Shown: positions 1 through 8,001 of the stretch, piece by piece
How positions within the stretch are numbered: position 1 is the first letter of the stretch
Layout of the letters: every line of letters starts with the position of its first letter
DNA from: a virus
Taxonomy: Duplodnaviria; Heunggongvirae; Uroviricota; Caudoviricetes
DNA: 8,001 nt
Virus record (IMG/VR): IMGVR_UViG_2698536408_000011
Reading direction: 5' to 3' (one strand)
Notes under the pieces: generated by a model
What the model was told of the DNA's origin: nothing
Database searches by the model: none
What the model saw: the letters and a program-made list of their open reading frames with translations, nothing else
Translations under genes and position numbers: made by a program

Positions 1-794
<794 letters not shown>

Positions 795-821
795 ATATGT
801 ATTTTCTCTGTTAAGCGTGAG

Positions 822-874
822 CTACGTGAAAAATAATTTTTGGTGTGGGTATTAACTTTGCTTTATTCACGTAG
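822..874. repeat. Inverted repeat, perfect 9-bp arms (CTACGTGAA / TTCACGTAG) with 35-bp AT-rich spacer, just downstream of the tape measure stop codon
   Basis: Read directly: 822-830 against the reverse complement of 866-874. Confidence 0.6.
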
Positions 875-886
875 AACACCGTTAAA

Positions 887-3067
887 TCATTCTTCCTCTG
901 GATAGCTTGAACTTAAGAGCATATCCTGCGTGAACTGGTCATTAGCTGATTGATTGAAAGTAAAGAAAGATGGTTCATCTGGTCGAACGACAACTTGACC
1001 ACCAAGTGAAACTTTCACTGGCTCCTGAATACGCTTACTCAAAGCACTAATTTCATCCCTCAGACCCTGAATATCTGCACTCGTTAATGCTGAATCTTGC
1101 TTAATGTTGTTTAACTCTGGATGATTGAATCTTGCAATATTCATTGTGGCATTGTTAAACAATTCACCCATTGAACTAAAAATTCTACTCCATCCTTCGT
1201 TAATCATATTCGGTTTATTAGGGTCACCAGAATACACGGGATTAAAGTCACTACCCACACCTACCCCAGACGGATGCATATTAGCGTTTTTGACTACTTC
1301 CTGATTCATAAAATCCAGTGCTTTCTTCAATGCATATAAACCAAGAGTGACGCCTCTGATTTGTGGAATCATTGAAGCTAATGCTAACGCTGTTTCATAA
1401 CCGTCATCAGCATAACCAATTGCAAGAGCACTACCTACACCACCAGCTACACCTTTCAGTTTTCCACCACCTTTACCAGTAGCTACCTGACCAGCCACCT
1501 GATTAGCTCTTGTACCTAACGTTGTGATTGCTCTTGTCAGGTTCATAACCCCTGTAGTAGCACTGAATAGCGTCTTTGCAGATAACGCTATAGCAAGACC
1601 TTTGACGAAGTTGATAAAACCATCACCGACTTCATCAAGTAGTTTTCGTTTAGTGTCATCAAGGCTGTAATAGAACTTCTTAGTCTGTAAAATCCAGCCT
1701 TCAATGGTGTTATTGAATACGCGAATATCATCTACACCAGCTTTAAGCATGTCGATAAGTCCACCGATAGCATCACCAGCGATAGAAGAACTCATCCCCA
1801 TTTCACTAAGCAGGTTACTCAGGCTGGATAAGAAGCCGTTTAGCTCATCCTGTGAACCTGAGAAGATTTTCACCATCGTATCATCCCAATTGTTTGCTAA
1901 CTTACCTAAAGCTGTCTGAGTGCTCTTAGTGACTTCAGCCCAGCCACCCGCTTTATCAATCATCAAGCCCATCTGTTTAGCGACTTTAGGGAGAGTATCA
2001 GCGGAAAGTACCTTCCCGTTTTTCATGGCTGCATCAAGCTCTGTAGCAGTCATACCCAATGCTTCAGCGAATAGCTTAAATGCACCAGCCATACGGTCAC
2101 CTAACTGCCCACGTAATTCCTCAGCCTGAATCTTGCCCTTGCTCGCCATCTGCTCAAATGCTCTCAAAATGCCGTTTAGCTCATCGTTAGAAAGCCCCAT
2201 TAAGCGACTCATAGCCGTTGCATTACCAAATAGCTCCTGTGTCTGTTCCTGTGACATAGAACCCTGAGCACCTGCTGCAAACTTAGCGTAGCTTGATAGC
2301 CCTTCAGAGATATTAAGACCTGTCTTGTCTGCTAAATTTCGAATAAATACCTCAGCTTCAGATGCTTTATCACCAAGTACAAACTTAGCGGCTCTCTGTG
2401 CGGAATCTCGTTTAAGACCTGCATTCATAATGGCCTTGTAAGCGTTAAGAGCACCCATCACAGAGTAAAATGCACCAGATAATTTAATCGCATTGCTTGC
2501 AAGATTATTAAATGCGTCGCTTGTATTGTTAATGCTGGCGGTCTTTGTCTGTGACCTGAGTTTATTCAACGTTTCACGAAGAGATTGATTTAATTTTGCA
2601 AGTTCAGCGTTAAACTTTTCACTTCCAATATTACCAGCCTTACCGCTTAAGCTGTAATACTGTGCTTTAAACATTTTAGCCATCAGCGGATTAATATCAC
2701 CAAGCTTAGACATATTCACGCTATGCGCTGCTGTGATTGCTCTGTTTCCGCTAATTCGTGGTTGCCTTGATTGTTTTGGAGGATTAACAGTGTCATTAAA
2801 TCTGGTGGCAAACTGAAATGCTTTTGTGCTTCTTGCTCTCTGCTCAATCTTGTCAAAGGTCTTATTAAACTTCCTTTCAAGCTGCCCTAAAGAACTTGTC
2901 AGATTGCTGTCAAGTTGCTTGGTATCGACCTTAAACGCTCTATTCAAATTGCGTTCAATTCTTTGTGCTGACTGCAAAGCTGCCTTTTCAACTCTTTGCA
3001 AGCCCTTAATAACGTTTTCACTGAAACTAAGTTCAACGATAAAACTATCAACTGTGAATTTGCTCAT
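887..3067 (-). CDS. Phage tail tape measure protein (726 aa)
   Basis: ATG at 3067..3065 follows AAGAGGTGA with 7-nt spacing. The N-terminal third is alpha-helical and coiled-coil-like. The central region (SRLMGLSNDELNGILRAFEQMASKGKIQAEELRGQLGDRMAGAFKLFAEALGMTATELDAAMKNGKVLSADTLPKV) matches the conserved tape-measure domain pattern (GK-x-x-x-EELR-x-QLG-x-R-x-x-GA). A Gly-rich hydrophobic stretch (GKGGGKLKGVAGGVGSALAIGYA) follows, as in lambda gpH-type proteins. Stop is TGA at 887-889. Confidence 0.85.
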   Translation of the reverse strand: MSKFTVDSFIVELSFSENVIKGLQRVEKAALQSAQRIERNLNRAFKVDTKQLDSNLTSSLGQLERKFNKTFDKIEQRARSTKAFQFATRFNDTVNPPKQSRQPRISGNRAITAAHSVNMSKLGDINPLMAKMFKAQYYSLSGKAGNIGSEKFNAELAKLNQSLRETLNKLRSQTKTASINNTSDAFNNLASNAIKLSGAFYSVMGALNAYKAIMNAGLKRDSAQRAAKFVLGDKASEAEVFIRNLADKTGLNISEGLSSYAKFAAGAQGSMSQEQTQELFGNATAMSRLMGLSNDELNGILRAFEQMASKGKIQAEELRGQLGDRMAGAFKLFAEALGMTATELDAAMKNGKVLSADTLPKVAKQMGLMIDKAGGWAEVTKSTQTALGKLANNWDDTMVKIFSGSQDELNGFLSSLSNLLSEMGMSSSIAGDAIGGLIDMLKAGVDDIRVFNNTIEGWILQTKKFYYSLDDTKRKLLDEVGDGFINFVKGLAIALSAKTLFSATTGVMNLTRAITTLGTRANQVAGQVATGKGGGKLKGVAGGVGSALAIGYADDGYETALALASMIPQIRGVTLGLYALKKALDFMNQEVVKNANMHPSGVGVGSDFNPVYSGDPNKPNMINEGWSRIFSSMGELFNNATMNIARFNHPELNNIKQDSALTSADIQGLRDEISALSKRIQEPVKVSLGGQVVVRPDEPSFFTFNQSANDQFTQDMLLSSSYPEEE

Positions 3068-3099
3068 TCATGTTTCACCTCTTTAAGTGTTCATATACG

Positions 3100-3140
3100 A
3101 AAAAGGGAAAGACTACCGATATCACTCGATAATCTCTCCC
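3100..3140 (-). terminator. Terminator-like hairpin on the minus-strand transcript between the 68-aa gene and the tape measure start
   Basis: Minus-strand RNA reads GGGAGAGA (rc of 3133-3140), a 20-nt loop, UCUUUCCC (rc of 3105-3112), then UUUUU (rc of 3100-3104). The stem is 8 bp with one G-U pair. The loop is long, so stability is uncertain and no folding energy was computed. Confidence 0.3.
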
Positions 3141-3165
3141 GTAGATTTTCACCCAACCAATCTTG

Positions 3166-3372
3166 TTACCTAACCAGATAATAATTACCATCTTCACCAA
3201 CAATCTGACAATCACTTGGTAATTTATCAAGACACCACTTAGCTATTTTCCTGATTCTATTCTTTTGCTTAGAGGAGGTGAATGATTTGATTCGTTTTGG
3301 TTTGTTGGGTTGTTCTTTCAATCGTTCACTAATTGCTTTAATAAGCTCATAGCGTTCTGTTAAATCAATCAT
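3166..3372 (-). CDS. Hypothetical small basic protein (68 aa)
   Basis: ATG at 3372..3370 follows AAGGTGGTGG. It lies 24 bp downstream of the 236-aa gene. The protein is Lys/Arg-rich (MIDLTERYELIKAISERLKEQPNKPKRIKSF...). I recognise no family. Confidence 0.6.
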   Translation of the reverse strand: MIDLTERYELIKAISERLKEQPNKPKRIKSFTSSKQKNRIRKIAKWCLDKLPSDCQIVGEDGNYYLVR

Positions 3373-3396
3373 TCACCACCACCTTTTAATTATTAA

Positions 3397-4107
3397 TTAA
3401 ATAGCCTTTGCATATTTGCTAGAAATCTTCGTAAGCTGCTCAATATCAGCCTGCATAGCAATCTTCTTAGCATCTTCATATTCTTTCACAAGCTCTTTCA
3501 TAGCCTGAAGCTCTCTTGAGAGATACAACTTAACATTATCAAGTTGCTTGTTACGTGATGCCAAGATGTTCTGTCTAGCAATTTCAGCGAGTTCTTCATC
3601 GCTCTTATTAGTCATGTAAATAAACTGACCAGCACCTCTTGATGCCTTAACCATCTTCACAATTCGATGTCCAGCAGGAAGACTACTAATCACGGCTGCG
3701 ACGTTTTCTTGAAAAGTACCAAAACCATCATTATCTTCGTATTGGTAATAGACAAATGGTTTCTGTGACAATTCATCCTGAATCTCAAATTCTGACGGCT
3801 CAATAGCTGATTGCATCAAGGTAACTTTGCTGTAAGCGTCATCTAATCTAAGGCGCTGTTCTTTCAGCAGTTGGTAATATTTCTTTTCAAGCTCAAGTAA
3901 TGCTTCACTCTTGCAAATATCAGGCATCTCTTGAGGCTCAGGAGACACAAAGATGGTTGTTTTTGGTGACATCTTTAGCGATTGCTCAAGCTCAATACGC
4001 TTGTCATGCTCTTTACGCTGAATAGTGATAGCTGGATGTTCAGTCTGTGGCGACCAGTCACTGAAGCTATCAATCACTTTGCCATTAATGTAAATATCAT
4101 TTGTCAT
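3397..4107 (-). CDS. Hypothetical protein (236 aa from the internal ATG; coiled-coil-rich, acidic)
   Basis: The ORF track starts at a GTG (4155) with no Shine-Dalgarno. The in-frame ATG at 4107..4105 follows GAAGAGGAAAAGCA (GAGG with 6-7 nt spacing) and is preferred. The protein begins MTNDIYINGKVIDSF.... I recognise no catalytic or nucleotide-binding motif. Confidence 0.6.
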   Translation of the reverse strand: MTNDIYINGKVIDSFSDWSPQTEHPAITIQRKEHDKRIELEQSLKMSPKTTIFVSPEPQEMPDICKSEALLELEKKYYQLLKEQRLRLDDAYSKVTLMQSAIEPSEFEIQDELSQKPFVYYQYEDNDGFGTFQENVAAVISSLPAGHRIVKMVKASRGAGQFIYMTNKSDEELAEIARQNILASRNKQLDNVKLYLSRELQAMKELVKEYEDAKKIAMQADIEQLTKISSKYAKAI

Positions 4108-4282
4108 TGCTTTTCCTCTTCTAAGCGGAAGTGTTTCAGTTTTTAAAAAGCACACCTGACAGCCTATCTAAACTTAGAAGAGACTTAAAAGGCGGTTTGC
4201 CAAGTATGCTTTTTAAAAGCTGAATAGCCCTAGATAATTTCTTATAAAGGGCCATTCATAAGGTGAAGAAATTAAAACATCT

Positions 4283-4304
4283 AAAGGATTCAAAAAGGAT
4301 TCAA
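4283..4304. repeat. Tandem direct repeat, 2 x 11 bp (AAAGGATTCAA), in the long intergenic region
   Basis: Read directly at 4283-4293 and 4294-4304. Confidence 0.6.
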
Positions 4305-4330
4305 ACGAATGAACAAGAGTACTTTTCGAG

Positions 4331-4360
4331 ATGACCTCTCAGACTAACCTGAAAGGTCAT
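4331..4360. repeat. Strong inverted repeat / hairpin: 12-bp arms (11/12 match) ATGACCTCTCAG - ACTAAC - CTGAAAGGTCAT
   Basis: Read directly. There is no adjacent U/T tract on either strand, so it is not a canonical intrinsic terminator; an operator or RNA processing/stability element is more likely. Confidence 0.55.
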
Positions 4361-4427
4361 GTAGCGAAAAGCATTGCACCTTTCAGAATAACTATCATTG
4401 ATGTAGAATGATTAATAGTTTAATTCA

Positions 4428-4444
4428 GGAAGAGTTGCTCTTCC
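4428..4444. repeat. Perfect 7-bp inverted repeat with 3-nt loop (GGAAGAG TTG CTCTTCC), ~60 nt downstream of the micro-ORF stop
   Basis: Read directly. No U-tract follows on either strand. Confidence 0.55.
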
Positions 4445-4505
4445 CTATTACCATCATCTCATGCTTAAGGTTATTTGTCAACAGCTTTTTAACAGATTGG
4501 TAACA

Positions 4506-4583
4506 TCAATTCTTATTTACCGTATTACCTACCCAGCAACCAACAAATAACCCTAAAGTCATCCAGAGAATAACGAGTGTCAT
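4506..4583 (-). CDS. Putative 25-aa hydrophobic micro-protein (MTLVILWMTLGLFVGCWVGNTVNKN), translationally coupled to the 101-aa gene
   Basis: Its ATG (4583..4581) overlaps the TAA stop of the upstream gene as TAATG. It has a single membrane-helix-like hydrophobic stretch. It is too short for the ORF track, and a ribosome-binding site would sit inside the upstream coding sequence. Confidence 0.3.
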   Translation of the reverse strand: MTLVILWMTLGLFVGCWVGNTVNKN

Positions 4584-4888
4584 TACATCACCTCGCTGTA
4601 AGGGTTTAATTCATTCTGATAGGTCAAGAATACATTCAGCTTCAATAATTGCTCAGGGCTTAAATCAAGTCGATTGCACTCTTCAATGATAAAGCGCTTA
4701 TTGTATGGGTCTGTTACTTCCAGCTTGTGAACATAGTCACCAAGTTTAATTTCGTTGATTATATGCTTGTCAATATACGTTGACGCTTCAAAACAATGCA
4801 TGAAATAGATATTAAAGCCCGACCTGTTCAGGTCAATCAACCAATTCATGGTTTCTTGGTCAACCATAATTTGCATTGGGTAATTCAT
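4583..4888 (-). CDS. Hypothetical protein (101 aa)
   Basis: ATG at 4888..4886 follows CAGGAAGGA with 8-nt spacing. The protein begins MNYPMQIMVDQETMNWLIDLNRSGF.... I recognise no family. Confidence 0.6.
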   Translation of the reverse strand: MNYPMQIMVDQETMNWLIDLNRSGFNIYFMHCFEASTYIDKHIINEIKLGDYVHKLEVTDPYNKRFIIEECNRLDLSPEQLLKLNVFLTYQNELNPYSEVM

Positions 4889-5034
4889 TTTTAAAATCCT
4901 TCCTGTATCGCATTCTAAGACGTTTTAACCCCTTTTTTAGACCACTTAAGGCGATTCCCTAAGTTACCCTGATTAGGGGCTTAAAAACGTTTCTGGTGCG
5001 TCTGGTAAAGCCTGAGAGATATGTTTTGCTGTTT

Positions 5035-5250
5035 TTAGCTCAAGTCTGAGACTAATAGCCCCATCTGGTGACCGTAGTCTTTTAACCAGCTTTGCTTAAC
5101 CGGAGTCTTCAGAGAATAGTTAGGGGCTGACAAGTGAAGATAGATATCATCTTTGCCGTGGATACTTCCCCATCCTTCGTATAACTCAAGCAAGTTTTCA
5201 AAATAACGAAATGCTTTATTAGTCTGAAGTTGTACTGTGATAGTTTTCAT
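5035..5250 (-). CDS. Hypothetical small protein (71 aa from ATG 5250; alternative ATG at 5262 gives 75 aa)
   Basis: Third gene of a coupled trio. The ATG at 5250..5248 overlaps the TGA stop of the upstream gene as TGATG. The protein begins MKTITVQLQTNKAFRYFENLLELYEGWGS.... No family recognised. Confidence 0.55.
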   Translation of the reverse strand: MKTITVQLQTNKAFRYFENLLELYEGWGSIHGKDDIYLHLSAPNYSLKTPVKQSWLKDYGHQMGLLVSDLS

Positions 5251-5471
5251 CAAGCACCCCATTCAGAAATAAGCTTAATTCCCTGCTCAAGCTGTTCAGG
5301 GTCGTTATAGTCGAGTATTACCAGTGGCTTTAATTCGTGTTTAAGCTGGTGGATTTGAGAGGGTTTTAATCGTTTGTTTGCTTTGAGGGTCACATCTTCA
5401 AATTCAGCATCTGCTAAATTCTGTCTGATTAGGTGGCGGCCAAGTGTGGAATATTGGAACCTATAACACAT
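5250..5471 (-). CDS. Hypothetical small protein (73 aa)
   Basis: The ATG at 5471..5469 overlaps the TAA stop of the 96-aa gene as TAATG and follows GGAGG. The protein begins MCYRFQYSTLGRHLIRQNLADAEF.... No family recognised. Confidence 0.6.
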   Translation of the reverse strand: MCYRFQYSTLGRHLIRQNLADAEFEDVTLKANKRLKPSQIHQLKHELKPLVILDYNDPEQLEQGIKLISEWGA

Positions 5472-5761
5472 TAAACCTCCAATCTATCCGCCAGTTGATG
5501 GACCTTAGCGCTTAACACCTGAATCATTGAGCAACCTGCTACTGCGGACTGTGCTTTGAGTAGTTCCAGTTGGCCCGTTGTGATTCTGATGGCCTTAGAA
5601 CCCTCTGCGACGCCCTTAACGTTATCGAAAGGGCTAAGGTTTACCGACTCTTTTAAAATCTCCCCAACAAGCGCTGTGTGCTTCATATCGGGATATTTGG
5701 CTTTGATTGCTGCCAGTCGTTCAAATGCCTCTGGCAAAAGGCGCGTAACTGTGTGAGTCAT
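5471..5761 (-). CDS. Hypothetical small protein (96 aa), first gene of the coupled trio; possible small DNA-binding regulator
   Basis: The ATG at 5761..5759 follows AAGGAG with 9-nt spacing; the longer ORF from ATG 5791 has no Shine-Dalgarno. The two halves (TVTRLLPEAFERLAAIKAKY... and AIRITTGQLELLKAQSAVAG...) each resemble a strand-helix-helix unit, loosely like ribbon-helix-helix regulators. This is weak and not diagnostic. Confidence 0.55.
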   Translation of the reverse strand: MTHTVTRLLPEAFERLAAIKAKYPDMKHTALVGEILKESVNLSPFDNVKGVAEGSKAIRITTGQLELLKAQSAVAGCSMIQVLSAKVHQLADRLEV

Positions 5762-5797
5762 TGTAAAAATCTCCTTAAATCTCTTACTCATACTACA

Positions 5798-5848
5798 ATC
5801 TTAACATCTATTTAACATATTGTCAGTACCTCATTTACATGATACTAT
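5798..5848. promoter_or_regulatory. Candidate divergent sigma70-type promoters with overlapping -35 hexamers
   Basis: Plus strand: TTGTCA (5820-5825), 17 bp, TACTAT (5843-5848), pointing at the plus-strand small ORF (ATG 5899). Minus strand: CTGACA (rc of 5821-5826), 17 bp, TAAGAT (rc of 5798-5803), pointing at the 96-aa operon (ATG 5761). Hexamer matching by eye only. Confidence 0.35.
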
Positions 5849-5898
5849 GGTTGTAGGGGCTGATACAGGTGCTGTTTCCTTTCACAAAAGGAAAATTA

Positions 5899-6075
5899 AT
5901 GCATGATTTTTTCACAGCAATTATTGAATCTCATCGTTTTAGCTCGTTGGGCTTTGCGGTATTTATTGTGCTATTGGTGTTTTGCGTTATGAATCGAGTC
6001 ATTACAAAAAAGACAAAGCTTACAATTCGACTTAAACTTCTTCGTGTTGAGATAGAGATTTCAGTAAATAAATAG
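5899..6075 (+). CDS. Putative small membrane protein (58 aa; one hydrophobic helix then a basic C-terminus); the only credible plus-strand gene
   Basis: ATG at 5899 follows AAAAGGAAA with ~6-nt spacing (the ORF track starts at an upstream GTG, 5869). The protein is MHDFFTAIIESHRFSSLGFAVFIVLLVFCVMNRVITKKTKLTIRLKLLRVEIEISVNK. It lies in an otherwise non-coding gap and does not overlap any minus-strand gene. It converges on the 98-aa gene with only 9 bp between stop codons. Confidence 0.45.
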   Translation: MHDFFTAIIESHRFSSLGFAVFIVLLVFCVMNRVITKKTKLTIRLKLLRVEIEISVNK

Positions 6076-6084
6076 CTGGTGGCC

Positions 6085-6381
6085 TTACCGGCACTTTCCC
6101 TTGATAATATTGGTGGCCCTCAGATTACCGGGGTCACCGTCTTTTAATCGTAGCTGGTGGACTGAATCCCATAAATCGTAATGATACAGCACCGCAAACT
6201 TCAAAGCGTCAATCTTTAAATCTGTCACATCATCGACGAAATAATAATCCCTCCCTTCTTTCTTCGGTCGAATCCGGTAAACTTCCCCGTGAGTATCTTT
6301 CATCAAGTAACCTTCACGAGAAATGCTGTAACGTCTGAGTAAATAGTCACGGTATTTTCTCTCGCCATTATAAGTTTTCAT
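6085..6381 (-). CDS. Hypothetical protein (98 aa), translationally coupled to the replication initiator gene
   Basis: The ATG at 6381..6379 overlaps the TAA stop of the upstream gene as TAATG and follows GGAGGAATG. The protein begins MKTYNGERKYRDYLLRRYSISREGY.... No family recognised. It sits where a helicase loader would be in lambdoid phages but is far too small. Confidence 0.6.
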   Translation of the reverse strand: MKTYNGERKYRDYLLRRYSISREGYLMKDTHGEVYRIRPKKEGRDYYFVDDVTDLKIDALKFAVLYHYDLWDSVHQLRLKDGDPGNLRATNIIKGKCR

Positions 6382-7334
6382 TAAAACATTCCTCCACCAT
6401 AAACACGTCTGACTTTAACTTTTTCTTTCTTTGGCTCGGTGTGAGTTTTCTTTTTTGGTGTAAAAGTAAAATCATCGTCACTATCATCAAAGTCATCGAG
6501 GTCACTAACCTTGTTCTTTAGCTTCGCATTTCTGAATCTTTCTTTAATTTCTGCTTTACGCTGTTCACGTTTCAATTCCTCTTCAGGGTCTTCTTCATCA
6601 TCAAGGTCAACATCCGGTAATTCATCATCAGTGGCGGGGCACTGTGTGTTTTTATGGTCACTACTAGCAATCACATCAGAGATTTTATCTTCCTTTTTAA
6701 CGACCTCTTTAGCAGCTTCACTATCAAGGTCATCTAAGTCAGATGTTTTAACAGTCTCTTTAATAGCCTCTTCAATACCAAGAGAATCACATTCATGTGA
6801 ATCACAGAGCGAAGCTCCCTTCTTAAAATATTCTTCTTCAAAGTCATCTTCTTTATTGTTATTAATAAGTTCTTTCTTGTTATTACTGTTATTATACGTG
6901 TCAAAGATTTTGACTGACTGAGTAAAAAATTTTGACTCAGTGGGTAAAGAATTTTGACTCAGTGGGTCATCTTTCTTGACTGACTGAGTAACTTTAGACT
7001 CCAGCTTTGCCTTTCTGGCTTCCTTAGCTGTAAGCTCTGTTAAAACCTCCGGTACTTCATCAAGTGAATAAACTTTAATAACACACTGATTGCTTGCAAC
7101 GTTAGTTTTCTTGATTAAACCATGTGCCTCAAGTTGTTTCATACATGCAATCACGGATGTTCTTGTGATTCCAGCATACTGACCAAGATGAGCATATGAA
7201 GGGGTATAATATTGCCCCTTATCGTGATAAAACTTTTGTTCATTCAACATGACAGTGTAAATAATACGGTCGGCAGCTTTAACGCCATTAGTCATCTGAT
7301 AAATACGGTCATCAAACATGTGGAATTTTTCCAT
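6381..7334 (-). CDS. Phage replication initiator / replisome organiser (lambda O-like; 317 aa from the internal ATG) with the origin embedded in its coding sequence
   Basis: The ATG at 7334..7332 follows AAAAAGGAAAATATA; the ORF track start is an upstream TTG at 7391. The N-terminal ~100 aa (MEKFHMFDDRIYQMTNGVKAADRIIYTVMLNEQ...GITRTSVIACMKQLEAHGLIKK) has the winged-helix pattern of phage replication initiator N-domains. Mid-gene iterons and an AT-rich tract follow, then a long acidic low-complexity C-terminal domain (DLDD/DVDLDDEED repeats). Confidence 0.7.
   Translation of the reverse strand: MEKFHMFDDRIYQMTNGVKAADRIIYTVMLNEQKFYHDKGQYYTPSYAHLGQYAGITRTSVIACMKQLEAHGLIKKTNVASNQCVIKVYSLDEVPEVLTELTAKEARKAKLESKVTQSVKKDDPLSQNSLPTESKFFTQSVKIFDTYNNSNNKKELINNNKEDDFEEEYFKKGASLCDSHECDSLGIEEAIKETVKTSDLDDLDSEAAKEVVKKEDKISDVIASSDHKNTQCPATDDELPDVDLDDEEDPEEELKREQRKAEIKERFRNAKLKNKVSDLDDFDDSDDDFTFTPKKKTHTEPKKEKVKVRRVYGGGMF
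6841..6992. other. Putative phage origin of replication (iterons plus adjacent AT-rich unwinding tract) inside the initiator gene
   Basis: The iterons at 6908-6992 are followed, in the direction of gene transcription, by a ~75% AT tract at 6841-6907 (ttctttattgttattaataagttctttcttgttattactgttattatacg). This matches the lambda ori arrangement within gene O. Confidence 0.6.
6908..6992. repeat. Four direct iterons with ~22-bp periodicity, each starting TTGACT
   Basis: TTGACTGACTGAGTAA is identical at 6911-6926 and 6976-6991. ATTTTGACTCAGTGGGT is identical at 6929-6945 and 6951-6967. TTGACT cores sit at 6911, 6933, 6955 and 6976. Confidence 0.75.
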
Positions 7335-7425
7335 TATATTTTCCTTTTTAAAAATAAAACAAAGAAAGGGCTGACCACGTATAGTGACCAACCCCAGAGG
7401 GAGTGAATTAATTAGAAGATGGACT

Positions 7426-7570
7426 GATAAAGGAACTCAGAAGCCTGAGCGATTACGCGAGTATTAACAGCAAAAGGAAAAGCCTTGATTGAATAAGAGG
7501 CCGTGAAAATCTGTCAATACCCTGACGCCTCCCAACGTTGTAACCTCTTAATGTTCTGAGTTCTTTTATC
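7426..7570. repeat. 17-bp inverted repeat pair (16/17 match: GATAAAGGAACTCAGAA / TTCTGAGTTCTTTTATC) flanking a 111-bp segment
   Basis: Read directly: 7426-7442 against the reverse complement of 7554-7570. The enclosed segment contains a consensus TTGACA hexamer (rc of 7512-7517) pointing toward the replication gene, with only weak -10 candidates. Confidence 0.6.
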
Positions 7571-7639
7571 ACCCCATATAAAAACCATAACAGATGTGAT
7601 TATAAATTGCAACAATTATTTCACAGAATAATTACTGAT

Positions 7640-7702
7640 TGGTCATTTATTGTTCACAGGGATACTTCTTAATATCTGAATCACCTATCTTGTAAATGAC
7701 CA
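7640..7702. repeat. 10-bp inverted repeat (TGGTCATTTA / TAAATGACCA) with 43-bp spacer, between the HTH ORF and the IR-flanked segment
   Basis: Read directly: 7640-7649 against the reverse complement of 7693-7702. Confidence 0.55.
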
Positions 7703-7716
7703 TATTTATGAGAATT

Positions 7717-7863
7717 TTAGCTCAACCTTTGAGCAATCCTGTATGACGTGCTCAGAGGCATTCTGAGAGCATCTGCAATGCACTTAATGGGTTTTCCTTG
7801 CCTGTATAGTTTTATGAAGCTGTCGAGCGTCTCAGGTGGGTAAATGGTGGGTCTTCCTCTCAA
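7717..7863 (-). CDS. Short helix-turn-helix ORF resembling the C-terminal DNA-binding domain of serine recombinases (invertase/resolvase type); possibly a gene fragment
   Basis: The frame is open from 7896 to the TAA stop at 7719..7717. It has no in-frame ATG near its 5' end; the only candidate start is a TTG at 7863..7861, 1 nt after AGAGGAGG. The translation (..NRGGLRGRPTIYPPETLDSFIKLYRQGKPIKCIADALRMPLSTSYRIAQRLS) shows a Gly-Arg-Pro arm followed by three helices ending in STxYR, as in Hin/Gin-type C-terminal domains. Neither upstream frame reaching the window edge looks like a recombinase catalytic domain. Confidence 0.35.
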   Translation of the reverse strand: MRGRPTIYPPETLDSFIKLYRQGKPIKCIADALRMPLSTSYRIAQRLS

Positions 7864-8001
7864 GCCTCCTCTGTTAATGATGGTTAACGGTAATGCTTAC
7901 GTGGTTCTTTTTTAAAAACAACGACTGCACTAGGAAACGGTGAACGAATAGTAAGCCCGTTATGGCCTGCTGGTGGAAGGTATTTAACTGCACGATGAAG
8001 A

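What the first reader, a model, noticed from the sequence alone, without database searches (positions are those of the whole stretch)
3166..7334. Replication module and ORFan small-gene cluster sit directly upstream of a tail tape measure gene
In lambdoid and most tailed phages the replication genes are separated from the tape measure gene by lysis, terminase, portal, capsid, tail tube and tail-chaperone genes (well over 10 kb). Here an O-like initiator with its origin is followed, on the same strand within 3.3 kb, by seven small genes of unrecognised families and then the tape measure gene. No terminase, capsid, tail tube or chaperone is present. This points to a mosaic or decaying prophage, or a replicating satellite-like element that keeps only part of a tail module. 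The downstream tail gene being frame-interrupted is consistent with decay.
Basis: partly seen in the sequence, partly recalled or inferred. Interest (0 to 1): 0.6.

Follow-up and report, generated by a model that had tools for sequence, protein, structure and literature searches.

The report
Felix O1-linked satellite-like island, decayed copy
The window is an IS-damaged Shigella sonnei copy of a common ~11 kb mobile island of E. coli and relatives that has its own replication origin plus two tail genes and a control region borrowed from virulent Felix O1-type phages, which makes it a likely, so far undescribed, parasite ("satellite") of those phages rather than a decaying lambda-like prophage.

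Summary
On the minus strand, a replication initiator (6381-7334) has four 22-nt iterons and an AT-rich tract inside its own gene. Seven small unrecognised genes follow, then an intact tape measure gene (887-3067). No head, packaging, tube or lysis gene is present.

This is not a lambdoid prophage. The window is Shigella sonnei chromosome. It lies inside a member of a conserved ~11.1 kb island family found in 499 of 5426 complete E. coli genomes. Members sit at three or more chromosomal sites, each with its own large serine recombinase. All nine genes are intact in relatives, with dN/dS of 0.1-0.66.

Only three segments resemble phages, and all three match Ounavirinae (Felix O1-like virulent myoviruses):
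- the Dit-like tail gene (87-95% nt identity);
- the two ends of the tape measure gene;
- a promoter region outside the window.

The initiator's DNA-binding domain and its iterons swap together between relatives. The gene order mirrors the putative E. coli satellites of Barth et al. 2023, but without sequence similarity or capsid genes.

My best reading, at moderate confidence, is a PLE-like satellite of Felix O1-type phages. The S. sonnei copy is degraded: its recombinase is split by an IS, and its Dit and Dam genes carry frameshifting deletions. No experiment supports the satellite function.

The parts
1..36 (.). End of an IS21-family insertion sequence that truncates the island's Dit-like gene
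   Evidence: Window 1-44/50 matches only IS-type sequence on Shigella/E. coli plasmids. Sibling islands align from position 37 onwards. The S. sonnei loci have istA/istB next to it.
37..730 (-). Dit-like tail/baseplate gene (Felix O1 gp68 homologue), a pseudogene in this copy: 74-bp deletion at 582/583 and 3' end cut by the IS
   Evidence: Intact 262-aa sibling proteins hit PF21821 Dit_like at 2e-20 and phrog_3721 at 2e-130. tblastn splits the gene into frames -3 (730-584) and -1 (582-37). It is 87-95% nt identical to phage garuso gene 119 and ~92% identical to many Felixounavirus records over window 271-706.
887..3067 (-). Tape measure protein gene, intact, 726 aa
   Evidence: PF20155 at 2e-21, TIGR02675 at 1.7e-15, phrog_4036 at 4e-93. 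It is 33% aa identical to garuso TMP (735 aa) over residues 1-498. The gene ends are 80% (2933-3076) and 86% (872-915) nt identical to the phage. dN/dS vs siblings is 0.20-0.34.
3166..3372 (-). 68-aa basic protein directly upstream of TMP; function unknown
   Evidence: No family hit. Intact in all 4 siblings at 49-90% aa identity; dN/dS 0.10 for the one comparison not saturated at synonymous sites. A 67-aa gene occupies the same position in the Barth-type satellite but shows no similarity.
3397..4107 (-). 236-aa coiled-coil protein (ORF extends to 4155), named 'transposase' by NCBI without support; candidate assembly or scaffold-like factor (speculative)
4583..4888 (-). 101-aa protein, unknown function, present in only some relatives (accessory slot)
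   Evidence: 91-92% identical in L004 and L005, replaced in L002 and L003. dN/dS 0.15-0.19. No family hit.
5035..5262 (-). 71-75-aa protein, unknown function
   Evidence: Homologues in L005 (99%) and L002 (46%), no stops. Called as 71 aa in S. sonnei genomes.
5250..5471 (-). 73-aa protein, unknown function
   Evidence: Homologues in L005 (99%) and L002 (55%).
5471..5791 (-). 96-106-aa protein, unknown function, core gene of the family
   Evidence: 88-96% identical in all 4 siblings; dN/dS 0.19-0.47. No Pfam, PHROG, NCBIfam or PDB hit.
5899..6075 (+).
   Evidence: tblastn finds it in all four siblings at 44-99% aa identity with an open frame from the Met. Hydropathy peak is 2.5 over 19 residues. 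It is annotated in L004 and L005 and called in S. sonnei.
6085..6381 (-). 98-aa protein immediately downstream of the initiator, core gene, unknown function
   Evidence: 84-88% identical in all 4 siblings; dN/dS 0.13-0.20. No family or PDB hit.
6381..7334 (-). Replication initiator: N-terminal winged-helix DNA-binding domain and acidic C-terminal half
   Evidence: phrog_428 at 2e-10, phrog_8102 at 3e-10, O-like phrog_678 at 4e-7; weak DnaD_N and wHTH Pfam hits below cut-off. The N-domain swaps as a module with the iterons in sibling L003 while the C-half stays conserved.
6849..6987 (-). Origin of replication inside the initiator gene: four 22-nt iterons (6900-6987, consensus ACCCACTGAGTCAAAATTCTTT on the coding strand) followed by an 80% A+T tract (6849-6899)
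   Evidence: the repeat finder family D1; TRF score 95; sequence; A+T content. L003 has a different iteron at the same position.
7717..8001 (-). 3' part of a Dam-type N6-adenine methyltransferase fused to a C-terminal HTH; frameshifted in the window by a 37-bp deletion near 7894
   Evidence: The sibling 220-aa proteins hit PF05869 Dam at 5e-15 plus HTH_7. The window aligns to other S. sonnei genomes with 37 bases missing. Translation shows the frame break.

Best explanation
The window lies inside a degraded Shigella sonnei copy of a family of ~11 kb integrative islands. I interpret these islands as satellites of virulent Felix O1-type (Ounavirinae) myophages, working broadly like Vibrio PLE.

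Shown:
- The intact element is 11,149 bp in E. coli 2012C-4227.
- It is bounded by a short AAAG-type crossover core and carries a large serine recombinase at one end.
- One long co-oriented gene string runs Dam-HTH, initiator with internal iterons, about seven small genes, TMP, Dit.
- Only the TMP, the Dit gene and one intergenic control region resemble any phage, and all three match Ounavirinae.

Inferred:
- On infection by a Felix O1-type phage the island is switched on, possibly through the borrowed phage promoter region.
- It is excised by its serine recombinase.
- It is amplified when the initiator binds its iterons and recruits a replisome through its conserved C-terminal half.
- It is packaged into helper-made particles. 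The tail core of these particles is seeded by the island's own TMP-Dit pair, whose phage-like ends keep them compatible with helper tail parts.
- The coiled-coil 236-aa protein and the small proteins would redirect or inhibit helper functions.

In S. sonnei the recombinase is split by an IS, the Dit gene is frameshifted and truncated, and in this window the Dam gene is frameshifted. This copy is therefore probably immobile. At most it retains replication or interference activity.
For: Family and mobility:
- The same gene order is found at tonB/yciI, inside yecE, and inside wrbA, each with a different large serine recombinase of 507-547 aa carrying Resolvase, Recombinase and Zn_ribbon domains.
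- Comparison with an empty wrbA site gives exact ends, an 11,149-bp element and a ~4-nt core.
- A related element is present in 499 of 5426 complete E. coli genomes, always chromosomal, up to 3 per genome, and highly mosaic.
- Homologues also occur in Salmonella, E. albertii and E. marmotae.

Not decay at family level:
- All nine genes are intact in relatives, with dN/dS of 0.10-0.66.

Link to Felix O1-type phages:
- 213 phage records match the window, nearly all Felixounavirus.
- The Dit gene is 87-95% nt identical to garuso, and the TMP ends 80-86%.
- A third, non-coding segment upstream of the Dam operon matches 253 Ounavirinae records in unannotated DNA. In garuso it lies between genes 95 and 96, which by position I take to be the equivalent of the divergent 40/41 region at the head of the Felix O1 morphogenesis unit (PMC3185647).
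- No other island protein matches the garuso genome.

Replicon:
- Iterons plus an AT-rich tract lie inside the initiator gene.
- The DNA-binding domain and iterons co-vary as a module, as reported for PLE and for the E. coli satellites of Barth et al. (PMC10448857).

Architecture:
- The order integrase, Dit_like, TMP, ~67-aa gene matches the Barth-type putative satellite locus L007.
Against: - There is no experimental evidence of induction, excision, replication or packaging.
- No capsid-remodelling, packaging (terS-like) or helper-interference gene could be recognised.
- The 236-aa protein gives only generic coiled-coil fold matches.
- No phage-encoded nuclease or other protein carries either type of initiator DNA-binding domain, so the arms-race signature seen for PLE and the Barth satellites is absent.
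- IMG/VR hits are provirus-type contigs from genomes, not ~11 kb virome contigs.
- Why a satellite would need its own TMP and Dit is unexplained.
- The borrowed promoter region points away from the long operon, towards the small recombinase or the non-coding right end.
Confidence: 0.55

Rival explanations
1. Non-transmissible (or otherwise transferred) anti-phage defence island. Its TMP and Dit copies act as dominant-negative or decoy subunits that poison tail assembly of Felix O1-type phages. The replicon only amplifies gene dosage on infection, and the island is not packaged.
For: The TMP is only 33% identical to the phage TMP in its body but phage-like at its ends. That pattern would suit a subunit that docks but misfunctions. 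Tail-assembly interference is an established defence strategy carried on mobile elements (PMC11364771). No packaging or capsid gene is recognisable.
Against: No PADLOC hit. The TMP length (726 aa against 735 aa) and the full-length intact Dit in relatives look like functional structural proteins under purifying selection. Distribution over several att sites with different recombinases, and across genera, requires some transfer route. This rival is compatible with satellites, which usually also interfere.
Confidence: 0.2
2. Remnant of a decaying prophage. A once-complete temperate phage lost its head, packaging, tube and lysis genes and kept the replication genes next to the TMP.
For: This copy does carry decay marks: IS21, IS3-family and in some genomes IS1 insertions, a 74-bp deletion in the Dit gene, and a 37-bp deletion in the Dam gene.
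Against: Relatives at three different sites have the same compact 11 kb content with precise ends and intact genes. None of the annotated relatives listed (top 30, a spread of 30) contains capsid or terminase genes. The tail genes derive from strictly virulent Ounavirinae, which have no known prophage state.
Confidence: 0.05
3. Integrative mobilisable element or genomic islet moved by conjugation or transformation, which picked up Felix O1-type DNA by chance recombination during infections. The tail genes are passengers without function.
For: Serine-recombinase islets with a replicon exist in many forms. The element is chromosomal only. No helper-exploitation gene is recognised.
Against: TMP and Dit are core genes present in every relative examined, always in the same place, and under purifying selection. 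Three independent Ounavirinae-derived segments, including a regulatory one, are unlikely to be chance passengers. No relaxase, oriT or mobilisation gene was found.
Confidence: 0.12

Closest known systems
Putative E. coli satellites of phi92-like (Justusliebigvirus) phages described by Barth et al. 2023 (NAR Genom Bioinform, PMC10448857; example locus NZ_CP027387 = L007)
   Same: Both are 10-14 kb chromosomal islands of E. coli. Both run integrase on one strand, then Dit_like 'baseplate' gene, TMP, a ~67-aa gene, more small genes and a replication initiator with swappable DNA-binding domain, all on the other strand. Neither has most tail genes or a terminase. A subset of the Barth elements also uses a serine recombinase.
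   Different: There is no detectable sequence similarity in any protein. No major capsid or decoration gene is found here; the corresponding slot holds a coiled-coil protein. The initiator is not RepA_N by Pfam. No phage nuclease carries its DNA-binding domain. The tail genes derive from Ounavirinae, not Stephanstirmvirinae. Eleven genomes carrying this island are absent from their Table S6.
[quoted passage not shown]
   Same: Both are small islands with a large serine recombinase, an iteron-binding initiator whose DNA-binding domain and origin swap as a module, a long co-oriented string of small unknown genes, and an association with a virulent myophage (PMC6002521, PMC7145576 and PMC10448857 as listed; here).
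   Different: This island is about 11 kb and occurs in Enterobacteriaceae. It carries TMP and Dit homologues of the presumed helper. Its origin lies inside the initiator gene, as in lambda. No RepA_N domain is detected. No functional data exist, and sequence homology to PLE genes was not tested.
Phage lambda O protein and ori-lambda
   Same: The initiator has an N-terminal DNA-binding domain. Four iterons followed by an AT-rich tract lie in the middle of its own coding sequence (the lambda layout is from my own knowledge). PHROG 'replication initiation O-like' families match at 4e-7 to 9e-6.
   Different: There is no Pfam Phage_rep_O hit at E<=0.1. The gene after it is an unrecognised 98-aa protein, not a lambda P-like helicase loader. 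The element is not a lambdoid phage.
Felix O1-type phages (Ounavirinae), genes for gp67 (TMP) and gp68 and the gene 40/41 control region
   Same: The Dit-like gene is 65-83% aa identical and up to 95% nt identical to the phage gene. The TMP has similar length and phage-like ends. A ~60-140-nt control region is shared.
   Different: Nothing else of the 86 kb phage genome is present. The TMP body is only 27-33% identical.

Membership tests
Lambdoid prophage / lambda O-type replication module | Iterons plus AT-rich tract inside the initiator gene | tested here: met
   4 x 22 nt at 6900-6987, and 80% A+T at 6849-6899.
Lambdoid prophage / lambda O-type replication module | Initiator belongs to the Phage_rep_O family and is followed by a P-like or DnaB/DnaC-like loader | tested here: not met
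   No Phage_rep_O hit at E<=0.1; only PHROG O-like hits at 4e-7. The next gene (98 aa) has no match in Pfam, PHROG, NCBIfam or PDB.
Lambdoid prophage / lambda O-type replication module | Relatives are complete temperate phages with lysis, terminase, portal, capsid and tail-tube genes | tested here: not met
   The whole element is 11.1 kb with none of these genes, in four E. coli relatives and in S. sonnei.
PLE-type satellites | Large serine recombinase integrase at the island end | tested here: met
   Relatives carry 507-547-aa proteins with Resolvase, Recombinase and Zn_ribbon_recom domains. In S. sonnei the gene is split by an IS3-family element and lies outside the window.
PLE-type satellites | RepA_N-type initiator with cognate iteron origin, modular between variants | tested here: inconclusive
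   Modular co-variation of the N-domain and iterons is shown, but there is no RepA_N Pfam hit.
PLE-type satellites | Excision, replication and transduction triggered by a virulent helper phage; restriction of the helper | not testable with these tools
   Needs infection experiments. Only indirect links to Ounavirinae are available.
PLE-type satellites | Sequence homology to PLE core genes | not tested
Barth et al. 2023 putative E. coli satellites | Integrase, Dit_like baseplate gene, TMP, small-gene order with initiator on the same strand | tested here: met
   Compare L007 with L002-L005. Both Dit proteins hit PF21821.
Barth et al. 2023 putative E. coli satellites | Major capsid protein and decoration protein genes | tested here: not met
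   No capsid hit in Pfam or PHROG for any island gene. The 236-aa protein in the MCP slot models as a coiled coil, not an HK97 fold.
Barth et al. 2023 putative E. coli satellites | Initiator DNA-binding domain shared with a phage T5orf172 (Odn-like) nuclease | tested here: not met
   tblastn of both initiator types against 50,697 phage records gave no match for one type and one weak unrelated Parageobacillus hit for the other.
Barth et al. 2023 putative E. coli satellites | Sequence similarity to the listed elements, or listing in their Table S6 | tested here: not met
   No BLAST similarity to L007. None of 11 accessions carrying this island appears in the table.
P4-like / PICI / cfPICI satellites | Tyrosine integrase, AlpA or Stl regulators, Pri-Rep or alpha primase, and Sid/Psu/Delta, terS/Ppi or a capsid gene set | tested here: not met
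   None of these families appears in the Pfam, PHROG or NCBIfam scans of the window and sibling genes.
Known anti-phage defence systems (PADLOC-DB 2.0) | Any component protein model | tested here: not met
   No hit at E<=0.01 for the ten window proteins.

The most novel reading that the evidence does not exclude
This island family is a previously undescribed class of satellites that parasitise virulent Felix O1-type phages in E. coli, Shigella and Salmonella. It is present in about 9% of complete E. coli genomes. It builds its own TMP-Dit tail core into helper-made virions, is switched on through a captured phage morphogenesis-unit control region, and limits Felix O1-type phage growth.
Probability: 0.4. 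Interest if true: 0.8.

Novelty: new variant of a known kind. Interest (0 to 1): 0.62.

Why it matters
Felix O1-type phages are classical Salmonella typing phages and are widely used in biocontrol and therapy cocktails. A common chromosomal element that exploits or blocks them would be an unrecognised determinant of their host range. It would sit in roughly one in eleven E. coli genomes and also in Salmonella.

It would also give a second, independent case in E. coli of a satellite that carries its own tape measure and distal-tail genes. That makes the question 'why does a satellite replace the tail core?' directly testable in a tractable host.

For Shigella sonnei, the result simply explains a puzzling locus as an IS-eroded copy.

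Tried and rejected
- PADLOC, Pfam, PHROG and NCBIfam scans of the seven small proteins found nothing.
- PDB sequence searches with the initiator, the 98-aa protein and the 106-aa protein returned only noise.
- An Rfam scan of the window found nothing.
- NCBI's name 'transposase' for this protein has no support in any scan.
- tblastn of two initiator types against phages, looking for Odn-like anti-satellite nucleases, was negative.
- An IMG/VR scan for packaged ~11 kb copies found only provirus-type contigs of 20-53 kb, mostly from isolate genomes. It is uninformative.
- Three accessions from Barth et al. Table S6 could not be fetched. I reached a representative locus through its att-proximal sequence instead.
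- The plasmid collection matched only the IS end.
- A sigma-70 pattern scan of the borrowed control region found no convincing consensus promoter.
- Literature searches for a Felix O1 / Ounavirinae satellite found none.

Full report
**What is in the window**

All substantial ORFs lie on the minus strand. In the direction of transcription they are:
- The 3' part of a Dam-type methyltransferase with a C-terminal HTH (7717 to beyond 8001).
- A replication initiator (ORF 6381-7391, probable start at 7334, 317 aa).
- Seven small genes of 98, 96-106, 73, 71-75, 101, 236 (ORF 252) and 68 aa.
- A 726-aa tape measure protein (TMP) gene (887-3067).
- A broken Dit-like tail gene (37-730).

The TMP call is solid: PF20155 at 2e-21, TIGR02675 at 1.7e-15, phrog_4036 at 4e-93. 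The initiator matches PHROG replication-initiator families (2e-10, with O-like families at 4e-7) and has only sub-threshold winged-helix and DnaD_N Pfam hits.

Inside the initiator gene are four 22-nt direct repeats at 6900-6987 (coding-strand consensus ACCCACTGAGTCAAAATTCTTT). An 80% A+T stretch follows at 6849-6899.

The seven small proteins have no significant match in Pfam, PHROGs, NCBIfam, PADLOC or the PDB.

**Where the window comes from, and the state of this copy**

The TMP protein occurs with identical sequence in thousands of assemblies. Six chromosomes of about 4.8 Mb are 99.97% identical to the window. The organism names and the IS-end matches on S. sonnei plasmids identify them as Shigella sonnei.

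There the element lies between wrbA and ymdF and is riddled with insertion sequences:
- The large serine recombinase is split by an IS3-family element.
- An IS21-family element, whose end is window 1-36, sits between the recombinase and the Dit gene and removes the last six Dit codons.
- Some genomes have an additional IS1 at window ~132-141.

All S. sonnei copies also lack 74 bp at window 582/583 that are present in four E. coli relatives and in phage garuso, which frameshifts the Dit gene. The window alone lacks 37 bp in the Dam-HTH gene compared with other S. sonnei genomes. The 'frame-interrupted tail gene' and 'decay' are therefore real for this copy.

**The family**

A related element is present in 499 of 5426 complete E. 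coli genomes. It is always chromosomal, with up to three copies per genome, and is so mosaic that only one genome covers more than 80% of the query.

Four annotated relatives show one constant layout at three different sites: tonB/yciI, inside yecE (twice) and wrbA/ymdF. Each site type has its own large serine recombinase of 507-547 aa carrying Resolvase, Recombinase and Zn-ribbon domains. The recombinase is on one strand. On the other strand run Dam-HTH (absent in one relative), initiator, small genes, TMP and Dit. In some relatives a small Hin/Pin-type recombinase sits beyond the Dam gene.

Comparison with an empty wrbA site gives exact ends. The element is 11,149 bp and is inserted in about codons 5-8 of wrbA. 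Only an AAAG-type core of about four bases is shared between attL, attR and attB, as expected for a serine recombinase. The S. sonnei copy measures 15,476 bp because of its IS load.

No capsid, terminase, portal, tube, sheath or lysis gene occurs in any relative. All nine window genes are open in the relatives, with dN/dS between 0.10 and 0.66. The small ORFs are thus real genes under purifying selection, and the family is not a decaying prophage. Homologues of the 236-aa protein also occur in Salmonella enterica, E. albertii and E. marmotae.

**Link to Felix O1-type phages**

A megablast of the window against 50,697 phage records hits 213 records, almost all Felixounavirus. I fetched the whole genome of one of them, Escherichia phage garuso, and compared it with the window.
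- Only TMP and Dit match at protein level.
- The Dit gene is 87-95% nt identical (window 271-706).
- The TMP is only 33% aa identical over residues 1-498. However, its 5' end (2933-3076, 80% nt) and 3' end (872-915, 86% nt) are phage-like, and its length (726 aa against 735 aa) is close to the phage's.
- Sibling Dit proteins are 69-83% identical to the phage protein, and three sibling TMPs are 27-33% identical.

By gene order, the garuso TMP gene and the Dit-like gene after it would correspond to Felix O1 gp67 and gp68. The Felix O1 paper proposes gp67 as the TMP and identifies gp67, gp68 and gp69 as virion proteins (PMC3185647).

A third shared segment lies just outside the window, in the intergenic region between Dam and the small recombinase. 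About 60 nt (up to 140 nt at lower identity), including a TTGACAAGG box and a GGATATC inverted repeat, match 253 phage records. All are Ounavirinae or relatives, and the matches fall in unannotated DNA. In garuso this segment lies between the divergent genes 95 and 96. By position I take this to correspond to the Felix O1 gene 40/41 region with promoter P41, from which the unit containing tRNA, packaging and morphogenesis genes is read.

Three independent Ounavirinae-derived segments, one of them regulatory, argue for repeated recombination with, and functional dependence on, this phage group.

**The replicon is modular**

Window, L002, L004 and L005 share the initiator N-terminal domain and the iteron. 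L003 has a strongly divergent N-terminal ~170 residues and a different iteron (ACCCAACCAGAATTTGGTTACCT) at the same place. Its C-terminal half is nearly identical to the window's.

The same domain-plus-origin swapping is described for PLE and for putative E. coli satellites (PMC10448857). Unlike those cases, I found no phage protein carrying either DNA-binding domain.

**The unknown genes**

The 236-aa protein is named 'transposase' by NCBI without any support. It has thousands of near-identical clusters but only about five full-length clusters at 50% identity among 1.8 billion representatives.

It encodes a 58-aa single-pass membrane protein conserved at 44-99% in all four relatives.

**Comparison with known systems**

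The closest description in the literature I could search is section 24 and Figure 8 of Barth et al. 2023. They report 224 putative E. coli satellites of phi92-like phages (Muut is a Justusliebigvirus). These encode an integrase, a baseplate-hub protein, a TMP, capsid and decoration proteins, and a RepA_N initiator.

I fetched a representative locus, L007. Its order (integrase, Dit_like gene, TMP, 67-aa gene, capsid gene and so on) parallels the order found here, and both Dit proteins hit PF21821. The differences are:
- No protein shows BLAST similarity.
- No capsid or decoration gene is present here.
- The initiator is not RepA_N by Pfam.
- Eleven genomes that carry this island are not in their Table S6.

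PLE of Vibrio cholerae shares the large serine recombinase, the modular iteron replicon, the string of small unknown genes and a virulent myophage partner. Membership cannot be claimed.

P4-like, PICI and cfPICI signatures are absent. Six literature searches found no report of a satellite of Felix O1-type phages.

**Interpretation**

The structural facts have high confidence. The window is part of an IS-eroded S. sonnei copy of a widespread, mobile, ~11 kb serine-recombinase island. The island carries a lambda-like iteron replicon and an Ounavirinae-derived TMP-Dit pair.

The functional reading has moderate confidence (0.55). I interpret the island as a satellite that is induced, excised, replicated and packaged during infection by Felix O1-type phages and that contributes its own tail core. 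This rests on architecture, analogy and the three phage-derived segments, not on any experiment.

The main rival (0.2) is a defence island whose TMP and Dit act as assembly poisons. It overlaps with the satellite model, because satellites usually interfere with their helpers. A decaying prophage (0.05) and a mobilisable islet with passenger tail genes (0.12) fit the data poorly.

Open problems are why a satellite should carry a TMP and Dit, how it would be packaged, and why the borrowed control region faces away from the long operon.

Noticed in passing
Outside the window: L010 4470-4690 (S. sonnei), L003 18440-18640, L002 28575-28780, L005 18235-18440; phage garuso 57640-57830 (L008 7640-7830): The intergenic region between the Dam operon and the small recombinase / right end shares ~60-140 nt with 253 Ounavirinae phage records. 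The shared stretch contains a TTGACAAGG box plus a GGATATC inverted repeat. In the phage it lies between two divergent transcription units, which by position I equate with the Felix O1 gene 40/41 'P41' region. In the island it points away from the long operon.
   Followed up: partly
window 5899-6075 (+): Opposite-strand 58-aa protein with one transmembrane helix, conserved at 44-99% aa in all four sibling islands. It could be a constitutively expressed exclusion, toxin or lysis-type factor. Function unknown.
   Followed up: partly
window ~7894 (Dam-HTH gene): The window lacks 37 bp that are present in six other, otherwise 99.97% identical, S. sonnei chromosomes and in the E. coli siblings. This frameshifts the Dam-HTH fusion gene. 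It is either a strain-specific deletion or an assembly error.
   Followed up: partly
window 132-141: Four of six S. sonnei chromosomes carry an extra IS1 insertion here (10-base overlap of the flanking alignments), inside the remnant of the Dit-like gene. It is an IS polymorphism within S. sonnei.
   Followed up: no
window 3397-4155 and homologues (P0001 etc.): NCBI names this coiled-coil protein 'transposase' in hundreds of records. No Pfam, PHROG, NCBIfam or fold evidence supports that name, so it is probably a propagated misannotation.
   Followed up: yes
L003 18560-19540 and L005 18350-19350: The yecE-type islands have about 1 kb at the right end without any ORF longer than 80 aa. The wrbA and tonB types carry a small Hin/Pin-like serine recombinase there. 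The stretch could hold an attachment site, a packaging site or an RNA gene.
   Followed up: no
L005 1-8154: In E. coli JNEC-KY173 the island sits in tandem with a lambdoid prophage (tyrosine integrase, excisionase) that uses the same yecE site. wrbA and yecE are also classical Stx-phage integration sites (from my own knowledge), so the islands compete for or share att regions with temperate phages.
   Followed up: no
window 7419-7577: Imperfect 38-nt inverted repeat (76% complementary, 83 nt apart) in the 380-nt gap between the Dam-HTH gene and the initiator gene. It is a possible regulatory site or terminator and was not analysed.
   Followed up: no

What the first reader, a model, noticed from the sequence alone, without database searches (positions are those of the whole stretch)
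3166..4107. Unrecognised 236-aa and 68-aa genes occupy the slot immediately upstream of the tape measure gene
In siphovirus- and myovirus-type tail modules the genes immediately upstream of the tape measure gene are the tail assembly chaperones, usually two overlapping frames joined by a -1 slippery site. Here the two upstream genes are separate, non-overlapping and show no slippery heptamer. The 236-aa protein is acidic and coiled-coil-rich, and the 68-aa protein is strongly basic. They are either a highly divergent chaperone pair or unrelated cargo inserted at a module boundary.
Basis: partly seen in the sequence, partly recalled or inferred. Interest (0 to 1): 0.45.

Follow-up and report, generated by a model that had tools for sequence, protein, structure and literature searches.

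The report
Orphan gene pair in phage-satellite tail operon
The two unknown genes are real and conserved, but they sit in a small chromosomal phage-parasite island that has borrowed only the tape-measure and tube-starter genes of Felix O1-like phages, and they are not recognisable tail chaperones.

Summary
The 236-aa gene X (3397-4107) and the 68-aa gene Y (3166-3372) are separate minus-strand genes upstream of a true tape measure gene. X is acidic and helical, Y is basic, and there is no slippery site.

The context is not a phage tail module. It is an ~11-12 kb island integrated by a serine recombinase in Escherichia/Shigella. The island carries a replication gene plus only two tail genes: a tape measure protein (TMP) and a tube initiator. 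Both are mosaically related to Felix O1-like phages.

X and Y are core genes. X was upstream of Y in 79/79 loci, and both are under purifying selection. Neither resembles any tail assembly chaperone, transposase or other known family by sequence, profile or fold. X is predicted as a coiled-coil hairpin with a small tip domain.

A conserved intrinsic terminator lies between Y and TMP. X/Y alleles reassort freely against TMP alleles.

Best guess, held at low confidence: X and Y are satellite-specific tail-assembly accessory factors that stand in for the helper's chaperones. An anti-helper inhibitor, a capsid-size scaffold or a regulator remain live rivals.

I found no published description of this island family.

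The parts
3397..4107 (-). Gene X, 236 aa. Acidic (pI 5.3). Predicted as an antiparallel coiled-coil hairpin (helices 66-100 and 170-218) with a small alpha/beta tip domain (106-166) that carries the conserved motifs NDGFGT, LPxGxR and RGxGQF.
   Evidence: ORF and ribosome-binding site. Family alignment. AlphaFold2 model with pLDDT 78.6, above 86 for residues 65-215. dN/dS 0.33. No family or fold match.
3373..3396 (-). X-Y spacer holding two in-frame stop codons and the Shine-Dalgarno AAGGTGGTG of Y.
   Evidence: The spacer is 8-27 nt in relatives.
3166..3372 (-). Gene Y, 68 aa. Basic (pI 9.7). It has an N-terminal helix, a Lys/Arg-rich disordered linker and a conserved C-terminal mini-domain (R-K-I-x-K-W-C-x-D-x-x-P-x-D-x-Q-I-x-G).
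   Evidence: An uncalled homologue is present even in the most distant locus, L008. dN/dS 0.29. No PDB fold match.
3095..3140 (-). Intrinsic terminator between Y and TMP: a 15-bp G+C-rich stem with a 6-nt loop (3140..3105), followed by TTTTT.
   Evidence: All 63 distinct Y-TMP spacers from relatives hold a hairpin of -15 to -25 kcal/mol plus a T-run. Five of 12 pairs show compensatory changes. In some relatives only 24 nt separate the T-run from the TMP start, which leaves no room for a promoter.
887..3067 (-). Tape measure protein, 726 aa. It is a mosaic. The N-terminal ~45 aa (~80% identical) and the last ~12 aa (LLSSSYPEEE) match Felix O1-like phages, the core is ~55% identical, and the remainder shows little or no detectable similarity.
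37..730 (-). Tube-initiator (Dit-like 'phage baseplate protein') gene, here a pseudogene. Codons ~50-74 are deleted with a frameshift, and the last ~6 codons are cut off. Positions 271-706 are ~92% identical in DNA to Felixounavirus.
   Evidence: The role of the homologous Bas63 gp18 as tube initiator comes from PMC12609058.
4453..4481 (-). Sigma-70-type promoter of the X-Y(-TMP) unit: TTGACA, 17 nt, GATGAT with an upstream TG. The -35 hexamer and the sequence upstream of it are at least 90% conserved across 66 loci.
4108..4447 (-). Leader of about 340 nt, conserved and highly structured. It includes the inverted repeat CTCTTCTAAG/CTTAGAAGAG, which overlaps X's ribosome-binding site.
   Evidence: Nucleotide conservation. 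Minimum free energy -112.9 kcal/mol, z = -6.9. Repeats. Partial covariation.
4583..4888 (-). Gene U, 101 aa, acidic. It is the conserved upstream neighbour, lying before the promoter, and is not chaperone-like.
1..36 (.). End of an insertion sequence that truncates the island in this genome.
   Evidence: Positions 1-44/50 match many Shigella/E. coli plasmids at 92-95% identity. Homology to intact islands begins at position 37.

Best explanation
X and Y are core, family-specific genes of a small (~11-12 kb) integrative island that resembles a phage satellite. The island occurs in Escherichia/Shigella, and related proteins or loci are recorded from Salmonella and Citrobacter. It carries an integrase, a replication initiator and a Dam-type methylase. 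Its only virion genes are a tape measure protein (TMP) and a tube initiator, both mosaically derived from Felix O1-like virulent myophages. The layout parallels the Vibrio PLE satellites, which build chimeric tails from their own TMP, chaperone and baseplate hub protein.

Shown. X and Y are transcribed in the same direction as TMP. They follow a conserved sigma-70-type promoter and a ~340-nt structured leader. A conserved strong intrinsic terminator sits directly after Y. In some relatives TMP has no room for a promoter of its own, so TMP and the tube initiator can only be expressed by read-through. X and Y are not homologues of tail assembly chaperones or of any other known family.

Inferred mechanism (probability about 0.35-0.4). 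X and Y are the satellite's own tail-assembly accessory pair and functionally replace the helper's acidic chaperones. X would be made in excess over TMP because of the terminator. It is an acidic coiled-coil hairpin that would hold or steer the basic satellite TMP, probably through TMP's conserved ends rather than its variable middle, so that satellite TMP and tube initiator seed tails on the helper's hub. Y would act as X's adaptor or as a modulator of read-through into TMP.
For: Context:
- The island sits between tonB and yciI, or inside yecE, or near mdoH. A large serine recombinase lies at one end, with a replication initiator, a Dam methylase and a small recombinase elsewhere.
- TMP and the tube initiator are related to Felixounavirus at 88-93% nucleotide identity in patches. 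They share the TMP termini that dock in the hub.

Core status of X and Y:
- X was found in 79/79 loci and the tube initiator in 56/56. TMP was found in 77/84; in the other 7 the contig ends within about 2 kb after Y, so an open-ended TMP ORF would not have been listed.
- The cassette is kept in relatives with X at 24-40% identity.
- dN/dS is about 0.3.

Same transcription unit with attenuation:
- Promoter and leader.
- Terminator present in 63/63 distinct spacers, with compensatory changes.
- Only 24 nt between the terminator and the TMP start in some loci.

Chaperone-like physical properties and need:
- X has pI 5.3, against 4.8 and 4.5 for the helper chaperones. TMP has pI 9.2.
- No recognisable chaperone is encoded among the conserved cassette genes or the other window ORFs that were scanned.
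- The satellite TMP middle is only ~33% identical to the helper's, so the helper's chaperone may not serve it.

Precedent: PLEs carry a chaperone-TMP-baseplate hub cluster and incorporate their own TMP by an unknown mechanism (PMC12987554).
Against: - No homology or fold similarity to any chaperone, roughly double the size, and no frameshift.
- X and Y alleles reassort almost freely relative to TMP alleles. Distance-matrix correlations are 0.13 for X-TMP and 0.10 for Y-TMP, against 0.62 for TMP-tube initiator. No TMP segment stands out. This is unexpected for a chaperone that coats the variable TMP body.
- The strong terminator means X and Y can be made without TMP.
- In the architecturally parallel sister family, the slot of X holds capsid genes rather than tail genes.
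- There is no experimental evidence that the island is induced, packaged or transferred.
Confidence: 0.38

Rival explanations
1. X and/or Y are anti-helper interference proteins, working like PLE11 Rta or the Tai systems. They would be made from the sigma-70 promoter before or early in infection. They would block the helper's own tail assembly (for example its TMP, chaperones or hub) while the satellite's variant TMP and tube initiator escape. This would protect the host population, with or without island transfer.
For: - Rta is an 80-aa orphan that blocks ICP1 tail assembly through TMP, and PLE11 carries its own resistant TMP. Y is a 68-aa orphan.
- The terminator allows X-Y expression without TMP.
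- X is the most divergent cassette gene (mean amino-acid distance 0.47) and reassorts freely, as expected in an arms race.
- X and Y are intact in islands whose TMP, tube initiator or recombinase are broken by insertion sequences or deletions: the window, L093 and L094.
- Tail-assembly interference is common in mobile elements (PMC11364771).
Against: [quoted passage not shown] X and Y are universal and always adjacent to TMP.
- dN/dS shows purifying, not positive, selection overall.
- No PADLOC hit.
- The retention of X and Y in decayed islands is anecdotal (seven disruptions in all, not significant).
Confidence: 0.25
2. X is a capsid-size redirecting scaffold, working like P4 Sid or PLE TcaP. 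It would make the helper's coat protein assemble small capsids that fit the ~11-12 kb island. Y would be an accessory of packaging or regulation.
For: - The island is ~11-12 kb against an 82-88 kb helper. Its size is close to P4's 11.6 kb genome (P4 figure from my own knowledge).
- No other conserved gene of over 200 aa and unknown function is available.
- Sid (about 245 aa) and TcaP (298 aa) are also orphan proteins that escaped homology searches; they assemble into long filaments on the procapsid.
- In the sister satellite family, which shares a 65%-identical small recombinase and the same gene order, the slot of X holds coat-protein and decoration-like genes.
- X does not covary with TMP.
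Against: - Helper structural genes are highly conserved, while X alleles differ by up to 75%. That is odd for a protein that must fit one conserved coat protein.
- The island has no packaging gene and there is no evidence of packaging.
- The adjacency to TMP is invariant.
Confidence: 0.15
3. Y, perhaps with X, is a regulator. Y would be a small basic nucleic-acid-binding protein acting on the conserved leader or on the terminator just downstream of its own gene, as a lambda N-like antiterminator or a transcription factor. It would gate TMP and tube-initiator expression or helper late genes.
For: - Y has an N-terminal helix, an Arg/Lys-rich disordered linker and a mini-domain, with pI 9.7.
- Y is more conserved than X or TMP. 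Its C-terminal motif is kept in the most distant loci.
- It is followed at once by a conserved strong terminator that TMP expression must read through.
- The 340-nt leader is far more conserved than the coding genes and is strongly structured.
Against: - No DNA- or RNA-binding family or fold match.
- The Y model is of modest confidence (pLDDT 74, pTM 0.29).
- The idea does not account for X.
- No binding site was identified.
Confidence: 0.12
4. X and Y are true but extremely diverged homologues of the gpG/gpGT-type tail assembly chaperone pair.
For: Position upstream of TMP, with the large gene before the small one. X is acidic.
Against: - No profile or fold similarity, including to the helper's Phage_TAC_15 pair.
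- No slippery site. Two stops and a separate ribosome-binding site lie between the genes.
- Y is basic, whereas the helper's second chaperone product is acidic.
- An optional third gene is inserted between X and Y in 10 loci.
Confidence: 0.04
5. X is a transposase, as named in NCBI records, or the pair is unrelated cargo.
For: NCBI and nr name most homologues 'transposase'.
Against: - No transposase or any other domain in Pfam or NCBIfam.
- No terminal repeats.
- Fixed position in a conserved cassette in 79/79 loci.
- The predicted fold is a coiled-coil hairpin.
Confidence: 0.02

Closest known systems
PLE satellites of Vibrio cholerae, tail cluster of chaperone, TMP and baseplate hub protein (Mathur, Boyd et al., Nature 2026, PMC12987554)
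   Same: Both are small integrative parasites of a virulent myophage. Both carry their own TMP plus a baseplate or tube-initiation protein related to the helper's, and lack the rest of the tail genes. Both use a large serine recombinase. Genes upstream of TMP are dedicated to the satellite.
   Different: PLE's upstream gene is a recognisable chaperone, structurally like the HK97 chaperone. X and Y are not. There is no sequence relationship to PLE genes. The helper here is Felix O1-like. A conserved terminator sits before TMP. No capsid scaffold, nuclease or other PLE effector was recognised. Nothing has been shown experimentally for this island.
Putative E. coli satellites of Inny/Muut/Mt1B1_P17-type phages (Barth et al. 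2023, PMC10448857; example L174 in strain FORC_043)
   Same: The architecture matches: integrase, then Dit-like baseplate protein, TMP, a small ~65-aa gene, and a larger gene, followed further along by a replication initiator and a small serine recombinase. The small recombinase is 65% identical. Both families occur in the same E. coli genome.
   Different: The sister family has a tyrosine integrase at a tRNA/lysR site. Its TMP is unrelated (phrog_16051), with nearest phages of ~146-150 kb (Phapecoctavirus, Justusliebigvirus). Coat-protein and decoration-like genes sit where X sits. Its 65-aa protein and coat protein are unrelated to Y and X. The one checked genome that carries both families (FORC_043) is listed in their Table S6 only for the sister element. 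Two other accessions that carry the window's family were absent from the preprint's supplementary files as held, where Table S6 is truncated.
Tail assembly chaperones gpG/gpGT (lambda), gpE/E+E' (P2), and the Felix O1-type Phage_TAC_15 pair
   Same: Gene position just upstream of TMP, with the large gene before the small one. The large product is acidic. It is probably made in excess over TMP.
   Different: No sequence, profile or fold similarity. X is ~236 aa against ~130 aa. There is no -1 frameshift. The second product is basic, not acidic. A terminator lies before TMP. There is no allele covariation with TMP.
PLE11 Rta (80-aa inhibitor of ICP1 tail assembly)
   Same: Both are small orphan proteins encoded by a satellite that also carries its own TMP. 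A possible link to TMP.
   Different: Rta lies outside the tail cluster and is unique to one PLE variant. Y is universal and adjacent to TMP. The sequences could not be compared.
External capsid scaffolds Sid (P4) and TcaP (PLE)
   Same: Both are satellite-specific orphan proteins of about 245-300 aa in a late operon. The island is roughly P4-sized (P4 genome size from my own knowledge).
   Different: No detected structural or sequence similarity. There is no evidence of small capsids. X alleles are far more divergent than Sid or TcaP alleles.

Membership tests
Tail assembly chaperone (gpG/gpGT type; Pfam Phage_TAC families; PHROG 'tail assembly chaperone') | Sequence or profile similarity to a known chaperone family | tested here: not met
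   No Pfam, PHROG or NCBIfam hit for X or Y, or for any of 10 diverse X members. BLASTP and hhalign against the helper-type chaperones garuso gp116 and gp117 gave probabilities of 0.15% or less. Those chaperones themselves score Phage_TAC_15 at 1e-19 and phrog_1613/4963.
Tail assembly chaperone (gpG/gpGT type; Pfam Phage_TAC families; PHROG 'tail assembly chaperone') | Two overlapping reading frames joined by a -1 programmed frameshift at a slippery heptamer | tested here: not met
   A 24-nt spacer with two stops and its own Shine-Dalgarno. No XXXYYYZ heptamer in X. The spacer length varies from 8 to 27 nt, and a third gene is inserted in 10 loci.
Tail assembly chaperone (gpG/gpGT type; Pfam Phage_TAC families; PHROG 'tail assembly chaperone') | Chaperone fold | tested here: not met
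Tail assembly chaperone (gpG/gpGT type; Pfam Phage_TAC families; PHROG 'tail assembly chaperone') | Encoded directly upstream of TMP and co-expressed with it | tested here: inconclusive
   The position is invariant, and TMP has no room for its own promoter in some loci. However, a conserved strong terminator separates Y from TMP.
Tail assembly chaperone (gpG/gpGT type; Pfam Phage_TAC families; PHROG 'tail assembly chaperone') | Binds TMP and is absent from the mature tail | not testable with these tools
   Needs pull-down and virion proteomics. Indirect test: X and Y alleles do not covary with TMP alleles.
Phage satellite (PLE-like / phage-inducible island) | Integrative element with its own integrase at a defined chromosomal site | tested here: met
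   A large serine recombinase lies at the end of an ~11-12 kb insert between tonB and yciI, inside yecE (DUF72), or near mdoH/lpxL. In the window itself that end is lost to an insertion sequence.
Phage satellite (PLE-like / phage-inducible island) | Own replication initiator | tested here: met
   The 336-aa protein at 6381..7391 hits PHROG replication-initiator families at 2e-10.
Phage satellite (PLE-like / phage-inducible island) | Lacks most virion genes but carries a few genes related to a specific helper phage | tested here: met
   Only TMP and the tube initiator are present. They show patches of 88-93% nucleotide identity to Felixounavirus and shared TMP termini.
Phage satellite (PLE-like / phage-inducible island) | Induced by, packaged by and interfering with a helper phage | not testable with these tools
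   No experimental data. No paper in the searchable library links Felixounavirus with satellites.
Transposase (the name given in NCBI records) | A transposase catalytic or DNA-binding domain | tested here: not met
   No Pfam or NCBIfam domain of any kind. The predicted fold is a coiled-coil hairpin.
Rta-like tail-assembly inhibitor (PLE11) | Sequence homology to Rta | not tested
   The PLE11 record PQ783903 is not in the collections.
External capsid scaffold (Sid/TcaP) | Structural similarity to Sid (PDB 7JW1) or TcaP, and binding to helper coat hexamers | tested here: inconclusive

The most novel reading that the evidence does not exclude
X and Y together are the missing 'selectivity device' of satellite tail hijacking. 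They would be a new, non-chaperone protein pair, made ahead of and in excess over the satellite TMP. The pair would both disable the helper's TMP or chaperone pathway and deliver the satellite's TMP and tube initiator to the helper's hub. A structured leader and a read-through-gated terminator would time the switch. This would define a new class of tail-assembly factor. It would also give a tractable E. coli / Felix O1 model for the mechanism left open in the PLE work.
Probability: 0.2. Interest if true: 0.8.

Novelty: new variant of a known kind. Interest (0 to 1): 0.6.

Why it matters
Satellites that build chimeric tails with their own tape measure protein were shown only recently, for Vibrio PLEs. 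How the satellite's TMP is chosen over the phage's is explicitly unknown.

This window belongs to an apparently undescribed sister system, present in about 8% of complete E. coli genomes. It is aimed at Felix O1-like phages, which are widely used for typing, biocontrol and therapy, and for which a full virion structure exists.

The two orphan genes are the only conserved unknowns attached to the borrowed tail genes. That makes them the obvious candidates for the hijack or interference step. They can be tested directly in E. coli with BASEL or Felix O1-type phages.

The thousands of database entries that call X a 'transposase' are unsupported.

Tried and rejected
- Family searches. Pfam, PHROGs, NCBIfam and PADLOC scans of X, Y and all neighbours gave nothing for X, Y or U.
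- Phage genomes. tblastn of X and Y against 50,697 phage genomes found no match at E<=1.
- Solved structures. Profile searches of the X and Y families against PDB sequences gave only noise.
- Representative library. An exhaustive phmmer search of X against 1.8 billion representatives found only its own narrow family, about six full-length 50% clusters.
- Helper chaperones. hhalign of the X, Y and U profiles against the helper's chaperones gave no similarity.
- Covariation. The allele covariation test of X or Y against TMP segments gave no signal above background.
- Read-through idea. I considered stop-codon read-through joining X to Y, because they share a frame in the window. I rejected it: there are two stops, Y has its own ribosome-binding site, and the frame relation is not conserved in relatives.
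- Anti-satellite nuclease. I looked for a phage-encoded Odn-like nuclease matching this island's replication protein and found no phage match.
- PLE11 Rta. The record needed for comparison is not in the collections.
- Rfam. No credible family in the window.
- Structure prediction.
- Locus search.
Full report
OBSERVATION. All genes in the window lie on the minus strand. The 236-aa ORF, here called X, runs 3397..4107 from an ATG preceded by GAGGAAAA. The 68-aa ORF, here called Y, runs 3166..3372. A 24-nt spacer separates them and contains two in-frame stops and a strong Shine-Dalgarno. X contains no XXXYYYZ heptamer. X has pI 5.3 and Y has pI 9.7. The downstream 726-aa gene (887..3067) is a true tape measure protein (TMP): Pfam TMP_3 at 2e-21, phrog_4036 at 4e-93, TIGR02675.

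CONTEXT. The window is not part of a phage.
- Upstream of X lie small ORFs, a replication-initiator-like helix-turn-helix protein (6381..7391; PHROG replication initiators at 2e-10) and an HTH_7 fragment. There are no tube, sheath or head genes.
- The window matches E. coli chromosomes over 63-84% of its length at ~90-92% identity.
- In intact copies the region is an ~11-12 kb insert between tonB and yciI, inside yecE (DUF72), or near mdoH/lpxL.
- The gene order in these copies is: large serine recombinase | 'phage baseplate protein' - TMP - Y - X | ~105-aa gene U - small ORFs (HNH, AP2) - replication protein - Dam methylase - small serine recombinase.
- Only two parts of the window resemble phage DNA. 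The gene after TMP matches at 271-706, ~92% identical to over 200 Felixounavirus genomes. The 5' end of TMP, with 21 nt upstream of it, matches at 88% to phage garuso.
- At protein level the island TMP is 33% identical to garuso's TMP. It shares the first ~45 residues (~80%), a core (~55%) and the last ~12 residues, LLSSSYPEEE.
- In the Felixounavirus Bas63 structure, the gene after TMP is the tube initiator, and the TMP C-terminus docks on the hub and puncture apparatus (PMC12609058).
- So the island carries exactly the two proteins that seed tube growth on the helper's hub, with helper-compatible ends.
- This is the logic recently shown for Vibrio PLE satellites. They encode a chaperone, TMP and baseplate hub protein, and build chimeric tails (PMC12987554).
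- The exact X protein is recorded from Shigella sonnei.

THE ISLAND IN THIS WINDOW IS DECAYED. Here the tube-initiator gene has a ~25-codon deletion with a frameshift. An insertion-sequence end at 1-36 cuts it off.

RELATION TO DESCRIBED ELEMENTS.
- Barth et al. (PMC10448857) predicted E. coli satellites that carry TMP and a baseplate gene.
- I fetched one of them (L174, strain FORC_043). Its order is: tyrosine integrase | Dit-like protein - TMP (phrog_16051) - 65-aa gene - coat protein - decoration-like gene, then further along a replication protein and a small recombinase.
- Its small recombinase is 65% identical to that of the present island. Its TMP, Dit-like protein, 65-aa protein and coat protein are unrelated to the island's.
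- Its TMP's nearest phage relatives are ~146-150 kb phages (Phapecoctavirus, Justusliebigvirus). The window's are 82-88 kb Felixounavirus.
- The window therefore belongs to a sister family that targets a different myophage group.
- No paper in the searchable library links Felixounavirus with satellites.
- In Table S6, strain FORC_043 is listed only for the sister element. Two other accessions that carry this family were absent from the preprint's supplementary files as held, where Table S6 is truncated.

ARE X AND Y REAL, AND ARE THEY CARGO?
- The pair occurs in 461 of 5426 complete E. coli genomes, with the best match in each at roughly 60-99% nucleotide identity and mostly 60-90%.
- X has over 3000 90%-clusters in the protein collection. 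An exhaustive search of 1.8 billion representatives found only about six full-length 50% clusters. The family is narrow. Proteins or loci are recorded from Escherichia, Shigella, Salmonella and Citrobacter.
- I collected loci from genomes and metagenomes. X was upstream of Y in 79/79 loci with enough flank. The tube initiator followed TMP in 56/56. TMP followed Y in 77/84; in the other 7 the contig ends within about 2 kb after Y, so an open-ended TMP ORF would not have been listed.
- Synteny holds where X is only 24-40% identical. In the most distant locus an uncalled Y homologue is present.
- Ten loci carry an extra acidic gene Z (91-138 aa) between X and Y.
- Pairwise dN/dS is 0.33 for X, 0.29 for Y, 0.33 for TMP and 0.17 for the tube initiator.
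- The 'unrelated cargo' reading is therefore refuted. X and Y are core genes.

ARE THEY CHAPERONES?
- The helper's genes in this slot are a 132-aa Phage_TAC_15 / phrog_1613 protein and a 79-aa phrog_4963 protein.
- X and Y show no similarity to them by BLASTP or hhalign.
- They show no similarity to any Pfam, PHROG, NCBIfam or PADLOC family, including when ten diverse X members are scanned one by one.
- They have no tblastn match in 50,697 phage genomes and no PDB sequence relative.
- AlphaFold2 predicts X as an antiparallel coiled-coil hairpin (helices 66-100 and 170-218) capped by a small alpha/beta domain (106-166). That domain holds the invariant loops. The N-terminal 60 residues are poorly defined. 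Overall pLDDT is 78.6, and above 86 for residues 65-215.
- The upstream gene U is not chaperone-like either.
- The NCBI name 'transposase' for X has no support.

NEW ANATOMY BEARING ON FUNCTION.
- Terminator. The 98-nt Y-TMP spacer holds a 15-bp hairpin plus T-run (3140..3105). Every one of the 63 distinct spacers from relatives has such a hairpin (-15 to -25 kcal/mol) followed by T4-6. Five of 12 pairs show compensatory changes.
- No separate TMP promoter in some loci. In several loci only 24 nt lie between the T-run and the TMP start. That leaves room for a ribosome-binding site but not for a promoter. TMP and the tube initiator must then be expressed by read-through. So X-Y-TMP-tube initiator is one unit with an internal attenuator, or a gated switch.
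- Promoter and leader. The ~470-nt U-X spacer is much better conserved than the flanking genes. It holds a near-consensus -35 promoter (4481..4453) and a ~340-nt leader. The leader folds far better than shuffled controls (-112.9 kcal/mol, z = -6.9). It includes a repeat that can occlude X's ribosome-binding site.
- Allele reassortment. Across 51 distinct full cassettes the mean amino-acid distances are 0.47 for X, 0.36 for Y, 0.41 for TMP and 0.22 for the tube initiator. The distance matrices of TMP and the tube initiator correlate at 0.62. X-TMP correlates at 0.13, Y-TMP at 0.10 and X-Y at 0.25. No TMP segment stands out. So X and Y alleles reassort almost freely against TMP alleles.

INTERPRETATION.
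- What is shown. X and Y are conserved, satellite-specific orphan proteins. They are encoded promoter-proximally in the same unit as the borrowed TMP and tube-initiator genes. They can be made without, or in excess over, TMP.
- Leading inference (about 0.35-0.4). They are tail-assembly accessory factors that stand in for the helper's chaperones. The grounds are these: the position is invariant; no recognisable chaperone was found among the island genes scanned; X is acidic while TMP is basic; the TMP middle is divergent, so the helper's chaperone may not serve it; and PLEs provide a precedent.
- Evidence against that inference. There is no covariation with TMP. The fold is not a chaperone fold. 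The terminator separates Y from TMP. In the sister family capsid genes occupy X's slot.
- Live rivals. These are an Rta/Tai-like inhibitor of helper tail assembly (0.25), a Sid/TcaP-like capsid-size scaffold for an island of roughly P4 size (0.15), and a regulatory role for Y on the leader or terminator (0.12).
- Effectively excluded. A truly homologous chaperone pair, and a transposase or cargo reading.

VERDICT. The pair belongs to a new variant of a known kind of system, satellite tail hijacking, and the family appears undescribed. Interest is moderate to high. X and Y are the prime candidates for the unknown step by which a satellite substitutes its own tape measure protein, and the system can be tested in E. 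coli.

Noticed in passing
window 4108-4481 (minus strand): The ~470-nt spacer upstream of X is far better conserved in DNA than the coding genes around it. It holds a sigma-70-type promoter and a ~340-nt leader. The leader folds at -112.9 kcal/mol (z = -6.9). It has several hairpins that vary by compensatory changes, and a repeat overlapping X's ribosome-binding site. No Rfam family matches. It may be a regulatory RNA element.
   Followed up: partly
window 3095-3140 (minus strand); all related loci: A strong intrinsic terminator lies between Y and the TMP gene. It is present in 63 of 63 distinct spacers and shows stem covariation. In some relatives TMP starts 24 nt after the T-run, so TMP depends on read-through.
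   Followed up: yes
window 1-730: The tube-initiator (Dit-like) gene is a pseudogene here, with a ~25-codon deletion and a frameshift. An insertion-sequence end at 1-36 cuts it off, so the recombinase end of the island is missing. In other genomes insertion sequences sit in TMP, the tube initiator or the recombinase (L093, L094, L002, probably L010), while X and Y stay intact.
   Followed up: partly
window 887-3067 compared with L001 6540-8747: The island's TMP is a mosaic. Its N-terminal ~45 residues and last ~12 residues (LLSSSYPEEE) are nearly identical to Felix O1-type TMPs, while the middle and C-terminal third are strongly diverged. TMP alleles covary with tube-initiator alleles (r = 0.62).
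   Followed up: partly
L004 9296-9604; L008 10697-10972; L009 9561-9977: An optional acidic orphan gene Z (91-138 aa) is inserted between X and Y in 10 of 91 loci. It has no family match.
   Followed up: partly
L174 (NZ_CP016828.1 4121000-4148000): The same E. coli genome that carries this island family (L005) also carries a Barth-type satellite with the same gene order. That satellite has a tyrosine integrase, an unrelated TMP, and coat-protein and decoration-like genes in the slot of X. The small serine recombinases of the two elements are 65% identical.
   Followed up: partly
window 3397-4107 (database names): NCBI and nr name most of the more than 3000 homologue clusters of X 'transposase'. 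No HMM, domain or fold supports this name.
   Followed up: yes
window 7717-7863 and 6085-7391: The 48-aa HTH_7 ORF lies where intact islands have the 3' part of a Dam-type methylase gene. An in-frame stop upstream suggests the gene may be broken here or run differently. The replication protein has a long acidic, lysine-rich low-complexity C-terminal half, and its stop overlaps the start of a 98-aa gene.
   Followed up: no
Y-TMP spacers of L004, L005, L008, L015, L017 and others: Longer versions of the spacer carry extra modules after the terminator. One is the inverted repeat GCTACGTGAAA...TTTACGTAGC, and another is a GATAG(T/C)CTTCTATC hairpin. Their function is unknown.
   Followed up: no

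What the first reader, a model, noticed from the sequence alone, without database searches (positions are those of the whole stretch)
4108..4505. Hairpin-rich ~400-bp non-coding region upstream of the 236-aa gene
The longest non-coding stretch in the window contains a 12-bp-arm hairpin (4331-4360), a perfect 7-bp hairpin (4428-4444), an 11-bp tandem duplication (4283-4304) and two copies of a TTTTAAAAGC...AGCC motif (about 4141-4165 and 4210-4230). None is followed by a U-tract, so they are not ordinary terminators. The region may encode a small RNA or a regulatory hub separating the early (replication/ORFan) genes from the downstream 236-aa/68-aa/tape-measure block, or it may be a recombination junction between modules.
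Basis: seen in the sequence. Interest (0 to 1): 0.45.

Follow-up and report, generated by a model that had tools for sequence, protein, structure and literature searches.

The report
Conserved structured leader RNA gating tail genes
The 400-base gap is a conserved control region, read on the same strand as the genes, whose promoter, folded RNA hairpins and a ribosome-site-masking stem appear to keep the phage-tail genes of a small, undescribed Escherichia/Shigella mobile island switched off until needed.

Summary
Read on the minus (gene-sense) strand and compared with about 90 related loci, they form one conserved cassette.

- Promoter: a sigma-70 type promoter (TTGACA, 17 nt, TG-n-GATGAT; CATAAT in most relatives).
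- H1: a hairpin at the predicted 5' end of the RNA.
- Ha: an invariant small hairpin. It competes with the base of H3 for the strand GCUUUUCG.
- H3: a strongly covarying hairpin.
- H4: a hairpin at a terminator position. Most relatives carry two or three canonical intrinsic terminators here; this window has lost them.
- H5: a 26-bp hairpin. Its apical loop holds 10-13 nt complementary to the Shine-Dalgarno region of the 236-aa gene, and this complementarity co-varies in three allele classes.

About 20% of the stem pairs in Ha and H3 are G-U, so selection acts on the sense-strand RNA and not on the DNA.

The 11-bp tandem duplication is private to this window. The "two motif copies" are the two arms of H5. 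There is no Rfam match.

The host element is an ~11-kb serine-recombinase island with a Felixounavirus-like tape-measure and baseplate module. It is present in 478 of 5,426 complete E. coli genomes, and I found no description of it.

Best reading (confidence 0.55): a cis-regulatory leader that silences the tail operon by attenuation plus fold-back masking of the ribosome site. Main rival: a ~200-nt trans-acting sRNA. Promoter activity, the RNA ends and the activating signal are all untested.

The parts
4506..4583 (-). 25-aa hydrophobic ORF (MTLVILWMTLGLFVGCWVGNTVNKN). It is the last early gene; its stop codon abuts the conserved promoter block.
   Evidence: ORF list. The peptide is conserved in loci that have different neighbouring genes. 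Mean identity to the window is 0.71.
4482..4505 (-). Near-invariant block upstream of the -35 hexamer (TGTTACCAATCTGTTAAAAAGCTG). It could be an UP-like element or an operator; its role is not established.
   Evidence: Conservation profile. The promoter block as a whole has mean identity 0.94.
4453..4481 (-). Sigma-70 type promoter: -35 TTGACA (4481-4476), 17-nt spacer, TG at 4461-4460, -10 GATGAT (4458-4453). The predicted start is about 4447-4445.
   Evidence: Consensus scan scores 10/12 with TG. The same site scores 11/12 (CATAAT) in L003 and 10/12 in the distant relative L051. The -35 is invariant, and the -10 is CATAAT in most of 83 unique leaders. Activity is not tested.
4427..4445 (-). 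H1: hairpin at the predicted 5' end of the RNA (GGGAAGAG-CAA-CUCUUCCU).
   Evidence: Nineteen arm variants in relatives all keep 5-11 pairs, many through G-U.
4390..4420 (-). H2: imperfect hairpin inside a variable cassette. Relatives carry at least three alternative cassettes here, including (GGAT)n runs and extra hairpin insertions.
   Evidence: I18; variant list.
4366..4384 (-). Ha: invariant small hairpin GAAAGGU-GCAAU-GCUUUUC. Its 3' strand can instead pair with 4328-4320 (CGAAAAGUA), extending H3, so the two folds are mutually exclusive.
   Evidence: Seven pairs; five never vary and two vary on one side only, all staying paired. Natural variants shift the predicted fold between Ha and the extended H3. 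The exact 18-mer AAGGTGCAATGCTTTTCG was found only in this island family among viral contigs.
4331..4360 (-). H3: 12-bp hairpin (AUGACCUUUCAG-GUUAGU-CUGAGAGGUCAU). The stem covaries; the loop is not conserved.
   Evidence: Twenty-four arm variants keep 10-13 pairs. On the covariance-model alignment A5 (44 distinct sequences), 99% of cells are paired and 6 of 12 pairs change on both sides. For the whole Ha+H3 structure 0 of 500 shuffles reach the observed values, and slid controls give 40-53% paired. In Ha+H3 together 20% of pairs are G-U, and the opposite strand would pair at only 79%.
4283..4304 (-). Tandem duplication of UUGAAUCCUUU. The single-copy motif is conserved; the second copy is private to this window.
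   Evidence: The duplicated columns are more than 90% gaps in relatives.
4221..4258 (-). H4: 11+4-bp hairpin (UGAAUGGCCCU...AGGGCUAUUCA) at the position of terminator T3 in relatives. Here no U-tract follows directly. The site where relatives carry terminators T1 and T2 (about 4277) is empty in the window.
   Evidence: Relatives: AAAGCCCU..AGGGCUUUU(U/C) variants; T1 GCCCTAATCATGAGTTAGGGC+TTTCTTT. T1 is present in at least 53 of 83 unique leaders and absent in about 24.
4135..4224 (-). H5: long hairpin with 21 uninterrupted pairs (4218-4198 with 4161-4141) plus 5 outer pairs, and a 36-nt apical region.
   Evidence: Every one of 62 unique leaders has an uninterrupted stem of 15-29 bp, and 21 bp or more in all but one. 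On the model R2 alignment, 61 unique sequences have 99.9% of cells paired and 16 of 21 pairs differ on both sides between alleles; shuffles give 78%.
4172..4183 (-). Anti-Shine-Dalgarno segment UCUCUUCUAAGU in the apical region of H5.
   Evidence: It is complementary to 4126-4115 over 12 nt (I13, 60). Complementarity of 9-13 nt occurs in all 62 unique leaders (10 nt or more in all but two), and 0-7% of loop shuffles match it. The three allele pairs are CUCUUCUAAG/CUUAGAAGAG, UCUUCUAAGUGU/ACACUUAGAGGA and UUCACCUC/GAGGUGAA.
4105..4126 (-). Translation-initiation region of the 236-aa gene: GCUUAGAAGAGG (4126-4115; SD core GAGGA at 4118-4114) and the AUG at 4107-4105.
   Evidence: The start codon is fixed by alignment with homologues.
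3397..4107 (-). 236-aa gene, the first gene under this leader. It is followed by the 68-aa gene (3166-3372), the tape-measure gene (887-3067) and a baseplate-like pseudogene (about 37-730).
   Evidence: There is no family hit for the 236-aa protein. The AlphaFold2 model is mostly helical with pLDDT 66.

Best explanation
Window 4108-4505, read on the minus strand, is the promoter plus 5' leader of the tail-module operon (236-aa gene, 68-aa gene, tape-measure gene, baseplate-like gene). The operon belongs to an ~11-kb serine-recombinase island. This copy is from Shigella sonnei and is partly decayed.

Proposed working:
1. A near-consensus sigma-70 promoter (4481-4453) starts an RNA at about 4447.
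2. The RNA begins with a stabilising hairpin (H1).
3. Next comes a two-state element. The strand GCUUUUCG pairs either upstream, forming the invariant hairpin Ha (4384-4366), or downstream, extending the covarying hairpin H3 (4360-4331).
4. The RNA then reaches the terminator position. Most relatives have two or three intrinsic terminators there. This window has only the U-tract-less hairpin H4 (4258-4221).
5. It ends in a 26-bp hairpin, H5 (4224-4135). The H5 loop base-pairs with the Shine-Dalgarno region of the 236-aa gene (4183-4172 with 4126-4115).

The leader would therefore hold the operon off at two levels. In relatives, transcripts are attenuated. In all copies, any transcript that reads through, from this promoter or from the early genes, is translationally masked by fold-back.

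Activation, presumably on infection by a Felixounavirus-like helper phage, would act at the Ha/H3 element (antitermination or refolding), by cleavage or unwinding of H5 (a double-stranded RNA of RNase III size), or both.

Shown here: the sequence elements, their conservation, covariation, strand specificity and allele-matched anti-SD/SD complementarity.

Inferred: promoter activity, the start site, termination, translational repression, the activating signal and the link to a helper phage.
For: - All real genes lie on the minus strand, and the region sits directly 5' of the 236-aa gene.
- Promoter: 10/12 match with an extended -10 in the window and 11/12 in L003. It is present in the distant relative L051. 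The -35 is invariant and the -10 is CATAAT in most of 83 unique leaders.
- It is the only sense-strand sigma-70-like site scanned between the early genes and the 236-aa gene in the window, L003 and L030. L051 also has a weak 9/12 site overlapping the start codon.
- The sense RNA is unusually stable: z = -6.9 in the window and -8.9 in L030.
- H3: 99% of cells are paired and 6 of 12 pairs have compensatory changes. For the whole Ha+H3 structure 0 of 500 shuffles reach the observed values.
- In Ha+H3 together 20% of pairs are G-U, and only 79% of cells would pair on the other strand.
- Ha is invariant, and its only two variable pairs stay paired. Ha and the extended H3 are alternative folds in natural variants.
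- Canonical terminators lie between the Ha/H3 element and the gene in at least 64% of leaders, and also in L051.
- H5: an uninterrupted stem of 15-29 bp in all 62 unique leaders, 21 bp or more in all but one. In the model alignment 99.9% of cells are paired and 16 of 21 pairs change on both sides between alleles.
- Anti-SD/SD complementarity of 9-13 nt occurs in every leader, in three co-varying allele pairs.
- The cassette stays about 80-84% identical where the downstream protein is 26% identical.
Against: - There is no transcript data. The start site, the terminators and the translational effect are predictions only.
- A strong constitutive-looking promoter followed by terminators is equally the layout of a stand-alone small-RNA gene.
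- Minimum-free-energy folds do not always show the loop-SD pairing, because the H5 apical region can fold on itself.
- The covariation in H5 rests on two or three allele classes, so on few independent events. The alignments used for the counts were fitted to the structure.
- No antitermination factor, alternative anti-terminator pairing or helper-phage promoter motif was found.
- This window's allele lacks T1 and T2, and its baseplate-like gene is a pseudogene. In this particular copy the system may be inactive.
Confidence: 0.55

Rival explanations
1. The main product is a discrete trans-acting small RNA. It would be about 180-350 nt (median about 200 nt) in relatives, running from the promoter to terminator T1, and would carry H1, Ha and H3. 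It would regulate island, host or helper-phage mRNAs, or serve as an RNA-based immunity factor. T2, T3 and H5 would then merely insulate the tail genes from this promoter.
For: - Near-consensus promoter.
- A 5' terminal hairpin.
- An invariant 20-nt core and a conserved single-stranded UUGAAUCCUUUA.
- A canonical terminator with a U-tract 183-354 nt downstream in 53 unique leaders and in the distant L051.
- As many as three consecutive terminators plus SD masking look like insulation rather than tuning.
Against: - No target was found. A duplex scan of the ncRNA against the rest of the window is no better than shuffles.
- No conserved complement of the invariant cores exists elsewhere in five islands.
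- The longest complement in a Felixounavirus genome is 14 nt, lies in a variable cassette, and is matched by 3 of 30 shuffles.
- About 29% of leaders, this window included, lack T1 and T2, so the RNA would have no defined 3' end there.
- No Rfam family matches.
- This reading can coexist with the leader reading.
Confidence: 0.25
2. The hairpins mainly serve the upstream early operon. They would be its 3' UTR: terminators and stabilising stem-loops that end transcription from the replication/ORFan genes. On this view the promoter-like site is incidental.
For: - The region starts immediately after the last early ORF.
- In several alleles H1 is followed by a U-rich run and is scored as terminator-like.
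- T1-T3 are canonical terminators in relatives.
Against: - The -35, the spacer length, the TG and the -10 are conserved as a unit, including in the distant L051.
- Ha/H3 and the allele-matched anti-SD/SD pairing have no role in a pure 3' UTR.
- In the window none of the hairpins has a U-tract.
Confidence: 0.1
3. The conserved blocks act at the DNA level: as a replication origin, a packaging site, a recombination site, or operators for a DNA-binding protein that recognises the inverted repeats.
For: - The block 4458-4505 is near-invariant even in promoter spacer positions.
- Inverted repeats are typical protein-binding sites.
- The cassette lies between homology breakpoints.
Against: - Stems are kept through G-U pairs that would be A-C mismatches on the other strand or in a cruciform: 99.4% against 79.2% paired.
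- Arm sequences are freely replaced as long as they pair.
- The only conserved iterons are elsewhere: 22 bp x 3.3 at 6903-6981, inside the replication-initiator gene.
- The tandem repeat in the region is private to the window.
- There is no similarity to Felixounavirus DNA, as a shared packaging signal would require.
Confidence: 0.05

Closest known systems
Fold-back inhibition of translation in long transcripts (IS10/Tn10 transposase mRNA read from outside promoters; hok and tisB type I toxin mRNAs). Recalled from established literature, not tested here.
   Same: An upstream segment of the same RNA is complementary to the ribosome-binding site. Transcripts that include it are therefore translationally silent. 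This protects a potentially harmful gene from read-through.
   Different: Here the anti-SD sits in the apical loop of a 21-29-bp hairpin, giving a pseudoknot-like geometry. No antisense RNA partner and no internal promoter were found.
RNase III-processed leaders of phage genes (lambda N leader; T7 early processing sites). Recalled from established literature.
   Same: A hairpin of about two helical turns of uninterrupted double-stranded RNA lies just 5' of a gene whose initiation region is occluded. In those systems cleavage changes translation.
   Different: Cleavage is untested here, and RNase III determinants cannot be scored with these tools.
Satellite phage P4 immunity leader (CI RNA with seqA/seqB/seqC; premature termination). 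Related to Rfam C4 antisense RNA.
   Same: A mobile element that depends on another phage places a constitutive-type promoter, a structured leader RNA and terminators in front of an operon that must stay silent in the integrated state.
   Different: No Rfam match. No conserved sequence elsewhere is complementary to the RNA core. The A/B/C-like repeats seen in the window (CTGAAAGGT / ACCTTTCAG / CTGAGAGGT) are not kept in relatives.
Lambda nut (boxA + boxB) and HK022 put antitermination sites
   Same: A promoter-proximal conserved sequence followed by a hairpin, placed upstream of terminators.
   Different: UGCUUUUCG only loosely resembles boxA. The H3 loop is not conserved, whereas the boxB loop is the recognition element. 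No N-like protein was identified. This is a resemblance only.
Type III toxin-antitoxin loci (ToxIN layout: promoter, antitoxin RNA, terminator, toxin gene)
   Same: The order promoter, non-coding RNA, intrinsic terminator, protein gene.
   Different: There is no conserved tandem-repeat RNA. The 236-aa protein matches no PADLOC model, and so none for these toxin families.
PLE of Vibrio cholerae (a satellite of the virulent myophage ICP1). This is a comparison for the host island, not for the RNA.
   Same: - A small island with a large serine recombinase and a replication initiator with iterons.
- Unidirectional ORFan genes.
- No capsid or terminase genes.
- Sequence ties to a virulent myophage group.
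   Different: The host genus is different and no proteins were found to be shared. This island carries its own tape-measure and baseplate-like genes. Induction and packaging are untested.

Membership tests
Intrinsic (Rho-independent) terminator | G+C-rich stem-loop followed at once by a U-tract on the transcribed strand | tested here: not met
   No terminator-like site in window 4108-4505 on either strand. H4 is followed by GCUUUU, not a U-run. Relatives do meet the feature: T1 in L030 and L051 and the T3 variants.
Sigma-70 promoter | -35 and -10 hexamers at 16-18 nt spacing, with A at position 2 and T at position 6 of the -10 | tested here: met
   TTGACA-17-GATGAT with TG, 10/12. CATAAT, 11/12, in L003. 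Conserved across 83 unique leaders.
Sigma-70 promoter | Initiates transcription in vivo or in vitro | not testable with these tools
   No transcript data are available.
SD-sequestering (fold-back) translational operator | A segment of the same RNA is complementary to the Shine-Dalgarno region, and the complementarity is kept when the sequences change | tested here: met
   Complementarity of 9-13 nt in all 62 unique leaders, in three co-varying allele pairs; 0-7% of loop shuffles reach it.
SD-sequestering (fold-back) translational operator | Represses translation; disrupting mutations derepress and compensatory mutations restore repression | not testable with these tools
   Needs reporter fusions.
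Structured RNA element (conserved secondary structure) | Base pairs maintained by compensatory changes, beyond the shuffled and slid controls | tested here: met
   Ha+H3 structure: 99.4% of cells paired, all six doubly-changed pairs lying in H3, 0 of 500 shuffles, slid controls 40-53%. H5: 99.9% paired, 16 of 21 pairs changed on both sides, shuffles at most 79.7%. Caveats: the alignments were fitted to the models, and H5 has few independent allele classes.
Any described Rfam family (including C4/P4 CI RNA and known enterobacterial sRNAs) | Covariance-model score at or above the family's gathering threshold | tested here: not met
   The best hits are 20-34 bits against thresholds of 39-139 bits. 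All are generic hairpin matches to miRNA or snoRNA models.
P4-type RNA immunity | A leader RNA segment complementary to two or more other sites in the controlled transcript | tested here: not met
   The duplex scan is no better than shuffles. No conserved complement of 9 nt or more to the Ha core was found in five islands; the only 9-mer hit, for the promoter-block core, falls within the leader's own H5 3' arm.
Lambda-type nut site | boxA consensus, plus a boxB hairpin with a conserved loop bound by an N protein | tested here: inconclusive
   UGCUUUUCG compared with boxA by eye only. The H3 loop varies (GUUAGU, UUUAGU, CCCACA, UAUAACC and others), which argues against boxB-like recognition. 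No N-like protein was sought beyond family scans.
Type III toxin-antitoxin | Tandem-repeat antitoxin RNA and a ToxN/AbiEii-type toxin | tested here: not met
   The only tandem repeat is private to the window. No PADLOC hit for the 236-aa protein.
Replication origin | Iterons or initiator-binding repeats conserved in the region | tested here: not met
   There are no conserved direct repeats in 4108-4505. The iterons lie at 6903-6981, inside the initiator gene.
RNase III substrate | About 20 bp or more of uninterrupted double-stranded RNA | tested here: met
   Uninterrupted stems of 15-29 bp in all 62 unique leaders, 21 bp or more in all but one.
RNase III substrate | Cleaved by RNase III | not testable with these tools
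   Needs an rnc mutant or an in vitro cleavage assay.
Phage satellite (the host island) | Integrase and replication module present, most virion genes absent, sequence ties to a helper phage | tested here: met
   - Recombinase genes flank ~11-kb islands at yecE or tonB-yciI, with no capsid or terminase genes.
- Replication-initiator PHROG hits.
- The tape-measure and baseplate-like genes are related to Felixounavirus genes, with up to 92% nucleotide identity over 271-706.
Phage satellite (the host island) | Induced, replicated and packaged by a helper phage | not testable with these tools
   No experimental data. No paper describing the island was found.

The most novel reading that the evidence does not exclude
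The promoter-proximal Ha/H3 element is a new riboregulator through which an undescribed family of PLE-like satellites of virulent Felix-O1-type phages senses its helper. It would switch between two folds to let RNA polymerase pass up to three terminators. Together with opening of the anti-SD hairpin, this would turn on satellite-encoded tape-measure and baseplate proteins that hijack or sabotage helper tail assembly. The leader RNA, terminated at T1, would double as the element's RNA-based immunity factor in the integrated state.
Probability: 0.18. Interest if true: 0.8.

Novelty: new variant of a known kind. Interest (0 to 1): 0.55.

Why it matters
If the reading is right, this is a compact and sharply defined example of multi-layer gene silencing in a mobile element. 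Every part has natural compensatory variants already in hand, so each part is directly testable by mutation.

- The layers are a promoter, a two-state RNA element, stacked terminators and a loop-to-SD fold-back.
- It marks the control point of an island family carried by about 9% of complete E. coli genomes, and also found in Shigella, Salmonella, E. albertii and E. marmotae.
- No family scan or literature search here could assign that island to a known class.
- The island carries tail genes exchanged with Felix-O1-type phages, which are used in typing and phage therapy.
- Knowing how those genes are switched on would show whether the island is a satellite, a defence element, or both.
- The Ha/H3 and H5 motifs would be candidates for new RNA families.

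Tried and rejected
- Alternative hairpins A:B versus B:C in the window (CTGAAAGGT 4386-4378 / ACCTTTCAG 4357-4349 / CTGAGAGGT 4342-4334), read as an attenuator or as P4-like seqA/B/C. Rejected: in relatives the A copy is interrupted (CTGAGTTGGAAAGGT) and B changes together with C only.
- A small protein starting at the AUG inside Ha (MLF...). Rejected: the ORF is 5-58 aa with no conserved frame or stop position.
- The 11-bp tandem repeat as iterons or a binding array. Rejected: it is private to the window.
- A replication origin in the region. Rejected: the iterons are in the replication-initiator gene.
- Similarity to phage DNA. No match for 3397-4900. For 4290-4510 only chance hits at E of 3 or more.
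- Trans targets of the RNA in the window, in five islands and in the Felixounavirus garuso genome. Nothing above the shuffles.
- Pairing of the Ha core with the start region of the 236-aa gene (I12). That start-region sequence is not conserved in relatives.
- Rfam on the window and on two relatives: no family.
- Pfam, PHROGs, NCBIfam, PADLOC and PDB sequence searches for the 236-aa protein, and the first four for the 68-aa protein and the small ORFs: nothing. The 'transposase' name in RefSeq has no support here.
- Similarity of the 236-aa and 68-aa proteins to the Felixounavirus tape-measure chaperones: none.
- AlphaFold2 model of the 236-aa protein: pLDDT 66 and mostly long helices. This is too weak for a fold search.
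- Literature searches for the island: no description found.
- The first RNAalifold run on a MAFFT alignment misaligned the H3 variants. It was replaced by covariance-model alignments.
Full report
**What is in the window.** All credible genes lie on the minus strand. In reading order they are:
- a replication-initiator-like protein (6381-7391; PHROG replication-initiation hits);
- five small ORFans;
- a 25-aa hydrophobic ORF (4583-4506);
- the 398-bp gap 4505-4108;
- a 236-aa gene (4107-3397) and a 68-aa gene;
- a 726-aa tape-measure protein (3067-887; Pfam TMP_3 and PHROG tape-measure families);
- a baseplate-like gene.

Here the baseplate-like gene is a pseudogene cut by an IS end.

**Where it comes from.** The 236-aa protein is 100% identical to a Shigella sonnei protein. 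Related DNA is found in E. coli chromosomes as an island of about 11 kb. The island is inserted in yecE or between tonB and yciI. It is bounded by a large serine recombinase on one side, and by a Dam-type methyltransferase and a small recombinase on the other. It has no capsid or terminase genes. The tape-measure and baseplate-like genes are mosaically related to those of Felixounavirus phages. The gap itself, with its flanks, matches 478 of 5,426 complete E. coli genomes at 72-91% identity.

**Checking the observation.**
- None of the hairpins is followed by a U-tract.
- The two 'TTTTAAAAGC' motifs are the arms of one 27-nt inverted repeat (I1).
- The minus-strand RNA from 4447 to 4095 folds at -112.9 kcal/mol, z = -6.9. 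That is 17 kcal/mol better than the plus strand, because several stem positions are G-U.

**Comparative material.** I collected 77 metagenome loci, 2 genome loci, 20 viral-contig loci and 4 annotated E. coli regions containing the homologous gene or the RNA motif. I extracted the upstream region from each.

The gap is not uniformly conserved:
- the block 4505-4453 is near-invariant (mean identity to the window 0.94);
- 4386-4317 is at 0.81;
- the ORF upstream of the 25-aa gene is at 0.36, with 35% gaps.

In six viral-contig loci the downstream protein is only 26% identical to the 236-aa protein. A seventh locus has the same arrangement by sequence inspection. Yet the whole cassette, from the 25-aa ORF to the Shine-Dalgarno region, is retained. 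BLAST homology to relatives stops at about 4553-4565 and at 4112. The cassette is thus a conserved linker between exchangeable gene modules.

**Promoter.** The invariant block contains TTGACA (4481-4476), a 17-nt spacer, TG, and GATGAT (4458-4453).
- In most of 83 unique leaders the -10 is CATAAT, scoring 11/12 in L003.
- The most distant relative, L051, has TTGACA-16-TAGCAT with TG at the same place.
- No other sense-strand sigma-70-like site was scanned between the early genes and the 236-aa gene in the window, L003 or L030. L051 also has a weak 9/12 site overlapping the start codon.
- The predicted start, about 4447, lies just 5' of hairpin H1 (4445-4427). Its purine and pyrimidine arms vary in relatives but always pair, often through G-U.

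**The Ha/H3 element.** 4384-4366 can form GAAAGGU-GCAAU-GCUUUUC, which I call Ha. It is invariant apart from two single-sided changes, both of which keep pairing.

The same GCUUUUCG strand can instead pair with CGAAAAGU (4327-4320) at the base of H3. Natural variants (CUCGAAAAG versus CUCAAAAAG) move the predicted minimum-energy fold from one state to the other.

H3 itself (4360-4331) occurs in 24 arm variants, each with 10-13 pairs. I built a covariance model from 14 sequences. It found exactly one sense-strand copy in each of 82 loci, including L051. On that alignment:
- 99.4% of cells are paired;
- 6 of the 12 H3 pairs have changes on both sides;
- 0 of 500 shuffles reach the observed values;
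- slid controls fall to 40-53% paired;
- 20% of the pairs are G-U, and on the opposite strand only 79% of cells would pair.

This places the selection on the sense-strand RNA, not on DNA palindromes. The H3 loop is not conserved.

**Terminator position.** In the window the conserved UUGAAUCCUUU is followed by its private duplicate. No terminator follows.

In at least 53 of 83 unique leaders, an insertion at about 4277 carries GCCCUAAUCAUGAGUUAGGGC followed by UUUCUUU (T1). It usually carries a second, A+U-rich hairpin followed by U5 as well (T2). L051 has its own version, GCCCUCUUGAAUGAGGGCG followed by UUUUUU.

A third hairpin (T3: AAAGCCCU...AGGGCUUUU) precedes H5 in most relatives. The window's H4 (4258-4221) occupies that place, with a longer stem and no U-tract.

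The distance from the predicted start to the end of T1 is 183-354 nt, median about 198 nt.

**H5 and the ribosome site.** All 62 unique leaders have an uninterrupted stem of 15-29 bp, and 21 bp or more in all but one. Between alleles the arm sequences differ at 16 of 21 paired positions on both strands, while 99.9% of cells stay paired. Shuffles give 78%.

The apical region of the hairpin always contains 9-13 nt complementary to the Shine-Dalgarno region of the downstream gene (10 nt or more in all but two leaders). In the window this is UCUCUUCUAAGU (4183-4172) with GCUUAGAAGAGG (4126-4115).

Three allele pairs co-vary:
- CUCUUCUAAG with CUUAGAAGAG;
- UCUUCUAAGUGU with ACACUUAGAGGA;
- UUCACCUC with GAGGUGAA.

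This is strong comparative evidence for a loop-to-SD interaction that masks the ribosome-binding site.

**Interpretation.** The simplest reading joins these parts into one leader:
1. a promoter;
2. a 5' stabilising hairpin;
3. a two-state element (Ha or extended H3);
4. up to three terminators;
5. fold-back masking of the first gene of the tail-module operon.

This would silence the operon against read-through from both this promoter and the early genes. It would leave two obvious points for activation. One is the Ha/H3 switch, acting on termination. The other is H5, whose length is that of an RNase III substrate and whose cleavage or unwinding would free the SD.

Established systems resemble parts of this: IS10 and hok fold-back inhibition, the lambda N leader, and the P4 immunity leader. 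Membership in any described RNA family fails.

The same layout fits a stand-alone small-RNA gene followed by insulators, and the two readings are not exclusive. I could not find a target for such an RNA.

DNA-level functions are unlikely because of the G-U evidence, and because the iterons lie in the initiator gene.

**Limits.**
- Nothing here shows transcription, termination or translational control directly.
- The relatives are closely related and mosaic, so the compensatory 'events' are fewer than the counted cells, especially for H5.
- The alignments used for pair counts were fitted to the proposed structures.
- The window's own copy lacks T1 and T2, has the weaker -10, and sits in a decayed island, so it may no longer be regulated as its relatives are.
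- The satellite nature of the island is inferred from gene content only. I found no paper describing it.

Noticed in passing
window 1-8001, with L002, L003, L004 and L084: The window is part of an ~11-kb island. Its gene content is a large serine recombinase, a baseplate-like gene, a tape-measure gene, ORFans, a replication initiator, a Dam-type methyltransferase and a small serine recombinase. It has no capsid or terminase genes. It is inserted in yecE or between tonB and yciI, and 478 of 5,426 complete E. coli genomes match the NCR probe (window 4050-4600). It looks like an undescribed satellite-like or defence element tied to Felix-O1-type phages.
   Followed up: partly
window 6903-6981: A 22-bp tandem repeat, about 3.3 copies, inside the replication-initiator gene. 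These are probably the iterons of the island's origin, as in lambda O.
   Followed up: no
window 1-730: The baseplate-like gene is 75% identical at protein level, in an intact relative (L002), to Felixounavirus garuso gp119, and 92% identical at nucleotide level to many such phages over 271-706. Here it is a pseudogene: the frame changes, residues 50-74 are missing, and the 3' end is cut at about 37 by an IS end that matches S. sonnei plasmids.
   Followed up: partly
window 887-3067: The tape-measure protein is a mosaic relative of the Felixounavirus protein. The first ~45 residues and residues 240-420 are much more similar than the rest. This suggests retained contacts with helper tail-assembly partners.
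   Followed up: no
window 4506-4583: A 25-aa hydrophobic ORF overlaps the stop codon of the preceding gene. It is conserved even where the neighbouring genes differ. It could be a small membrane peptide or toxin-like product.
   Followed up: no
relatives, at positions equivalent to window ~4400 and ~4310 (e.g. L005, L044, L047): Tetranucleotide runs, (GGAT)2-5 and (TCAT)n, vary in copy number inside the leader. Several indels are each a self-contained hairpin (GGATAGTCTTCTATCC; GGTATGTTCTATACC) flanked by ATTCTGA repeats.
   Followed up: no
L015 and one other relative, T3 hairpin: The loop of terminator T3 is present in inverted orientation (GCCCTAAACATAATCTGTGAAGGGC versus GCCCTTCACAGATTATGTTTAGGGC). 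This suggests an inversion between the stem arms.
   Followed up: no
window 4393-4406 versus Escherichia phage garuso 66910-66923 (terminase gene): A 14-nt perfect complementarity between the variable cassette of the leader RNA and the helper-type terminase mRNA. Three of 30 shuffles do as well, and other cassette alleles show only 11-12 nt, so this is probably chance.
   Followed up: yes
window 7419-7577: A 38-nt imperfect inverted repeat (76% complementary, 83 nt apart) in the non-coding region upstream of the replication-initiator gene. It may be the early regulatory region.
   Followed up: no
window 806-852 and 3091-3140; L099 3138-3182: A ~47-nt intergenic sequence lying between the baseplate-like and tape-measure genes recurs, in a relative, between the tape-measure and 68-aa genes. 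It may be a repeated intergenic element.
   Followed up: no
window 3397-4107: RefSeq names the 236-aa protein 'transposase' in many genomes. No Pfam, NCBIfam, PHROG, PADLOC or PDB sequence match supports any function. The AlphaFold2 model is mostly long helices (pLDDT 66).
   Followed up: partly

Follow-up and report, generated by a model that had tools for sequence, protein, structure and literature searches.

The question raised by this locus is whether a frame of 25 codons, passed over by standard annotation, encodes a peptide and what such a peptide would do. The frame (hereafter the micro-ORF) lies directly behind a 101-aa gene on the minus strand of an 8,001-nt stretch of DNA (the window) from an IMG/VR record of a Caudoviricetes virus (IMGVR_UViG_2698536408_000011). 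The features discussed below are collected in Table 1.

Table 1. Features of the window and of the named loci; positions are those of the window unless a locus is given
Feature	Position	Strand	Remarks
Micro-ORF	4506..4583	-	25 codons and TGA stop; peptide MTLVILWMTLGLFVGCWVGNTVNKN, type A
Shine-Dalgarno sequence GAGGTGAT of the micro-ORF	4587..4594	-	Embedded in the final codons of the upstream gene
101-aa gene	4583..4888	-	TAA stop overlaps the ATG of the micro-ORF; putative tandem ribbon-helix-helix protein
Shine-Dalgarno sequence AGGAAGGA of the 101-aa gene	4897..4904	-	8 nt upstream of the ATG
Putative sigma-70-like promoter	4453..4481	-	TTGACA-17-(TG)GATGAT; 10/12 matches, extended -10
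Perfect 7-bp inverted repeat GGAAGAG-nnn-CTCTTCC	4428..4444		Directly downstream of the -10 hexamer, at +1
Conserved promoter-plus-leader, ~370 nt	4108-4481	-	Between the micro-ORF and the 236-aa gene
TCTCAGRC, copy 1	4337-4344	+	In the late leader
TCTCAGRC, copy 2	5010-5017	-	Upstream of the 101-aa gene
TCTCAGRC, copy 3	5044-5051	-	Upstream of the 101-aa gene
Second small membrane protein, MHDFFTAIIESHRFSSLGFAVFIVLLVFCVMNRVITKK...	5899-6075	+	58 aa from ATG; the ORF list starts at GTG 5869
Longest ORF, 252 aa	3397-4155	-	GTG at 4155; homologues start at ATG 4107 (236 aa, MTNDIYING...)
74-aa gene, MKVQIDEVIKKFDFEK...	L015 3325-3549; L016 3322-3546; L043 2827-3051		In Citrobacter and some other islands

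The micro-ORF and its start signals

The first-pass annotation of the window had placed the beginning of the micro-ORF exactly on the stop codon of the 101-aa gene, and the coordinates bear this out. The junction reads TAATG (4585..4581, minus strand), base 4583 being common to TAA and ATG. The micro-ORF possesses its own ATG and its own ribosome-binding site, GAGGTGAT, an 8-base match to the anti-Shine-Dalgarno sequence. This site is separated from the ATG by 3 nt, and its GAGG core by 7 nt. Folding of the mRNA around the start revealed no special structure (z = -0.25), and sequestration of the start by RNA structure is accordingly not supported. Since the mRNA around the start has no special structure, coupling to the upstream cistron would depend on the geometry of the junction alone.

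In the peptide, one transmembrane helix is predicted (approximately residues 2-19); it also contains the motif G11xxxG15, its Cys16 is invariant, and it ends in a polar tail with Lys24. Of all 37 ORFs of 20-40 codons that start with ATG in the six frames of the window, it was the most hydrophobic, with a best 17-residue Kyte-Doolittle mean of 2.11 (background 0.84 +/- 0.72), and no other ORF of this set contained a 19-residue run free of charged and amide residues. This agrees with the earlier description of the peptide as almost entirely one hydrophobic helix. The expectation that standard annotation would miss it was correct as well, the CDS being uncalled in every RefSeq or other record inspected. 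Exact look-up of 10 peptide variants in a collection of 15 billion proteins found none of them, and a literature search with the peptide strings found no paper on the micro-ORF peptide. An open frame of 25 codons is in itself unremarkable in AT-rich DNA; the micro-ORF stands above chance because it is conserved.

Conservation of the micro-ORF and the four peptide types

Loci carrying the upstream gene family were collected from IMG/VR, GTDB genomes, RefSeq E. coli and Logan/NCBI assemblies, which yielded 44 loci, the window included, from E. coli, E. albertii, E. fergusonii and Citrobacter. The frame is not lost in these relatives: 41 of the 44 loci have at the same position an intact, hydrophobic micro-ORF, which is 21-25 codons long except for one stop-loss variant of 31 codons and which is in each case the last reading frame ahead of a conserved promoter. 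In every intact locus its ATG overlapped or abutted the preceding stop codon, the junction being TAATG in 30 loci and additionally in the C. braakii locus L015, ATGA in eight and TGAAATG in two. Each context has a Shine-Dalgarno-like purine run (GAGGTGAT, GAGGG, AAGGTGG, AAGGGA or GAGGT) 5-9 nt ahead of the ATG, and it was kept although the C-terminal residues of the upstream proteins differ.

Four types (A-D) can be distinguished among the 25 peptide variants, and these types are mutually unalignable at the nucleotide level. Type A comprises 25 residues and 18 variants with the consensus M.L...W..LG...GC......N.N; a 19th variant, MDLVIAWTMLGLFVGCLIGNEANKN (L043/L044), departs from this consensus at L10. 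Type B is represented by MELVIICFVLIGMIAGASIKV, type C by MTLMILWVILGLVLSFAISLEK with the pattern MTL(M/I)ILWV(I/L)LG(L/I)VLSFAIS(L/M)E(K/R), and type D by MIVQLTVVVTCIVLGFWLGGLMIKR. All four types contain exactly one helix of transmembrane length, a small-xxx-small motif (G11xxxG15, G12xxxG16, G11xxxS15 or G15xxxG19) and, among the final five residues, a Lys or Arg that is replaced by Gly in one variant. None of the 25 variants carries Lys or Arg in its first 7 residues. Best-17 hydropathy was 2.1-2.8 in types A, B and C, with uncharged runs of 17-20 residues; in type D an 18-residue run, LTVVVTCIVLGFWLGGLMI, was found by inspection of the sequence. Searches of Pfam, NCBIfam, PHROGs and PADLOC with types A, B and C gave no family match.

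The synonymous and non-synonymous variation of type A was compared over its 18 distinct nucleotide versions, which contain zero indels and zero in-frame stops (pS 0.56, pN 0.22). The pN/pS ratio was 0.39 in frame and 0.93, 1.21, 0.92, 0.52 and 1.34 in the other frames; the value of 0.52 belongs to an antisense frame that is also open. Overall, the ratio in frame was 0.35-0.39, the lowest of the six, compared with 0.52-1.57 elsewhere. In five loci with a strictly collinear 101-codon gene, pN/pS was 0.19 for the 101-aa gene and 0.38 for the micro-ORF. Purifying selection on the micro-ORF is thus only moderate (pN/pS 0.39). Of 5426 complete E. coli genomes, 278 carried type A DNA and 198 carried type B DNA, in all cases on the chromosome. 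A stretch of E. coli E24377A (NC_009801.1, 1405529-1405621) matched the 93-nt query over its entire length at 95.7% identity; MSB1_9I is another carrier strain.

These data bear on the reading of the micro-ORF as a non-coding accident, kept by overlapping regulatory DNA or by recent copying. This reading draws on the fact that open frames of such length are not rare in AT-rich DNA. However, the copies are old, as judged from pS, and nevertheless without in-frame stops or indels, and types B, C and D keep the design despite the lack of nucleotide similarity to type A. An accident is considered the least probable of the explanations.

The sequences of type A can also be read as lipoprotein precursors, in which residues 1-15 would form a signal peptide ending in a lipobox (L/F-V/I/C-G-C16) and about ten residues would remain as the lipidated product. 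G15-C16 is invariant in all type A variants (the 18 tallied and one more), and the versions LIGC and LVGC are textbook lipoboxes. However, the n-region lacks Lys and Arg in every variant; with the sole basic residue at the C-terminus, the opposite topology is predicted. Moreover, no lipobox is present in types B, C and D, which fill the same slot. A lipoprotein precursor is therefore extremely doubtful.

In C. freundii (L016-L018, more than 20 contigs) a 12-nt deletion between GTAAT repeats has removed the ATG and four codons of the micro-ORF, the other 21 codons being intact, while the upstream gene persists. Because the start is lost in these loci, the peptide is dispensable for carrying the island in which it resides, which fits a gene acting only while the island is active.

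Within type A, the N-terminal halves MTLVILW, MTLIVLW, MGLIIAW and MSLIIAW occur in mixed combinations with the C-terminal halves CWVGNTVNKN, CWMGNTVNKN, CLIANAANRN, CIINNAVNKN and others, and many BLAST matches to type A break near codon ~10. Taken together, these two observations suggest recombination breakpoints inside the 75-nt micro-ORF, where the variable cassette upstream meets the conserved leader.

The upstream genes and the putative downstream promoter

The 101-aa protein had been described as an ORFan. This is incorrect, since it belongs to a sizeable family with branches of 97, 100, 101 and 107 aa. The 107-aa branch (e.g., L005 8264-8584) comprises 3460 clusters at 90% identity, which are mostly single-member and ~90% identical to one another; such micro-diversity is unusual for a protein of 107 residues within essentially one species. 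An AGGA/GAGG block ahead of the ATG of the 101-aa gene is conserved in 27 distinct upstream regions.

In two models of the upstream protein, two ribbon-helix-helix (RHH) units fill residues 5-95 and leave ~6-12 disordered residues. The models hint that the 101-aa protein may be a single-chain tandem ribbon-helix-helix protein with a TraY-like fold and putative DNA-binding activity; its nearest known kin would be the tandem ribbon-helix-helix proteins TraY, VirC2, AvtR and single-chain Arc. Pfam, NCBIfam, PHROGs and PADLOC gave no family match for the 101-aa and 107-aa proteins, and none of 50,697 phage records was matched in tblastn searches with the 101-aa, 25-aa and 236-aa proteins. Scanning of genome contigs for exact 8-mers of the 101-aa protein found nothing, and an alignment search with the 236-aa protein recovered only two loci.

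The RHH-like gene and the micro-ORF are separated by a 74-aa gene in the C. braakii locus L015 and in L043/L044. This gene overlaps its neighbours with both its start and its stop, the latter being shared with the ATG of the micro-ORF (TAATG). Profile searches of the Pfam, NCBIfam and PADLOC type gave no family match for the 74-aa gene. The coupling to the 101-aa gene that had been claimed for the micro-ORF therefore holds as far as the overlap of start and stop in the window is concerned, but it is not specific for this gene, since the 74-aa gene takes its place in L015 and L043/L044. Because the start overlap persists when the upstream partner changes, the peptide is the fixed terminal cistron of the operon and not a satellite of the 101-aa gene.

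This arrangement also bears on a toxin-antitoxin-like pair, in which a membrane toxin peptide would be held in check by the RHH protein (type II-like, where the antitoxin gene comes first and the two genes overlap) or by an antisense RNA (type I-like). The pairing of the two genes is not obligatory, as seen from the intervening 74-aa gene and from the persistence of the RHH-like gene in C. freundii with the peptide start deleted. Moreover, in the models the protein is fully taken up by two RHH repeats, with no tail left over for binding a toxin. A promoter-like site in antisense orientation (4382..4409, plus strand) has only 9/12 matches, which is within chance expectation, and lies in a poorly conserved block. 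Rfam gave only sub-threshold chance matches across the whole window, and the type I toxin families (Hok, Ldr, Ibs, TisB, ShoB, Fst and others) in Pfam and NCBIfam gave no match even at E <= 10. A toxin-antitoxin pair is thus regarded as improbable.

An extension of the 101-aa protein by -1 frameshifting, which would anchor it in the membrane, was considered as a variant of the accidental reading. The micro-ORF lies in the -1 frame, and the 101-aa branch carries an A_AAC_CCT heptamer 7 codons before its stop. However, the heptamer does not occur in the branches of 107, 100 and 97 aa, nor in the 74-aa context, and in four loci a TGA interrupts the -1 frame between heptamer and ATG. In the form of a frameshift fusion, the earlier suggestion of a membrane anchor is thereby excluded as a conserved mechanism.

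Downstream, the -35 hexamer of the putative promoter starts 24 nt past the stop of the micro-ORF. The position of the micro-ORF relative to the promoter is fixed (offsets of 93-104 nt), and the TTGACAAATA block is nearly invariant across 16 distinct loci. The promoter would mark the point at which the operon that includes the peptide ends (3' boundary) and a downstream operon, with the 236-aa gene, the tape measure and the baseplate gene, begins. Its proximity to the stop codon, the fixed offset and the moderate selection would suit a terminal ORF acting in cis, of which the translation matters and the product does not. Ribosomes would then stay on the mRNA until about 25 nt short of this promoter, e.g., preventing Rho termination or modulating read-through into the late operon. 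However, a spacer does not explain the convergence of four unrelated sequences on a helix, a small-xxx-small motif and a basic C-terminus, nor does it account for an in-frame pN/pS that is the lowest of six frames, and no terminator-like or significant RNA structure was found over the micro-ORF or just 3' of it. A purely cis-acting ORF is therefore very improbable.

The inverted repeat directly behind the -10 hexamer could serve as an operator or fold into a 5' RNA hairpin; the versions in related loci (GAGAG/CTCTC, GGAAGA/TCTTCC and GGAGA/TCTCC) keep complementarity. The block of promoter and leader is common to the window and 455 of 5426 E. coli genomes. It contains a second hairpin (TGACCTTTCAG...CTGAGAGGTCA) with G-U-compatible changes and, in many loci, a GCCCT...AGGGC hairpin with a T-run behind it; a long inverted repeat in the same block (4135-4224) was the source of spurious miRNA-like matches in Rfam. 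Its layout looks like that of an attenuated or antiterminated late leader. The motif TCTCAGRC occurs in three copies in the window (0.42 expected; 1 of 200 shuffles reached three), and one of the two copies upstream of the 101-aa gene lies inside the palindrome AGTCTCAGACT. These sites are candidate operators, possibly for the RHH-like protein.

The island and the candidate roles of the peptide

The window belongs to an insertion of ~11 kb in complete E. coli genomes (e.g., L003 6025-17189), about 9% of which carry it. The insertion was located at wrbA/ymdF (L003, L004) or inside a DUF72-family gene between yecD and yecN (L005), and it is bounded by a large serine recombinase. It contains genes for a 'baseplate protein' and the 726-aa tape measure, a gene of ~70 aa, the 236-aa gene, a non-coding stretch of ~450 bp, the pair of 101-aa gene and micro-ORF, a number of small genes, and genes for an HTH replication initiator and for a Dam methylase. 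Within the ~11 kb, neither capsid, terminase and remaining tail genes nor lysis genes (endolysin, spanins) of the kind that would accompany a holin were found. Family searches of the neighbouring genes gave matches only for the tape measure and the replication initiator.

Comparison of the window with sequenced phages revealed matches only in the patch 271..706 and in the 726-aa tape-measure gene; these are 88-93% identical to Felixounavirus (Felix O1-like) myoviruses. In phage garuso the matching pair consists of the tape-measure gene and the next gene and is syntenic. The tape-measure and baseplate genes of the island are ~90% identical to their Felixounavirus counterparts. The gene content thus gives the island a satellite-like anatomy, that of a phage satellite or a defence island, and it is probably a satellite or tail-interference island of Felix O1-like phages. 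Six of the peptides were also aligned by Smith-Waterman to 2328 frames of phage garuso, and no score exceeded that of shuffled peptides; mimicry of a transmembrane segment of the helper phage was rejected.

A literature search on this island (Ounavirinae or Felix O1 with satellite) found no paper on the peptide, the nearest context being a study by Barth, Dunham and Seed (2023; PMC10055350) of putative E. coli satellites with genes for a tape measure and a baseplate hub. Those satellites have an integrase and a replication initiator, lack a full tail or head module and in a subset carry serine recombinases; the passages that describe them do not mention the peptide. The island described here resembles them in having an integrase, a replication initiator, a tape-measure and a baseplate gene without a full tail or head module, and differs in that no capsid genes were seen. 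The two may be related.

Two further genes of the window deserve comment. The divergently transcribed gene for a second small membrane protein has a homologue or positional analogue (58-62 aa, single helix, annotated at the same place) in the sister islands L019, L025, L035, L039 and L043; because of its divergent orientation, it may be expressed while the island is dormant. The longest ORF of the window is probably mis-started, as judged from its homologues. Some copies of the 236-aa gene are labelled 'transposase' by PGAP. This label looks unfounded, because Pfam, PHROGs and phage records gave no match to the protein and PADLOC only a negligible one.

Type I toxins and other enterobacterial small membrane proteins of less than 50 aa (Ibs, TisB and ShoB; AcrZ, MgtS and MgrB) are 19-50 aa long and consist of a single hydrophobic helix, the orientation of which is set by a few charged residues; they are often omitted from annotation. 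The peptide described here resembles them in these respects but matched none of their Pfam or NCBIfam models. It also differs in that neither an antisense RNA nor a dedicated structured 5' UTR was found, in a start that overlaps the preceding protein gene, and in residing on a mobile island instead of the core genome.

A closer parallel by description is lidI of the Vibrio cholerae PLE satellites, a set of unannotated small transmembrane ORFs which were found by synteny and have no homology to other genes (PMC7182436). LidI is expressed only on infection by ICP1, a virulent myovirus acting as helper, and it collapses lysis inhibition and accelerates lysis (PMC7182436). In both cases a small transmembrane ORF of a satellite or satellite-like island has been overlooked by annotation. 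However, LidI measures 66 or 121 aa compared with 21-25 aa here, and its function in lysis is experimental whereas a similar function of the present peptide is drawn by analogy only.

The start signals, the conservation and the shared design of the four types argue, with a probability of about 0.8, that the 25-codon frame is a true gene which is translated into a small single-pass peptide of the inner membrane. The micro-ORF would be the last cistron of a minus-strand operon in the ~11-kb integrated, satellite-like island. A ribosome that terminates on the TAA of the upstream cistron would restart on the overlapping ATG, aided by the strong Shine-Dalgarno sequence, and the peptide would be produced whenever its operon is expressed. 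Topology and association are predicted from the positive-inside rule and from GxxxG helix packing. With no basic residue at its N-terminus and Lys or Arg at its C-terminus, the peptide would insert N-out/C-in, and it would work by helix-helix packing via the GxxxG-like face. Packing with itself would perturb the membrane by depolarisation, leakage or a shift in lysis timing; alternatively, the peptide may pack with a host or phage membrane protein.

With regard to function, the peptide may tentatively, at somewhat less than even odds, be seen as a generic membrane-perturbing effector deployed when a helper phage activates the island. Generic membrane activity is favoured over a lock-and-key mechanism because the four types share only generic features of the helix. 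A specific modulator or exclusion factor appears rather unlikely. It is also unlikely, and slightly more so, that the peptide is an effector against, or exploiting, the helper Felixounavirus, that is, a viroporin-like helix of 21-25 residues collapsing the membrane potential or retiming holin-dependent lysis. If so, the four types could be products of an arms race or of repeated de novo replacement in a fixed slot, and the peptide would be among the smallest effectors of phage satellites, unannotated in ~9% of E. coli genomes.

The analysis adds a widespread and wholly unannotated gene to the genomes of E. coli and Citrobacter and provides a clean test case for the annotation of small ORFs by synteny. 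The slot at the end of the operon always holds a tiny membrane helix, even after outright replacement of the sequence. Felix O1-like phages are widely used for the biocontrol and typing of Salmonella and E. coli, and if the island is a satellite of these phages, the peptide would be a candidate determinant of the outcome of infection.

What the first reader, a model, noticed from the sequence alone, without database searches (positions are those of the whole stretch)
5035..5761. Three small ORFan genes (96, 73 and 71-75 aa) chained by TAATG/TGATG stop-start overlaps behind their own promoter
The three genes are linked by one-nucleotide stop/start overlaps, implying obligate co-expression at fixed stoichiometry. 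The first protein has two strand-helix-helix-like halves and may be a DNA-binding regulator; the other two are unrecognisable. Compact co-translated sets of tiny proteins in phage accessory positions are where anti-defence proteins, host-takeover factors and small toxin-antitoxin pairs are usually found. This is a candidate for an undescribed accessory module.
Basis: inference. Interest (0 to 1): 0.6.

Follow-up and report, generated by a model that had tools for sequence, protein, structure and literature searches.

The report
RHH regulator operon in satellite-like island
The three tiny genes are real and translationally coupled, but they head a regulatory operon of an undescribed ~11-13 kb E. 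coli mobile island: the first encodes a probable DNA-binding switch protein, and the other two have no recognisable relatives.

Summary
Observation confirmed. All three ORFs lie on the minus strand: g1 5471-5761 (96 aa), g2 5250-5471 (73 aa), g3 5035-5250 (71 aa). They are joined by TAATG and TGATG overlaps behind a conserved sigma-70-like promoter. All three are under purifying selection (dN/dS 0.04-0.5).

This is not a lambdoid prophage. It is a serine-recombinase island carrying copies of two Felix-O1-type tail genes, inserted in yecE or next to wrbA.

- **Likely operator:** 11-bp-phased TGTTR repeats occur exactly twice in the window (expected 0.02). One overlaps g1's promoter; the other abuts a second promoter upstream of the tail-gene operon. 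Both are conserved in the related loci that cover them.
- **g2:** a small family always coupled to g1. Other islands carry a 128-141-aa long form with a resolvase-like HTH.
- **g3:** confident model, no structural neighbour. It occurs only with short g2.

"Obligate trio" is refuted. g1 alleles and the g2-g3 cassette recombine independently, and one locus has g1-g3 without g2.

I found no evidence for a toxin-antitoxin or anti-defence role. The function of g2 and g3 remains inferred.

The parts
5798..5826 (-). Promoter P1 of the g1 operon: -35 CTGACA (5826-5821), 17-nt spacer, -10 TAAGAT (5803-5798) with upstream TG
   Evidence: Consensus scan. The region aligns across 11 loci, where the -35 is a perfect TTGACA. 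The promoter count in the region is not above shuffles, so support comes from conservation and position, not from the scan alone.
5802..5817 (-). Candidate operator O1: TGTTA-N6-TGTTA direct repeats 11 bp apart, in the P1 spacer and -10. In relatives a third in-phase unit, TGTTGACA, is the -35 itself.
   Evidence: The pattern occurs twice in the window against 0.02 expected, and 0 of 200 shuffles reach 2. It is conserved upstream of g1 in every locus that includes that region.
5471..5761 (-). g1, 96 aa: predicted single-chain double ribbon-helix-helix DNA-binding protein
5250..5471 (-). g2, 73 aa: short member of a family that always follows g1. Long members (128-141 aa) add a resolvase-like HTH.
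   Evidence: Shine-Dalgarno GGAGG and TAATG overlap. dN/dS is 0.18. g2' is 51-54% identical. hhalign of the short form against the long-form N-domain gives E 5e-5, probability 67%, 63 columns. The long-form C-terminus has sub-threshold HTH_28/HTH_7 hits.
5035..5250 (-). g3, 71 aa: small alpha/beta protein (beta-alpha-beta-beta-alpha) with no recognisable relatives
4583..4888 (-). 101-aa acidic protein, next gene of the same transcription unit (146-nt gap after g3; no terminator-like site between g3 and this gene, though two lie inside it)
   Evidence: ORF list. No terminator-like site lies between g3's stop and this gene's start; the two minus-strand terminator-like sites reported (around 4818-4836) lie inside its coding region. 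It occurs in two ~30%-identical types across loci. pI is 4.7.
4506..4583 (-). Conserved 25-aa hydrophobic micro-ORF, TAATG-coupled to the preceding gene. Its stop codon abuts operator O2.
   Evidence: It is present, with mostly conservative changes, in all 18 loci that contain the site.
4479..4505 (-). Candidate operator O2: three in-phase units, TGTTA-N6-TGTTA-N6-TGTTG, the last being part of the -35 of P2
   Evidence: The triple pattern has 1 match against 0.00 expected. It is conserved in the loci that include this region.
4453..4481 (-). Promoter P2: TTGACA-17-GATGAT (CATAAT or TAAGAT in relatives). It is upstream of the 236/252-aa gene, a 68-aa gene, the tape measure gene and the Dit-like gene.
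   Evidence: Best promoter match in the scan, 10 of 12. Conservation is shown.
5820..5848 (+). Divergent promoter (TTGTCA-17-TACTAT; TAATAT in relatives), whose -35 overlaps that of P1
5899..6075 (+). Divergently transcribed 58-aa membrane-type ORF. Its Shine-Dalgarno sits in an 8-bp hairpin (5875-5882 / 5887-5894).
   Evidence: RefSeq annotates this gene in L002. Homologues are 44-48% identical in other loci. A TM ORF occupies the same position in L016. The hairpin is kept through compensatory changes in the alignment.

Best explanation
**Overall claim.** The three ORFs are the first genes of a regulatory operon in a small, undescribed chromosomal mobile island.

**Island layout.** The gene order is:
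- large serine recombinase
- Dit-like baseplate gene
- tape measure gene
- two unknown genes
- 101-aa gene
- g3, g2, g1
- a divergent small membrane ORF
- HNH-like gene
- O-like replication initiator
- Dam
- small resolvase

**g1 (inferred from fold and motif).** g1 is a monomeric double ribbon-helix-helix protein. A train of g1 monomers is proposed to bind 11-bp-phased TGTTR direct repeats.
- At its own promoter P1 the repeats cover the -35, the spacer and the -10. Binding there would shut off g1, g2, g3 and the divergent membrane ORF.
- At a second promoter P2, 1.3 kb downstream, the repeats run from the -35 upstream. Binding there would control the operon that holds the phage-derived tail genes.

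**g2 and g3 (inferred from synteny only).** They are made in fixed ratio with g1 by translational coupling. g2 belongs to a family that always follows g1. In most islands it is a single longer protein with a resolvase-type HTH. Where g2 is short, g3 follows it. I therefore propose that g2 and g3 act as a two-chain partner pair that does the job of the long form, probably as a co-regulator or adaptor of the switch.

**Shown.** The genes are real and coupled. The g1 fold class, the repeat motif and its conservation, and the mosaic distribution are all observed.

**Inferred.** That g1 is the protein binding the repeats; the sign of regulation; any g2-g3 contact; and their biochemical role.
For: **Gene reality and coupling.**

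**g1 fold.**
- Beta-alpha-alpha twice in one chain.
- A 30%-identical relative in a divergent island keeps both ribbon strands (HT.TR, IRIT) and gives a weak Pfam DndE hit, E 0.02.

**Precedent.**
- AvtR is a monomer of two RHH motifs. It represses its own gene, regulates a neighbouring gene and oligomerises along DNA (PMC5569661).
- F TraY is a one-chain RHH 'dimer' that binds DNA as a train of three molecules (bioRxiv 10.1101/2024.12.19.629322).

**Operator.**
- TGTTA-N6-TGTTA occurs exactly twice in 8 kb, against 0.02 expected, and both copies are at promoters.
- The three-unit form is expected 0.00 times.
- Both sites are conserved in the related loci that include them, across g1 alleles 69-97% identical, and in the divergent L016 island.
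- Only P1 and P2 carry the motif within each island.

**Operon layout.** A hairpin at 6075-6092 separates the upstream rep operon. No terminator-like site lies between g3 and the 101-aa gene, although two lie inside that gene.

**g2 family and g3 pairing.**
- The g2 short form matches the long-form N-domain at hhalign E 5e-5.
- The long form has a resolvase-like HTH.
- g3 or g3' is present after every short g2 and absent after every long form.
- Genome counts are 20 and 36 for the two short pairs, against ~125 and ~57 for the two long forms.
Against: - No Pfam RHH family is matched by g1 itself. The two halves show no sequence similarity to each other.
- Nothing links g1 rather than another island DNA-binding protein to the TGTTR repeats. 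Alternatives are the g2 long form's HTH, the Rep initiator, the resolvase, Dam's HTH tail, or a host or helper-phage factor.
- In this window the P1 -35 unit is mutated (TACTGACA instead of TGTTGACA). Two island genes, Dam and the Dit-like gene, are frameshifted, so this copy may be decaying.
- The g2 short/long homology is only 67% probable by hhalign. g3 shows no similarity to the long form's C-terminus (E 0.49).
- The free shuffling of g1 alleles against g2-g3 argues against a tight, allele-specific g1-g2 complex.
- One contig has g3 without g2. Some g2 copies are frameshifted or truncated. g2 may therefore be dispensable.
Confidence: 0.5

Rival explanations
1. g1 is the regulator as above, but g2 and g3 are effectors rather than regulators. 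They would be small proteins the island uses against a helper or invading phage (for example a Felix-O1-type virus) or against host functions. That would make them interference, anti-defence or takeover factors kept under tight g1 control, as Arc controls ant in P22 immI.
For: - They are ORFan, fast-shuffling cassette genes at an allelic slot with at least four alternatives.
- The island carries tail genes up to 92-93% identical in DNA to Felixounavirus phages, implying direct exchange with those phages.
- g3 has a confident but unmatched fold. This is typical of small phage-interaction proteins (general knowledge, not tested here).
Against: - No hit in PADLOC or any other library.
- The alternative occupants of the slot share the g2 N-domain, and the long ones carry an HTH. 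That looks like one conserved function rather than varied cargo.
- The proteins are neither acidic DNA mimics nor membrane proteins.
Confidence: 0.22
2. A toxin-antitoxin or abortive-infection module. g1 would be an RHH antitoxin and autorepressor; g2 and/or g3 would be the toxin. Alternatively, g2 would be the antitoxin and g3 the toxin.
Against: - No match to any toxin or antitoxin family in Pfam, NCBIfam or PADLOC.
- g1 is a complete double RHH with no toxin-binding tail.
- Supposed cognate partners are not co-inherited: a g1 69% identical sits in front of a g2-g3 99-100% identical, and the reverse also occurs.
- g3 survives without g2, and g2 is frameshifted or truncated in some copies with g3 intact. 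This is hard to square with g2 being an essential antitoxin of g3.
- The slot homologue in most islands carries an HTH.
Confidence: 0.08
3. Recombination control. g2 (with g3), or the long form with its resolvase-like HTH, is the directionality or accessory factor for the island's serine recombinases. g1 would be an architectural DNA-bending protein of the TraY type.
For: - The island has a large serine recombinase and a small resolvase but no identified excision factor.
- The long form's HTH is most similar to the island's own resolvase HTH: 37.5% over 24 aa, E 7.5e-4 in a six-protein database.
- The top structural hit of g1 is TraY, an architectural protein.
Against: - The TGTTR repeats sit on promoter hexamers, not at the island ends.
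- The short g2 lacks the HTH.
- Known directionality factors of large serine recombinases act by binding the recombinase, not DNA (general knowledge).
- The HTH similarity is weak.
Confidence: 0.1
4. One or more of the ORFs is not a gene. g2 is the obvious candidate, since RefSeq leaves it unannotated in some genomes.
For: PGAP annotates only g3 and g1 in NZ_AP042687.1, and only g2' and g1 in NZ_CM165887.1.
Against: - g2 has the best Shine-Dalgarno of the three.
- Its dN/dS is 0.18 in two independent comparisons, and its frame is kept in a 51-54% identical copy.
- It shows homology to the N-domain of annotated 128-141-aa proteins.
- g3' is likewise conserved where it is unannotated.
Confidence: 0.03

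Closest known systems
AvtR of Acidianus filamentous virus 6 (PDB 4hv0), a monomeric two-RHH viral transcription factor
F-plasmid TraY (PDB 9f0x chain E), a single-chain RHH relaxosome protein
   Different: 12% identity. TraY works at oriT with a relaxase, and no relaxase or oriT is evident in this island. g1's sites lie on promoter hexamers.
Arc / P22 immI and RHH-first operons in general (Arc-ant, CopG-repB, type II TA operons)
   Different: Arc is a 53-aa homodimer, whereas g1 is a fused double domain. The downstream genes here are unrelated to ant, repB or any toxin.
Phage satellites that parasitise virulent phages (PLE of Vibrio cholerae; PICMI). These are the closest known kind for the surrounding island, not for the three genes.
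   Same: A ~11-13 kb island with a large serine recombinase at one end (as in PLE), its own replication initiator, no capsid, terminase or lysis genes in the sequenced islands, and DNA-level exchange with a virulent phage group.
   Different: No protein homology to PLE, PICI, P4 or PICMI marker genes was seen. Induction, packaging and transfer are untested. Carrying copies of the helper-type tape measure and the adjacent baseplate gene is not a described satellite feature. No description of this island turned up in the library searches.

Membership tests
Ribbon-helix-helix (MetJ/Arc) superfamily, single-chain double-RHH subclass (TraY, AvtR, DndE) | Two beta-strand / helix / helix motifs in one polypeptide joined by a linker | tested here: met
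   AF2 gives E3-7 H10-22 H28-35, a disordered stretch at 38-55, then E57-61 H62-75 H79-93. The model is low confidence (pLDDT 59).
Ribbon-helix-helix (MetJ/Arc) superfamily, single-chain double-RHH subclass (TraY, AvtR, DndE) | Three-dimensional superposition on RHH dimers or single-chain RHH proteins | tested here: met
Ribbon-helix-helix (MetJ/Arc) superfamily, single-chain double-RHH subclass (TraY, AvtR, DndE) | Significant match to a curated RHH, TraY or DndE sequence profile | tested here: not met
   No Pfam, NCBIfam or PHROG hit for g1. Profile searches of PDB sequences gave nothing relevant. The only signal is a sub-threshold DndE hit, E 0.02, for the 30%-identical L016 relative.
Ribbon-helix-helix (MetJ/Arc) superfamily, single-chain double-RHH subclass (TraY, AvtR, DndE) | Sequence-specific binding to repeated operator sub-sites through the beta-ribbon | not testable with these tools
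   Indirect only. The ribbon strands are invariant, and TGTTR repeats are conserved at 11-bp phase at two promoters.
Type II toxin-antitoxin systems | A recognisable toxin or antitoxin family or fold | tested here: not met
Type II toxin-antitoxin systems | Cognate partners inherited together | tested here: not met
   g1 alleles 69-97% identical are combined freely with g2-g3, g2'-g3' or long forms. g3 occurs without g2.
Type II toxin-antitoxin systems | Toxicity of one product relieved by the other | not testable with these tools
   Needs expression experiments.
   No PHROG hit. tblastn against 50,697 phage records found none for g2 or g3, and one E 0.01 hit for g1 to a Shewanella Mu-like phage.
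Known anti-phage defence or anti-defence proteins | Match to a model of a described defence system | tested here: not met
   PADLOC gave 0 families for all three genes and for the slot alternatives. No anti-defence library was available.
Resolvase-type HTH (HTH_7) proteins, considered for the g2 family | C-terminal three-helix HTH matching HTH_7 or HTH_28 | tested here: not met
   The window's short g2 lacks the domain altogether. Only the 128-141-aa long forms show it, and below threshold: HTH_28 E 0.003, HTH_7 E 0.04; gamma-delta resolvase E 1.2.

The most novel reading that the evidence does not exclude
The island is a previously undescribed E. coli satellite or defence element directed at virulent Felix-O1-type phages. 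It carries the phage's own tape measure and adjacent baseplate gene. g1 would be its master switch, acting through the TGTTR repeats. The g2-g3 pair would be a new two-protein effector or sensor module that couples phage infection to the switch, or interferes with the phage.
Probability: 0.2. Interest if true: 0.75.

Novelty: new variant of a known kind. Interest (0 to 1): 0.5.

Why it matters
The three genes would otherwise be written off as hypothetical; RefSeq even omits g2 or g3' in some genomes.

Here they acquire a testable role. They form a compact switch: a single-chain double-RHH protein with phased repeats at two promoters. That switch appears to govern an island found, in some form, in about 9% of complete E. 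coli genomes. The island has exchanged tail genes with Felix-O1-type lytic phages, which are used in phage typing and therapy.

If the model holds, it gives a bacterial example of the rare monomeric double-RHH regulator class. It would also give a handle on how this island is turned on.

g2 and g3 would be two new small protein families whose partner relationship can be checked directly.

Tried and rejected
- **Family libraries.** Pfam, PHROGs, NCBIfam and PADLOC gave nothing for g1-g3.
- **PDB profile searches.** Searches with the g1, g2-family and g3 alignments gave nothing significant.
- **Exhaustive HMM search for g2.** Against 1.84 billion representatives, it found only g2 and g2' variants plus three low-complexity false positives. 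It did not reach the long forms.
- **g1 internal repeat.** The two halves show no sequence similarity (hhalign E 0.17).
- **g3 versus the long form.** g3 is not related to the long form's C-terminus (E 0.49). g2 and g3 are not related to each other (E 0.058).
- **Frameshift fusion of g2 and g3.** Considered from the sequence. There is no slippery heptamer before the g2 stop.
- **DNA-mimic idea.** Rejected: pI is about 6.8 for both g2 and g3.
- **RNA searches.** Rfam and tRNA searches of the window found nothing credible.
- **Plasmids.** No DNA match.
- **Literature.** Six searches for the island or its proteins found no description. The Tai tail-assembly-inhibition paper (PMC11364771) was opened, and nothing I read there (abstract and a term search) connects to these genes.
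Full report
**1. What is in the sequence**

All three ORFs lie on the minus strand.
- g1 is 5471-5761 (96 aa). AAGGAG lies 8 nt before its ATG.
- g2 is 5250-5471 (73 aa). GGAGG lies 5 nt before its ATG.
- g3 is 5035-5250 (71 aa).

The junctions read TAATG and TGATG, so each start codon shares one base with the preceding stop.

The longer alternatives are unlikely:
- The 106-aa form of g1 (from 5791) is unlikely because homologue clusters are almost all 96-97 aa, and that ATG lies inside the promoter.
- The 75-aa form of g3 (from 5262) is unlikely because the extra residues are absent from the divergent g3' copy.

A sigma-70-like site sits just upstream at 5826-5798: CTGACA, 17 nt, TAAGAT, with a TG. 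The scan found no more promoter-like sites than shuffles give. The support is therefore conservation: in ten related loci the same position reads a perfect TTGACA.

**2. The ORFs are genes**

I compared the window with copies from other genomes, using Nei-Gojobori counts on codon alignments.

| Gene | dN/dS |
|---|---|
| g1 | 0.14-0.28 |
| g2 | 0.18 in two independent pairs |
| g3 | 0.04-0.5 |

A second version of the pair, g2'-g3', occupies the same position in other islands. It is 51-54% and 47-49% identical in protein, with saturated synonymous sites, and both frames are open.

RefSeq annotation is inconsistent. g2 is not called in NZ_AP042687.1, and g3' is not called in NZ_CM165887.1.

**3. 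Context: an island, not a lambdoid prophage**

The backbone of window 3000-8001 matches 501 of 5426 complete E. coli genomes, always on the chromosome. There is no match in plasmids.

Annotated relatives show a ~11-13 kb element inserted in yecE (DUF72) or between wrbA and ymdF. Its gene order is:
- large serine recombinase
- Dit-like 'baseplate' gene
- tape measure gene
- ~70-aa gene
- ~236-aa gene (called 'transposase' by PGAP, with no family support here)
- sometimes a 74-aa gene
- 101/107-aa gene
- the slot that holds g3 and g2
- g1
- a divergent small membrane ORF
- HNH-like 98-aa gene
- O-like/HTH replication initiator (PHROG E 2e-10)
- Dam
- small resolvase

There are no capsid, terminase or lysis genes.

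The tape measure gene and the next gene are copies of two adjacent Felixounavirus genes. Window 271-706 is 92-93% identical in DNA to more than 200 Felix-O1-type phages.

In this particular window the Dit-like gene and Dam are frameshifted.

**4. Distribution: the trio is not an obligate unit**

| Element after g1 | Complete E. coli genomes | Identity range |
|---|---|---|
| g1 itself | 127 | 69-97.5% |
| g2+g3 | 20, always both | 97.5-99.8% |
| g2'+g3' | 36 | 95-100% |
| 128-aa single gene | ~125 | mostly 90-100% |
| 141-aa single gene | ~57 | mostly 95-100% |

Combinations are free:
- The window and L003 share g2-g3 at 99-100% protein identity, but their g1 is only 69% identical.
- The window and L004 share g1 at 97%, but carry g2-g3 versus g2'-g3'.
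- The upstream promoter type also recombines independently of the g1 allele.
- One contig (L007) has g1 followed directly by g3, again with a 1-nt overlap and no g2.
- Some g2 copies are frameshifted or truncated.
- In the divergent island L016, a 92-aa g1 relative (30% identity) is followed by an HNH_3 gene and then g2-g3.

What is constant is a g1-type gene, then a g2-family gene coupled to it, then g3 only when g2 is the short form.

**5. g1**

No family library recognises g1. Homologues are confined to Escherichia, Shigella and Citrobacter.

The AlphaFold model from 29 sequences is low confidence (pLDDT 59, pTM 0.48). Its secondary structure is strand-helix-helix, a disordered linker, then strand-helix-helix.

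Many ordinary RHH repressors and antitoxins follow.

The 30%-identical L016 relative keeps exactly the two strands (HT.TR and IRIT), which in RHH proteins form the DNA-reading ribbon. It also gives a weak DndE hit.

The two halves show no sequence similarity to each other.

**6. A candidate operator shared by two promoters**

The P1 spacer and -10 contain ATGTTAA twice, 11 bp apart.

The looser pattern TGTTA-N6-TGTTA occurs exactly twice in the whole window. It is expected 0.02 times, and 0 of 200 shuffles reach two.
- One copy is at 5802-5817 in P1.
- The other is at 4490-4505, immediately upstream of the best promoter match in the region: TTGACA-17-GATGAT at 4481-4453.

That second promoter, P2, lies after the 101-aa gene and before the 236/252-aa gene, the tape measure gene and the Dit-like gene.

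At P2 there are three in-phase units, the last being the TGTTGACA of the -35. The triple pattern is expected 0.00 times.

At P1 in relatives the order is reversed: TGTTGACA first, then two TGTTA units over the spacer and -10. A fourth, weaker unit covers the -35 region of the divergent promoter.

Both sites are present in the related loci that include the region, and nowhere else inside the islands. L016, with its divergent g1, has the same repeats beside its own promoter.

Direct repeats one helical turn apart fit a train of monomeric double-RHH proteins on one face of the DNA. TraY does this with three molecules. AvtR does it over a long stretch between two promoters, repressing its own gene.

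That g1 is the binder is an inference. The island has other DNA-binding candidates.

**7. g2 and g3**

*g2.* An exhaustive profile search of 1.84 billion representatives found only g2 and g2' variants.

Synteny pointed to the 128-141-aa proteins that replace g2-g3 in most islands. Their first ~78 residues align with g2 over its full length: hhalign E 5e-5, probability 67%. Shared positions include HL[IV]R, D[VIL]T, a conserved Q in helix 1, DY, and LI near the C-terminus.

Their C-terminal ~45 residues give sub-threshold HTH_28/HTH_7 hits. They are most similar to the HTH of the island's own resolvase.

Neither g2 nor g3 has any match in 50,697 phage records. Both are near-neutral in charge.

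Short g2 plus g3 totals 144 aa, against 128-141 aa for the long form. The strict 'short form with g3, long form without' rule suggests that g2-g3 is a two-chain counterpart of the long protein. This is inference from synteny only.

**8. Most likely mechanism and rivals**

The best-supported reading is a switch:
- g1, made first from P1, binds the phased repeats.
- It thereby limits its own operon (g1, g2, g3, the 101-aa gene and a 25-aa micro-ORF) and the divergent membrane ORF.
- It also acts at P2 on the tail-gene operon.
- g2 with g3, or the long form, is a co-expressed partner of unknown biochemistry, possibly a second DNA-binding or adaptor component.

My rough confidence in each step:

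| Step | Confidence |
|---|---|
| The genes are real | ~0.97 |
| g1 has the RHH fold | ~0.85 |
| g1 binds the repeats | ~0.55 |
| g2 and g3 are a functional pair | ~0.6 |
| g2-g3 have a regulatory rather than effector role | ~0.3 |

The rivals:
- **Effector or interference proteins under g1 control.** Not excluded, and compatible with the g1 part of the model.
- **Toxin-antitoxin module.** Disfavoured by the lack of any toxin-like family or fold, by the free shuffling of supposed partners, and by g3 occurring without g2.
- **Recombination directionality or architectural role.** The evidence is weak, and the repeats lie on promoters, not at the island ends.
- **Non-genes.** Excluded by the selection data.

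**9. Comparison with the known, and novelty**

- g1 works like AvtR or TraY and is probably a new, sequence-orphan member of the single-chain RHH class. It fails the curated-profile test, so membership rests on a low-confidence model.
- g2 and g3 belong to no described family.
- The operon logic (RHH first, coupled downstream genes) is ordinary.
- The particular build is new: a fused double RHH, in-phase repeats that incorporate the -35 hexamers of two promoters, and a split-versus-fused partner gene.
- The surrounding island resembles satellites of virulent phages such as PLE in outline. It shares no marker genes with them, and six library searches found no description of it. That is absence in the library searched, not proof of novelty.

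**10. Verdict**

It was right on g1 and on ORFan status. It was wrong on the obligate trio and on the prophage-accessory setting, and its functional guesses remain untested.
- Interest is moderate for the three genes themselves. It would be higher if the island proves to be a Felix-O1-directed satellite or defence element.

Noticed in passing
window 1-3067 (-); L015 (phage garuso) 3740-6747: The island carries copies of two adjacent Felixounavirus tail genes. One is the tape measure gene (887-3067; pieces 88% identical in DNA to garuso_118). The other is the next gene (garuso_119; Pfam Dit_like in relatives), with window 271-706 being 92-93% identical to more than 200 Felix-O1-type phages. The ~11-13 kb element otherwise has only recombinases, a replication initiator, Dam and unknown genes. 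It occurs in some form in 501 of 5426 complete E. coli genomes, in yecE or next to wrbA. It may be an undescribed satellite or tail-interference element aimed at Felix-O1-type phages. No description was found in six literature searches.
   Followed up: partly
window ~578-730 (-) and ~7720-8000 (-): In this copy the Dit-like gene stops after 50 codons and continues in another frame (break near 582-584). Dam is split between two frames near 7893. The 48-aa 'HTH_7' ORF at 7717-7863 is just Dam's C-terminus. The island copy in the window therefore looks partly decayed, while g1-g3 are intact.
   Followed up: partly
window 4506-4583 (-): An unannotated 25-aa hydrophobic micro-ORF (MTLVILWMTLGLFVGCWVGNTVNKN) is TAATG-coupled to the preceding gene. 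It is conserved in all 18 loci checked, whatever gene precedes it. Its stop codon abuts the first repeat of the P2 operator.
   Followed up: partly
window 5820-6092 (+): A divergently transcribed 58-aa ORF (5899-6075) has one hydrophobic segment and a basic tail. Its Shine-Dalgarno lies in a perfect 8-bp hairpin (5875-5882 / 5887-5894). Relatives keep that hairpin through compensatory changes (TTTCCTTT/AAAGGAAA, TTCCCTT/AAGGGAA, CCCC/GGGG). A small membrane ORF occupies the same place even in the divergent island L016. It could be a tightly controlled small membrane toxin, holin-like or exclusion protein.
   Followed up: partly
window ~4108-4445 (-): A leader of about 340 nt lies between P2 and the ATG of the 236-aa gene (4107). 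It begins with a hairpin (about 4427-4445, GGGAAGAG-CAAC-TCTTCC). Its stem differs between loci while staying paired (GGGAGAG/TCTCTCT, AGAGAG/CTCTCT, GAGGATAG/CTATCC). A conserved block, ATTCTGA..GGTGCAATGCTTTTCG, follows. This may be a regulatory RNA element. Rfam finds nothing there.
   Followed up: no
L003 9216-9437; L004 8565-8774: RefSeq/PGAP leaves g2 unannotated in NZ_AP042687.1 and g3' unannotated in NZ_CM165887.1, although both are conserved and under purifying selection.
   Followed up: yes
window 6085-6381 (-); L016 7508-7780: The 98-aa gene upstream of the divergent region ends in a DGD..N motif. Its 90-aa positional counterpart in L016 (no tblastn similarity to the window gene) hits HNH_3 at E 1.8e-5, just under the Pfam cut-off. 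A small HNH-like protein may therefore be part of the island backbone. In L016 it sits between the g1 relative and g2.
   Followed up: no
window 5821-5848: In this window the shared -35 unit reads TACTGACA, and the divergent -10 reads TACTAT. All ten relatives aligned have TGTTGACA, and those with the consensus form of the divergent -10 read TAATAT. Both divergent promoters and one operator unit are therefore weakened in this copy.
   Followed up: no

What the first reader, a model, noticed from the sequence alone, without database searches (positions are those of the whole stretch)
6841..6992. Lambda-type origin embedded in the initiator gene: four ~22-bp iterons plus an AT-rich tract
Two identical 16-mers and two identical 17-mers, all beginning TTGACT, are spaced at two helical turns and followed by a ~75% AT tract. 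They lie in the linker-coding part of the initiator gene between its N-terminal DNA-binding domain and acidic C-terminal domain. This is the architecture of lambda ori within gene O, which implies the element can initiate its own replication. The outer and inner iteron pairs carry the 7-mer ACTGAGT / ACTCAGT in opposite orientation, giving the array partial dyad symmetry.
Basis: partly seen in the sequence, partly recalled or inferred. Interest (0 to 1): 0.5.

Follow-up and report, generated by a model that had tools for sequence, protein, structure and literature searches.

The report
Replication origin inside its initiator gene
A small mobile island in E. coli/Shigella carries four protein-binding repeats and an easily melted AT-rich stretch inside the gene for its own replication starter protein; this layout is already known from phage lambda and staphylococcal plasmids, so it is a well-supported but ordinary new example.

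Summary
Four repeats at exactly 22-bp spacing (6900-6991) adjoin a 78% AT tract (6841-6899). Both lie inside the minus-strand gene 6381-7334, in the part that encodes a predicted disordered linker. The array is far beyond chance (z about 11; 0 of 1000 shuffles). The 22-bp period is not a multiple of three, so the repeat is kept at the DNA level.

The strongest evidence is comparative. Relatives share the acidic C-terminal half but carry at least three (five with distant relatives) different N-terminal winged-helix domains. Each variant has its own set of about four 22-23-bp-spaced semi-palindromic repeats, followed by an A-rich tract, at the same gene offset. Lambda's iterons and AT tract sit at almost the same offsets in gene O.

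The protein is not a sequence member of the lambda O family. By fold it is closest to RepA_N initiators (Vibrio PLE RepA, staphylococcal pSK41-type Rep). In pSK41 four Rep boxes also lie centrally within rep.

The host element is a roughly 11-14 kb island with serine recombinases and Felix-O1-like tape-measure and baseplate genes. It resembles, but is distinct from, putative E. coli satellites already described.

Verdict: a replication origin embedded in its initiator gene, inferred and not tested experimentally; a new member of a known kind, of moderate interest.

The parts
6381..7334 (-). Initiator gene (317 aa, ATG at 7334). It encodes an N-terminal winged-helix DNA-binding domain (aa ~9-100), a disordered linker (aa ~101-248), a C-terminal helix (aa 250-273) and an acidic/basic tail.
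6966..6980 (-). Iteron 1 in gene order. Core GTCAA-GAAAG-ATGAC, an imperfect 15-bp palindrome.
6944..6958 (-). Iteron 2. Core GTCAA-AATTC-TTTAC.
6922..6936 (-). Iteron 3. Core GTCAA-AATTT-TTTAC.
6900..6914 (-). Iteron 4, next to the AT tract. Core GTCAA-AATCT-TTGAC, a perfect 5+5 palindrome.
   Evidence: In types B and C the AT-proximal iteron is also a perfect palindrome.
6900..6991 (.).
6841..6899 (-). AT-rich tract (78% AT; A-rich on the coding strand, 32 A against 15 T in 60 nt). Candidate DNA-unwinding element.
6867..6881 (-). 15-mer AACAAGAAAGAACTT inside the AT tract. It is identical in two very distant family members and is read in a different frame in one of them.
   Evidence: window offset 454, frame 0; L059 offset 520, frame 0; L058 offset 512, frame 1
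7367..7395 (-). Terminator-like hairpin plus T-run in the leader, about 30 nt upstream of the initiator ATG. A possible attenuation control; each N-terminal type has its own version.
7584..7612 (-). Weak promoter-like site, TTGCAA-17-TATGGT, in the upstream stretch conserved across all types. Tentative: it falls below the threshold of the scan tool.
   Evidence: My reading of alignment A6; not flagged.

Best explanation
6841-6991 is the vegetative replication origin of a small integrative island, embedded in the linker-coding part of the island's own initiator gene.

**Shown**
- Four 22-bp-spaced semi-palindromic repeats sit next to an A-rich, 78% AT tract.
- The region lies in a predicted disordered linker between a RepA_N/DnaD-like winged-helix domain and a conserved acidic C-terminal part.
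- The same layout is kept, with unrelated repeat sequences, in every allelic and distant variant of the protein that I examined.

**Inferred**
- Dimers of the N-terminal domain bind the 15-bp cores (5-bp half-sites 10 bp apart, flanking an A-tract).
- Four phased, bent sites form an O-some-like nucleoprotein complex.
- That complex melts the adjoining AT tract.
- The conserved C-terminal part then recruits a helicase or primase, from the host or from a helper phage.
- Transcription of the initiator gene runs through the origin, as in lambda.
- The N-terminal domain, its leader and the iterons are exchanged together as one specificity cassette, while the C-terminal recruiting part is kept.
For: 1. 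The array is real and non-random.
2. The period of 22-23 bp is not a multiple of 3. Copies are read in different frames (VTQSVK / DPLSQN / LPTESK / FTQSVK), so the repeat is maintained as DNA.
4. E. coli and metagenome homologues share the C-terminal half but fall into three N-terminal types at 35-45% identity. Each type has four own repeats at gene offsets about 345-435:
   - type A: GTCAA-N5-TTGAC
   - type B: AACCA-N5-TGGTT
   - type C: GTGAC-N5-GTCAC

   Distant relatives L058 and L059 also have about 4 and 3-4 repeats plus an A-rich tract.
5. The lowest-GC 50-mer of the gene starts at offset 425-439 in all three types, and at 438 in lambda O.
6. The repeats lie in residues with pLDDT below 50. 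In pSK41 the equivalent ori-encoded linker is dispensable for the protein (PMC5703833).
7. Within-type polymorphism is lower in iteron cores (9/180) than at third codon positions of the N-terminal domain (63/349, p = 1.4e-5) or in the adjacent AT tract (28/180, p = 0.0015).
8. The semi-palindrome converging on an A-tract is the described form of RepA_N iterons (PMC7145576).
9. The context is an integrative element with a large serine recombinase, which needs replication after excision.
Against: - There is no experimental evidence of binding, unwinding or replication.
- Covariation of the iterons with the N-terminal domain could partly reflect physical linkage: they are adjacent, so any divergent allele carries a divergent linker. 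The argument therefore rests on conservation of the architecture, not on proven specificity.
- Cores are not significantly more conserved than the 7-bp spacers (p = 0.09).
- No helicase-loader gene follows the initiator.
- No DnaA box is nearby.
- The island copy in this window is damaged, so the origin may no longer be used here.
- In the sister satellite family (L061) the candidate iterons are intergenic, not in the gene.
Confidence: 0.78

Rival explanations
1. The repeats are binding sites for the same protein but serve mainly in regulation: autorepression, copy-number control by handcuffing, or a transcriptional roadblock inside the gene. The true origin would lie elsewhere, for example in the AT-rich non-coding stretch 7550-7700.
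For: Iterons often have dual roles in plasmids (general knowledge). 7550-7699 is 27% GC. In the related satellite L061 the repeat array is intergenic.
Against: - No copy of the iteron motif lies outside the array in 8 kb.
- The upstream non-coding stretch is conserved across all N-terminal types, so it cannot carry type-specific sites.
- The AT tract directly abutting the best palindrome is conserved in position in five variants and in lambda.
Confidence: 0.1
2. The array is a recognition site for something other than the initiator. Examples are a packaging (pac/cos-like) signal for a helper-phage terminase, or a target or decoy for a phage-encoded origin-directed nuclease.
For: The island looks like a phage satellite carrying Felix-O1-like tail genes. 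In PLE and in the described E. coli satellites, phage T5orf172-RepA_N nucleases target the satellite origin (PMC10055350).
Against: - A helper-determined site should not change whenever the island's own N-terminal domain changes.
- tblastn of the three N-terminal types finds no enterobacterial phage homologue.
- Being a nuclease target would be secondary to being an origin, not an alternative to it.
Confidence: 0.05
3. The repeats are a by-product of a repetitive, low-complexity peptide linker or of replication slippage, with no function as DNA.
For: The region encodes a disordered linker. Whole-unit indels occur.
Against: - The 22-23-bp period puts successive copies in different reading frames.
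- Unit loss frameshifts and breaks the gene, so slippage is costly.
- Five unrelated repeat sequences keep the same number, spacing, palindromic form and flanking A-rich tract.
- Cores are less polymorphic than neighbouring linker DNA.
Confidence: 0.03
4. It was an origin, but it is a relic in this genome: the island copy is defective and the module no longer fires.
For: An IS end lies at window 1-44. The methyltransferase gene at 7717-8001 has several stops compared with L001. Other copies carry IS21 insertions or frameshifted initiators.
Against: The initiator ORF, all four iterons and the AT tract are intact here. They are 99% identical to a protein cluster with 193 member sequences. The repeats are identical to those in L001.
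Confidence: 0.25

Closest known systems
Phage lambda ori within gene O (lambdoid O/ori replicon)
   Same: - The origin lies in the middle of the initiator gene.
- Four imperfect inverted-repeat iterons are spaced about two helical turns apart (lambda 20/24/23 bp, here 22/22/22 bp).
- They are followed, in the direction of the gene, by an A-rich AT tract.
- The gene offsets nearly coincide: iterons 349-433 against 348-435; lowest-GC 50-mer at 438 against 439.
- The N-terminal domain would bind DNA and the C-terminal part is conserved while the N-terminal domain plus iterons are swapped, as among lambdoid phages (my knowledge; ori features from PMC7466680).
   Different: - No sequence membership in Phage_rep_O; hhalign probability 4%.
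- No P-like helicase-loader gene downstream.
- Shorter cores (15 bp against 18-19 bp).
- The host element is an island of about 11-14 kb with serine recombinases, not a lambdoid phage.
RepA_N-family theta replicons of Gram-positive plasmids (pSK41 Rep; pPR9 chimera)
   Same: - pSK41 Rep is 319 aa. Its roughly 120-aa N-terminal domain binds four Rep boxes centrally within rep. The ori-encoded central linker is dispensable, and the C-terminal domain is conserved and recruits DnaG.
- pPR9 swapped the N-terminal domain (a PF13730 HTH) plus the ori while keeping the C-terminal domain (PMC5703833).
- Here the protein is 317 aa, with four repeats in the linker, a disordered linker, a swapped PF13730-type N-terminal domain plus iterons, and a conserved C-terminal half.
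   Different: - No hit to Pfam RepA_N PF06970 by sequence.
- Gram-negative chromosomal island, not a plasmid.
- The C-terminal part is unrelated and very acidic.
- Antisense-RNA control was not examined; only a terminator-like leader hairpin was seen.
Vibrio cholerae PLE RepA/ori, and the putative E. coli satellites of Barth, Dunham and Seed 2023
   Same: - PLE also pairs a large serine recombinase with a RepA_N initiator and parasitises a virulent myovirus (PMC7145576).
- The E. coli satellites carry RepA_N-domain initiators with modular N-terminal domains plus tape-measure and baseplate genes (PMC10055350). An example fetched here shows the same gene order.
   Different: - The PLE origin is in a non-coding region. 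In the fetched E. coli satellite (L061) the candidate iterons are also intergenic and its RepA has no internal repeats.
- This island occupies a different locus from the listed satellite in the same genome.
- No phage-encoded homologue of its N-terminal domains was found.
- That paper does not mention iterons or the position of the origin.

Membership tests
Lambdoid O/ori replicon | The initiator's N-terminal domain belongs to Pfam PF04492 (Phage_rep_O). | tested here: not met
   Lambda O hits PF04492 at 5.7e-36. The N-terminal domains of types A, B and C give no PF04492 hit up to E = 10. hhalign of the family against an O-family alignment gives probability 4%. BLASTP shows nothing.
Lambdoid O/ori replicon | The origin lies in the middle of the initiator gene: four or more imperfect inverted-repeat iterons followed by an AT-rich tract. 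| tested here: met
   The feature definition is from PMC7466680 and the lambda record annotation.
Lambdoid O/ori replicon | A P-type helicase-loader gene lies directly downstream and is recruited by the O C-terminal domain. | tested here: not met
   The downstream 98-aa ORF (6085-6381) and the next ORFs have no Pfam, PHROG or NCBIfam hit.
Lambdoid O/ori replicon | The initiator binds the iterons, forms an O-some and unwinds the AT tract. | not testable with these tools
   Needs EMSA, footprinting and unwinding assays.
RepA_N-type replicon (pSK41-like) | The N-terminal domain has the RepA_N / DnaD-NTD winged-helix fold. | tested here: met
   [not shown]
RepA_N-type replicon (pSK41-like) | Sequence match to Pfam PF06970 (RepA_N). 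| tested here: not met
   PF06970 is not among the hits up to E = 10. The family instead hits PF13730 HTH_36 in 7 of 11 members.
RepA_N-type replicon (pSK41-like) | Four Rep boxes lie centrally within rep, in DNA that encodes a linker. The boxes are semi-palindromes converging on an A-tract. | tested here: met
   Definitions are from PMC5703833 and PMC7145576.
RepA_N-type replicon (pSK41-like) | The C-terminal domain is conserved independently of the N-terminal domain and recruits a host primase or helicase. | tested here: inconclusive
   Independent conservation is shown. The recruiting function and the partner are unknown.
PLE-like / described E. coli putative satellites | A small integrative island with a recombinase, a RepA_N-like initiator, a few helper-derived structural genes and no full virion gene set. 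| tested here: met
   L001 carries a large serine recombinase, baseplate and tape-measure genes, the initiator, a methyltransferase and a small recombinase between tonB and yciI. The tail genes are 88-93% identical in DNA to Felixounavirus genes.
PLE-like / described E. coli putative satellites | Listed among the 224 elements of Barth et al., or its RepA N-terminal domain is mirrored by a phage T5orf172 nuclease. | tested here: not met
   In CP009050 the listed element is at 285104-310364, whereas this island is at 1538066-1541544. There are no enterobacterial phage tblastn hits for types A, B or C.
PLE-like / described E. coli putative satellites | Excision, replication and transfer depend on a helper phage. 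| not testable with these tools
   Needs infection experiments.

The most novel reading that the evidence does not exclude
The island would be an undescribed PLE-like satellite of virulent Felix-O1-type phages in E. coli and Shigella. Its replicon would be a RepA_N-fold initiator with the origin inside the gene.

If so, the near-identical gene offsets of iterons and AT tract in this gene, in lambda O and in pSK41 rep would mean that all three are one ancient 'initiator with in-gene origin' module spread across phages, plasmids and satellites. The three or more swapped cassettes (N-terminal domain, leader and iterons) would record an arms race over origin specificity, for example against origin-directed phage nucleases.
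Probability: 0.3. Interest if true: 0.6.

Novelty: new member of a known kind. Interest (0 to 1): 0.36.

Why it matters
It pins down, to about 150 bp, the probable origin of a poorly characterised family of E. coli/Shigella islands. About 150 of 5426 complete E. coli genomes carry the initiator gene.

The family offers a natural specificity panel: three allelic and two distant pairs of N-terminal domain and iterons, all on a shared C-terminal part. That makes initiator-iteron recognition and incompatibility directly testable.

The fold also ties a Gram-negative island initiator to the RepA_N/pSK41 and PLE initiators, while the DNA layout matches lambda. This is a useful data point for the idea that these in-gene origins are related. 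As a type of origin it is not new.

Tried and rejected
- **Phage homologues.** tblastn of the full initiator and of the three N-terminal domains against 50,697 phage records gave no enterobacterial hit, only a weak Parageobacillus phage match. The link to phage-encoded origin-directed nucleases could not be made.
- **Collection scans.** The genome-contig scan returned only one locus, because the chosen patterns were C-terminal. The viral-contig scan returned none. The metagenome scan returned 45 loci, all of types A-C.
- **Family size.** A phmmer search of 1.84 billion representatives found only 18 hits, so a deep alignment was not possible. The AF2 model therefore rests on 8 sequences (mean pLDDT 52.6; only the N-terminal domain and one helix are confident).
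- **Homology to lambda O.** Not supported by hhalign or BLASTP.
- **Fixed-period statistic.** It does not capture type C, whose spacing is 23/23/22 (z = 2.4). That array was shown by the repeat finder instead.
- **Other scans.** Rfam found nothing credible. There is no DnaA box near the array and no GATC in 6800-7050. PADLOC found nothing, and NCBIfam matched none of the window's proteins, only the small recombinase of L001.
- **Selection on cores against spacers.** Suggestive only (p = 0.09).
I considered ACTGAGT/ACTCAGT as the recognition element and rejected the idea. They sit at different registers relative to the conserved TTGAC and mostly in the spacers. All three types instead share a 5-N5-5 palindrome plan.
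Full report
**1. The observation**

The window has a minus-strand ORF at 6381-7334 (317 aa from the ATG at 7334). Inside it, the repeat finder reports four copies of a 22-nt unit starting at 6900, 6922, 6944 and 6966.

The outer copies share the exact 16-mer TTGACTGACTGAGTAA (6910-6925 and 6976-6991). The inner copies share the exact 18-mer AATTTTGACTCAGTGGGT (6928-6945 and 6950-6967). Counted from TTGACT the inner identity is 14 nt, not 17.

The stretch 6841-6899 is 78% AT against 63% for the gene. It holds the lowest-GC 50-mer of the gene.

The array is not a chance feature. The best 4-copy periodic array has 13 of 22 columns identical in all copies. In 1000 codon shuffles and 1000 dinucleotide shuffles the mean is about 4 and the maximum is 8 (z = 11-14). 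The motif GTCAA-N5-TTGAC with at most 1 mismatch occurs four times in 8 kb, all in the array, against 0.34 expected.

The period is 22 bp, so successive copies are read in different frames (…VTQSVK…DPLSQN…LPTESK…FTQSVK…). The repeat is therefore a DNA feature, not a peptide repeat.

**2. The protein**

The N-terminal 170 residues match PHROG families annotated 'replication initiation protein' or 'replication initiation O-like' (E 2e-10 to 9e-6). Pfam gives only sub-threshold winged-helix hits (HTH_Crp_2, DnaD_N) for this protein. However, 7 of 11 family members hit PF13730 HTH_36.

An AlphaFold2 model built on 8 sequences gives three regions:
- a confident winged-helix domain at residues about 9-100 (pLDDT 75-89)
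- no confident structure for residues 101-248
- one helix at 250-273

The iterons (codons about 116-145) and the AT tract (codons about 146-165) therefore encode a predicted disordered linker.

Against predicted viral structures the hits are phage replication initiators, including a 'replication protein O' of phage Min27.

The family is small. A phmmer search of 1.84 billion cluster representatives gives 18 hits at E ≤ 1e-3.

**3. Comparative evidence**

A blastn search of complete E. coli genomes finds the gene in 151 genomes. Only 25 match over most of its length. The others match only window 6381-6844, the C-terminal half.

Translation of nine copies shows three N-terminal types, 35-45% identical to one another, on a common C-terminal part. 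Forty-five metagenome loci fall into the same three types.

Each type has its own four repeats at the same place:

| Type | Core | Spacing (bp) |
|---|---|---|
| A (this window) | GTCAA-N5-TTGAC | 22 |
| B | AACCA-N5-TGGTT | 23 |
| C | GTGAC-N5-GTCAC | 23/23/22 |

All three cores are 15-bp semi-palindromes around an A/T-rich centre. In each type the copy nearest the AT tract is a perfect palindrome. The conserved TTGAC is one half-site, and the oppositely oriented 7-mers lie mainly in the 7-bp spacers.

Two distant relatives (24-27% identity over the full-length alignment; 36-42% over the N-terminal domain) show the same plan. L058 has four copies of CTACACCTCT(GAAA/CAGA)GCAC. L059 has three to four copies of GGTGAGTCCTGAAGACAC. 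In both, an A-rich tract follows.

The 15-mer AACAAGAAAGAACTT in the AT tract is identical in the window, L058 and L059. It lies 16-20 nt after the last repeat in each, and in L058 it is read in a different frame.

Within types, iteron cores are less polymorphic (9/180 variable sites) than third codon positions of the N-terminal domain (63/349, p = 1.4e-5). They are also less polymorphic than the adjoining AT tract (28/180, p = 0.0015). The difference from the spacers (8/68) is not significant (p = 0.09).

Whole-unit indels occur in types B and C. Because the unit is not a multiple of three, they break the gene.

**4. Comparison with lambda**

I fetched the lambda record. In gene O (900 nt) the four annotated iterons occupy offsets 349-433 and the lowest-GC 50-mer starts at 438. 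In this gene (954 nt) the array occupies 348-435 and the lowest-GC 50-mer starts at 439. In types B and C it starts at 425-437. In all of them the tract is A-rich on the coding strand (29-35 A against 7-18 T in 60 nt).

PMC7466680 states that the lambdoid origin lies in the middle of O and consists of iterons plus an AT-rich tract. It also states that the iteron is a 19-bp imperfect inverted repeat.

So the layout is the same. Sequence homology is not demonstrable. Lambda O hits Pfam Phage_rep_O at 5.7e-36 and this family does not hit it at all. hhalign gives 4% probability, although the aligned stretch is the equivalent helix-turn-helix.

**5. Comparison with RepA_N replicons**

PMC5703833 describes pSK41 Rep as follows:
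- It is 319 aa, and its 120-aa N-terminal domain binds four Rep boxes centrally within rep.
- The ori-encoded central domain acts as a linker and is dispensable.
- The C-terminal domain is conserved within a genus and binds DnaG.
- In the pPR9 chimera the N-terminal domain (a PF13730 HTH) and the origin were replaced together, while the C-terminal domain was kept.

PMC7145576 describes RepA_N iterons as semi-palindromic direct repeats whose inverted repeats converge on a poly-A tract. Every one of these points is matched here, apart from the Pfam RepA_N sequence signature.

**6. The element**

In an undamaged copy (L001) the gene sits in an island between tonB and yciI. In order, the island carries:
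- a large serine recombinase (interrupted there by IS21)
- a 'phage baseplate protein'
- a 726-aa tape measure protein
- several small ORFs of unknown function
- the initiator
- an N6-adenine methyltransferase
- a small serine recombinase

The baseplate and tape-measure genes are 88-93% identical in DNA to adjacent tail genes of Felixounavirus phages, in the same order. This looks like a satellite of virulent Felix-O1-type phages.

Barth, Dunham and Seed (PMC10055350) described 224 putative E. coli satellites. These have RepA_N-domain initiators, modular RepA N-terminal domains, and tape-measure and baseplate genes. They did not mention iterons or the position of the origin.

In genome CP009050 their element is at a different locus from this island. 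It has the same gene order but a tyrosine integrase. Its RepA has no internal repeats, and its candidate iterons are intergenic. So this island is a related but separate lineage, and the in-gene origin is a feature of this lineage.

The copy in the window is partly decayed. There is an IS end at 1-44 and stops in the methyltransferase gene. The initiator, iterons and AT tract are intact.

**7. Mechanism**

Shown: the anatomy, its statistical significance, its conservation across divergent variants, the fold of the N-terminal domain and the disorder of the linker.

Inferred by analogy with lambda O and pSK41 Rep:
- Dimers of the N-terminal domain occupy the four phased semi-palindromes and bend them.
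- The complex melts the adjoining A-rich tract.
- The conserved C-terminal part brings in a helicase or primase from the host or from a helper phage.
- Transcription of the gene passes through the origin.

No loader gene follows the initiator and no DnaA box is nearby. This fits recruitment through the C-terminal part. Whether the initiator alone suffices is open, since PLE RepA does not.

**8. Rivals**

- A purely regulatory role for the repeats is unlikely. No copy lies outside the array, and the upstream region is shared by all types.
- A helper-determined packaging or nuclease site should not covary with the island's own DNA-binding domain.
- A peptide-repeat or slippage artefact is excluded by the frame argument.
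- The main caveat is that iterons and N-terminal domain are physically adjacent. Their co-replacement alone does not prove specificity. The weight lies on the repeated re-creation of the same architecture with unrelated sequences.

**9. Verdict**

It is best described as a RepA_N-fold initiator with an in-gene origin of the lambda/pSK41 type, in a probable phage-satellite island. It is a new member of a known kind. The interest is moderate and lies mainly in the natural panel of swapped specificity cassettes and in the link between the lambda, RepA_N plasmid and satellite replicons.

Noticed in passing
window 16-804 and 887-3067; L001:15839-29630: The host element is an island of about 11-14 kb between tonB and yciI. 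It carries a large and a small serine recombinase and homologues of two adjacent Felixounavirus tail genes (tape measure and the next 'baseplate' gene), 88-93% identical in DNA and in phage order. [quoted passage not shown] 2023, but it sits at another locus and no major capsid protein was recognised.
   Followed up: partly
window 7367-7395 (minus strand): A terminator-like hairpin (12 pairs) plus a T-run lies about 30 nt upstream of the initiator ATG. Types B and C have a different hairpin at the same place, and the leader is swapped together with the N-terminal domain. This may be attenuation or antisense control, as for pSK41 rep.
   Followed up: partly
window 6867-6881; L058:6512-6526; L059:6520-6534: The 15-mer AACAAGAAAGAACTT in the AT tract is identical in three very divergent family members. 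It lies 16-20 nt after the last iteron, and in L058 it is read in another frame. It is a candidate unwinding or host-factor element.
   Followed up: partly
L012:3326-3384; L026, L027 (type B): Loss of exactly one 23-bp iteron leaves three copies, frameshifts the initiator gene and splits or truncates it. Copy-number change of the origin repeats is thus coupled to loss of the protein.
   Followed up: partly
L018 and L022 (metagenome contigs): These contigs encode a 497-aa initiator with an internal tandem duplication running from the iterons to the C-terminal helix. The gene would therefore carry two copies of the origin. This may be real or an assembly artefact.
   Followed up: no
window 6465-6503 (aa 278-290, DLDDFDDSDDDFT): The conserved acidic-aromatic C-terminal motif resembles, from memory, the SSB C-terminal tip (DFDDDIPF). 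It may be a docking motif for replication proteins. The motif is kept in types A-C.
   Followed up: no
window 1-44 and 7717-8001: The left end of the window is an IS end found on many Shigella and E. coli plasmids. The N6-adenine methyltransferase gene upstream of the initiator carries several stop codons relative to L001. The nearest protein cluster is from Shigella sonnei, so this island copy is decaying.
   Followed up: partly
L061:10965-11062: In a satellite of the Barth et al. set, four copies of ACCTRGGAAATGAKTTCC (palindromic GGAA-N5-TTCC) lie in a long non-coding stretch about 1.4 kb upstream of its 222-aa RepA. This is a candidate intergenic origin and contrasts with the in-gene origin here.
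   Followed up: partly
window 6085-6381 (minus strand): A 98-aa ORF overlaps the initiator stop codon (ATGA) and is conserved next to all three initiator types. It has no hit in Pfam, PHROGs, NCBIfam or PADLOC. In L047 it is fused in frame to the initiator.
   Followed up: no
L059:6933-7184: In the distant relative L059 a T5orf172/GIY-YIG-like nuclease gene directly follows the initiator, and a large serine recombinase lies upstream. This recalls the RepA_N-T5orf172 origin-directed nucleases.
   Followed up: no

What the first reader, a model, noticed from the sequence alone, without database searches (positions are those of the whole stretch)
7717..7896. HTH ORF with recombinase-like DNA-binding domain but no canonical start and no catalytic domain
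The frame encodes a GRP arm plus a three-helix HTH ending in STxYR, like the C-terminal domain of serine invertases and resolvases. It is only 59 codons long, starts at best with a TTG placed 1 nt after AGAGGAGG, and neither upstream frame encodes anything recognisable. It may be a relic of a recombinase that once acted on the adjacent inverted repeats, or a recombinase-derived standalone DNA-binding regulator. The frame junction sits near a T6/A5 homopolymer run (7906-7918), so an assembly indel cannot be excluded.
Basis: partly seen in the sequence, partly recalled or inferred. Interest (0 to 1): 0.4.

Follow-up and report, generated by a model that had tools for sequence, protein, structure and literature searches.

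The report
Orphaned tail of a broken methyltransferase gene
The small DNA-binding reading frame is not a relic of a recombinase but the cut-off last quarter of a DNA adenine methyltransferase gene, which a 37-base deletion has split in this sequence and which is intact in all relatives examined, so it is an ordinary pseudogene fragment.

Summary
The 59-codon frame at 7717-7896 (minus strand) is real. It passes Pfam's threshold for the resolvase-type HTH (HTH_7), and the GRP arm, the three helices and the AGAGGAGG-C-TTG context are as described.

It is not a recombinase remnant. In near-identical Shigella sonnei loci (99.99% DNA identity) and in E. coli relatives, the same codons are residues 163-220 of one intact 220-aa gene: a Dam-family (PF05869) orphan N6-adenine methyltransferase with a C-terminal HTH.

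The window lacks 37 bp at 7894|7895 (codons 151-162 plus one base). The methyltransferase frame therefore stops early at 7884-7886 and the HTH is stranded behind a TAA at 7897-7899.

The SD-like tract and TTG also occur inside intact copies, where they encode Arg-Gly-Gly-Leu. TTG is not conserved in relatives, so it is not an evolved start.

I found the deletion in no other sequence, including 5,426 complete E. coli genomes. Whether it is a private mutation or an assembly error needs reads.

Interest is low. The Dam-HTH architecture and the surrounding island are the more interesting leads.

The parts
7717..7896 (-). Orphaned 3' end of the Dam-HTH methyltransferase gene. It consists of one junction codon (GCA), then codons 163-220 of the intact 220-aa protein, then the native stop (7717-7719). 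The GRP arm is at 7857-7849. The predicted helices are at 7836-7801, 7788-7765 and 7755-7723.
   Evidence: Translation. The amino acids are identical to the C-terminus of the intact S. sonnei and E. coli proteins. Pfam HTH_7 scores 24.8 bits, above the 23.8 cut-off. AlphaFold predicts three helices with pLDDT of about 90.
7893..7896 (.). Deletion junction. 37 bp present in all relatives are missing between 7894 and 7895, with a 1-nt ambiguity. On the + strand of the S. sonnei type the missing bases are AGCGTGTCACCACAGCAAACCGTCTGTGTAATTTCGT. This removes codons 151-162 (EITQTVCCGDTL) plus one base.
   Evidence: Pairwise alignment with E. coli 67-1. BLAST and direct comparison with ten S. sonnei loci.
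7884..8001 (-). 3' part of the truncated methyltransferase reading frame. It runs off the window at 8001. It encodes residues 115-150 of the Dam-family domain, then two foreign codons (Tyr, Arg), then a premature TAA at 7886-7884.
   Evidence: Translation. The stretch 7894-8001 is 100% identical to the intact S. sonnei genes. The domain limits of the intact protein come from PADLOC oMTase (residues 15-143), phrog_111 (14-151) and PF05869.
7897..7899 (-). TAA that closes the HTH frame upstream. In the intact gene these bases are out of frame, inside CGT-AAG-CAC (Arg148-Lys149-His150).
7861..7872 (-). Purine tract AGAGGAGG (7872-7865), then C, then TTG (7863-7861). These are the codons for Arg170-Gly171-Gly172-Leu173 of the intact protein. 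They form an incidental SD-like site and the only possible start for a 48-aa stand-alone HTH.
   Evidence: The same 27 nt occur inside all intact S. sonnei copies. The Leu173 codon is CTA or TTA in E. coli relatives. A gene caller called the 48-aa ORF only at contig ends.
7908..7918 (.). It is unchanged in this window.
   Evidence: 7894-8001 is 100% identical to the intact S. sonnei loci. One other assembly (L008) does carry a 1-nt indel here.

Best explanation
The ORF is the stranded C-terminal DNA-binding domain of a disrupted gene.

**Intact gene.** The intact gene has 220 codons. It encodes an orphan Dam-family N6-adenine DNA methyltransferase (catalytic domain about residues 15-150), a conserved linker (E-I-T/R-Q-T-V-x-C-A/G-D-T) and a Hin/resolvase-like three-helix HTH preceded by a GRP arm (residues about 175-220).

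**What happened in the window (shown).** A 37-bp deletion at 7894|7895 removes codons 151-162 plus one base. Translation of the methyltransferase frame now ends after His150-Tyr-Arg at the TAA at 7886-7884. The HTH codons lie in the -1 frame behind a TAA at 7899-7897.

**Consequences (inferred).**
- Only 13 nt lie between the two stops and they contain no slippery sequence, so frameshifting cannot rejoin the two halves.
- The HTH is most likely untranslated. At best it is made weakly as a 48-aa peptide from TTG 7863 by re-initiation 20 nt after the premature stop.
- The remaining 152-aa methyltransferase keeps the core found in stand-alone family members. It has lost its DNA-binding tail and part of a conserved linker.

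**Role of the HTH in the intact protein (inferred).** It anchors or targets the small methyltransferase on DNA, or it acts as an operator-binding autoregulator in the way the separate DNA-binding regions of M.SsoII and M.Ecl18kI do. The methylation specificity is unknown.
For: - Orthologous position in E. coli 67-1: one intact 220-aa CDS annotated as DNA N-6-adenine-methyltransferase, whose last 58 residues equal the finding's peptide. The alignment shows a single 37-bp gap in the window.
- The window is 99.99% identical to ten Shigella sonnei loci apart from this gap, one SNP and an IS1. Nine of the ten have a 220-aa PF05869 gene at that position; the tenth (L008) has a homopolymer frameshift there.
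- The intact protein occurs on at least 999 contigs and in 528 clusters at 90% identity. Of the best 120, 118 are 220 aa.
- Domain calls for the intact protein: PF05869 at 50.2 bits against a cut-off of 28.1, plus HTH_7; phrog_111 DNA methyltransferase over residues 14-151; PADLOC orphan MTase over residues 15-143, covering the whole 140-position profile.
- Full-length fusions at 37-60% identity exist in about seven 50%-identity clusters, with a conserved linker and HTH. One is in Pseudocitrobacter, next to tyrosine integrases.
- The HTH tail is under purifying selection among close relatives (pN 0.008-0.023 against pS 0.025-0.17).
- The SD-like tract and TTG pre-exist inside intact genes, and TTG is not conserved.
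- Every junction-spanning hit listed from E. coli complete genomes carries the extra 37 bp.
Against: - The N-terminal two thirds of the gene lie beyond 8001, so intactness of the rest of the gene in this genome is assumed from relatives.
- The deletion was found in no other sequence. It therefore cannot be confirmed as a real allele rather than an assembly error.
- Expression of the 48-aa peptide cannot be excluded. A purine tract read as AGAGG gives a 4-nt spacer, and a gene caller accepts this start.
- The function of the HTH in the intact protein is untested.
- The AlphaFold model of the methyltransferase domain was poor (pLDDT below 50 for residues 1-179).
Confidence: 0.85

Rival explanations
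1. Assembly or sequencing artefact. The source genome really has the intact 220-codon gene and the 37-bp gap was introduced during assembly or consensus calling.
For: - The junction was found nowhere else. There is no single-piece hit among 5,426 complete E. coli genomes, none in the species-representative genomes or JGI metagenomes, none in ten near-identical S. sonnei loci, and the predicted 152-aa product is not among 15 billion proteins.
- S. sonnei draft assemblies often break inside this gene and show two alleles. This suggests paralogous copies that confuse assemblers.
- Another assembly (L008) has an obvious error-type indel 15-20 nt away.
Against: - Common sequencing errors give 1-2-nt homopolymer indels, not a clean 37-bp loss with only 1-nt microhomology.
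- The flanks are 100% identical on both sides, with no chimeric SNP pattern.
- The exact-match look-up of the 152-aa product assumed an N-terminus that lies outside the window, so its absence is weak evidence.
Confidence: 0.1
2. Functional split gene. The deletion is real and the two halves now work separately: a 152-aa untethered methyltransferase and a 48-aa HTH made from TTG 7863, acting as a small DNA-binding regulator.
For: - A strong purine tract precedes the TTG, which lies 20 nt after the premature stop. That arrangement favours re-initiation.
- Prodigal-type callers accept this start.
- The 48 aa contain the GRP arm and all three helices.
- Stand-alone family members of 140-190 aa show that the methyltransferase core can work without an HTH.
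Against: - The spacer is 1 nt (at most 4 nt in another pairing register) and the start codon is TTG.
- The site is an accident of Arg-Gly-Gly-Leu codons that are present in intact genes, and TTG is not conserved.
- No relative has a conserved short HTH gene. The short hits (57, 77 and 86 aa) look like fragments of fusions.
- The allele appears to be private, so there is no sign of selection for it.
Confidence: 0.08
3. One reading: a relic of a serine invertase or resolvase whose catalytic domain has decayed, or a recombinase-derived stand-alone regulator.
For: - HTH_7 match above threshold, and 33% identity over 43 aa to the C-terminus of the neighbouring small serine recombinase of a relative.
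- Best fold matches are Sin, Hin and gamma-delta.
Against: - The upstream sequence is 100% identical to the 3' part of a Dam-family methyltransferase domain, not a decayed PF00239 domain.
- All intact orthologues combine PF05869 with the HTH.
- The fusion also occurs in a locus with no serine recombinase gene among the nine ORFs scanned.
Confidence: 0.01

Closest known systems
Phage and prophage orphan Dam-family N6-adenine methyltransferases (Pfam PF05869 'Dam'; NCBIfam TIGR01712 phage_N6A_met; PADLOC 'oMTase')
   Same: The intact orthologue matches PF05869 above threshold, matches the full PADLOC orphan-MTase profile, and has the NPPY/NPPF motif IV. It sits on a mobile, phage-like island with no restriction gene seen beside it.
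   Different: - It carries an extra 70 residues (linker plus HTH) that most family members lack.
- It scores well below the TIGR01712 equivalog cut-off, 39.5 against 97 bits.
- In this window the gene is split by a 37-bp deletion.
- The S. sonnei allele has NLPY instead of NPPY.
C-terminal DNA-binding domain of small serine recombinases (Hin, gamma-delta and Tn3 resolvase, Sin; Pfam HTH_7 PF02796)
   Same: A GRP minor-groove arm is followed by a three-helix HTH ending in S-T-x-Y-R. The Pfam HTH_7 match is above threshold, and the best fold hits are Sin, Hin and gamma-delta.
   Different: There is no PF00239 catalytic domain. The domain is attached to a methyltransferase. The HTH_23 (homeodomain-like) profile scores almost as well, and scores better in the Pseudocitrobacter homologue.
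Methyltransferases with a separate DNA-binding, regulatory region (M.SsoII, M.Ecl18kI)
   Same: The concept is the same: a methyltransferase domain joined by a linker to a small DNA-binding region. In those enzymes that region binds an operator and controls transcription (PMC3978073, PMC2760811).
   Different: Those are C5-cytosine methyltransferases of restriction-modification systems, and their regulatory region is N-terminal. Here the enzyme is an orphan N6-adenine methyltransferase with a C-terminal Hin-like HTH. Regulation by this HTH is untested.

Membership tests
Small serine recombinase (resolvase/invertase) | N-terminal catalytic domain PF00239 with the serine nucleophile | tested here: not met
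   The upstream frame in the window is residues 115-150 of a Dam-family methyltransferase. The intact orthologues are PF05869 and have no PF00239.
Small serine recombinase (resolvase/invertase) | C-terminal HTH_7 domain with a GRP arm | tested here: met
   PF02796 scores 24.8 bits against a cut-off of 23.8, aligned from profile position 1 at the GRP arm. It is 33% identical to the C-terminus of a neighbouring recombinase. Fold hits are Sin, Hin and gamma-delta.
Dam family methyltransferase (PF05869) | Pfam PF05869 match above the gathering score | tested here: met
   The intact E. coli orthologue scores 50.2 bits against 28.1, but over profile positions 9-83 only. The Pseudocitrobacter homologue scores 91.4 bits over positions 9-147. 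The 38-aa piece inside the window matches nothing on its own.
Dam family methyltransferase (PF05869) | Catalytic motif IV (D/N)PP(Y/F) | tested here: inconclusive
   The motif is NPPY or NPPF in the E. coli orthologues and NLPY in the S. sonnei allele that is otherwise identical to the window. It lies beyond position 8001, so it cannot be read in the window.
Dam family methyltransferase (PF05869) | Uninterrupted reading frame | tested here: not met
   A 37-bp deletion at 7894|7895 causes a premature TAA at 7886-7884.
Phage N-6-adenine-methyltransferase equivalog (TIGR01712) | Score at or above the curated equivalog cut-off (97.05 bits) | tested here: not met
   The intact orthologue scores 39.5 bits.
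Dam family methyltransferase (PF05869) | N6-adenine methylation activity and sequence specificity | not testable with these tools
   This needs methylome sequencing or an enzyme assay.
Stand-alone small HTH regulator (Cro/Ner-like, or a transposase N-terminal HTH) | A conserved short gene of the same size, with its own start, in relatives | tested here: not met
   Relatives have 220-aa fusions. The 48-aa ORF was called only on four contigs, and both contig starts inspected lie inside the intact gene. The TTG is not conserved. No PHROG or NCBIfam family matches the 59-aa peptide.

The most novel reading that the evidence does not exclude
In the intact protein, the recombinase-type HTH may direct this orphan Dam-family methyltransferase to specific sites on its own island. 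One candidate is the block at about 7580-7845, which is 95-100% identical even between relatives whose methyltransferase parts are only 51-75% identical, and which contains a perfect 10-nt inverted repeat just downstream of the gene. Another candidate is the set of sites used by the neighbouring small serine recombinase. Such targeting would couple adenine methylation to control of replication or recombination of an island that looks like a satellite of virulent Felix O1-like phages. The window's deletion would then be a natural uncoupling mutant.
Probability: 0.12. Interest if true: 0.55.

Novelty: already known. Interest (0 to 1): 0.13.

Why it matters
For annotation, 7717-7896 should not be called a gene or a recombinase relic. 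Together with 7884-8001 and beyond, it should be marked as one frameshifted DNA N-6-adenine-methyltransferase pseudogene.

The result has little wider weight. Its only broader lead is that a family of small orphan Dam-type methyltransferases carries a Hin-like DNA-binding tail whose role is unstudied. This family is widespread in E. coli and Shigella and is also present in Pseudocitrobacter. It sits on an uncharacterised island that shares tail genes with virulent Felix O1-like phages.

Tried and rejected
1. **Mosaic breakpoint.** Several E. coli megablast hits stop at window 7892-7894, which suggested a recombination breakpoint at the junction. Rejected: protein alignment shows these are the same 220-aa fusion with a more divergent methyltransferase part.
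2. **Other carriers of the deletion.** None were found in the following searches:
   - an exact junction pattern in genome contigs and metagenome contigs;
   - a junction-spanning megablast against E. coli complete genomes;
   - an exact look-up of the predicted 152-aa product;
   - a look-up of the 48-aa ORF, which returned four contigs; both contig starts inspected lie inside the intact gene.
3. **Programmed frameshift rescue.** Rejected from the sequence. The two stops (7897-7899 and 7884-7886) leave only 13 nt, with no slippery motif. The A-rich run lies upstream of the TAA that closes the HTH frame.
4. **AGAGGAGG-TTG as an evolved internal start.** Rejected: it is present in intact copies, and the Leu codon is CTA or TTA in relatives.
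5. **Structure of the full-length protein.** The methyltransferase domain was modelled poorly (pLDDT below 50) because the alignment was shallow. Only the HTH tail was usable.
6. **PDB sequence search.** The only hit was a weak match to 2LVS, a CRISPR-repeat-binding HTH protein.
7. **Other database searches.** Rfam gave no hit in the window. tblastn of the HTH against 50,697 phage records gave no match.
8. **Literature.** Searches for a described Dam-HTH fusion or for this island found nothing relevant.
9. **Tool failure.** The search for related loci with the 11-sequence alignment failed for lack of a conserved stretch. A smaller alignment gave one locus.

Full report
**Observation**

The finding lies on the minus strand. 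Reading 7896 down to 7720 gives 59 sense codons, ALPLTIINRGGLRGRPTIYPPETLDSFIKLYRQGKPIKCIADALRMPLSTSYRIAQRLS. The stop is at 7717-7719 and a TAA at 7897-7899 closes the frame upstream. The only ATG/GTG/TTG start is TTG at 7863, which gives 48 aa. It follows AGAGGAGG (7872-7865) by one base.

The peptide matches Pfam HTH_7 ('helix-turn-helix domain of resolvase') at 24.8 bits against a cut-off of 23.8 (E 2.4e-5). The alignment begins at the GRP arm. HTH_23 scores 23.1, just under its cut-off. AlphaFold predicts three helices (residues 21-32, 37-44, 48-58) with pLDDT of about 90. The best Foldseek hits in the PDB are the Sin, Hin and gamma-delta DNA-binding domains, although the E-values are weak (at least 0.035), as expected for so short a domain.

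So the descriptive part of the finding holds and is not a chance frame.

The frame read from position 8000 gives LHRAVKYLPPAGHNGLTIRSPFPSAVVVFKKEPRKHYR*, with its stop at 7886-7884. This is not unrecognisable sequence.

A megablast of 5000-8001 against complete E. coli genomes hit 182 chromosomes. In these the region is annotated as one gene, 'DNA N-6-adenine-methyltransferase'. In E. coli 67-1 this gene is 220 codons long. Its translation contains ...LHRAVKYLPPAGHNGLVIRSPFPSAVVVFKKEPRKH-EITQMVCCADTL-LPLTIINRGGLRGRPTIY...RIAQRLS. Both window frames therefore belong to one protein. The DNA alignment shows a single 37-bp gap in the window.

**Closest relatives**

An exact-protein look-up of the neighbouring replication-initiator gene (window 6381-7334) returned ten Shigella sonnei loci. 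The window is 99.99% identical to them over 7.8 kb. There are three differences: one SNP (7586), the absence of an IS1 copy that these loci carry at window 132-141, and the 37 bp missing between 7894 and 7895.

In gene orientation the deletion removes the last base of the His150 codon through the Leu162 codon, that is, codons 151-162 (EITQTVCCGDTL) plus one base. His150 is kept as CAT. Then come Tyr, Arg and TAA. The rest of the protein, Leu163 to Ser220, is left in the -1 frame behind a TAA that in the intact gene is out of frame inside Arg148-Lys149-His150.

Nine of the ten loci have the intact 220-aa gene. The tenth (L008) has a 1-nt indel in the T6/A5 run, in an assembly that also splits the tape measure gene. 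In the window that homopolymer (7908-7918) is unchanged.

**What the intact gene is**

- Pfam PF05869 (Dam) scores 50.2 bits against a cut-off of 28.1, and HTH_7 matches the tail.
- PHROG phrog_111 'DNA methyltransferase' covers residues 14-151.
- The PADLOC 'orphan methyltransferase' profile is covered end to end by residues 15-143.
- The score is below the TIGR01712 equivalog cut-off, 39.5 against 97 bits, so this is a divergent member of the family.

The protein family is abundant. There are 528 clusters at 90% identity, and 118 of the best 120 are 220 aa. The S. sonnei sequence itself occurs on at least 999 contigs.

In a search of 1.84 billion cluster representatives, most relatives are stand-alone proteins of 140-190 aa that match residues about 15-145. 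About seven 50%-identity clusters keep the full fusion at 37-60% identity. These have a conserved linker (E-I-R-Q-T-V-x-C-A-D-T) and a conserved HTH. One such gene (228 aa, 47% identical) lies in Pseudocitrobacter vendiensis next to tyrosine integrases. The architecture therefore does not depend on a serine-recombinase neighbour.

Among the close relatives the tail is under purifying selection, with pN 0.008-0.023 against pS 0.025-0.17.

**Is the TTG a real start?**

The 27 nt AACAGAGGAGGCTTGAGAGGAAGACCC are present inside all intact S. sonnei copies, where they encode Asn-Arg-Gly-Gly-Leu-Arg-Gly-Arg-Pro. In E. coli relatives the Leu codon is CTA or TTA and the Arg-Gly-Gly codons differ. The SD-like tract and the TTG are therefore incidental.

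The 48-aa ORF was called in only four contigs of the 153-billion-gene index. Both contig starts inspected lie inside the intact gene.

Frameshift rescue is excluded by the sequence. Only 13 nt separate the two stops and they hold no slippery motif. Weak re-initiation at the TTG, 20 nt after the premature stop, cannot be excluded.

**Is the deletion real?**

I found it nowhere else:
- Every listed junction-spanning hit in 5,426 complete E. coli genomes comes as two pieces spanning 108 nt (71 + 37), and none is a single piece (likewise 389 against 352 nt).
- The junction pattern is absent from the species-representative genomes and the JGI metagenomes.
- The predicted 152-aa product is not in the 15-billion-protein collection. 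This look-up assumed an N-terminus that I cannot see.

A clean 37-bp loss with 1-nt microhomology and perfect flanks is not a typical sequencing error. However, S. sonnei drafts often break inside this gene and show a second allele, so a misassembly cannot be ruled out without reads. I put about 0.1 on an artefact.

**Mechanism**

Shown: the HTH is separated from the methyltransferase domain and has no conserved start.

Inferred: it is silent or nearly so. The 152-aa product keeps the core seen in stand-alone family members but lacks the tail and 12 conserved linker residues.

The S. sonnei allele also reads NLPY where the other alleles examined (five E. coli loci and 26 cluster representatives) have NPPY or NPPF. 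This hints at prior decay, but the motif lies outside the window.

In the intact protein the HTH most plausibly tethers or targets the small enzyme on DNA, or binds an operator. The latter is what the separate DNA-binding regions of M.SsoII and M.Ecl18kI do (PMC3978073, PMC2760811). This is analogy and has not been tested.

**Context**

The gene sits on an island of about 11 kb found at several chromosomal sites (rutG/ymdF, yciI, yecN). The island is bounded by a large serine recombinase at one end and a small resolvase/invertase at the other. The small recombinase gene lies about 0.5 kb upstream of the methyltransferase gene. Its C-terminus is 33% identical to the finding's HTH. A real recombinase is therefore next door, outside the window, but this ORF is not its relic.

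**Verdict**

This is an ordinary pseudogene fragment of an annotated gene. Interest is low.

Noticed in passing
window 271-706 and 887-3088; L018 (phage garuso) 1240-4247: The island's tape measure gene and the gene after it are in the same order as in virulent Felix O1-like phages (Felixounavirus). They share up to 92-93% nucleotide identity with them (213 phage records hit). The island also has a large serine recombinase and an O-like replication initiator. This layout is reminiscent of satellites of virulent phages such as PLE. I found no literature on it.
   Followed up: partly
window about 7580-7845: This block covers the HTH helices plus about 140 nt downstream of the stop. It is 95-100% identical at the nucleotide level in all relatives examined, including E24377A, whose methyltransferase part is only 51-75% identical. 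The replication-side flank falls to about 50% in three of five relatives. It could be a module junction or a cis-acting site. It contains a perfect 10-nt inverted repeat, TGGTCATTTA (7640-7649) / TAAATGACCA (7693-7702).
   Followed up: partly
window 7419-7456 / 7540-7577 and 7367-7395: There is a 38-nt imperfect inverted repeat (76% complementary, 83 nt apart) between the methyltransferase and replication-initiator genes. A terminator-like hairpin lies on the minus strand just upstream of the initiator start. There is no Rfam match.
   Followed up: no
window 132-141: This is an empty IS1 target site. All nine near-identical S. sonnei chromosomal loci examined carry a 768-bp IS1 insertion here, with these 10 nt duplicated; the tenth locus, a draft contig (L015), ends about here. 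The window does not have the insertion. The source is therefore probably a Shigella or E. coli lineage outside those sampled.
   Followed up: partly
L008 about 9404-9441 (equivalent to window 7908-7918): One S. sonnei assembly has a 1-nt indel in the T6/A5 homopolymer that splits the same methyltransferase gene. The same assembly also splits the tape measure gene, so this is probably long-read error.
   Followed up: yes
L006 8956-9618 (outside the window): The S. sonnei allele of the methyltransferase has NLPY where the other alleles examined (five E. coli loci and 26 cluster representatives) have NPPY or NPPF in catalytic motif IV. S. sonnei drafts also show a second, NPPY-type allele and many contig breaks inside the gene, which suggests two paralogous island copies per genome.
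   Followed up: partly
window 6381-7334 (-): This 317-aa protein matches PHROG replication-initiation (O-like) families over its N-terminal half (E 1.9e-10). It carries a long, highly acidic, low-complexity C-terminal half. RefSeq calls it only 'helix-turn-helix domain-containing protein'.
   Followed up: partly
L019 4974-5660: Pseudocitrobacter vendiensis has a 228-aa Dam-HTH fusion (47% identical) flanked by two tyrosine-integrase genes and an HNH endonuclease gene near tesB/amtB. This is a different mobile context for the same architecture. In this protein HTH_23 passes its Pfam threshold and HTH_7 does not.
   Followed up: partly
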